IMG/VR virus record: IMGVR_UViG_3300017651_000186
Span: 1 to 36,057 of that record
Reading direction: 5' to 3' (one strand)
Length of the DNA stretch: 36,057 bases
Source: a virus
Taxonomy: Duplodnaviria > Caudoviricetes
Positions within the stretch are counted from its first letter, which is position 1. Each line of letters opens with the position of its first letter. Under the pieces are notes generated by a model. The model saw only the letters and a program-made list of their open reading frames with translations. It was not told the DNA's origin and searched no databases. This document shows, piece by piece, positions 1 through 36,057 of this stretch. The translations under genes were made by a program, and so were the position numbers.

Positions 1-393
1 TCATGGTGCGTCTCCTGCGTGAGCCCGAGCGTCTCGCTCGAGCGGGTGATCTCGGTACCAGTGACGCCCGGGGAGGAGCCCGAGTGCGCAGAGGACGAGG
101 TAGGCGGGGACGTAGAGCGGGCCGAGGACCATTGCCTGGCGCTGGTGACGCCTCTCGTGACCGAGGAGCGCCGGCGATGGTTCGCCCACGCAGATCGTGA
201 GGACGCCGATCGTGATCGCTGCCATCCCCCAGCGCCGGGACCACCAGGCCCAGACCCGAGACCGCTCCCCGTCGAAGAGGAGGATCCCCTCGGCGCGCCG
301 CCTCCGACAGCCGGTGAGCTGGGCGAGGAGGACGCCGGCGAGCGTCCAGGGCGATGCCCAGACGTGGCCGACGAGCTCAACGGTGACGCGCAT
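1..393 (-). CDS. Small membrane protein with HExxH (HERRH) zincin-like motif
   Basis: True start is probably ATG at 393 (TGATG overlap with the upstream stop), inside the 1..1071 ORF. Hydrophobic segments, 'LLGHERRHQRQ' and 'HPLERDA'. Confidence 0.65.
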   Translation of the reverse strand: MRVTVELVGHVWASPWTLAGVLLAQLTGCRRRRAEGILLFDGERSRVWAWWSRRWGMAAITIGVLTICVGEPSPALLGHERRHQRQAMVLGPLYVPAYLVLCALGLLPGRHWYRDHPLERDARAHAGDAP

Positions 394-893
394 CAGGCGG
401 CCGCCTCGTCCTCGAGAGGGAGGCGCCGGAAGCCGAGGAGGCCCTTCCGGTAGTGGTGGGTCTCGAACCTCCGGTGGGACGCCCCCGAGGCCCGCGCCTG
501 GGGGATCGACGTCGTCGCCGACCCTCCTCCCGACATGCCGGCGACGGCGAAGATCCCTGGCGTGGTCTCCTCGAGGACGATCATCACGTGGGTGGCCTTC
601 GCCGGCGTCCCGTAGAACACCAGATCCCCGGGGCGCGGGTCGTCCGTAGCCTCGAGGTCGCGCCACATCGAGTCCGCCGTCGCCCTCCCGCGGGGCAGCC
701 GTACTCCGACCTGGTCGCACCACCAGACGATGTGCCCGCTGCAGTCGTGCCCCTCGGCGGGGCGCCGGTGGCCGGCCCAGACGTAGAAGAGCACCGGGCC
801 CTGCCGCTCCCGGGTCTCGCGGACGAGGTCCTCCTGCCAGGCGACGAGCTCGGCGCGGCGCGTGGTGGGGGAGCACATCAGGGGATTGGCCAC
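393..893 (-). CDS. NlpC/P60 cysteine peptidase, probable endolysin
   Basis: YVWAG...DCSG, 'PRPGDLVFY' and 'THVMI' motifs. GTG start at 893 preceded by GAGGAGG. Distal end of the late operon. Confidence 0.8.
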   Translation of the reverse strand: MANPLMCSPTTRRAELVAWQEDLVRETRERQGPVLFYVWAGHRRPAEGHDCSGHIVWWCDQVGVRLPRGRATADSMWRDLEATDDPRPGDLVFYGTPAKATHVMIVLEETTPGIFAVAGMSGGGSATTSIPQARASGASHRRFETHHYRKGLLGFRRLPLEDEAAA

Positions 894-916
894 GGGACCT
901 CCTCGGGGGGATGGGG

Positions 917-944
917 TTGACGCCCGGCCGATCCGCTGTAGGGT
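917..944 (+). promoter_or_regulatory. Putative sigma70 promoter for the lipoprotein moron
   Basis: TTGACG-N16-TAGGGT, followed by GGAGG RBS and ATG at 962. Confidence 0.5.
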
Positions 945-961
945 CGTACTGGAGGTCAACG

Positions 962-1435
962 ATGATTCGTCTTGCCTTGCTGGTGGTGACGGTGGCTTTC
1001 GCCGCGTGCGGTGGGGACGACGGCTCTTCGTCGGGCGTCGACCCGACGTGCACCGACGTCGACACGCTCACCGGCCCGCGCGAATACTGCGCCGACGAGT
1101 TCGGCCGCTACCCAGACGCGCCGGACGGGTGCTTCCGGTTCACAGTCGATCCGGAGGTGAGCGAGGACACCGCGATCTTCTGCCCGCCGGCGGAGTGGGC
1201 CAGCGATTGGTTCACGTGGCGCACTGAAACGGTCTGCAACCGAGACGGGCGCGAGCGCTGGCAGATGGCGATTCGAGCTTCCGACGGCGGAGCGCGTCCC
1301 GGAGAGACCGTCAGGTCCTGCGGGATCGCTGCCGACTGCATGCGAGACGCCGTCCTTGGGAACGACGCGTGCTGTTCCGCGACGACGCCCGCGAGCTCGC
1401 CGCTCTATTGGAACTGCGACGGCAGCCCCATCTAG
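962..1435 (+). CDS. Cys-rich lipoprotein (moron)
   Basis: MIRLALLVVTVAFAA|CGGDD lipobox, 10 further Cys, GGAGG RBS, opposite strand to flanking genes. Confidence 0.8.
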   Translation: MIRLALLVVTVAFAACGGDDGSSSGVDPTCTDVDTLTGPREYCADEFGRYPDAPDGCFRFTVDPEVSEDTAIFCPPAEWASDWFTWRTETVCNRDGRERWQMAIRASDGGARPGETVRSCGIAADCMRDAVLGNDACCSATTPASSPLYWNCDGSPI

Positions 1436-3571
1436 TCAGTCCATCATCGCGTAGCCGGGATCGCCGCCAGGCAGAAGGCCATCCGGTCCGGCCACGCGGA
1501 TGTACTCGGGGCGGTAGTTCGGGCCCTTCGACTCGTGGGTGTGCATGACCAACCAGGCCGCGTCGATGAGCGGCACCGACGAAGGCGACGCTGGGATGTT
1601 GCTCTCGTTCGAATGCGGTTTGGGTGAGATGTCTGCTGTGGTGGCGTCGTGCACCTTGTCTATCCGGTAGCTCCGGCGATTCTCTGGGTCGGTAGCGCCG
1701 AACACCCACAGCGAACCACCGACCATCGATACATCGAACACCGCCTTGCTCGTTTTGGCAGTGCCTGCAGCGAGTAGCGTGAGGTCGATGCTGCTCGTCG
1801 ATGGGTCGTGCGCGATCCAATTGGCGATGTCGTCAAGCTTCCCAGGGCGCAGGTGTTCGACCGGCCCCAGGTCTTCGACCTGGAGCTCGACGCCCTGCTC
1901 CCCCGGGATCGCCCGCCGCCGCTCGAGCCGGCCGAGGCGGAACTCATAGCCTCCGGCCGCGCTACCCAGCGGGTGCGAGATCCGAACGAGCGAGCCCAGC
2001 GGGATCAGCCGAGTCTCGGGCCCAATGCCGGTGGCGACGAATCGCCGCGTCGGGAAAGCCCGCCTCGAGCCTGCGCCGGAGAGCGCATCGTCCGCGCGTC
2101 GAGGGTGCACCCAGGCGCCCGAGGTCCGCGCCTCCACCTCCTGCGCAAGCTGCGTGCGATGGAGCCCCGGGGCGCGTTCTTGGCGGTACTGCGCCGGCCA
2201 AAAATACTCCTGGTCGCTCGACCACTCGATCGTCACCCGGGAGGCCGCGGCGCCCCGCTCGCTCTCTCCGACAGGCAAGTACTCTCGCCACGTCCCTTCG
2301 GCGATGCTCGACAGCCGGATGTGTGTCAGTGGTCCGGTCTTGGCGAGCGCGTATTCGTCCGCGCTCCACGCACCGTGCGAGAGGATCTGGACGCGGTCGG
2401 CGACGTCGACCCAGATCGAATAGCCGGTCTGAGAGAGATGCTGGAGGAGCTCGGAGATCGAGGCGTCGCATCGGTAGATGCCACCGAACGCCGGGACGTC
2501 GAACGACTGCGCCGCGCGGTCGAACGCGGCGTGGTCGACGGCGGCGCTCCCGAGCTCGGAGTGGTCGACGATGAGTTGCCGAATGATGTTCGCCGGGTTC
2601 AGCCGACGCGTGCTCGGCATCCCGATCGCGGCCTGTTCACTCGGGATGACGTGGATCGCGTCGTCGAACGCCGCCTGCCAGCGAGGGAACTGCATCCCGA
2701 CGAGCCAGAGGTCACGGGTGCCGAGGTCGTCGCCGAAGTCGAGCCGAAGTCGAATCTTGAATAACCACGTCCCGCGCCCCTGGTGGATCAACAGCTCGTC
2801 GCTGAACGTCGCCCCCTTGAATCGCCAGTAAAGCGCGTCGCCGATGAACGGCTCGCTCGAGGACAGCCATCCGAGCGCAAGGATGGGCGTCCTCCCCTGC
2901 GGCGATGCTAGCGTCAGCGGGATCGGGCTCACACCGTACGCCCAGGGGATCACCTGGTCGTCGGCGTCGGTGGCAAAGGCGACGTCGCGAGCGAAGTCGT
3001 CAACGACGTAAGGCTCGAGCACCTGTGAGCCGCCAACGTAAAGCTCAATGCGCTCACCATCGTCGACAACCTGCGCATTCCGGATCATCTTCGCGGTGAC
3101 GACCCACTTCGTCTTGCCGAAGAAGAGCTCGTCTCGCGTCGCGAGCGGGAGTTGCACCGTGCCGCCCTGCTGCGACGGTTGGCCGTTTAGGCAGAGCGTC
3201 GGCGAGATCGCCTGCTCTGCGATCTGCCCAAGGGCCACGACGCCGAGGTACAGCTTGCCAGAGAGGTTCAGCCACGAATCGCCGGTGAACTCGGTTCGCA
3301 CGTCGGGGCCGCCGACCATGTATGCGTCGAGTGCGCGGTCAGCGTTGTGCAGCGTGATCGTCGTCGAGGCGCGCTCGGGAGCTGCGCCGAGCGCGGACGG
3401 GAGACCCTCGGACACGTCGGCCGGCATCGCCATGCGCCCGTCGATCAGGCCGCTCGGGTGCTGGACGTACCGCGTGCCCCACACGACCTTCGCGCCGGAC
3501 GCGAACTGCCCGCGGAACGCGTAGTAGGGCGTCGCGTCGGGCGCGCGAAGCAGGTCGTCGATCAGAGCCAT
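1436..3571 (-). CDS. Large tail-tip / baseplate hub-like protein
   Basis: 711 aa, last gene of the tail module. 'IPWAYG' and 'NPANIIRQLI' segments resemble tail hub proteins. Confidence 0.6.
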   Translation of the reverse strand: MALIDDLLRAPDATPYYAFRGQFASGAKVVWGTRYVQHPSGLIDGRMAMPADVSEGLPSALGAAPERASTTITLHNADRALDAYMVGGPDVRTEFTGDSWLNLSGKLYLGVVALGQIAEQAISPTLCLNGQPSQQGGTVQLPLATRDELFFGKTKWVVTAKMIRNAQVVDDGERIELYVGGSQVLEPYVVDDFARDVAFATDADDQVIPWAYGVSPIPLTLASPQGRTPILALGWLSSSEPFIGDALYWRFKGATFSDELLIHQGRGTWLFKIRLRLDFGDDLGTRDLWLVGMQFPRWQAAFDDAIHVIPSEQAAIGMPSTRRLNPANIIRQLIVDHSELGSAAVDHAAFDRAAQSFDVPAFGGIYRCDASISELLQHLSQTGYSIWVDVADRVQILSHGAWSADEYALAKTGPLTHIRLSSIAEGTWREYLPVGESERGAAASRVTIEWSSDQEYFWPAQYRQERAPGLHRTQLAQEVEARTSGAWVHPRRADDALSGAGSRRAFPTRRFVATGIGPETRLIPLGSLVRISHPLGSAAGGYEFRLGRLERRRAIPGEQGVELQVEDLGPVEHLRPGKLDDIANWIAHDPSTSSIDLTLLAAGTAKTSKAVFDVSMVGGSLWVFGATDPENRRSYRIDKVHDATTADISPKPHSNESNIPASPSSVPLIDAAWLVMHTHESKGPNYRPEYIRVAGPDGLLPGGDPGYAMMD

Positions 3572-4078
3572 CTAGAACACCTGGATGCAAACGAGGCGGG
3601 CGCCCTTGAGAATGTCGTTCGGGATCTCGAAGATGAACTCCGAGAGACCAGCCTGAAAGTCGATGCCAAACGAGAGGGCCGACTCTGCGGCAATCGCGGT
3701 GTCCATCTCGACGAACACGCGGCCTCGGTGCGCCGCCTTCGCGTTGAGACCCGCGACCTTCCCGACGATTCGCGCAGGGTTCCAGAACTCCCATCTCGCG
3801 TCGCCGTCCCACGCGCCGTAGCTCCAGACCGGCGGCGCGTCGGCCCACTTCTCAACGTCGTACTGCGTGACGACGCCAGCCGGCCGCGCGAACAAGCGTG
3901 ACGCGATCGGCTGCCCGACAGGCTGGTGTATGCCGCCATTCGGGTCGAAATGCCGATGCTGCTCGGAGAACATGGCGTAGGCGTCGCCGAGACGCTCGCC
4001 CAAACGATTCACGAGCTGCACCGGGAGCACATCGCCAGGACGAAGCCGGTGCGGCAGAGGTTTGAATGGCAGGCTCAT
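3572..4078 (-). CDS. Minor tail protein (EH..GxH paralogue 3)
   Basis: Coupled to neighbours; 'EQHRHFDPNGGIHQP' motif. Confidence 0.55.
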   Translation of the reverse strand: MSLPFKPLPHRLRPGDVLPVQLVNRLGERLGDAYAMFSEQHRHFDPNGGIHQPVGQPIASRLFARPAGVVTQYDVEKWADAPPVWSYGAWDGDARWEFWNPARIVGKVAGLNAKAAHRGRVFVEMDTAIAAESALSFGIDFQAGLSEFIFEIPNDILKGARLVCIQVF

Positions 4079-4551
4079 CGGTCGCCGAAGACCTCGAGCA
4101 AGAAACTGTAGTCCCTACGTACCCACGCCAACTCCTTGGTATCCCAGGAGCCGATTGCAATGCGCGTGTACCGGCGCGTCTTCGCCGCCGCGCCGACGTC
4201 GGCGCCGAAAACGTAGTCCGTCGTCGCGTAGCCTCGCGCGCCGGCGATCCAGTGGTCGCGGGTCCGCATGTCGAAATCGAGCTCCACCTCGATGGTCCCG
4301 GTGGACAGCCGGCTGACGCCGCCGATCCCGCGTTGCGCTCGGACGATGTACGCGGCGCCGGTCCACTCCACGATCGCGGCCGCCTGCGCGATCGGCTGCC
4401 CGTGGACACCCGCGAGGAGCGTGCCCAGGTGATGCTCGACGCCCATGACCCCGCGCATGTCGCGCGAGACGCGCGGGGCTTTGTTCGCGTCGGTCGGGGA
4501 CCACGGATCGCCCGCCGCCTTGACGATCCGCTCGAAGCGCAAATCAGGCAT
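4075..4551 (-). CDS. Minor tail protein (EH..GxH paralogue 2)
   Basis: ATGA overlap with the downstream gene; 'VEHHLGTLLAGVHGQP' motif. Confidence 0.55.
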   Translation of the reverse strand: MPDLRFERIVKAAGDPWSPTDANKAPRVSRDMRGVMGVEHHLGTLLAGVHGQPIAQAAAIVEWTGAAYIVRAQRGIGGVSRLSTGTIEVELDFDMRTRDHWIAGARGYATTDYVFGADVGAAAKTRRYTRIAIGSWDTKELAWVRRDYSFLLEVFGDR

Positions 4552-4554
4552 GGT

Positions 4555-5037
4555 TCAGTCCCACCAAAGGAGGAGCGCGAACGGCATCGGGTAATTCGCG
4601 AAGCCCGAGTCGGTGTTCTCGAATTTGATCTCGCAGCCATTGGGAACGAGCTTGCTCACCGTCGCGTTCGCCCAGTCGACGTGCCCCCAGTTGTGGAAGT
4701 AGGCCGCCGCCGCGTAGACGCCGAGCGAGGTTCCCCACGAGACCGTGGCGGTGCCGAAGCCGACGGTCGCCGAGACGCCTGCGGCGGTGGCCTTCTCCCC
4801 GTCGAACACAGAGCCCGCCTCGATTGCCCCGCCGGAGCCGACGCGGATCACCGCCTTGGGGACCTTCAATGTGTTGTGCTTGCCGCCGAGCGCGTGCTCC
4901 AGGCCGACGACATCGGCGAGCGAGCGCGTCCACAGGCACGCGGCGTTGATCCCGTGGAGGTCCGTATCAGCCGGCGCCTCGACGGCGATGATGTCTCTTG
5001 CGCCGTAGGACTCGAGCACTTCGTAGAGATCAGGCAC
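4555..5037 (-). CDS. Minor tail protein (EH..GxH paralogue 1)
   Basis: GTG start overlapping the upstream gene; 'LEHALGGKHNT' motif. Confidence 0.55.
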   Translation of the reverse strand: MPDLYEVLESYGARDIIAVEAPADTDLHGINAACLWTRSLADVVGLEHALGGKHNTLKVPKAVIRVGSGGAIEAGSVFDGEKATAAGVSATVGFGTATVSWGTSLGVYAAAAYFHNWGHVDWANATVSKLVPNGCEIKFENTDSGFANYPMPFALLLWWD

Positions 5038-5809
5038 CCAGCGCCCTCCCGCTCTCCGTGAAATCGAGCGTCAGGCCCATGTACTCGGGGAAGTCGATCT
5101 TGTGCGGCAGGGCCTTTCCGATCCGCCCGTGGTAGACGCCCGCCATGTCGGTGTGGTCGGGGATCAGGACGAGAGGGCGGCGGCTCCCGCGTACCGAGTC
5201 GAAGATGGCGCGCACGGCATCCCGCTCGGATTTCGTGAGCCGCCCAAACCCGAGCCTAAACTTCTCGACGTAGTCGGCGAGCTCGTGGGCGAAGACGCTG
5301 CGAGCCTCCGAGACGTTCTCCACCACGGAGTACTCGGGAGCGTCCTCGCGCTGCGCGTAGGACCGGGGCAGCGTCATGTGGGAGCCGACCCAGATGCGGC
5401 CCACAGAGCACTGCGCGGTGCCGGCGAACGAGATCCGAAACCGTAGTGCCTGCGCGCCGGAGAGCGTGCCCAGGAGCGCCGAGGCGTCGCCTCGTGAATT
5501 GAGTGACATCGACCCTTGCAGGAACGCCGACGAGATCGGCCAGCCGAATCCGCGGAAGATCTGGATCAGCGCCGGGCGCCTCGTCGGTGCCCCTCCGACT
5601 CCAAAGATCGCCGCGAGCGTCGGCGGGTTTCCGTTGTCGATCCGGACGTCGATGTCGTGGACCAACCCCGATGATTCCGACATCCATGATTCCGCGATTT
5701 CGCCTCGCGTGAGGTCGAGCGGATCGTACCCGACGGCAGTCCCCGTGCTCGGCACAGGTGCGGTCGGAGTGAAGTAGAACCGCTCGGCGGTGGAGATGAT
5801 CACGCTCAT
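5030..5809 (-). CDS. Distal-tail-like protein
   Basis: Directly after the tape measure gene (ATGA overlap), 259 aa, beta-rich. Confidence 0.55.
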   Translation of the reverse strand: MSVIISTAERFYFTPTAPVPSTGTAVGYDPLDLTRGEIAESWMSESSGLVHDIDVRIDNGNPPTLAAIFGVGGAPTRRPALIQIFRGFGWPISSAFLQGSMSLNSRGDASALLGTLSGAQALRFRISFAGTAQCSVGRIWVGSHMTLPRSYAQREDAPEYSVVENVSEARSVFAHELADYVEKFRLGFGRLTKSERDAVRAIFDSVRGSRRPLVLIPDHTDMAGVYHGRIGKALPHKIDFPEYMGLTLDFTESGRALGA

Positions 5810-7857
5810 GCGTGCCTCGGCTGCTGCATCCAGCGCATCGACGCCGCCTGCTCGAGCCCGCCCTGCCGGGAGTTGATTCGCTGCACCCGCGCGCCTTCCT
5901 GCCGTGAGAATGCCCCCATGGCGTCAACCGAATCCCATGCGCTGACGTAGTTGTTGACGACCGTCACCCCGCCGCCGCGGCCGCGCGACGGCAACCCCTT
6001 CCCGCCCGCCAGGCGCATCGCCTCCGGCATGCCGCCGAGGTCGTCGGCGATCACGTCTCGCGGGAGGACGACCTCCTGCTCATGCAGCCACGTTGGCTTG
6101 GCGTCGTTGTTCACGCCAGGCAGCACCGCGAGGCCACGCCTCCCCTGGGGGATCGCGTAGGAGAACGGCACGCCGCCGTCCTCGAAGAAGCCGCCGACGA
6201 GGCCCAGCCCGGCGCCGACGGGCGCCATTCCCGCCATCGCGAAAATGCCGGCCGCCGCCCCAAGGATCCCTTTGAAGAGGTCCCGGGGGTCGTTGCTCTC
6301 GTAGTACGCCTTGAATCCGTGCCCAAACGCCGCCGCCGCCTGCATTCCGGCGATGGCCATCTCGCCGTCCTTCTTCGACTGCTCTCTTGCGGCCTTCTCG
6401 ACGACGGCAGTCTTCTGTTTCTCGAGGTTCTCGATCGCCTGAAGGGCGGCCGGTGCGGAGGCCTCATCGGCGGCGAGCCGTCGCGCTTGCTTGAGCTTCT
6501 CCTCGATCGCCTCGAGCGCCACTTGCATCCGGCGGTCGATCGCGGCGAAGGGGTCTGCCTCCGCGAGTGCGTTGGCGAGGTCCGCCTGGCTCTGCTTGGC
6601 GAGGAGCGCCGCGCGTCGAGCGGCGTCCATCGCCCCTCGATCCATTTCCTCCTGGAGCCGCCTCTGCTCTTCGACCTGCTTCGCGATGTTGAGGCCGAAC
6701 GCCGACCCATCGTCCCCGGTGAGCTTCGCGGCATCGCGCGCGGCTTGCTCCGCGGCGAGCATCTTGGCACCCCGGAACTCGCCAAGCCTGCCGAATCCCT
6801 TCGGCCCGGCAGCCGCTCCCCGAACTCCCCCCTTCGCCCCGTCGGACGGGCGCCCGATCCCGGCAGTGGGGTCGCGAGGGTCGACCCGGTTCTGGCCCTC
6901 GACGTCGGCGATGGCCCGCGCCCGCTCGAGCTCGTACTCGGCGTCGCGGACGATCCTCTCGAGTTCGGCGCGCTTCTCCGTGTAGTCGCCGACTCGTTCG
7001 CGCAGCACCTTCAACTCGGCCGCGAGCGACTTGGCTTCGGCCTCGGTCTTGCCCTGGAAAGCGAGCGGACCGCCGATCTGATCGAGGCGGGCCTTGTCGG
7101 CGTCGAGGGCGGCGAGGTTTCCGGCCGCCTGGTCGAATCCGACTTGAGCCGAAACGACGTTCCTCTCTCCCTGGGTCGTGAGGCCGTAGAAGCGTTCCTG
7201 CATCTGCAGGTGCTTCGCGAGCTCGTCGTTGGCGTTGCGGACTTCGTCGGTGGTGGCACGCCAGGCCGCCACCTGCGCGATCTTGGCCTCCTCTGCTGCC
7301 TTCGACGTCTCGCGAATGTTCGAGGCGACGGTGGCGACCGCAGCGCCCGTCCCGGCAATCGCCAGCGCGACTAGGCCGCCCGAAGCGAAAGTGCTGGCCA
7401 GGCCGAGGCCGAGCTTCCCTACGCTCCCAACCGCGCTGCCGGCTTCGCCTCCCAGGCGGGCGATGAGGCTGGTCACGTCCTTCACGGGCTTTCGCAGCCC
7501 GAGGATCGCTTCCCCCTGCTTCTTCGACTCCCGCTCGAGGATTTCGGCCTGCTTCTTTGCCTCCTGCTCGATCAGCTCGGTCTTACGCTTCTCGTACCGA
7601 GCGATGATGTCGGCTTTGGCCTTTTCGACCTGGTCGACGACGTCCTTGCTTCGTGCGCCGGCGCGCTCGAGGGCGGCGAGCTGGCGCTGGAGCTGGAGCT
7701 CGGCCGCCTTCGCGGGGTCCCCGCGCGCGATGATCTTGGCGATCTCCTTCTGCGCCTTCTCGTGGGCGGCTGCCGCTCGGCGCAGCGCCTCCTCGTCCTC
7801 CGTAAGAACCTCGGGCAGGTTCGAGCTAGCCGTGATCGGAATACTGACGTTGGCCAC
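5806..7857 (-). CDS. Tail tape measure protein
   Basis: 683 aa, Ala/Glu/Lys coiled-coil with Gly/Ala hydrophobic stretches; follows the chaperone genes. Confidence 0.85.
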   Translation of the reverse strand: MANVSIPITASSNLPEVLTEDEEALRRAAAAHEKAQKEIAKIIARGDPAKAAELQLQRQLAALERAGARSKDVVDQVEKAKADIIARYEKRKTELIEQEAKKQAEILERESKKQGEAILGLRKPVKDVTSLIARLGGEAGSAVGSVGKLGLGLASTFASGGLVALAIAGTGAAVATVASNIRETSKAAEEAKIAQVAAWRATTDEVRNANDELAKHLQMQERFYGLTTQGERNVVSAQVGFDQAAGNLAALDADKARLDQIGGPLAFQGKTEAEAKSLAAELKVLRERVGDYTEKRAELERIVRDAEYELERARAIADVEGQNRVDPRDPTAGIGRPSDGAKGGVRGAAAGPKGFGRLGEFRGAKMLAAEQAARDAAKLTGDDGSAFGLNIAKQVEEQRRLQEEMDRGAMDAARRAALLAKQSQADLANALAEADPFAAIDRRMQVALEAIEEKLKQARRLAADEASAPAALQAIENLEKQKTAVVEKAAREQSKKDGEMAIAGMQAAAAFGHGFKAYYESNDPRDLFKGILGAAAGIFAMAGMAPVGAGLGLVGGFFEDGGVPFSYAIPQGRRGLAVLPGVNNDAKPTWLHEQEVVLPRDVIADDLGGMPEAMRLAGGKGLPSRGRGGGVTVVNNYVSAWDSVDAMGAFSRQEGARVQRINSRQGGLEQAASMRWMQQPRHA

Positions 7858-8212
7858 GGGTCACCTGGAGGACGGCGGATCGGATGTGGACGGACTCGCC
7901 CGACAGGACGTCGAGCGCGTGCATCAGAAGGGCGTCTTGCTCTTCGAGGCCGCCGGCGCGCGGGAGCACGCCAGGCCATGCCGTCATGCGGGCGTAGACG
8001 GGCGCAGCCTCGAGGAAGAGGGGCTGGAGGGCGTGGGCGGAGGGGCAGTCCTTCACCCGCACCCGCGGTCGCCCGGTGCCGTCTTCGCCGACTAGATGCT
8101 CGCCGGCGAAGAGTTCGACTCCGCATCGGCTGCAGCCGACGGGGGGAGAGAAGCGGCGGTCGTCGCGGTCGTCGTACCACCAGAGCCACCACGCCGCCGC
8201 TCGTAGTTTTTT
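7826..8212 (-). CDS. -1 frameshift extension of the tail assembly chaperone (gpGT-like)
   Basis: The -1 frame is open from the slippery site through LRAAAWWLWWY...CSRC... into the 7826..8062 ORF. Confidence 0.8.
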   Translation of the reverse strand, partial: KKLRAAAWWLWWYDDRDDRRFSPPVGCSRCGVELFAGEHLVGEDGTGRPRVRVKDCPSAHALQPLFLEAAPVYARMTAWPGVLPRAGGLEEQDALLMHALDVLSGESVHIRSAVLQVTRGQRQYSDHG

Positions 8213-8583
8213 GAGGCACGCTCCGAGAGAGAGTTCGCCGCGGAGACGGCGCCGATGAGCCCTGCGAACACGCCGCCGTCGAAGGGGTACTCCCTTGCGG
8301 CCAAGTCGAAGAGGGGCGCCAGGGAGGTCGCCGGCTCCCCATCGATGACGAGCTCGCCGACCGGGCCCTCGAGGATCCCCTCGAAGAGCGCCGCGATCGT
8401 CTCTGGGGCGACGCCGTCGCCCTGCAGCTCTGCGCGGATCGCAGCCGCCCGCTCCCGAAAGAGAGCGAAGTCTGCGCTCGAGAGGCGCTTCGCTTCGACG
8501 GCGAACGGGTCCGGTGAAGCGTGGTTGCCGAGGAGCTCCGGGTAGACCCGGAGCATGCGGTTCTTGAACGTGAGTTCTGCCAT
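8092..8583 (-). CDS. Tail assembly chaperone (gpG-like)
   Basis: Real start MAELTFKN at 8583 inside the long shadow ORF; lies between tail tube and TMP. Confidence 0.8.
   Translation of the reverse strand: MAELTFKNRMLRVYPELLGNHASPDPFAVEAKRLSSADFALFRERAAAIRAELQGDGVAPETIAALFEGILEGPVGELVIDGEPATSLAPLFDLAAREYPFDGGVFAGLIGAVSAANSLSERASKNYERRRGGSGGTTTATTAASLPPSAAADAESNSSPASI
8206..8212 (-). other. Programmed -1 ribosomal frameshift heptamer A AAA AAC
   Basis: TCA AAA AAC in the chaperone frame; X XXY YYZ pattern. Confidence 0.8.
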
Positions 8584-8591
8584 GACCTCTC

Positions 8592-9803
8592 TCAGTCGAA
8601 CTTCAGGGTGATGTCCCCGCCGTCGGTGGACTTGCCGGCGAAGATGATGGTCCCCTTGCGCGGGCCGTCGGCGGCGAAGGGGGCGTTGAGCTCCTCGATC
8701 TGCGCGGTCGGGAGCGTGACGGTGCAGCGGTTGCCGGCGACGGTGCCGATCGCCATCGCGATGGCGATCAGGGTCTTGGCGTCCGCGTGCCGGTGGAGGT
8801 ACGCGATCCCGTCGGCGCCGATGGTGTAGGTGACGTCGGCCGTGAGCCTCGAGGCGTTGTCGCCGTACTTCCCGACCGAGAGGCCGTCCCGGTAGATCTC
8901 CAGGGCGAGCTTCTCGAGGAGATCGATCCCGGTCTGGATCACGACGCCGGCCTTGGTGAACTGCCGGCCGACGAGTCCGCCGCCGTCGTCGACCTGGAAG
9001 CCGCCGCCCACCTCGCCGATGGGGGGCACGTTGACGAGGGTGCGGGCCGGGACGTGGGCGGCGATCGTGTCGTTGAGGGCGAACGTCTGCGCGGTGGTCC
9101 CTCCCTGCGCCCGGACCACGGTCGCGGTGGTGCCGACCACGGCGGTCACCTTCATGATCTCGGTCTTCGAGGCGTCGGCCGAGGTCACCTGGATCCAAGC
9201 GGGCGCGCCGTTGATCACCCAGCCGTGCGTCGCCGGCAGAGTCAGCGACGTGGCGACGGCCGTCGCCGGGCCGGCGAGCTTGCACGCGTAGACCGTGGCG
9301 CCGCGGGCGGCCTGCTGGGCGAACTCGATCCGGGCCTGGTTCGTCCCGACGTCGGGGAGACCGATCTCGGTGGTGACGCCGCCCGAGTACGCCTGGCCGA
9401 CCGTCCCGTCCGAGGTCGCGCCCCAGAGCCAGGTGCTCGCCGTCGAGGTGAGCGAGCGGATGTAGGTCGCCACGTTGGCCGCGACGGTCTCCGCGAAGCC
9501 GCCCGCCTTCAGGAACGGGCTGAACTCCGGCCCCTTCGCGGTCGGCGTCCCGGCGCCGCGCAGGGGGCAGAGGATCCGCAGGGCCACCGGGTCGACGGCG
9601 CCCTGAATGTTCGGGAGCGAGCCGCGGTTGCCCGTGGCGTCCTCCACCCGGACGTCGCGCGTGCGCATCAGCGGGAGGTCCGCCGAGATGTGGCGGATTG
9701 CGTCGGTGGCCGCGGGCGCGGCCGCGGGGCCGGCGCCGAAGCTGGCCTCGAGGCCGGCCCAGAACAGGAGCGTGTGGTCGGGGATGAGGATGCGATCTGC
9801 CAT
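8592..9803 (-). CDS. Major tail tube protein with inserted beta domain
   Basis: 403 aa, Ala/Thr/Gly-rich, ends 'DITLKFD', GGAGG RBS, upstream of the chaperone. Confidence 0.75.
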   Translation of the reverse strand: MADRILIPDHTLLFWAGLEASFGAGPAAAPAATDAIRHISADLPLMRTRDVRVEDATGNRGSLPNIQGAVDPVALRILCPLRGAGTPTAKGPEFSPFLKAGGFAETVAANVATYIRSLTSTASTWLWGATSDGTVGQAYSGGVTTEIGLPDVGTNQARIEFAQQAARGATVYACKLAGPATAVATSLTLPATHGWVINGAPAWIQVTSADASKTEIMKVTAVVGTTATVVRAQGGTTAQTFALNDTIAAHVPARTLVNVPPIGEVGGGFQVDDGGGLVGRQFTKAGVVIQTGIDLLEKLALEIYRDGLSVGKYGDNASRLTADVTYTIGADGIAYLHRHADAKTLIAIAMAIGTVAGNRCTVTLPTAQIEELNAPFAADGPRKGTIIFAGKSTDGGDITLKFD

Positions 9804-9812
9804 GAGGTCCTC

Positions 9813-10334
9813 CTACTGGTCTGGATCCCAGACCTTGATTTCGAAAGCGGGCATCGCGCGGCCGAAGGGCATCCCGGCAGCGCCACCGATCGGCAGCGTC
9901 CAGACGTGGGGCTGCACCTGCCACTGCCGCGGGTAGCAGCGCACGATGTTCGCGCCATCCTCGGCGCCGCCGATCATCCAAGGCCCGCGCCCGTCGCCGG
10001 CGCGCAGGGTCTCGCGGATGGCGCCGACCATGCGGAACGTGGCATCGAGCGTCTGGTCGGCGGCCCCAGCGCTCCCGGGGACCACGAGCTCGAGCGAGAG
10101 ACGGACGAGGTGTAGGCCGGCGGACGAGGGGTCCGGCGTCTCGGTGGCGCCCTTCATCCACACGCCCGGGCTGAGGAGATCCCCACCGGCGTCGAGGTCG
10201 TGGGCGTAGAGCCTGGGCGCAACCAGGGTCTTCTGGTCCTCGGTCTTGCCCGCGTTGAGCGCGTCGATGCGCGCCGGGAGCTCGTCACCGAGCGTGCGGT
10301 AGAGCGCGCGGACCGCGTAGGGGATCGGGGTCAT
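9813..10334 (-). CDS. Tail terminator/completion-like protein
   Basis: ATGA overlap at 10331-10334; position just before the tube gene. Confidence 0.5.
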   Translation of the reverse strand: MTPIPYAVRALYRTLGDELPARIDALNAGKTEDQKTLVAPRLYAHDLDAGGDLLSPGVWMKGATETPDPSSAGLHLVRLSLELVVPGSAGAADQTLDATFRMVGAIRETLRAGDGRGPWMIGGAEDGANIVRCYPRQWQVQPHVWTLPIGGAAGMPFGRAMPAFEIKVWDPDQ

Positions 10335-11098
10335 GAGTTCGGGAGCTGCTCGGACAGCCAATCCTCGGGGGCCCCAGCTCGCGCCATCATCTGGCGGATC
10401 CAGCCCTCGGTGATCGAGGTGATGTTGTCGGAGATCGTGGTGGCGCTTTCACCGGTCATGAAGTCGATGCGCGCCGGCATCCACTTCGTCCGCCCTTCAG
10501 GCGTCGTGAGCTGCATGTGGTAGCTCGTCCACCGCAGGAACTTCTGCGTGCCCCAGAAGAGCGTCCCGCCGCTGATCTCGCGCAGTGCGGTGGGGACATT
10601 GACGGCTTCGAAGTCCGCAGTAAGCGCGTCCGCCATGCCCCGGGCGTCGGTCTTCCACGGGACCTTCAGGAAGGTCCGATCGAGGGACGCCGGGTCGGTG
10701 GTGCGCGCCTGGCGCTTCCCGTACTTGCCGCGCTTCCTCTTCGCGAAGAACTGCTCGGGTGACGGCGAGACGATCGTCCGCCGGCTCCTTGGGTCCACCG
10801 GGCGCACGACCTGGCGTCCCTTGCCGCGGTTGCGGCGCTCCGCGGTGGCCTGGGTGACCTGCTGGGCCTCTGCCCGCTCGAGCGACTCGGCCGCCTCCTG
10901 CGACAGCATGTCGCTGATCTCGATGAGGAGGGGCGCGTAGTCGGTGATCTCCTGCCGCATGCGCGCGAGGAGCTCGGCGGCGTCCTCGAGGGAGAGCGAG
11001 TCGCGCTCCGCCCTCGCGGGTACGACGAACGAGCTCTCCCGGCCGCGGACTCGGTTCTGTGCGAGCCGGCGCAGGTCGCTCGGGGCGTCGGATCGCAT
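10331..11098 (-). CDS. Neck/tail-completion-like protein (basic)
   Basis: 255 aa, Arg/Lys-rich centre, 'WMPAR' near C-terminus; synteny only. Confidence 0.45.
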   Translation of the reverse strand: MRSDAPSDLRRLAQNRVRGRESSFVVPARAERDSLSLEDAAELLARMRQEITDYAPLLIEISDMLSQEAAESLERAEAQQVTQATAERRNRGKGRQVVRPVDPRSRRTIVSPSPEQFFAKRKRGKYGKRQARTTDPASLDRTFLKVPWKTDARGMADALTADFEAVNVPTALREISGGTLFWGTQKFLRWTSYHMQLTTPEGRTKWMPARIDFMTGESATTISDNITSITEGWIRQMMARAGAPEDWLSEQLPNS

Positions 11099-11110
11099 CG
11101 GGGCCTCGGA

Positions 11111-11515
11111 TCAGCGGTAGAGGTCGAACACGGCCGCGTCGTCGGCAGAGAAGCCGGGCGCGTCCTCGAGGACAGACTGCGGTTCGAACCGCAAGCGCTT
11201 CATCCGGTCCTCGAACTGCACCGACCAGGTGTCCCAGAGTTCGACGTTCTGGGAAGAGGAACGGCGGCCGTACTCCGCCGCCGCGCCCAGGAGGATCGTC
11301 TTGGTGAGCCACTTGTAGGAAAGCGGCGCGGTCTCCTCGGTGATCGATTCGGGGACCACGCCGCCGTTGCGAACCTCCACCGCGACGTCGTCGGCGACTT
11401 CGTCGACGACGGACTGCGCCTGGTCCGGGCCCGCGAGCTGCGACTCGGAGATCCGACCCGGGAAGTACTTGTCCTCGAGGGACTCGGCGTCGGCGCCGTA
11501 GGTGGGGTTCGCCAT
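11111..11515 (-). CDS. Head-tail adaptor-like protein
   Basis: 134 aa, helical and acidic, N-terminal 'TYG'; synteny. Confidence 0.5.
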   Translation of the reverse strand: MANPTYGADAESLEDKYFPGRISESQLAGPDQAQSVVDEVADDVAVEVRNGGVVPESITEETAPLSYKWLTKTILLGAAAEYGRRSSSQNVELWDTWSVQFEDRMKRLRFEPQSVLEDAPGFSADDAAVFDLYR

Positions 11516-11518
11516 GGA

Positions 11519-11911
11519 TCAGCTCGCGGCGGGCTTGTCGCCAGACGACTCCCCGGCCTTCTCGCCCTCGGTGCCGGGCGCGCCGGCCTCGGGCTTGCCG
11601 CCGTTCGCCTTGTTCTTCTTGCCGCCGGTGGGCTTGTCGGCGCCGGCGGCGGCCAAGGCGGCCCTGGCCTCGTCGCGCTGGCGGCGAAGCTCGGCCATTT
11701 CGTCCTCGCGGGCCTTCTCCGTCTCGTACTCGTGGACGGTCTTGAAGCCCTTCGAGCGGTAGTAGTCCACCGAGCGGTTGCCGAGGTGGCGGGGGGAAAC
11801 GGTGATGGGGACCACGTTCCCCGCCGGGTCGATCATGTCGACGGTGGTGGTGTTGTCCTTCATGCGGATCTCGGCCTGGGTCTTCCCAGGCGCGAGGACG
11901 GTCTTCTCCAC
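11519..11911 (-). CDS. Hypothetical protein after capsid gene
   Basis: GTG start with AAGGAG RBS; low-complexity C-terminal tail. Confidence 0.55.
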   Translation of the reverse strand: MEKTVLAPGKTQAEIRMKDNTTTVDMIDPAGNVVPITVSPRHLGNRSVDYYRSKGFKTVHEYETEKAREDEMAELRRQRDEARAALAAAGADKPTGGKKNKANGGKPEAGAPGTEGEKAGESSGDKPAAS

Positions 11912-11956
11912 GGGACTTGCTCCTTCGCCTGATGGGCGAGGTGAAAGGGGAGGGAG

Positions 11957-11983
11957 GCCGCGGCGCCTCGAGGACGCCGCGGC
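11957..11983 (-). terminator. GC stem-loop after the capsid gene (attenuator or mRNA stabiliser)
   Basis: 9-bp perfect stem GCCGCGGCG/CGCCGCGGC; only a pyrimidine-rich tail follows, no true U-tract. Confidence 0.35.
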
Positions 11984-11995
11984 TCACCCGATGAA

Positions 11996-12859
11996 TCAGG
12001 CGGCGACCTTCGAGATGATCTTCACCGCCCGCGCTTCCTCGATCTCGCCGACGCCGTAGACCGACGTCGCGACCATCGCCGTCGACCTGGCCTTGGCGTT
12101 GCGCTCCGCCTCGACGCGGACGTCGCGCAGGGTCGCCATGCCGAAGGCCTCGACGCTGAAGAAGCACCCGACGAAGTCCACGTTGGCGTTCGCCTTCGGG
12201 ACGTGGGTCGAGCGGAAGAGCGGCACACCGAGGAAGTCCCCCACGAAACCGGGGATCGCCTTGATCCGGGGATCGACGAGGCCGGTGGCGTAGATGGACG
12301 CCTGGGAGCCGCTGGCACCAGCGATGGCGCGACGGTACGCGCCGACCTGGCGGGGCGCGAGGACGCCGAAATAGGGCCCCTCGTCGTCCGCGGTCTCGAG
12401 GGTCTCGATCGCCTTGATGAGCGTGTCGAGGGAAAGCTCGGTGTTGGTGGTGCCGACGGACTGGGTGACGCCGGTGAAGAGCCCGCAGAGGTCGCTCTCC
12501 ATCTTCTGCCGGATGGCCTTCGCGCCGCGGTCGGCGTACTCCTCGGGGGTGATGCCCGAGGTCTCCACCGACAGGTCGGTGGGCTCGAGCACGGCGCCGA
12601 CCTCGCCCACGGTGATGTCCGCCTTGCCGAGCGTCATCTCCTGGGCCTCGAGGGACGTGGTCTCGTTCACGCCGGCGGCGACGACTTCGCCCCACTGCGT
12701 CGTGCTCCACGTCTTCGAGCGCTTGTTCCGCAGGTCGCCCTGCGTAACGAGCATCGGCATGACGAGCGTCGCCATGAGCCGCTCGCGGATCATCTGCTCG
12801 ATGTGCTTCGCGAGGATTGCGTTCGTCACCGAGGTGGTGGACGTCAGAACGTTTGCCAT
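11996..12859 (-). CDS. Major capsid protein (HK97 fold)
   Basis: 287 aa; 'GFVGDFLGVPLFRSTHVP' and 'VYGVGEI' motifs; follows scaffold. Confidence 0.85.
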   Translation of the reverse strand: MANVLTSTTSVTNAILAKHIEQMIRERLMATLVMPMLVTQGDLRNKRSKTWSTTQWGEVVAAGVNETTSLEAQEMTLGKADITVGEVGAVLEPTDLSVETSGITPEEYADRGAKAIRQKMESDLCGLFTGVTQSVGTTNTELSLDTLIKAIETLETADDEGPYFGVLAPRQVGAYRRAIAGASGSQASIYATGLVDPRIKAIPGFVGDFLGVPLFRSTHVPKANANVDFVGCFFSVEAFGMATLRDVRVEAERNAKARSTAMVATSVYGVGEIEEARAVKIISKVAA

Positions 12860-12924
12860 GGTGCTGCCTTCCTTTCCTGGGGCTCCTCACCCCTGCTGCA
12901 CTGCTTGGGGCTGTGCCCCCTCTG

Positions 12925-13575
12925 TCACTGCTTGAGCGCGGGCGGGCGCCAGACGACGCCGGGGCCGGCCTGGATCCCCATCGTTCCGAGGAGGGCGACG
13001 CGCTGGTCGTACGGCAGGCCCATGATCGCGTCGGGGTCCGACTCGAGCTGCTCGCGCGACGGCATCGCCGGCGTGCCGGCGGGCGTGCCGCGCTCGTGGG
13101 CACCGACGGTGGGCGGCGTGGTCTGCGCCAGGCCGGCGGCCTCGATGAGCTCAAGCGCCCGATCCGCATCCAGGCCGGCGACGGCGCCGGCGAGCTTCGT
13201 GCGGACCGCCTCGGGGAGACGGGCGAGGGCCTCGTCGCGCCGCTTCGCGATCAGGGCGTCGTAGCGCGTCGCCTTCGCGGCGGCGGCCTCGAGCTCGGCC
13301 AGGCGAGCGGCCTGCTTCTGCTCGGCGGTCATGCCGGCCTCGGCTGCGGCCTTCGCCTGGGCGGCGAGGGTGGCGATCTGCGTCTTCTGCGCGTCGACGA
13401 TCGCCTGCAGGGCGGCGACCTCCGGGTTGCCCGAGGCGGCGGCCGGCGCCGGCGTGGCCGGGGCAGCGGCGGCTGGTGCCCCGGCGGGCGTCGCCGGCGG
13501 CGTGACTGGAGCAGGCGTGCTCGGGGCAGGGGTAGGCGTTGCGGGCGCGGCTGCGCCCGGGGCGACGGGGTCCAT
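12925..13575 (-). CDS. Capsid scaffolding protein
   Basis: Pro/Ala/Thr N-terminus, coiled coil 'MTAEQKQAARLAELE', AGGAGG RBS, directly before MCP. Confidence 0.75.
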   Translation of the reverse strand: MDPVAPGAAAPATPTPAPSTPAPVTPPATPAGAPAAAAPATPAPAAASGNPEVAALQAIVDAQKTQIATLAAQAKAAAEAGMTAEQKQAARLAELEAAAAKATRYDALIAKRRDEALARLPEAVRTKLAGAVAGLDADRALELIEAAGLAQTTPPTVGAHERGTPAGTPAMPSREQLESDPDAIMGLPYDQRVALLGTMGIQAGPGVVWRPPALKQ

Positions 13576-13607
13576 GGTGCCTCCTGGTGTTGCTGATGAA
13601 TCGGCGG

Positions 13608-13883
13608 TCAGCCGCCGAAAAACGATCTCGCGGCGGCGCTACCTGCCGATCCGATGACCGCGCCGCCGGCGGACCCAGCGAGGGCCCAGAGGAGCAAGCG
13701 CAGCTCGATCCGATCGAGCCGACGGCCGTGCTCTTCCTGCCGGTTGGCGATCGCCTGCAGTTGCTGGCCCTGCGCATCAACCCGCTTGTCGAGGAGCTCG
13801 TGGCGCACCTTCTGCCGATCGAGCGACCCACCGATCCCGTTGACGCGCTCTTCGAGGCTCATCGGATCCCATCCTCTCGCCAC
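13608..13883 (-). CDS. Coiled-coil protein with C-terminal TM helix (XhlA/holin-like)
   Basis: Heptad region followed by 'LLLWALAGSAGGAVIG'; start may be ATG at 13862. Confidence 0.5.
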   Translation of the reverse strand: MARGWDPMSLEERVNGIGGSLDRQKVRHELLDKRVDAQGQQLQAIANRQEEHGRRLDRIELRLLLWALAGSAGGAVIGSAGSAAARSFFGG

Positions 13884-13931
13884 AACGGGGCGGCGCGGGA
13901 GTAATCGAGGGAGAGGCGATGGTGCGTGCCC

Positions 13932-16900
13932 CTAGTTGCCACGGAACACCATCACGTCAGCGAAGCAGTCGTTCGATACGGTGGTGGCGGTGGCCGCCTG
14001 TACGCCCGATCCGGTGAGGGTCTTATCCTCGATCGCGGCGGCGACGCCGTATCCGTTCTGGACGATCCAGCTCGAGAAGCCGCCCGACAGCGTTCGTCCG
14101 GTGTACCCTGTGCCTGGGGTGAGGTTGAACGTGTCGGCCTCGGAGCAGGTGATGATGCCCGTCACCAGGTCTCCTGGCGCGCCCGCTGCGGCGGTGTTCC
14201 CCGAGGAGAGCGCAGTGGTGGCCACGTTCGTCTTCCCCGCAGAATTGACCAGCGTGGCCGATTTGAGGGAGTACTCGGCGACGGCGAGGGCAGACCGGGT
14301 AGTGGCATTCGCCAGCGAGACCGCGATGGTCTTCTCGGTCCCGGTGGCGACCTTCCACATCACGTAGCTCATGAACTTCGGAGCATCCTTCACCGACTGG
14401 CCGGCGCGCGCGAGCGTCCACCCGGCTGGAGGCGTGGGCATCGTGTTGGTGCCGCCGCCGAGGATGAGCCCGGCGACGAGCAGGTTCCCGGACTGCGCCG
14501 TGGCGGGGAGCGTGACGGAGATGTTCTGCGTGTTGTAGTAGGTCGTGCCCGCGCCCTGGACGTAGAGGTTCATGCCTCCACCGTCACCGCCCGTGCCGCC
14601 CGTACCACCCGTACCACCCGTACCGCCGGTTCCGCCGGTTCCACCGGTGCCACCTGTACCGCCGCCTTCGATCTGGACGATCGGGCTTATCATGAAGGAC
14701 CATGCGTTCCATTCATTGACGGGCATCACATTGCCTGGATAGTACAGGCCGTTGTATACGGTTTGTGATAGGAACGTGGACCCGTTTGCGGGAGCTACGA
14801 TCGGCCCGACCGTCTTCTGTGAGAGGTGATACCCCTCAATCCACGCAATGCGGAAGGCGGAGTAAACCGAGACGACGTAGAGCCGATTCGGGGTCAGAGC
14901 CACAGGAGTAGACAAGTTCGCGGTGTGCCACTGATTGCCGCCCGTTCTCGAGACAACGGTTGCGACGCCGATCTCCTCGCGAGTGGTGTAGTCCCACACC
15001 CGGAGGGTTACGTTTTGGGCTCCAGTGCCGCCTCCCACGTAGAACTGAACGCCGGTCAGGGTGGATGTCTCGGTCACATGGAAGGCGGTGCCGTAGGTTT
15101 CGCCGGAGGAGTTGTCGGTGTTTGAGGGGGTCTCCGAGCCTGCGAACAACTGGTAGGTTCCGGGCCCCACAGCGCCGCCGCTGCCCCCGGAGCCACCCGT
15201 GCCACCCGTGCCACCCGTGCCACCCGTGCCGCCCGTGCCGCCCCACTCGCTGGCGTCGAACCGCGCCTTGGCCGGGAGCGTGCCCACGCGCTCGCTCGGC
15301 GAAGCGCCGTGGGGGTTCACCCAGGGCCACGTCGCGCTGGCGAAGAAGGTCGGCTTGCTGGAGAGGTACAGCGAGTTCGGGATCGGTCCCGGCGGCGTGG
15401 GCTCGGTGTCGATGCGCTGCCGTACGTTGTCGTAGTTGGCGACCCGGAGGAGCGTCGAGTACGTGCTGTTAGGGGCTCCCGGAGACTGGTAGTTCCCGTT
15501 GTCGTCGATGCCGTTGCCCGCGCCCAAGCCGTGACCGATGCGCCAGACGGCGGCCTTGCCAGGCCCCGGAGAGTTGCTGGTCACCTCGTACGCCATGTCG
15601 CCGTTGGCGCCAGTCCCATTTCCAAGGCGTTCGGAGCTGCCTACTACGTTCCCCACCGCGCTGATGAAATGACCGTCCTTTTGGAAGGACATTGCGGTGA
15701 TGGGATATGTCTCGAAGGCGTTGGTGCGTCGCTGCTTTCCGCTCGCGTAGTTCCGGTAGACCGTCATCCAACCGGAGTTGCCCCACACGTTCTCCGTGGC
15801 GATCTGCGCCGCCCAGTTCCCCTCCGCCAAGTCCATGAAGCTGAACGACGTGTGGCCCAGGTCGAGGGTCGTCTCTTGGAGGCGTCGATCGGCGCTGGTC
15901 CAGGCGTCGTCGATGTAGTTATACCCGATCACGTTTCCGCCACCCGAGGCGCGGAGGGTGAACGGCTTGTTCATGTAGTAGATGATGTTGTTTTCGATGA
16001 GGGAGTCGCTCGTGTGGGTCGAGATCGACACCCCGTAAGCCCCGCCGCCCTGCACCACGTTGGAGGCGTGATGTACGAAGGAATCCCGCACTTCGAAGCG
16101 GAAGCATCGGTCTAGCAGGATGTGCGTCCCTTTCATCCCGTTGCCGCTGCCCAGGGTCCCGTCCGCCGCCGGGCTTGAGGAAACCGTGCCGTCCGACTCC
16201 ACGTTCTTCACCCACGAGTACGCGGCGTACATCACGTGGATCTGGTTGTTGGTCCCGCCGGTCACGGTCATGTCCTCGATGCCGGCGTTCTTCAAGGCGT
16301 TCGAGGTCGTCCCGCTCGGCTTGTAGATTTGCGGCAGGAGCGCGAGCCTGTACCCAAGGTGGATGGGCGCAGCCAGGGTGAGCGTGTTCCCGTTGATGGC
16401 GGTGATTTCGTTGGTCTGCCCTTGGGAGCGCATCCGGTTCCCCGGTGTCGCCGGGCCGATGTCGGTCCGCTTGAACCACTGGGAGCCGCCGTAGAAGACG
16501 TAGGAGTCTTCATCCTGGTCGATCTGAATAATGCTGCCCACCGACAGCCCCGTGGTGTTGGCCACCTGGATGGTCGTCGCGCCCTTGGGAACGTCCGCGG
16601 TGACGTTGATGGCGGGGTTCCCGTAGAACGGCCAGTCCCCCGGCCACATGTAGACGACGGCCGAGTTGGCGTTGTAGAGGCGTAGCTGCGTCTGCCCCGG
16701 GCCCGCTCCGCGCAGCGTCACCGACTTGCCGATGGAGACCGCGGAGTTGATGCGGTAGGTGCCGGCGGGGAGGTAGACCACCTGCCCGGTAGGACAGGCG
16801 TTCAACGCATGCTGGATCGCCGGCTGCGCGTTCCCTGTGCCGTCGAGGGCGAAGGCCGTCAGCCCGTTCGCCGAGGCGTAGGCCGGCGTCACCGTCGCGC

Positions 16901-17294
16901 AGACGCTGGTGCGGCTGGGGATCCCTCCCACCGCCATCATGCCCGGGTTCCACGTCGTCCTTCGCGACGAAGCGATCAGGTCCTCGAGGGGGTACTCCCC
17001 ACCTACTCCTCCAGCGCCAGCATCGCCTCCCGCTCCTCCAGCGCCAGCATCGCCTCCTCCCGCTCCTCCAGCGCCAGCATCGCCTCCTCCCGCTCCTCCA
17101 GCGCCAGCATCGCCTCCTACTCCTCCAGCGCCGCCAGCGCCGCCAGCTCCGCCCGAGCCGCCTATCCCGCCTGTCCCGCCGCCCGGCACACGTTTCGCGC
17201 GCGTGGTGGTGGGGGTCTCAAGGCCGCCGATCTCGAGGGCGACGCCGGTCGCGGGGACGGCGAGCGCCGCCAGCGCGAGGAGGAGGAACCTCAT
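13932..17294 (-). CDS. Secreted multidomain protein: signal peptide, Gly/Ala linker, pectate-lyase-like beta-helix, DUF4082-like domain, C-terminal beta-sandwich
   Basis: Signal peptide MRFLLLALAALAVPATGVA. Beta-helix cap 'AIQHALNACP..VVYLPAGTYRI..VTLRGAG'. DUF4082-like 'GTAFHV..LTGVQFY..WHTANLSTPVALTP..YVVS'. GGT linkers between domains. Confidence 0.75.
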   Translation of the reverse strand: MRFLLLALAALAVPATGVALEIGGLETPTTTRAKRVPGGGTGGIGGSGGAGGAGGAGGVGGDAGAGGAGGGDAGAGGAGGGDAGAGGAGGDAGAGGVGGEYPLEDLIASSRRTTWNPGMMAVGGIPSRTSVCATVTPAYASANGLTAFALDGTGNAQPAIQHALNACPTGQVVYLPAGTYRINSAVSIGKSVTLRGAGPGQTQLRLYNANSAVVYMWPGDWPFYGNPAINVTADVPKGATTIQVANTTGLSVGSIIQIDQDEDSYVFYGGSQWFKRTDIGPATPGNRMRSQGQTNEITAINGNTLTLAAPIHLGYRLALLPQIYKPSGTTSNALKNAGIEDMTVTGGTNNQIHVMYAAYSWVKNVESDGTVSSSPAADGTLGSGNGMKGTHILLDRCFRFEVRDSFVHHASNVVQGGGAYGVSISTHTSDSLIENNIIYYMNKPFTLRASGGGNVIGYNYIDDAWTSADRRLQETTLDLGHTSFSFMDLAEGNWAAQIATENVWGNSGWMTVYRNYASGKQRRTNAFETYPITAMSFQKDGHFISAVGNVVGSSERLGNGTGANGDMAYEVTSNSPGPGKAAVWRIGHGLGAGNGIDDNGNYQSPGAPNSTYSTLLRVANYDNVRQRIDTEPTPPGPIPNSLYLSSKPTFFASATWPWVNPHGASPSERVGTLPAKARFDASEWGGTGGTGGTGGTGGTGGSGGSGGAVGPGTYQLFAGSETPSNTDNSSGETYGTAFHVTETSTLTGVQFYVGGGTGAQNVTLRVWDYTTREEIGVATVVSRTGGNQWHTANLSTPVALTPNRLYVVSVYSAFRIAWIEGYHLSQKTVGPIVAPANGSTFLSQTVYNGLYYPGNVMPVNEWNAWSFMISPIVQIEGGGTGGTGGTGGTGGTGGTGGTGGTGGDGGGMNLYVQGAGTTYYNTQNISVTLPATAQSGNLLVAGLILGGGTNTMPTPPAGWTLARAGQSVKDAPKFMSYVMWKVATGTEKTIAVSLANATTRSALAVAEYSLKSATLVNSAGKTNVATTALSSGNTAAAGAPGDLVTGIITCSEADTFNLTPGTGYTGRTLSGGFSSWIVQNGYGVAAAIEDKTLTGSGVQAATATTVSNDCFADVMVFRGN
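14575..14665 (-). repeat. (GGT)n-encoding 9-bp tandem repeats, linker 3
   Basis: gtaccaccc / ccgccggtt units. Confidence 0.8.
15175..15245 (-). repeat. (GGT)n-encoding 9-bp tandem repeats, linker 2
   Basis: gccacccgt repeated about 4-5 times. Confidence 0.8.
17003..17150 (-). repeat. 27-30 bp tandem repeats encoding GGDAGAGGAG, linker 1
   Basis: ctcctccagcgccagcatcgcctcc occurs 4 times. Confidence 0.85.
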
Positions 17295-17626
17295 CCTCGA
17301 TCAGCCCTCACGAACTCCACGGCTCCTGACGAGGACGATCGGCACGACACCGTCTGGGACCCGTTGAAGAACACGGGGATCTGTGTACCGGCGACGAGCG
17401 TCGCGCCACCCGTGGTGCACGTCGCTGCGTAGCAGAGCGCAACGTCGCCGACGGAAACGGTGAGGATGTAGCTCCCACGCGGCACCGAGACCGAGGAACC
17501 TCCGCCCGAAGAGCACGTCGGCACCTTCGTCACCAGGTGCGGATAGAGGACGTACCGCTCCGCGGAGGCGGGCAGGGCGAAAGCCAGCGCGGCCATGAAG
17601 GCCACGAAGAGAAGGATCGAGCGCAT
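17291..17626 (-). CDS. Small secreted beta-rich protein with 4 Cys
   Basis: Signal peptide MRSILLFVAFMAALAFALPASA; AGGAG RBS; ATGA-coupled to the 1120-aa gene. Confidence 0.7.
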   Translation of the reverse strand: MRSILLFVAFMAALAFALPASAERYVLYPHLVTKVPTCSSGGGSSVSVPRGSYILTVSVGDVALCYAATCTTGGATLVAGTQIPVFFNGSQTVSCRSSSSGAVEFVRADRG

Positions 17627-17635
17627 TGGGGTCTC

Positions 17636-19180
17636 CTACTCGGCGCCGCCGGTGCCGGTGCCGGCGCCGAAGGCTTCGGGGTACTTCATCCGCAGCTCGG
17701 GGATCGTCATCCGACCCCACTCGGAATTTGGGTGAGGGCCGAGGCCCTTCGCGGCGCGGATCTCGTCGAGGACGATCACGCCGTTGAGCTGGTCGTACGC
17801 GAAGAGCTCGGGCCGGACCGGGAGCGTCGGAAGGAGCTTTCGCGCCTCCTCTTCCGAGATCCCGCGGTCCTCGGCGAGCTGCTCGACGACGCTGCGCAGA
17901 CCGAGCTTCCGCTCCCGCTCGTAGACCTCGAGCTTCGCCTTGCGGGTCTCTGCCGCCTCCTGTGGCGACTGGACCACCGTCTCCTCGAGGACCTCGCAGG
18001 TGAACTCGGCGTTCGGATCGATGTGGTCCTTCGGAGCATGCGACGCGTTCCAGGCCGAGCGGTAGATCTCGGCGAGCGCGTACTCCGCCTCGACAATCGC
18101 GGGCACGTAGCGCCGGCGCCGCTCGATCACCTTCTGCCTGTCGAGGTAGAGCGACAAGCCCGACGGCGGCGCCTGGCCCGGGTTCTTCCCGATCGTCCCG
18201 GGGTTCAGGCCGTGCGACGCCAGGTGCTCGATCAGCATCGACTGGAGCGTCTCGTCGATCATCCGCGGATCGGACGCCATGTCGAGGACGTCGAACCGGG
18301 CGTTTCCGGTCACCTTCCAGATGTACCCGGGACCGGTGCGGTCGGGCGGCCTCCAGGACTTGTCGAGGTTCCCGCTCACCGCCACCTGCTTGTGGCTCTG
18401 CATGTGCAGTAGGTGCCGGAGCGCCGAGCGCGCTGCGAGGTAGTCGATCGCGAACTCCGCGCGGTCGGTGCCGGTCTCCGAATCCCAGAACCGATCGGGC
18501 GCCACGTCGGCATGGAAGGCCACGAAGGGCAGCCAGCCGAGCGGGTTCGCGTACGAGCTCGCCCCGGGCACCAGGCGCCGCTGTCGGCCGCCCTCGACAA
18601 GGAAGTGCTCGGTCGGCGTCCATACGACGGTGACTAGCTCGCCGTCCCGCAGGAGCTGGTCATACATGACCACTTCCGGCTGCGTCGGGTCGTCGACGCG
18701 CGGGATCACTGTGCACTCGTGCGGCCGAAACACCCGGAGGCTCGGGCGGCCCGCCTTCCCCTCGGCGCCAGGGATCCCCGGGAGCGCGCGGATCAGGCCG
18801 TCGTTGCAGCCGTCGAGCGTCTCGACGACCTTCTGCATGACGAGGTCGAAGGGCTCCTCGTTCTCCTCGAGGCGCGCGTAGACCTCGTCGCGCGTCGAGC
18901 CGTTCATGAACGCCCGGCGGGCCCCGCGGAACTGCGCGACCTCGTCGTTCACGAACTTGAAGACGTTGCAGCTCGAGTCCGCGAGCGTGCCGACTCGATC
19001 GGCGTCCTCGGGCCGCGCGAACATGTCGCGAAGGCGCGACCGCACGATCTCGCGGTAGTCCCCGACGAGGAGCTGGTGACGAACGCGCATCCGCCCGCGG
19101 CGGGTGCCGTCGTCCATCCTCAGCTTGTTCAGGTCCATGATCTTGTTCACGGCCCTCGACTCCGATCCGAACTCGATCAC
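17636..19180 (-). CDS. Portal protein
   Basis: 514 aa directly after terL; 'NPLGWLPFV' and 'SGLSL' motifs of SPP1-like portals. Confidence 0.8.
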   Translation of the reverse strand: MIEFGSESRAVNKIMDLNKLRMDDGTRRGRMRVRHQLLVGDYREIVRSRLRDMFARPEDADRVGTLADSSCNVFKFVNDEVAQFRGARRAFMNGSTRDEVYARLEENEEPFDLVMQKVVETLDGCNDGLIRALPGIPGAEGKAGRPSLRVFRPHECTVIPRVDDPTQPEVVMYDQLLRDGELVTVVWTPTEHFLVEGGRQRRLVPGASSYANPLGWLPFVAFHADVAPDRFWDSETGTDRAEFAIDYLAARSALRHLLHMQSHKQVAVSGNLDKSWRPPDRTGPGYIWKVTGNARFDVLDMASDPRMIDETLQSMLIEHLASHGLNPGTIGKNPGQAPPSGLSLYLDRQKVIERRRRYVPAIVEAEYALAEIYRSAWNASHAPKDHIDPNAEFTCEVLEETVVQSPQEAAETRKAKLEVYERERKLGLRSVVEQLAEDRGISEEEARKLLPTLPVRPELFAYDQLNGVIVLDEIRAAKGLGPHPNSEWGRMTIPELRMKYPEAFGAGTGTGGAE

Positions 19181-19183
19181 GCG

Positions 19184-20425
19184 TCACTCCACGGAGCCGC
19201 GATCGAGCAGCGGCCGCAGGCCCCAGACGAAGTAGCCCGCGGCGTCGGGCAGGTGGTCCTTGCCCTTTTTTTTGTCCGGCGAGCCCTGCTTGCCCCAGAC
19301 CTGCGTCAACATGCAGTCGATGAACTCGCGGCAGCGCTCGTTCACGAAGAGGTGGCGTTCCTCCTCGGCGTTCAGGATCTGCGCCTGCAACCCGTGCACG
19401 CGATCGATGACGCGCGGGTTCTGCCCGTCATGGGACGTGTGGAACCCGTGCGAGCGCATCAGGACGTTGTCGGCCTTCGCGCCCTTGCCGGCTCCGGTGA
19501 CGTTGTACTCGCCGGAGGAGTCCGCGAAGATCGTGACGTCCCGACGCCAGTCGATCCTCCGGTCCTCGAAAAACTTCTGCAGCGCCGCGATGTGCCGGAG
19601 CGGCGATCCGCGGGTGATGAGCTCGTCGGTGATGTAGAGGTCGTCGTCGAGCTCGAACCCGATCACCGCCGAGTACAGGCCCGCGTTGTAGTCCTGCCCG
19701 ACGTAGATCTCGGTGTTGCGTGGAAGCTCGATCTCCTTCTTGAGGACGTTCGCCTCGAGGGAGAAGTCACCGTAGATCGCGCCGACAAGCGCCTCGAACT
19801 TGGCGCCGAACTCCTGATCGAACGCCGCCCGTGCCAGCGTCCGGCGCCCCTCTTCAACCGTCGCCCGGTCGTGGTCGGGTCGATCCCACGTCGCTTTCTG
19901 CCAGTGTGCCCAGGCAGGATCGCCCTGCGTGCGGTTCCACAGCTCGTAGCAGTGGTTCGGACCGTCGGGCGTCGTGATGATCATCGCCCGGTCATGCCGC
20001 GTACGCAGGCCCGGGCGGAGGGCCTTCCAGAGCTCCTTTTTGCAGAAGGCGAACTCGGTGATGACCAGGTTGTGGATGTCCGGACCACGAAGCGAGTCCG
20101 GCCGATCCGATCCGGCCAGGCGCAGGATCGGACCCCACTTGAATTCGAACTCGAGGTTCGTTTCGTGCGGCTTCCGCCGTAAGTACTTCCGCGGGATGAC
20201 CGATTTGAACCGCTCCCAGGCGATCGCTCGGACCTGCTGATGGGACGGTCCGATGTACCCGGCCAGGAAACCAGGTCTCGCCCTGGGGCCCGTCACCGCC
20301 TCGAGGGTGGCCGAGATCGCGAGATGATCCTTTCCCCAACCGCGACCACACAACACGAAGCGGAACTGCGCGGGACTCTGGGAGACTTCCCACTGCCCTC
20401 GGTGGAGCTCCCGGTAGTCTATCAT
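19184..20425 (-). CDS. terL: Terminase large subunit
   Basis: Walker A 'GRGWGK', 'LRG', 'ITTP', 'FDQEFGAKF', nuclease 'GQDYN...DHLPDAAGY'. Confidence 0.92.
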   Translation of the reverse strand: MIDYRELHRGQWEVSQSPAQFRFVLCGRGWGKDHLAISATLEAVTGPRARPGFLAGYIGPSHQQVRAIAWERFKSVIPRKYLRRKPHETNLEFEFKWGPILRLAGSDRPDSLRGPDIHNLVITEFAFCKKELWKALRPGLRTRHDRAMIITTPDGPNHCYELWNRTQGDPAWAHWQKATWDRPDHDRATVEEGRRTLARAAFDQEFGAKFEALVGAIYGDFSLEANVLKKEIELPRNTEIYVGQDYNAGLYSAVIGFELDDDLYITDELITRGSPLRHIAALQKFFEDRRIDWRRDVTIFADSSGEYNVTGAGKGAKADNVLMRSHGFHTSHDGQNPRVIDRVHGLQAQILNAEEERHLFVNERCREFIDCMLTQVWGKQGSPDKKKGKDHLPDAAGYFVWGLRPLLDRGSVE

Positions 20426-20988
20426 GTTGCCCCGTCGCCGCCTCCTTCACCCTCTGTGGGCGCCTCTCTTTCGACCAGGCGAGGGACCCACGCCGGCGGC
20501 TTCTCCCAGGTGTCGTCGGGCTTCTCGTCCTCGCCAGCGTCCTTCCCGAGGTCCTTCACCAACTTCAGGATCGCGCTCGCCGCACCCAGCCTCACCGAGT
20601 CCTGGGGTGACGAACTCTTCGCGAGTTCGACGAGGGTCTTGACCGCGGTGTTCGCGGCCTTTCCGAGACGAACGCCGACGATCGCCATCGCCTCGCGGCG
20701 GTGGTCGGCGAGGGCGTCCCGGAGCGCGGGCGACTTCAGCCGGTTGGTGATCGTGTTGCGGTGGACGCCCAGCTTCGCCGCCACCCGCGACGGCGACGGA
20801 TTCTTGAGCAGCGCGGCGAGGAGCTCCTCGTCCGAGACCGCCGGTGGCCGGCCGGGCTTGCGCGGCGGCCGCCGAGGTTTCGCGGCGGGCGGCTGCGCCT
20901 TCGACTTCGTCGCGCGCTTCGCCGGCGCCGGCGCGGTCTTCGTCGGCGGCGCTCGCTTCGGCGCCGCTCGTTTTTTCGAGGTCGCCAT
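20422..20988 (-). CDS. terS: Terminase small subunit (HTH) with AKP-rich N-terminal tail
   Basis: 'GRPP' then HTH 'SRVAAKLGVHRNTITNRL'; ATGA overlap with terL. Confidence 0.7.
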   Translation of the reverse strand: MATSKKRAAPKRAPPTKTAPAPAKRATKSKAQPPAAKPRRPPRKPGRPPAVSDEELLAALLKNPSPSRVAAKLGVHRNTITNRLKSPALRDALADHRREAMAIVGVRLGKAANTAVKTLVELAKSSSPQDSVRLGAASAILKLVKDLGKDAGEDEKPDDTWEKPPAWVPRLVEREAPTEGEGGGDGAT

Positions 20989-21153
20989 CAGAGGGCCCTA
21001 GCAGGCCGCAGGAGCGACGATCACCTCAGCCGACTCGCGGCCCATCCGTCGTGCCGAACGCCATCACGGCGGGTGAACGGGGGCCTCCGCGGCCCGCCAA
21101 GCCCCCCCTCGCCCTGGCGCGCACAAAAACACAGGCCCCCATCCCGCCGAAAG

Positions 21154-21162
21154 TTATCCACA
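21154..21162 (+). promoter_or_regulatory. Perfect DnaA box TTATCCACA
   Basis: Exact consensus match in the intergenic region upstream of terS. Confidence 0.45.
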
Positions 21163-21278
21163 GGGGTCCGGCCCTCGGGCCGGCCCGAAAATCGGACACC
21201 CCCGAACGGGTGGGGCTGCAGGGGCTGGCATGGGGCATGCAGCAGGGACCCCGCAGGACTGTCGACGAGGGGCGCCCC

Positions 21279-21461
21279 TCACGGCGGGCGCCTCGGGTCG
21301 ACGTGATCGAGGAGGAGCTGGGCGAGCGCCGCCGCCATGGCGTGGGTGACGACCAGGTGAACCACCCGGCCGCTGCGCGCCTTGCACCGGAGTTCGAGGC
21401 GGCAGTCCTCCAGCTCCTTCGCCTGCACCTGGTCGAGCTCGTGTCGGTCCGGCTTGCCCAT
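21279..21461 (-). CDS. 60-aa hypothetical (paralogue B)
   Basis: Aligns by eye with the upstream 59-aa ORF. Confidence 0.55.
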   Translation of the reverse strand: MGKPDRHELDQVQAKELEDCRLELRCKARSGRVVHLVVTHAMAAALAQLLLDHVDPRRPP

Positions 21462-21465
21462 CGAC

Positions 21466-21645
21466 CTACGCCTGCGCCTTTGGCCCGACGAACTCGAGGA
21501 TGGTCATCGCGAGCTCGGCCGCCTGCCCGACGTCGAGCAGCAAATCCATCTTCACCCCGTCCCTCCTGATCAGCGTCACTGTGACGCTGTCGTCCTCCAT
21601 CCCAACCTCGATCGAGTCGATGCCGTGGCGCTCGGTCTTGGCCAT
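21466..21645 (-). CDS. 59-aa hypothetical (paralogue A, not in ORF track)
   Basis: GAGGA RBS then MAKTERHGIDSIEVGMEDDSVTVTLIRRDGVKMDLLLDVGQAAELAMTILEFVGPKAQA*. Confidence 0.6.
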   Translation of the reverse strand: MAKTERHGIDSIEVGMEDDSVTVTLIRRDGVKMDLLLDVGQAAELAMTILEFVGPKAQA

Positions 21646-21759
21646 CGGATCCTCGGCCGCCCGCCGGCGGTCGGCGCCCTCGCGATGGGTCGCCGCCGCC
21701 GGCGTCGGTCTCGTTCGCTGGGGGTGGTGTAAAGCTGGGCGCCATGCTGCGCCCGGTCT

Positions 21760-21835
21760 TGGCTGGCCCGCCTGGAGTCGAACCAGGGGCGCGGCGGTTA
21801 ACGGCCGCCTGCTCTACCTGCTGAGCTACGGACCA
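21760..21835 (-). tRNA. tRNA-Asn(GTT), phage-encoded, with CCA
   Basis: 76-nt cloverleaf: acceptor TGGTCCG/CGGGCCA, D-arm GCTC/GAGC, GGCGG-CCGTTAA-CCGCC, CCTGG-TTCGACT-CCAGG, G73, CCA. Confidence 0.9.
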
Positions 21836-22000
21836 AGAAAGGGTGCGGGTCCCTGCCAGGACCCGCGGGCGTTCGAGCTTGGAGGCCAGGAGGACGCCGT
21901 AAAGGTGATGGCCCGGGCCGCCGGAGGTCGTGGCGGTCGGGCCATCGTGTGCTCGTGGTGGGCGAGCGTATCCAGTAGACCCGGTGGGCATGTCGACGTG

Positions 22001-22050
22001 GGCGATCATCTCCGCTCACCTGCGCTCATCTGCGCTCATCTGCGCTCACG
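22001..22050. repeat. Five tandem 10-bp repeats (TGCGCTCATC consensus)
   Basis: ggcgatcatc tccgctcacc tgcgctcatc tgcgctcatc tgcgctcacg. Confidence 0.85.
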
Positions 22051-22757
22051 CCCTCGACGCGGCGGCAGGTTCGGTGCCACGCGGCGAGCTCGTCGGCGAA
22101 GGCCCACACCGCACCGCCCTCCACCGCTTGCTGCACCGGCAGGCCTGTCGCGGAGTACCGGCGCGCCGTCGCCTCCGAGACCCCGATGGCGTCGGCGATG
22201 GCCTTCCACCCGACCAGCGGCTTCCCTCGAGGAGGCGCTGCGGTGGGCTCTGCCTCGAGGCGTTCGCGCTCGGCGCCGATGAGTAGCCGCCGGCGGATGA
22301 GCTCCTCACGGAAGGCGCGGATCCGGATGTTGAGCGAGTACCGCGAGAGTCCCTCGGGCAGCGCCGTCGGGAGGCCGGAGCGCTCGAGCCAGGGCGGGCC
22401 ACCGTCGCCCGGCTCGGCTTCCCGGAGACGCTCGACGCCCAGCGCCCAGCCGGCGGCGACCACGGTGCACGGGCGCCAGCTCGCGGGGACCACGTCGAGC
22501 GCCCGCTCGATCGCCTCCACCGTGCCGGCGACGTCGATCCTGGAGAGGGAGCGCCCGATGCGCGGCTCCAGGTCGGAGAGGCTGCGCCCCTTCGGCCCCT
22601 GCCGGTGCTCGAGCCAGAACGCCGCCGCCTGCTGTTCTCCGGCGCGGCCGCGGATCGGGAAGCCCTTCTTGTCGAGCTTCCCCGTGCCGAGCTCGTCGCG
22701 GAACGTGAGCAGCTCGAGGCCGAGCGTCGGGTCGTTTGGGATGAAGCCGCTGCTCAT
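22026..22757 (-). CDS. Putative late-gene regulator with C-terminal MerR/Xis-like wHTH
   Basis: Start MSSGFIP (ATGA overlap); 'LVGWKAIADAIGVSEATARRY..GLPV..AVWAFADELAAW'; last early-left gene. Confidence 0.6.
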   Translation of the reverse strand: MSSGFIPNDPTLGLELLTFRDELGTGKLDKKGFPIRGRAGEQQAAAFWLEHRQGPKGRSLSDLEPRIGRSLSRIDVAGTVEAIERALDVVPASWRPCTVVAAGWALGVERLREAEPGDGGPPWLERSGLPTALPEGLSRYSLNIRIRAFREELIRRRLLIGAERERLEAEPTAAPPRGKPLVGWKAIADAIGVSEATARRYSATGLPVQQAVEGGAVWAFADELAAWHRTCRRVEGVSADERR

Positions 22758-23155
22758 CGACCACCTGCCAGTCGCTGCCGGCGACGTTCCGTCCGTCGGT
22801 GGAGCTCGAGGATCCGCCGCGCGAGCCGCGCGGAGTCGCACTGGATCATGGCCCAGTCGAGCCGATCGGCGCCGTGGGTCTCGAGGAGCCCCTGCGAAGC
22901 GTACATGACCAGGTCGACGGCCTCCTGCAGCGCGTCCACCGCGACCTTCCTGCCGTTGTGCGGCTGAAGCTCGGTGCCGTACTCGGCGCGGCCGAGCTCG
23001 GAGCGCCGGAGGAGGATGCGCGCCAGGTCCCGCCCCTCGCGTCCGTCGACGATCGCCCTCACCGCACCCATGGCCCCATCGACGACGGGCGGCAGGGTGT
23101 TCGGGATCGGGGCCGGCTGAGGCCGGGCGAGTAGCTCGAGCTCGTCGTGCGTCAC
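22754..23155 (-). CDS. All-alpha nucleotide pyrophosphohydrolase-like phage protein
   Basis: 'RSELGRAEYGTEL...DALQEAVDLVMY'. Confidence 0.5.
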   Translation of the reverse strand: MTHDELELLARPQPAPIPNTLPPVVDGAMGAVRAIVDGREGRDLARILLRRSELGRAEYGTELQPHNGRKVAVDALQEAVDLVMYASQGLLETHGADRLDWAMIQCDSARLARRILELHRRTERRRQRLAGGR

Positions 23156-24276
23156 GGCGCAGCCTCCGCGGCCGCGAAGGCTGCATCCGCCGCGAGTTCG
23201 TCGGCCAGGTCACGGGCCCGGAGCGACGTCGCGTGAGGCGAGCTGCAGCCCTCGTGGTAGGCCGGCCACCACCCGTGCCCGTCCCATCGGTGCGGCAACG
23301 TGGCGCGGCACCAGGCGCATCGCTGGGCCTGCGTCTGGCCTGGTTCCGGCGCATCGCCGGCGAGTTCCTCGGGTGGAGGAGGGGCGATCCCACCGACCAG
23401 GCGCGGTCCGCTCCGGGCAGCCTGCTCGAGCTTGAAGTCGTACTTGCCGCCGAGCATTGCGTCGGCGTTCTCGTCGTTCGCAACGAGCCACGCGAAGTCG
23501 AGCCAGGTGCACCCACCCTCGGCGCGCAGCCGGCGGGCGTAGGCCAAGGCCGGATCCCAGTCCGACCACCGCGGCCGAGCCTTGATGCGCAGCTCGGCCT
23601 TCCGGCGTTGCTTGCCGAGCGGCAGCCGGACCGCGCCCTTCGCCTTGCCGTCGGCGACGTCGCGGTTCCAGCGCTGCGCCAGGGCCTCGGGGGTGACGCG
23701 GTCTGGGTCGGGCACTTCCGGCTCGACGGCGAGCGGCTCAGGGGCAGGCTTCCCCGCGGCGCCAGCCGTGGGGGGAGGGGGGGGATCTTGTCCTTCGTCC
23801 TTCGTCATACGTCCTACGTCAGGCAGTAGAGCTACAGGACGACTTCCGGAGGTCTTCTGTAGCTCTACCGAAGGACTGCCGTAGTCCTCCTGTTGCCCTC
23901 CGGTAGGCATGCGGGAGAGCTTCCGAAGTGCGGGGGGGGGCGGCGGGATCTCGCTCTTCGTCTTGGTGCGCTCCCAGGTAGACAGTGCCTGGTGGCGCGG
24001 GAACGACGGGACCGCGAGGTACCTGGCGCCGTCGACCTCATACCGAACGACGAATCCCGCCGCCGCGAGCGTGCCCAACCACCCGTCCAGCACGTCGGCC
24101 GTGACGTCCTCGTCGTGTGGGAAGAGATCGGCCCGGAGTCGCCGCGGCCGGTCCTCGGCACGCCCCTCGCGATCGAGCGCCATCCACAGGTAGATGAAGC
24201 AGAGCCGGACTTCTCGGGGCAGGTCGGCGAGATCCTCGTGAGTCGTGATCTCCGGCCTGATGTTGCGGATCCTCAT
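23152..24276 (-). CDS. Phage replication initiator
   Basis: N-terminus 'MRIRNIRPE..RLCFIYLW..DREGRAEDRPRRLRADLFPHD', Pro-rich linker, C-terminal 'LDFAWL..GGKY'; start at ATGA overlap. Confidence 0.75.
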   Translation of the reverse strand: MRIRNIRPEITTHEDLADLPREVRLCFIYLWMALDREGRAEDRPRRLRADLFPHDEDVTADVLDGWLGTLAAAGFVVRYEVDGARYLAVPSFPRHQALSTWERTKTKSEIPPPPPALRKLSRMPTGGQQEDYGSPSVELQKTSGSRPVALLPDVGRMTKDEGQDPPPPPTAGAAGKPAPEPLAVEPEVPDPDRVTPEALAQRWNRDVADGKAKGAVRLPLGKQRRKAELRIKARPRWSDWDPALAYARRLRAEGGCTWLDFAWLVANDENADAMLGGKYDFKLEQAARSGPRLVGGIAPPPPEELAGDAPEPGQTQAQRCAWCRATLPHRWDGHGWWPAYHEGCSSPHATSLRARDLADELAADAAFAAAEAAP

Positions 24277-24764
24277 GTACCGCTGACCTCCTCCACGATC
24301 GCTTCCACCACCAACTCCACCCCGGGGCCGCGGGCCGGGTTCGCCCACACCTTGCGCCGCACGCCGTCCGCCACCTGGGCGTCGTCGGTGTAGACGCCGG
24401 CCTTCTTGAGCGCGTCGAAGAGCGCCCGCTCGAGCTTGTCCTGGTCGGGCTTCACGTAGTGCCAGGTCGGCGCCGTCGGCTTCAGCCGCCGCCCGTCCCT
24501 GCCGATGAAGTGGGACTTCGGCCGCGGTAGGTGGAAGAAGGCGTCAAGGCGCACTGGCCCCGAGGGGATCGCCGGTTTCTCAGCCTTCCGCAGCCGCTTT
24601 CCGGTTCGGGCGAGGGCGGAGCGGACGAGGATGATCACCGAGTCCGTCCACACGCCGAGGTTGACGTTGTTCGGGATGATGTAGGTCCCGCCCCACCGGT
24701 TGCGGCGTACGTCGACCGAGCCCTTCGTCCTGGGTTCACCTGGGAGCCAGATCGCGAGCCTCAT
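24273..24764 (-). CDS. rusA: RusA Holliday junction resolvase
   Basis: 'KPDQDKLERALFDAL..GVYTDDAQV..K' signature. Confidence 0.9.
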   Translation of the reverse strand: MRLAIWLPGEPRTKGSVDVRRNRWGGTYIIPNNVNLGVWTDSVIILVRSALARTGKRLRKAEKPAIPSGPVRLDAFFHLPRPKSHFIGRDGRRLKPTAPTWHYVKPDQDKLERALFDALKKAGVYTDDAQVADGVRRKVWANPARGPGVELVVEAIVEEVSGT

Positions 24765-25054
24765 GCGGCCGCCCACGTGCGGCGGTCCCACGCCACGAAT
24801 TGCCCGAGGCGCCGCCAGAAGAGGGCCGGCGGCTGCGCGAGTGGGCGCGGGATGAAGCAGGGGCGATGCCCGAAGCACCACCGCGCCCCGGGCATCGCCG
24901 GCATTCCGCAGGCCACGCAGCTCCGCGGCGGCCGCCCGAACGCGTGAGCCTCGAGGTCGGCGGCGAGCTCGGCCGCGCCCTCGCTGTCCCCCGCCTCCAC
25001 GAGCGCATGCACCTCGACGCACCCGTCCGTGATCCACCGGTCGTCGAGCGTCAC
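24761..25054 (-). CDS. Hypothetical Zn-binding protein
   Basis: CVAC...WCFGH; overlaps both neighbours. Confidence 0.55.
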   Translation of the reverse strand: MTLDDRWITDGCVEVHALVEAGDSEGAAELAADLEAHAFGRPPRSCVACGMPAMPGARWCFGHRPCFIPRPLAQPPALFWRRLGQFVAWDRRTWAAA

Positions 25055-25320
25055 GGCCGCCTCCGGATCGCGTAGACGCCTTCAGCGAAGCGGCGGACGA
25101 GGCCGTCGGCGACGAGGCGCCGAACGTCCCGCGCGGCCGGCTTGTAGCCCTGGCCGGACGCGATGGCGAGCTCGCGCAGGTGCATCGGCCGGCCCCGCTC
25201 GAGCGCGGCAAGGATGAGGTCCCGGCGGGTGCGGAGCGGCGCCCCTGCGGGCAGCCGGGAAGCGAGGGCGGTCCGGACGTGGTGGAAGACGAGGGCGCGA
25301 AGCAAGTCGACGAGCGTCAT
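25051..25320 (-). CDS. Winged-helix DNA-binding protein
   Basis: 'ILAALERGRPMHLRELA...VRRLVADGLVRRFAEGVY'; start at ATGA overlap. Confidence 0.65.
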   Translation of the reverse strand: MTLVDLLRALVFHHVRTALASRLPAGAPLRTRRDLILAALERGRPMHLRELAIASGQGYKPAARDVRRLVADGLVRRFAEGVYAIRRRP

Positions 25321-25610
25321 GCGGCGATTCCTCTGCAGCTCGAGCACGGCCGGTGGCGCGCCTCGATGGTTGGATCCCAGTCCGGGCCGCTGATCGCCGC
25401 GTCGTACCCGTGGCGCTCGAGGACCTCGCGGGCCTTCTCGGCGAGCTCGAGCTCGCGCCCTCGGCGCCCGTGGACCGAGCCGCGGGCGACGCGGGGATCG
25501 GCCATCCGCCAAGACCAGCGGATCGCCGCCGTGTCCTCGAGAAGCTCCGGGAGGAGGGCGAACCCCAGCTCGCCGCACTCGGGCGCGCCGCGCCTGCACG
25601 TGCACCTCAT
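25317..25610 (-). CDS. Hypothetical, Cys pairs at both ends
   Basis: MRCTC...CSSC; GGAGG RBS; overlaps. Confidence 0.5.
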   Translation of the reverse strand: MRCTCRRGAPECGELGFALLPELLEDTAAIRWSWRMADPRVARGSVHGRRGRELELAEKAREVLERHGYDAAISGPDWDPTIEARHRPCSSCRGIAA

Positions 25611-26098
25611 GCCGTCCTCCCTGGCTGGTAGCCCTGGCGTCCCCACAAGGCGCGCACGGCCTGGCCGCCGCCGCGCTTCCGGAGGGCTTCGTACGCCTCG
25701 GTCACGCCCGGGTCGGCGAGCTGCGTAGCCTCGGCGAGGGCCGTCTGTCCCCCTCGTGTGGCAAGCTCGAGCTCCTCCTCCGTCGCTCGCGCCGGCCGGC
25801 CGCCTTCGAATCGCGGCATGCAGTCCGGGCAGATCCGCTCTTCCGGCGTGACGTACCGATGGCAGAGCGAGCTCGCGCAGAGCTGCTTCCCCTGGCACTC
25901 GTCGGGATCCGGTCGCAGGCCCCTGACTTGGTAGGTCCTGCCGTTCTTCGCCGCGCGCCGGATGCGGTACTGGAGCAGCTTCTGCTCGCGCCCCTCCTGC
26001 ATGCACGAAGAAGAGCAGTAGGTTCGAAGCCTCCCTCGAGGGATGGGCGCGCCGCACACGTCGCAGAGCCCCTTCTCCTTCACCGTGGTCCCGCTCAT
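25607..26098 (-). CDS. Double Zn-finger protein
   Basis: CDVC..YCSSSC and C..C..CPDC; start MSGTT with GAGG RBS. Confidence 0.55.
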   Translation of the reverse strand: MSGTTVKEKGLCDVCGAPIPRGRLRTYCSSSCMQEGREQKLLQYRIRRAAKNGRTYQVRGLRPDPDECQGKQLCASSLCHRYVTPEERICPDCMPRFEGGRPARATEEELELATRGGQTALAEATQLADPGVTEAYEALRKRGGGQAVRALWGRQGYQPGRTA

Positions 26099-26301
26099 GG
26101 CTGCCTCGAAGGCGCCGCCTCGACGCGGATTCGCCGGCCGGTGGTCGGGCGGGTGGGAGCGGGGGAGGACGTCACCTCCGGTGGGCGGCGCCAGGTCGTC
26201 CGCGCCTCGAGCGCATCGAGCGCGCAGTCCGTCGAGCAGAACCGCCGCCCCTTCCCGGCGAGGAACGGCCCGCCGCAGGTCTGGCAGGGCGGGCCTCTCA
26301 T
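26095..26301 (-). CDS. Small Zn-finger (CxxC..FCSxxC) protein
   Basis: MRGPPCQTCGG..RRFCSTDC; ATGA overlaps. Confidence 0.55.
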   Translation of the reverse strand: MRGPPCQTCGGPFLAGKGRRFCSTDCALDALEARTTWRRPPEVTSSPAPTRPTTGRRIRVEAAPSRQP

Positions 26302-26480
26302 CGCTGGACCCTCGAGCGGAAGGCCTCGTCGATGCGGGCCAGGATCCACACCGCCACCCCGATGACCAGGAGCGCACCGAGCCTCTCTTGGCGGGCGAAA
26401 AGGAAGCCGACGACGACGCCCACACTGGTCACGCTCGCCGTCACCGCGAAAATCAGAACCACCCACCATGCCGCCTTCAT
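26298..26480 (-). CDS. Small 2-TM membrane protein
   Basis: Two hydrophobic helices; coupled to the downstream gene. Confidence 0.5.
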   Translation of the reverse strand: MKAAWWVVLIFAVTASVTSVGVVVGFLFARQERLGALLVIGVAVWILARIDEAFRSRVQR

Positions 26481-26581
26481 GCGAACCCCCAACGCCTGTC
26501 AGCGGCGGCTGGGTTCTTGCGTCTCTCGCTCTGGGTGATAGGCGTGAGGATGGCGCCTCTTCCGGCGCAGGAGGTCTCACG

Positions 26582-26923
26582 ATGAAGCTGGCAGACATTT
26601 GGGACGCGGTCGCCCGTCTCCCGAAGTGGCAGCACTGGTCGACGTACTGCATGCGCGCCCTGGCGCTCCTCACGGTGGTTGGTGCGGCATCTGCAGGTTT
26701 GACTCAGACGGACACTTGGGGTCGCATTGATCCCCGCTGGGTAATGGCGGGGGCCGGTGTGGGCATGGTGGCGGCAATCCCAATCTGGGTAGGCGCCATG
26801 GTGACGGACGTTCTGCTGTACCTCGCCCGCCTCCAGACGCACGCCTACCTCGCGGACCATCCGGATGAACTCGAAGCCCTCCGACAAGAGGCGCGCCTGA
26901 GGGGATCGATCGCGCAGATCTAA
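26582..26923 (+). CDS. 2-TM membrane protein (moron paralogue A)
   Basis: AGGAGG RBS, MKLADIWD..., two TM helices. Confidence 0.7.
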   Translation: MKLADIWDAVARLPKWQHWSTYCMRALALLTVVGAASAGLTQTDTWGRIDPRWVMAGAGVGMVAAIPIWVGAMVTDVLLYLARLQTHAYLADHPDELEALRQEARLRGSIAQI

Positions 26924-26956
26924 TTGGTGGCCGAGAACGGCCCAGGAGGTATCAAC

Positions 26957-27310
26957 ATGGACTGGAACAATCGATGGGACGCCCAGCGAGACTTGCCGCT
27001 CCCGCAGCACTGGTTCACGGGTGCCGTGCGCGCCCTCGCGATCATTACCGCGGTAGGCGGGGGCATCGGCTCGATCGTGGAGCAGAACATTCTCCCGGTG
27101 GCCATCGGGGTCGGGACGTTCATCTCCTGCTGGGCGACGGCGCTCGTGGTGGATGGAGTGCTCGTCCAGTCGCGCATACAGGCCGCCTGGTTCGCGCGGT
27201 ACGCCGCCGAGATCGATCGCCTCGAGCGCCGCCACCGCGAGCAGGACGAGCGCGAGAAGCAGCCCGACGTCCTCGACGAGGCCATGGCCGAGATCCAGGA
27301 GGCTCGCTGA
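26957..27310 (+). CDS. 2-TM membrane protein (moron paralogue B)
   Basis: AGGAGG RBS, MDWNNRWD..., two TM helices and coiled-coil tail. Confidence 0.7.
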   Translation: MDWNNRWDAQRDLPLPQHWFTGAVRALAIITAVGGGIGSIVEQNILPVAIGVGTFISCWATALVVDGVLVQSRIQAAWFARYAAEIDRLERRHREQDEREKQPDVLDEAMAEIQEAR

Positions 27311-27330
27311 TCGCATCATCGGGCGGCCTG

Positions 27331-27609
27331 TCATGGCTCGCTGCCCGATGGCGGCCGATGTGGCGCCTTGTGAATACGCCGGGTGCTTGCTCGTCTTGCC
27401 CCCCGCGATGAGAGGGACGGGTACAGGTCACCGGGAGCTACACCCATCGCTGCGGCGATTTTCTCGAGGGTGGGGAGGGTCGGCGGGGTGCCGCCCTCGA
27501 TCCTGTAGATCGTCGGTCGGCTGACTCTGGCCCGTCGAGAGAGCTCGACGATCGACCATCCGAGGGCACTCCTCTTGGTTCGGACCGCATTCCCGATTGC
27601 TTCGCTCAT
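27331..27609 (-). CDS. Cro-like XRE HTH regulator
   Basis: 'LGWSIVELSRRARVSRPTIYRIEGG..PTLPTLEKIAAAMGV'; divergent from the second HTH. Confidence 0.8.
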   Translation of the reverse strand: MSEAIGNAVRTKRSALGWSIVELSRRARVSRPTIYRIEGGTPPTLPTLEKIAAAMGVAPGDLYPSLSSRGARRASTRRIHKAPHRPPSGSEP

Positions 27610-27620
27610 GCGTATGTTGT

Positions 27621-27636
27621 GTCACGTCGGCATTAC
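27621..27636. promoter_or_regulatory. Putative operator GTCACG-N4-CATTAC
   Basis: Matches the palindrome family at 28380 and 28416; lies just downstream of a minus-strand TTGACG (27640-27645). Confidence 0.6.
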
Positions 27637-27717
27637 GTCCGTCAAGCCGAAGCGGACCCGTCGCTGAGGAGGTCTCCTGTCATGCCGAGATTGCAGATAG
27701 GTCGGTACGGTTCCCGG

Positions 27718-28137
27718 ATGGCGAAAGACCAGCGCACGCTCGCGGCCCTCCTGACGGAGTTCCGGCGGGCGGCAGGCCTCTCGAAAGTCGAGCTCGCGCG
27801 CCGCGCAGGGACCACCCGGCAGACGATCCACGAGATCGAAACAGGAGCAAGGCTCACCCCGGGCGTCGACACACTGAAGGCGCTCGCTCGGGCATGCGGC
27901 CGAGACCCGATGGCGCTGATTGAGCGGACGGTTGTTCCGGCCCGGTTCGAGGATGCGCTCGCAGGGATCGAGGAGGCGGCGAAGCGGCGGGGGATCCACG
28001 CCCCCACCAAGGACGAGATCGCCCTCCTCAAGTCGCTGCCGCCGGCGCTTTGGAACAAGATCCCCCCCGACGCGGACGTACTCCTAGATCAGGTGGAGAT
28101 CGAGCGTCGGCGGAAGCTGCGCCAGAGCGGAAGTTAG
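27718..28137 (+). CDS. CI-like XRE HTH immunity repressor
   Basis: 'AAGLSKVELARRAGTTRQTIHEIETG..PGVDTLKALA'; alternative start ATG 27682; no S24 peptidase domain. Confidence 0.75.
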   Translation: MAKDQRTLAALLTEFRRAAGLSKVELARRAGTTRQTIHEIETGARLTPGVDTLKALARACGRDPMALIERTVVPARFEDALAGIEEAAKRRGIHAPTKDEIALLKSLPPALWNKIPPDADVLLDQVEIERRRKLRQSGS

Positions 28138-28191
28138 CCGGCTGACACTTCCCACGTACCCTCGACTGTCACCTTATGTCGAGGAGTCGCA

Positions 28192-28419
28192 ATGCAGCCG
28201 ATCGTCTTCGAGTCGCGGCGCCTGCCGCGCCATGTGACCGTCCACCTGCGCGCCGACTGGCCCCCCGATGCGTTCATTTGCTGGGGGGACAGCGTCTGGA
28301 TCGGGGCCTCGTCGAGCCGCGGAAAGAACCTGCTTCGGGCGCGCCTGGCCCTCCGGGCCTGCGGTCGCTCCGCTCGGGTGTCACGACGACGTGACGCAAA
28401 GCTCTTGACCGACGAGTAA
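28192..28419 (+). CDS. Hypothetical protein downstream of repressor
   Basis: GAGGAG RBS, 75 aa. Confidence 0.45.
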   Translation: MQPIVFESRRLPRHVTVHLRADWPPDAFICWGDSVWIGASSSRGKNLLRARLALRACGRSARVSRRRDAKLLTDE

Positions 28420-28434
28420 CGGCGCCGTTACAGT
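28380..28434 (+). promoter_or_regulatory. Early-right promoter with two palindromic operators
   Basis: GTCACG-acga-CGTGAC (28380-95); TTGACC-N18-TACAGT; GTAACG-gcgc-CGTTAC (28416-31) over the spacer and -10. Confidence 0.7.
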
Positions 28435-28476
28435 TCCTCTCGTGCCCCACTCCTGGGGTGCGGGAGGTCACCCGCC

Positions 28477-28671
28477 GTGAAGCACTCCGATCCGCAGGTA
28501 GTTCAGCTCCGCAACGCCGTAGCGACGCTCGCGCAGGATCTGCGCAACATCCGCCTCGGCCGCGTCATCCCCCTCAGCATCGAGATCACCACCCACCTCG
28601 AGTTCGCCGAGGAACTCCTCGCCGAAGTCGACGGGCGCGACGACGTCGGGCGGATCGGGGGTGCGGCTTGA
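28477..28671 (+). CDS. Hypothetical protein
   Basis: GGAGG RBS, GTG start, first gene after the promoter. Confidence 0.55.
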   Translation: MKHSDPQVVQLRNAVATLAQDLRNIRLGRVIPLSIEITTHLEFAEELLAEVDGRDDVGRIGGAA

Positions 28672-29321
28672 GCTGGCGCACCGAACAGCAGCGCGGCGAC
28701 GTCGCCCGCACGCTCCTCCGATCCCTCCACCGCGAGGACCTCTGGACCGAAGACGGTCCGACCGCGAAGGCCGTCGAGCTCCTGGAGGCCGACGGCGGTC
28801 CCATGTCGAGCGGGGAGCGGGTGATGCTCCTGGCGGCGTTCGACGTGTGGAACGGGCAGGGCCACGCCCGGCTCGACGAGGTCATGTACTCGCTCGATCC
28901 CGAGCGGCTGCGCCTCGTCGCCTCGCTCCTCCTCGCACTCGCCGAGGGCGGGGCCGCCATCGATCGGTGGCTCGAGTTCCAGGGAACGATCCCGCACCCC
29001 TGGTTCGGCTGGCTCACCGAGTACCCCGACGAAGGCCGGCTGCCCCTGGAAGCCGTCGACCGCGCCGATGCCCAGCGCCAGACGCGGACCATTCTCGCCG
29101 GGGACGATCCAGAGACCGAGATCTCCGTCCGGCGCGTGACCGCGAAGGACATCGACGAACTCGACGACGCCGGCGAGCTGGCGGCCGCGACCAACGCCTC
29201 GTTGACGGTGGCGCTGGAGGCAGCGCGGGATTGGTTCGTCTCGGTCGGCGCCGATGGCGCGCCGCTGCGGCAGGTCGAAGACGCGCTGGCAAGGGCGAAG
29301 GCGAAGGGCGGTGCCTCGTGA
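28668..29321 (+). CDS. Hypothetical protein
   Basis: TTG start overlapping the prior TGA; 'MSSGERVMLLAAFDVWNG'. Confidence 0.6.
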   Translation: MSWRTEQQRGDVARTLLRSLHREDLWTEDGPTAKAVELLEADGGPMSSGERVMLLAAFDVWNGQGHARLDEVMYSLDPERLRLVASLLLALAEGGAAIDRWLEFQGTIPHPWFGWLTEYPDEGRLPLEAVDRADAQRQTRTILAGDDPETEISVRRVTAKDIDELDDAGELAAATNASLTVALEAARDWFVSVGADGAPLRQVEDALARAKAKGGAS

Positions 29322-29500
29322 TCGCGGCGCTTCGACGATTTGTCCAGGACGAGATCCGGTGTCTGCGCCACGCCATCTACCGGGTCCAGCATCGCCTCGG
29401 GTGCGAGCGCTGCTCGAGCGGGCTCTACGTCCACACTCCGCTCACCGGCGACCCCGCCCACCACCTACGGATCCTCCGGCCGTGGAAGGACCGCCGATGA
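29318..29500 (+). CDS. Hypothetical small protein
   Basis: GTGA/ATGA overlaps on both sides; CERC. Confidence 0.45.
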   Translation: MIAALRRFVQDEIRCLRHAIYRVQHRLGCERCSSGLYVHTPLTGDPAHHLRILRPWKDRR

Positions 29501-30054
29501 CCGCCGAGCCCCTCACCCTCGACGACGCCGGCGTGGTCCGCACGGTGGACGGCGTGACGGTGGCCGTCCTCGAGCCCGAGCTCGAGGTTCGCCTGGTCGC
29601 CGCCATCCTCGCCTCACCCCGGCTCGCCCGGGCGCTCGAGCTGCGGGCGCGGGCGCACGCGTCGACGACCCAGGCCGACCAGGCCTCCCCCGAGGCCATG
29701 AAGGCCCTGCGCGAGCAGGCTGCCGGGGACCGCGGCGCGGCGGACGGAGCTGAACACCTCGCCGGCGAAGCCATGCGCGCTGGCGTCGACGCCGTGGCCC
29801 GCGTCGGCGGCCTGCCGGCGGACGGGTGCACGTGCCGCGGCGAGTGCGGCGAAGAGCACCTCGGCGGCGTCTGCGCGCTGCCCTGGGGCGCCCGGGCCTA
29901 CCGGCGCCTCGACGCTCCGGGGATCTGGACCCAGCTCCCGCCGTCGAACGGCAAGGCCCGGGCGGTCGTCGGCGTGGTCCGGTGGACGAAGGCCGGGCCC
30001 CGGTGCCAGCGCTGCGCCTGGCTAGCCGCGCGGCGGGAAGGGGTGAGGTCATGA
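29497..30054 (+). CDS. Hypothetical with CxCxGECG..H..C and CxxC
   Basis: Coupled gene; 'CTCRGECGEEHLGGVC...CQRC'. Confidence 0.55.
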   Translation: MTAEPLTLDDAGVVRTVDGVTVAVLEPELEVRLVAAILASPRLARALELRARAHASTTQADQASPEAMKALREQAAGDRGAADGAEHLAGEAMRAGVDAVARVGGLPADGCTCRGECGEEHLGGVCALPWGARAYRRLDAPGIWTQLPPSNGKARAVVGVVRWTKAGPRCQRCAWLAARREGVRS

Positions 30055-30356
30055 ACTCGCCCGAGCTCGACGCCCTCCAGCGGGAGACGAACCAGGCCGT
30101 CCTCGCTTCCGGGGCCACGCCCGACCGCATGCGGATCGTCGCCCAGGCGTTCACGAACGAGCGCCGCCACCTGCATGCACTGATCGCAGAGCAGAAGCGG
30201 GCCCTCGACCTCGCCGGGCGGATGCGGGTCTGCCAGCGCCGCTACTTCGACACCCGGATGAAGACCGTCCTCGAGGAGAGCAAGCGCCTCGAGCGCGAGT
30301 TCGACGCCCTCTTCGACCCGGCGCCCATGCTGCCCGGCCTCGGGGCCCGCCGATGA
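30051..30356 (+). CDS. Hypothetical protein
   Basis: ATGA overlaps; 'MRVCQRRYF..LEESKRLEREFD'. Confidence 0.55.
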   Translation: MNSPELDALQRETNQAVLASGATPDRMRIVAQAFTNERRHLHALIAEQKRALDLAGRMRVCQRRYFDTRMKTVLEESKRLEREFDALFDPAPMLPGLGARR

Positions 30357-30673
30357 ACCCCACAGTCAAGACCGCCGTCATGGCGATCCCCGACGAAGCG
30401 CTTCCGGCGCTCGTCCTCCTGGGCCTTCTTCGGATCGCCGCGGCCACGGAGGACGAGACGAATCTGCCGGCCGCGCATGGCGCGTTCGTCACCCTCCTCG
30501 AGGACGCCCTTCGGCGCGACGCCTCCGAGGACCAGGCGCTCGCGGTCGGCGTGCTGCTCGGCCTCATCACCGGCGGCGCCACCCACCTCATGACGAACAC
30601 GGGTTCGAACCCGCTCGAGATCTACCGCGGCGTGCTCGCGAAGAAGGCCGCGGCCGCACGCCTTCGCAACTGA
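30353..30673 (+). CDS. Hypothetical protein
   Basis: ATGA overlap, 106 aa. Confidence 0.5.
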   Translation: MNPTVKTAVMAIPDEALPALVLLGLLRIAAATEDETNLPAAHGAFVTLLEDALRRDASEDQALAVGVLLGLITGGATHLMTNTGSNPLEIYRGVLAKKAAAARLRN

Positions 30674-30769
30674 CTTTCGGCCGCCCATCTGCGCCTCGGG
30701 GATGGTCCTCGAGCAGCGGGGCTCTTGGGAGAGACGGGCGGCCACCCTTTCCGAATGCAGGAGGTCAAC

Positions 30770-32368
30770 ATGGCCGAGACGATTGCAGAGCTGTCGATCG
30801 CAGAGATCCACGAATCGCCCACCAACCCGCGCCGGGACTTCGGCGACCTCACCGAGCTCGCGGAGTCGATCCGGGAGGCGGGGGTCCTGCAGCCGGTCCT
30901 CGTCCGGCCGCGGACGGCGGGCGGGTACGAGCTGGTCTACGGGCACCGCCGCTGCATGGCCTCGCGCCAGGCGGGCCTCGAGACGATCCCCGCCATGGTG
31001 CGGGAGCTGGACGATCAGCAGGTCCTCGAGGCGCAGCTTGTCGAGAACTCCCAGCGCCACGACGTGTGCGCGGTGGACGAGGGCGACGCGATCGCCGAGC
31101 TCCACCGCCGGTTCGGCGTCCCCACCCACGAGATCGCCGCCCGCCTCGGGCGCTCGAAGGCCTTCGTCCTGCAGCGGCTGAAGGTGGCCGGGCTGGTGGA
31201 GGACGCGAAGGTCGCCGTACGGAACGGGAAGATGCACGTCGCCGTTGCGCTGATGCTCGCCCGCCTCCCCGAGGATCAGCAGCGCGAGGCCCTCGACGAC
31301 CTGGTCGACGACGACTTCGAACCAGCCAGCATCGCGTCTGCCCGGGCGCTGCTCGAGCGGAACTACATGCTCCGCCTCGACGACTCCGCCGGCTTCGATC
31401 CGGGGGACGCGGACCTGGTCCGCGACGCCGGCGCTTGCACCGTCTGCCCGAAGCGCTCCGGGACGCAGCTCGAGCTGCTCGGGTCGCTCTCTTCCCCGGA
31501 CCTCTGCACCGACGCCGCCTGCTTCAACGCGAAGAAGGAGGCGGGCTGGCAGAAGCGGGCCGCGGAGCACCGGGCAAAGGGGCTCCGGGTCCTGTCGGAT
31601 GAGGAGGGGAAGAACCTCTTCCGGTACGGCAGCCATCCGTCGTTCGGCGAGTTTCGCGACGCCGGCCTGGTGCCGCTCGACGTCGCGGTTTGGAGTCCGG
31701 AGGACGGGCGCTCGGTCACGGCGCGCGAGCGCCTCGGACCAGACGTCACCGTGGTTCTGGCCCGCGACGCGAACGGCCGCGTTCACGAGCTCGCCGAGCG
31801 CCCGAAGGAGAAGGCCTCGCCGGCGAAGACGAAGGCAGACCGACTGCGGGAGCGCGAACTGGAGAAGCAGCGGTTCGAGCGCGAGATCCGCGACGCGACG
31901 GACCAGGCTGTTTCGCGGGTGATCCTCGACCACCTGGTCGCAGACAAGGACGACGCAAGGGTGTGGCGGTTGGTCGCGGCACTCGCCGTCGACTGCGCCG
32001 CCTCACGAGAAGGCGACGCCCTCGAGCGGGTGGCGCTGGCGATGGGCGTCGTCACGGACGCCGAGCTCGAGCCGCTCGAACGCTGGGACGAGCAGCCCGA
32101 ATTCGCGGCCAAGCGCCTGCACGAGGAGCTCGGGCGGATGAACCCAGGGGACCACCGAGAGGTGATCGCCGGCATCTTCCTTCACTCCCTCGGGGAATCG
32201 CTGCCGGATAGCGGGGGCACCTGGCCCTCGATCGTCTCCGCGGTCCACGCCTACGGGATCGACGTCGAGGCGATCGAGGACCAGGAGCGGCAGCGCCTGA
32301 CGCCCACGCCGACGAAGGCCAAGGCCAAGGCCTCGAAGAAGAAGGGGACGGTGGCCGCCGATGCGTGA
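30770..32368 (+). CDS. ParB/RepB/Spo0J-family protein with Cys4 insert
   Basis: 'NPRR..LAESI..GVLQPVLVRP..YELVYGHRR..EN.QR', HTH, 'CTVCP..CTDAAC'; AGGAGG RBS. Confidence 0.85.
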   Translation: MAETIAELSIAEIHESPTNPRRDFGDLTELAESIREAGVLQPVLVRPRTAGGYELVYGHRRCMASRQAGLETIPAMVRELDDQQVLEAQLVENSQRHDVCAVDEGDAIAELHRRFGVPTHEIAARLGRSKAFVLQRLKVAGLVEDAKVAVRNGKMHVAVALMLARLPEDQQREALDDLVDDDFEPASIASARALLERNYMLRLDDSAGFDPGDADLVRDAGACTVCPKRSGTQLELLGSLSSPDLCTDAACFNAKKEAGWQKRAAEHRAKGLRVLSDEEGKNLFRYGSHPSFGEFRDAGLVPLDVAVWSPEDGRSVTARERLGPDVTVVLARDANGRVHELAERPKEKASPAKTKADRLRERELEKQRFEREIRDATDQAVSRVILDHLVADKDDARVWRLVAALAVDCAASREGDALERVALAMGVVTDAELEPLERWDEQPEFAAKRLHEELGRMNPGDHREVIAGIFLHSLGESLPDSGGTWPSIVSAVHAYGIDVEAIEDQERQRLTPTPTKAKAKASKKKGTVAADA

Positions 32369-33353
32369 CCTCGATCCCGCCGCCCTCGTCCGGGAGATCG
32401 GCGCCCGAGTTGAGGCCCGCGACACTACCGAGGAGCGGGTCCGGAGCCTCTACTCTCAGGACAACCGCCGGGCGATGGCGCCGGCCGAGTTGCAGGCGCA
32501 CCTCGCCACCGTGCGCGAGGCCCAGACTGCACGGCAGGCCGCGGCTGTCGCCCTCGAGGAAGCCCTCGTCGCCGCTCGCCAGATCGCCGCCGCGCCGCCG
32601 CCCTCCGACGACGAGCTCGCCCAGGCCGCCGACGACGCGACAAAGGCGCGCCTCCTCCGGGGCCTGCTCGAGCGCACCCGCGCCGAGCCGGACGCCGCCC
32701 TCACCCGCGCCCGCGCCCGCGAGGCGGAGCGGGAGAGGGAAAAGGTACGCGGCGAGCGCGATCAGTTCGCCAGCGCGCTGGTGCGCCTCGTCAATGCGCA
32801 CGACTTCGTGGTCGGACGAACTGGCCGCCTGCCACACGTGGCCCCTGAACTGGCCCGCGCCCGCGACCTGCTGAACTCCGTCGAGTGGGAGCAAGACACC
32901 GCCGCCCTCTCTCCCGCGGAGGGGGAGGTGACGGAGGATCCGCGCGACGCGGAGATCGCCCGCCTGCGGGACCTGGTGCGTAGCTTCACCGGTGAGATCG
33001 CCGAGGGGTGCGACGGGGAATTCAGCGAAGATCAGATGGCTCTGATCGGCATCGGGATCTCGCTCGGTCGGCAGGCCGAACCGGACCACCCTTGCCAGCG
33101 CTGCGGAGGCTCCGGCTGGTGGTGGCAGGACACGCCGGGAGGCGAGTTCGACACGATGCTGCGCAAGTGCGACCACCAGCCGTTCGACCACCACGCGGAG
33201 CCGGTCGACGGCGTGTGCTGCTCCTGCGGATGGGCCAGCGACGAGGAGACCGAGTGCGGCGATCGCGAGGACCGCACGCACTGCGTCCACTGGTGGGAGG
33301 GGCACGACGACGCCGAGCCTACCCCCGCCCCCGAGAAAGCGAGCGAGGCGTGA
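32361..33353 (+). CDS. Hypothetical: coiled coil plus Cys/His-rich C-terminus
   Basis: CQRCGGSG, CCSCG, HCVHW. Confidence 0.55.
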   Translation: MRDLDPAALVREIGARVEARDTTEERVRSLYSQDNRRAMAPAELQAHLATVREAQTARQAAAVALEEALVAARQIAAAPPPSDDELAQAADDATKARLLRGLLERTRAEPDAALTRARAREAEREREKVRGERDQFASALVRLVNAHDFVVGRTGRLPHVAPELARARDLLNSVEWEQDTAALSPAEGEVTEDPRDAEIARLRDLVRSFTGEIAEGCDGEFSEDQMALIGIGISLGRQAEPDHPCQRCGGSGWWWQDTPGGEFDTMLRKCDHQPFDHHAEPVDGVCCSCGWASDEETECGDREDRTHCVHWWEGHDDAEPTPAPEKASEA

Positions 33354-33724
33354 GCGCGCTCGCAGGGGCACCCGTTCCCATCATTCTCCCGCCGGGCTGG
33401 CGCTGCGCCGAGCGGCGCATCGATGGCGCCAAGTGGATCTTCGGCGAGGGGCAGGGCCTTCGCCATGTCCTCTCGGTGATCACATCGCTGGAGGCCCACG
33501 ACGGCGAGACCTGGCTCCACGTCTCGCTTGCCCGCCCGAACCGGATGCCGACCTACGAGGACATGGCCCTCGTGAAGCGGCTCTTCATCGGCTCCGACAA
33601 GCTCGCGGTGCAGCTCTTCGTCGCCGCGAAGGACCACGTCAACATCCACCCCTACTGCCTGCACCTCTGGCACTCGCCCTCTCTGCGGCTGCCGGACTTC
33701 ACCCGAGGGAGCGGGCTGCTATGA
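33350..33724 (+). CDS. Conserved phage protein ('W.HVS..P..V.IHPYCLHLW' family)
   Basis: GTG at GTGA overlap; recognisable motif. Confidence 0.7.
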   Translation: MSALAGAPVPIILPPGWRCAERRIDGAKWIFGEGQGLRHVLSVITSLEAHDGETWLHVSLARPNRMPTYEDMALVKRLFIGSDKLAVQLFVAAKDHVNIHPYCLHLWHSPSLRLPDFTRGSGLL

Positions 33725-34439
33725 CCGCGGTGAAAGAGCGTCCGATCATGTTCAGCGCCCCCATGGTCCGCGCCATCCTCGCCGGCCGCAAGAGCAGACG
33801 CGGCGGGTGGTCCCGATCGGCTGGCGAGGTCGTCGCGCCGGGATCGAGTTCGTCGGTGGGCAGGGCATGAAAGACGACCCCGAGGCATGGGACTACGCCG
33901 ACGAGTACGGGGACTACTACACCATCGCGCACGACGATCCCCGCTACCGCATCCCGTGTCCCTTCGGCTCGGCCGGCGATCGGCTGTGGGTGCGGGAGAC
34001 GTGGCGACCGAGCATCGCTCACGGCTGCGCATTCGACGCGTGCGACTGCGCAGACGTGGTGGTGCGGTACGAAGCGGACGGCGAGGAGCGCTACTTCGAG
34101 GAGAGCGGGATCGCCGAGGAGTGGCTCATGCCGAAGGCGGCGAAGCGCGGCAACGTCCCGGGCATCCACATGCCGCGGTGGGCGTCGCGCCTCACGCTAG
34201 AGATCTCCGACGTCCGCGTGCAGCGGCTGCGGGAAATCACCGTCGAGGACATCCGCGCCGAGGGACTCTCCGAGTTGCCGCTCCAGGGGGGCGAAGCGGG
34301 CGCTTGGTGGGGGGCGGCAGGCAAGAGTTGGCGCGGCCCTCGGCGAGCGTTCGAGGCGCTCTGGGAATCCGTCAACGGCGCCGGCTCGTGGGACGCGAAC
34401 CCCTGGGTGTGGGCCATCACCATTCGGAGGATCGGATGA
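33721..34439 (+). pseudogene. ASCH/PUA-like phage protein split by a 1-nt frameshift
   Basis: 'ERPIMFSAPMVRAILAGRKS' continues as 'TRRVV..CPFG..GDRLWVRETW..IHMPRWASRLTLEI..NPWVW' in another frame. Confidence 0.75.
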
Positions 34440-34780
34440 CCCCGATGACGCTGATCCAGGTCTCGCCCGAGCAGCTCGAGGAGATCGTGAACCGCGCCGT
34501 CGAGCGGGCGCTGGCGGGGGCGGGGCAGGGCGGGCCGGCCGAGAAGGACATCCTCACCGTGGCCGAGGCCGGCGAGATCGCGAACCGATCCCCCGAGACC
34601 ATCCGCGACTGGATCGCTTCGGGGCGGCTGCGGGCGCTTCCGCGTTCGGGTCGGCAGCAATACCGGATCCGGCGTGAGGACCTGGAGGCCGCCCTGGTCT
34701 CGCCGACCCCCAATCTTGACGCCGAGGCCTGGGCCGATGGAGTGATCGCCCTGGATCAGCGACGCGCGAAAGGTGGGTGA
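34436..34780 (+). CDS. xis: Excisionase-like HTH protein
   Basis: 'LTVAEAGEIANRSPETIRDWIASGRLRA..YRIRREDL'; immediately upstream of int. Confidence 0.75.
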   Translation: MTPMTLIQVSPEQLEEIVNRAVERALAGAGQGGPAEKDILTVAEAGEIANRSPETIRDWIASGRLRALPRSGRQQYRIRREDLEAALVSPTPNLDAEAWADGVIALDQRRAKGG

Positions 34781-36057
34781 CCATGCGCCGGGGCTACGTC
34801 TACGCGAAGGGGAAGCGCCTGTACCTCGCTTGGTACGACGCGAGCGGCGCGCGCCGACTCACGGCGGCGGGCCTCTCAGTGGGCCAGGAGGCCGAGGCCG
34901 AAAAGCGCCTGGCCGCCCTGCAGGCGCGGGCCGAGCGGGAGCGCGCGGTCTCGGGCGGCGGCCCGGTGACGGTGGCGAGCTGGGCCGACGAGTGGATCAA
35001 GGCCCGGGAGGAGAGGGGGATCGCCAGCGCGAAGGACGACCGGCAGCGCCTGCGGCTCTACATCAAGCCGGCCCTCGGGCGGGTGGCCCTGCGCGAGCTC
35101 GACGATCGCCAGGTGGAGGCGTTCGTCCGCGCCCTGGAGAAGCGCAAGAGCCGGATGGGCGGAACGCTGTCGCCGCGGACCGTGCTCCACATCTACGCGA
35201 CCCTGCGCCAGATGATGAAGGCGGCCGTGAAGGCGAAGCTGATCGCCGCGTCCCCTTGCACCCTCGAGGAGGGCGAGCTGCCCGAGCTCGACGACAAGGA
35301 TCCGGAGTGGAGGGACGGGGCGCGGTTCACGCGCGAGGAACTGGAGATCCTGATCTCCCACCCGGACATCCCCGAGTCCCGCCGCCTCGGCTACGCGATG
35401 ATGGGGCTCGGGGGGATGCGGTGGTGCGAGGTCGCCGCCCTTCGCTGGCGGCACTACGACACCAGCCTCGAGCCTCTCGGGCGCCTCAGCGTTCTCGTTT
35501 CCTTCTCGGATCGGCGGGGCTCGATCGGCCGGACGAAGACCCGGGGCACGCGCCTGGTCCCCGTGCACCCGGTCCTGGCGTCGATGCTCGCCGCGTGGCG
35601 GCTGCCCCGGCAGCCGGACGCCGAGGACCTCATCATCCCCGGGACGAAGAGGGAGACCCGCCGGACCTCCCTCGCCTACCGGGACCTGCAGCGCGACCTG
35701 GTCACCTTGGGCCTGCGGCCGCGCCGCCTCCACGACCTCCGGTCGACGATGATCTCGATCGCCCAGGACGACGGCGCGCCGCGAGAGGTGGTCCGGCAGA
35801 TCACCCACACCCGCGACAAGCGGGACGTCCTCGAGGGCTACACGAAGCGACAGTGGGCGACGCTCTGCAACGCCGTCTCCGGCATGCAGATCGAGCTGCG
35901 ACGGGGGGAGGTTATCGAGCTCCGGCAGGTCGCGAACGCTGCTACCGCTCTGCTACCGTTGGAGGACGAAAAGACGAAGGCCCCGAAATCCTTGAGGAAA
36001 TCGGGGCCTAAATTGGTGGGCGATGCTGGTTTCGAACCAGCGACCCCCGCCGTGTGA
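34777..36057 (+). CDS. int: Tyrosine integrase
   Basis: Catalytic R (GMRWCE), K (RTKT), HDLR, H (ITH), Y (EGY). Confidence 0.92.
   Translation: MTMRRGYVYAKGKRLYLAWYDASGARRLTAAGLSVGQEAEAEKRLAALQARAERERAVSGGGPVTVASWADEWIKAREERGIASAKDDRQRLRLYIKPALGRVALRELDDRQVEAFVRALEKRKSRMGGTLSPRTVLHIYATLRQMMKAAVKAKLIAASPCTLEEGELPELDDKDPEWRDGARFTREELEILISHPDIPESRRLGYAMMGLGGMRWCEVAALRWRHYDTSLEPLGRLSVLVSFSDRRGSIGRTKTRGTRLVPVHPVLASMLAAWRLPRQPDAEDLIIPGTKRETRRTSLAYRDLQRDLVTLGLRPRRLHDLRSTMISIAQDDGAPREVVRQITHTRDKRDVLEGYTKRQWATLCNAVSGMQIELRRGEVIELRQVANAATALLPLEDEKTKAPKSLRKSGPKLVGDAGFEPATPAV
35939..35958 (+). repeat. CTGCTACCG direct repeat x2 (putative Int arm sites)
   Basis: 35939-47 and 35950-58, 11-bp period, about 55 bp from the tRNA end. 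Confidence 0.5.
36014..36057 (-). tRNA. 3' half of tRNA-Val(CAC), truncated by window; att core
   Basis: TCACAC-GGCGG-GGGTC-GCTGG-TTCGAAA-CCAGC-ATCGCCC-A-CCA. Confidence 0.85.

What the first reader, a model, noticed from the sequence alone, without database searches (positions are those of the whole stretch)
13608..17626. Sec-exported 'base + fibre/depolymerase' cassette inside the head module (candidate new system)
Seen: between portal and scaffold, co-oriented and coupled, sit two proteins with clear signal peptides plus a small TM protein. One is a 111-aa beta protein with 4 Cys; the other is a 1120-aa beta-helix/DUF4082-like protein. Known: tailed-phage virion proteins assemble in the cytoplasm and normally lack signal peptides, and RcGTA uses a small spike base (GhsA) plus a polysaccharide-binding fibre (GhsB). 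Inference: 'LTVSVGDVAL..TLVAGTQIPV' loosely recalls such spike bases. These may be head spikes that mature in the periplasm and load onto capsids at lysis. Alternatively they are late-secreted enzymes that clear host EPS for progeny escape.
Basis: partly seen in the sequence, partly recalled or inferred. Interest (0 to 1): 0.85.

Follow-up and report, generated by a model that had tools for sequence, protein, structure and literature searches.

The report
Exported phage spike with captured enzyme
Among its head genes, a soil prophage encodes a small base protein and a large partner that both start with export-type leaders, and the partner carries a sugar-acting domain likely captured from host slime genes, so the pair likely folds outside the cytoplasm and would clip onto the virus particle when the cell bursts.

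Summary
The cassette is likely a base-plus-fibre spike, like the RcGTA head spike, that has gained Sec leaders. The 111-aa gene belongs to an unnamed family: 112 clusters, 103 with a leader by a crude test, four near-invariant Cys, predicted all-beta fold. In 16 of 16 related loci with a leader it is followed by another hydrophobic-leader gene. Of 15 such partners scanned, 10 pass the NCBIfam GTA head-spike-fibre model. A leaderless pair (L212) lacks the cysteines. The window's partner lacks that fibre domain. It keeps a 16-residue N-terminal peptide shared with a sister phage (12/16 identical) and carries a different cargo: a pectin-lyase-like domain 63-64% identical to myxobacterial chromosomal proteins, the closest inside an exopolysaccharide cluster. 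The base is not detectably homologous to Rcc01079, so it works like an RcGTA spike but is not shown to be a member of that family. Cleavage, virion location and enzyme activity are untested. This scan reported the same kind of cassette on other DNA (8 notes); I found it in no paper searched. Added here: a swap point right after the anchor peptide, and likely capture of a host secreted domain.

The parts
17291..17626 (-). Spike-base candidate, 111 aa: Sec-type leader (res 1-22) plus an 89-aa all-beta domain with C38, C65, C70, C95
   Evidence: AlphaFold2 pLDDT 95
17561..17626 (-). Predicted signal peptide of the base (n-region R, h-region, A-S-A cleavage site)
   Evidence: sequence; 12/22 identical to L005 against 65/89 in the mature part
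13932..17294 (-). Partner (fibre/cargo), 1120 aa, start overlapping the base stop (ATGA)
17238..17294 (-). Predicted signal peptide of the partner (res 1-19)
   Evidence: sequence; 10/19 identical to L005
17190..17237 (-). Conserved mature N-terminal peptide (res 20-35), candidate anchor to the base
   Evidence: 12/16 identical to the L005 partner, next 60 residues 8/60; DNA likeness to L005 ends at about 17191
16998..17183 (-). Gly/Ala-rich repeat linker (res 38-99)
15246..16997 (-). Pectin-lyase-like (predicted beta-helix) domain, res 100-683, likely captured from a myxobacterial exopolysaccharide-cluster gene
   Evidence: PF12708; 63% to P0006; 54 of 301 genomes, best 64%; cluster context; tree
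14667..15158 (-). DUF4082 domain between GGT linkers; lowest GC of the gene (GC 0.58, GC3 0.75)
13935..14573 (-). C-terminal domain, res 908-1120, two Cys; resembles unnamed clusters, two of the top three mostly viral
   Evidence: feature score 0.96, a lead only; no cultured-phage match
13608..13862 (-). Small coiled-coil + C-terminal hydrophobic segment protein, 84 aa; holin-like architecture by recall, function not shown
17636..19180 (-). Portal-position gene (context)
   Evidence: 62% to L005, 37% to L208
12925..13575 (-). Scaffold (context)
   Evidence: phrog_172 E 0.006
11996..12859 (-). Major capsid protein (context; presumed docking partner, untested)

Best explanation
The two genes likely encode a virion spike, a small beta-sandwich base plus a tethered cargo protein, that is predicted to be exported through Sec, to fold with disulfides in the periplasm, and would load onto finished particles, most likely at capsid vertices, during lysis. 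Shown: gene order and coupling, leaders on only these two late genes, a family that keeps leaders and four Cys together, partners in relatives with the RcGTA head-fibre domain, and a cargo swap right behind residue 35. Inferred: both genes are read with the late operon; signal peptidase frees the N-termini; the base pairs C38-C95 and C65-C70 and forms a ring; the freed peptide of the partner (res 20-35) docks on the ring, as residues 2-10 of Rcc01080 do on the Rcc01079 pentamer; the Gly linkers let a host-derived pectin-lyase-like domain and two further domains bind or cut the exopolysaccharide of the next host cell.
For: Family of 112 clusters at 50% identity, 103 passing a crude leader test. 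Four Cys in 94 of 100 aligned members, an even count in 98, and one member loses C38 and C95 together. Three leaderless homologues (L212, L213, P0222; hhalign 98.6%) keep 0, 1 and 1 of the four Cys, so leader and Cys go together as expected for real export. All 16 leader-bearing loci have the next gene within -4 to +7 nt with a hydrophobic N-terminus. 10 of 15 such partners scanned pass NF048003; L209's hits PDB 6tb9_F3 Rcc01080, E 1.4e-9. L212 holds a leaderless base and a leaderless NF048003 fibre between terminase and a portal-like gene: the ordinary cytoplasmic form of the same pair. All 8 inspected hits in Myxococcota genomes lie among phage-like genes. Best structural neighbours are small uncharacterised Caudovirales proteins (TM 0.6-0.73). 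Window and L005 share portal (62%), base (69%) and anchor peptide (12/16) but no cargo similarity. Decoration proteins can bind mature capsids in vitro (Dec; PMC7602432 passage).
Confidence: 0.6

Rival explanations
1. Both proteins are exported late but stay free: a soluble enzyme or decoy complex, released at lysis, that loosens host exopolysaccharide or occupies receptors, descended from a head spike but no longer on the particle.
For: The cargo is a host-type secreted polysaccharide-acting domain; other partners carry SGNH hydrolase domains (3 of 14 scanned); many relatives sit next to a small TM gene and a candidate lysin (read by eye; 0 of 5 candidates had a Pfam hit).
Against: A free enzyme needs neither the conserved base nor the conserved anchor peptide, and both are kept while the cargo changes. 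The fibre domain of the relatives is a virion part in RcGTA.
Confidence: 0.2
2. Lysogenic-conversion cargo (moron): a host-surface adhesin or slime-modifying enzyme expressed from the prophage.
For: GC3 of 0.81-0.83 against 0.91-0.95 in the flanking head genes; host-like domain with host-like export.
Against: Coupled to late genes; no promoter-like site in front of the base and no same-strand terminator behind the cassette in a consensus scan (weak for myxobacteria); no family member in the 29 host beta-helix loci; the cassette moves between head, tail and terminase positions of late operons.
Confidence: 0.08
3. The hydrophobic N-termini are not export signals but assembly peptides, like the Ile/Leu star of Rcc01080, and the pair assembles in the cytoplasm.
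For: Rcc01080 starts with a hydrophobic repeat; 11 partner leaders are short and atypical.
Against: Window, L005, L208, L210 and L211 have full n-h-c leaders on both genes; leaders diverge at least as fast as the mature parts; the Cys vanish in leaderless homologues.
Confidence: 0.07
4. The base polymerises into a disulfide-linked extracellular filament, like Bacillus endospore appendages (Ena), tipped by the large protein.
Against: The match does not stand above cupins and other generic jelly-rolls; the Cys pattern suggests intrachain pairs.
Confidence: 0.05

Closest known systems
RcGTA head spike: base Rcc01079 (GhsA) pentamer + fibre Rcc01080 (GhsB); PDB 6TB9; PMC7296036 and PMC5026251 (passages read)
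   Same: Small all-beta base gene directly followed by a fibre gene; partners in relatives carry the Rcc01080-type domain; a short conserved N-terminal peptide ahead of a flexible part; a likely polysaccharide target.
   Different: Leaders and paired Cys on both proteins, whereas Rcc01080 binds through residues 2-10 with no leader; base not detectably homologous to Rcc01079; the window's cargo is a host-type pectin-lyase-like domain, not the Rcc01080 domain.
Capsid-displayed enzymes: phi24B gp84 esterase (10.64898/2026.04.10.717836, passages) and HFTV1 turret base/head (PMC12494034, passages)
   Same: A carbohydrate-acting domain held on the head through a small anchor or base.
   Different: In the passages seen neither has an export signal; gp84 is modelled from Ala2. 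HFTV1's base is a hexamer on hexons.
Myxobacterial secreted PF12708 proteins of Wzx/Wzy exopolysaccharide clusters (P0006, named by its source as an Anaeromyxobacter dehalogenans protein; copies in G170, G374)
   Same: 63-64% identical domain; both N-terminal Cys present in 7 of 7 homologues shown (read by eye); exported.
   Different: Host copies have Ig-like or other N-terminal parts and no base gene nearby (0 of 29 loci); the phage copy has the anchor peptide and Gly linkers.
Sec-inserted coat proteins of filamentous phages, M13 pIII/pVIII (recalled, no call)
   Same: Virion proteins made with signal peptides.
   Different: Those phages extrude through the membrane; this one has terminase, an HK97-type capsid and a lysin.

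Membership tests
RcGTA-type head spike (Rcc01079/Rcc01080) | Base homologous in sequence to Rcc01079 | tested here: not met
   hhalign of A2 against four Rcc01079-like proteins (one confirmed against 6tb9_E3, E 5e-23): probability 0.1%, within 30 shuffled controls; the template is shallow
RcGTA-type head spike (Rcc01079/Rcc01080) | Base has the same small jelly-roll fold | tested here: inconclusive
RcGTA-type head spike (Rcc01079/Rcc01080) | Base gene directly followed by the partner gene | tested here: met
   Window and 16 of 16 leader-bearing loci
RcGTA-type head spike (Rcc01079/Rcc01080) | Fibre carries the NF048003 domain | tested here: not met
   No hit in the window's protein at E up to 1; met in 10 of 15 leader-bearing relatives and in L212
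RcGTA-type head spike (Rcc01079/Rcc01080) | N-terminal Ile/Leu-Gly star peptide anchors the fibre | tested here: inconclusive
   A conserved mature N-terminal peptide exists with hydrophobic residues at 1, 3 and 6, but it is not the five-fold repeat
RcGTA-type head spike (Rcc01079/Rcc01080) | Pentamer on capsid vertices of the particle | not testable with these tools
   Needs virions; five copies could not be modelled
RcGTA-type head spike (Rcc01079/Rcc01080) | No export leader (fibre binds through residues 2-10) | tested here: not met
   Leaders on both genes; RcGTA state from PMC7296036
Phage beta-helix depolymerase | Pectin-lyase-like beta-helix domain | tested here: inconclusive
   PF12708 above cut-off but only res 151-206; 7chu E 0.002; no structure predicted for this protein
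Phage beta-helix depolymerase | Catalytic activity on host polysaccharide | not testable with these tools
   Weak hit to a hyaluronate lyase family, 25 bits against a cut-off of 1100
Phage beta-helix depolymerase | Closest relatives are phage tail spikes | tested here: not met
   2 of 50,697 phage records match over 10% of the domain; none in viral contigs; 54 of 301 host-order genomes match
Moron (lysogenic conversion gene) | Own promoter and terminator | tested here: inconclusive
   None found by a sigma-70 consensus scan, which may miss myxobacterial signals
Moron (lysogenic conversion gene) | Expressed in the lysogen | not testable with these tools
   Needs RNA from a lysogen before and after induction
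Holin (small TM gene) | Small membrane protein beside the endolysin | tested here: inconclusive
   One hydrophobic segment; in the window the NlpC/P60 gene is 13 kb away; no family hit

The most novel reading that the evidence does not exclude
Tailed phages of myxobacteria finish their virions outside the cytoplasm: a Sec-exported, disulfide-bonded base and a peptide-tethered cargo wait in the periplasm and snap onto capsids at lysis. Because the cargo travels the host's own export route, the phage can graft ready-made secreted host domains onto its particle, here an enzyme domain from the host's own exopolysaccharide cluster, by recombining just behind a 16-residue anchor.
Probability: 0.5. 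Interest if true: 0.88.

Novelty: new variant of a known kind. Interest (0 to 1): 0.72.

Why it matters
Tailed-phage particles are taught to assemble wholly in the cytoplasm (established knowledge). A spike that matures in the periplasm would add a second compartment and a post-lysis step to assembly, allow disulfide-stabilised virion parts, and explain how phages get through myxobacterial slime by borrowing host secreted domains. The sister-phage comparison marks the likely docking peptide to 16 residues, which makes binding and display tests cheap. The leaderless pair in L212 gives a matched control.

Tried and rejected
Complex prediction of four base copies with the 30-residue partner peptide: no answer (score 0.02, mark 0.32, controls not folded). 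It is no evidence either way; five copies could not be modelled. Fold searches: Rcc01079 was not among the listed rows, which does not exclude the fold. Single-sequence model of the base was poor (pLDDT 64) and was replaced. Pfam, PHROGs, NCBIfam and PDB sequence searches name no family for the base. Viral-contig scans with base, capsid, beta-helix, terminase and the anchor motif found nothing; the portal scan gave 2 distant loci, and L001 shows no such cassette behind its portal. Pattern scans were mostly chance: 1 of 60, 7 of 8 (one a repeat of L062), 1 of 120. Three weak genome hits (G093, G138, G287; E about 2e-4 to 3e-4) were dropped uninspected; only 11-15 candidates a genome were scored. 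The portal was found in 1 of 401 genomes, so cassette presence across the lineage rests on three phages. The base tree is poorly resolved (1 of 16 branches starred) and cannot say whether leaders were gained or lost. DUF4082 and C-terminal domains have no cultured-phage match. No RNA holder listed. The host flanks of L003/L004 could not be read, so the host is inferred from homologues only. Look-ups of earlier findings by sequence and by relatives were empty.
Full report
Setting. The window is a 36-kb virus record with an integrase at its right end, terminase, scaffold and major capsid genes and an NlpC/P60 gene at its left end. The same stretch lies letter for letter in two metagenome contigs of 111 and 161 kb (L003, L004), which fits a prophage. 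Holders are soil metagenome runs that may be the source. A myxobacterial host is inferred from homologues, not shown.

Observation. It is confirmed with two corrections. Of 19 late genes only the 111-aa and 1120-aa genes have an N-terminal hydrophobic core. No SignalP was available; my test is a hydropathy, charge and cleavage-motif heuristic.

Context of the family. I obtained 16 distinct leader-bearing loci besides the window's own copies: L005-L007, L062/L075, L068-L072, L074 (viral by selection), L153 in an Archangium MAG, and L207-L211 from a search of 401 genomes of that phylum. In 16 of 16 the next gene starts within -4 to +7 nt and has a hydrophobic N-terminus; 5 are full leaders and 11 are short, mostly without a basic residue. 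Of 15 partners scanned (L006's is cut by the contig end), 10 pass NF048003, the GTA head-spike fibre model; L005 scores 16.6 bits and L007, L069, L208 and L211 have no hit. L209's partner hits Rcc01080 in PDB 6TB9. All 8 inspected genome hits lie among phage-like genes: terminase by Pfam in L208, L211 and L212, the rest read by eye. The cassette sits behind the portal, ahead of or behind terminase, or behind tail-fibre-like genes, so it moves as a unit.

Natural control. L212 has a homologue without leader and without Cys, followed by a leaderless NF048003 fibre, between terminase and a portal-like gene. L213 and P0222 are also leaderless; the three align to the family at 98.6% and keep 0, 1 and 1 of the four Cys. 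Leader and Cys going together is what export to an oxidising compartment predicts. The direction of change is unresolved.

The large protein. It reads: leader (1-19), peptide (20-35), Gly linker, PF12708-type domain (100-683), GGT linker, DUF4082, GGT linker, unnamed C-terminal domain. The sister phage L005 shares portal (62%), base (69%) and the small TM gene (82%); DNA likeness ends at about 17191, at the end of the peptide, and resumes at 13877. The peptide is 12/16 identical, the next 60 residues 8/60, and the cargo shows no BLAST hit to those of L005, L208 or L211, which resemble one another. The window therefore holds the swapped cargo. That domain has 880 homologues among 7,995 candidates scored and occurs in 54 of 301 genomes of the host order, often in several copies. 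The closest copies, in G170 (64%) and G374 (50%), lie among glycosyltransferase, Wzy and acyltransferase genes, in G170 also flippase, Wza-type export and sugar-transferase genes (23 of 44 called genes scanned). In a 34-row quick tree the phage copy nests among these cellular and metagenomic sequences (midpoint root, contexts of the three nearest rows unknown, no one-clade test), so capture from the host is likely but the donor is not fixed. Phage records hold almost nothing like it. Activity and fold were not tested.

Third and fourth genes. A third gene with a hydrophobic N-terminus and 2-14 Cys follows the partner in 12 of 13 leader-bearing relatives examined; L005 has an HExxH lipoprotein-like gene there instead, and the window has neither. 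It may cap the usual fibre and have been lost with the swap (inference). A small TM/coiled-coil gene follows within four genes in the window and in 11 of 12 relatives with enough sequence, often ahead of a candidate lysin (read by eye). It is probably a lysis accessory, not a spike part.

Mechanism. In RcGTA a base pentamer binds capsid pentamers by its N-termini and holds fibre residues 2-10; the fibre binds capsule (PMC7296036, passages). Here both N-termini would be freed by signal peptidase. Export separates the parts from capsids until the membrane fails, so loading would occur at lysis; some decoration proteins do bind mature capsids in vitro (PMC7602432, passages). I give this 0.6, a free released enzyme or decoy 0.2, a moron 0.08, non-export leaders 0.07 and a filament 0.05.

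Novelty. Seven literature searches (listings) showed no tailed-phage virion part matured by Sec. The decoration-protein review has 0 occurrences of signal, periplasm, disulfide or secret. A 2026 myxophage survey has 0 of signal peptide, spike, depolymerase or head fiber in its main text (10.64898/2026.09.14.751636; its supplements were not seen and may list these genes). PMC5026251 has two occurrences of 'signal peptide' that were not among the passages shown. Subscription journals are mostly not covered. This scan noted the same kind of cassette in eight other genomes; these are unchecked notes, not support. Verdict: a new variant of the base-plus-fibre head spike, not filed as an RcGTA family member; interest 0.72.

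Noticed in passing
window 393-887 (-): NlpC/P60 (CHAP-like) gene, the likely endolysin, 13 kb from the small TM gene.
   Followed up: partly
window 1-390 (-): Small membrane protein with an HExxH motif at the left end; HExxH proteins with hydrophobic N-termini also follow the cassette in L005, L007, L211 and L212.
   Followed up: no
window 911-1435 (+): Cys-rich lipoprotein-like gene on the opposite strand between tail and lysin genes, no Pfam hit; a better moron candidate than the cassette.
   Followed up: no
window 21760-21835 (-): tRNA-Asn(GTT) ahead of the terminase genes.
   Followed up: no
window 36015-36057 (+): The integrase frame ends inside a sequence that looks like a tRNA 3' half (T-loop GTTTCGAACC), a likely attachment site (read by eye).
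   Followed up: no
window 7826-8590 (-): Two overlapping frames between the major-tail-like gene and the tape-measure-like gene with a TTAAAAAA-type run (seen as translation SLGACLKK / ASKN), suggesting a tail-chaperone frameshift (inference).
   Followed up: no
window 3572-5037 (-): Three small similar-looking genes (160, 158, 168 aa) without family hits where tested, ahead of the 711-aa tail gene.
   Followed up: no
L007:2330-3484 (+); P0127, P0186: The base domain also occurs fused at the C-terminus of longer leader-bearing proteins.
   Followed up: partly
L071, L072, L074 partners: Head-spike-fibre domain joined to a C-terminal SGNH hydrolase.
   Followed up: partly
L216:1125-1349, L228:2199-2423: In two Rcc01079-type loci the Leu-Gly star peptide is on a separate 74-aa gene, not on the fibre.
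   Followed up: no
L218:2369-2653 (-): A third, unrelated small leaderless gene in front of an NF048003 fibre: several base families seem to serve the same fibre.
   Followed up: partly
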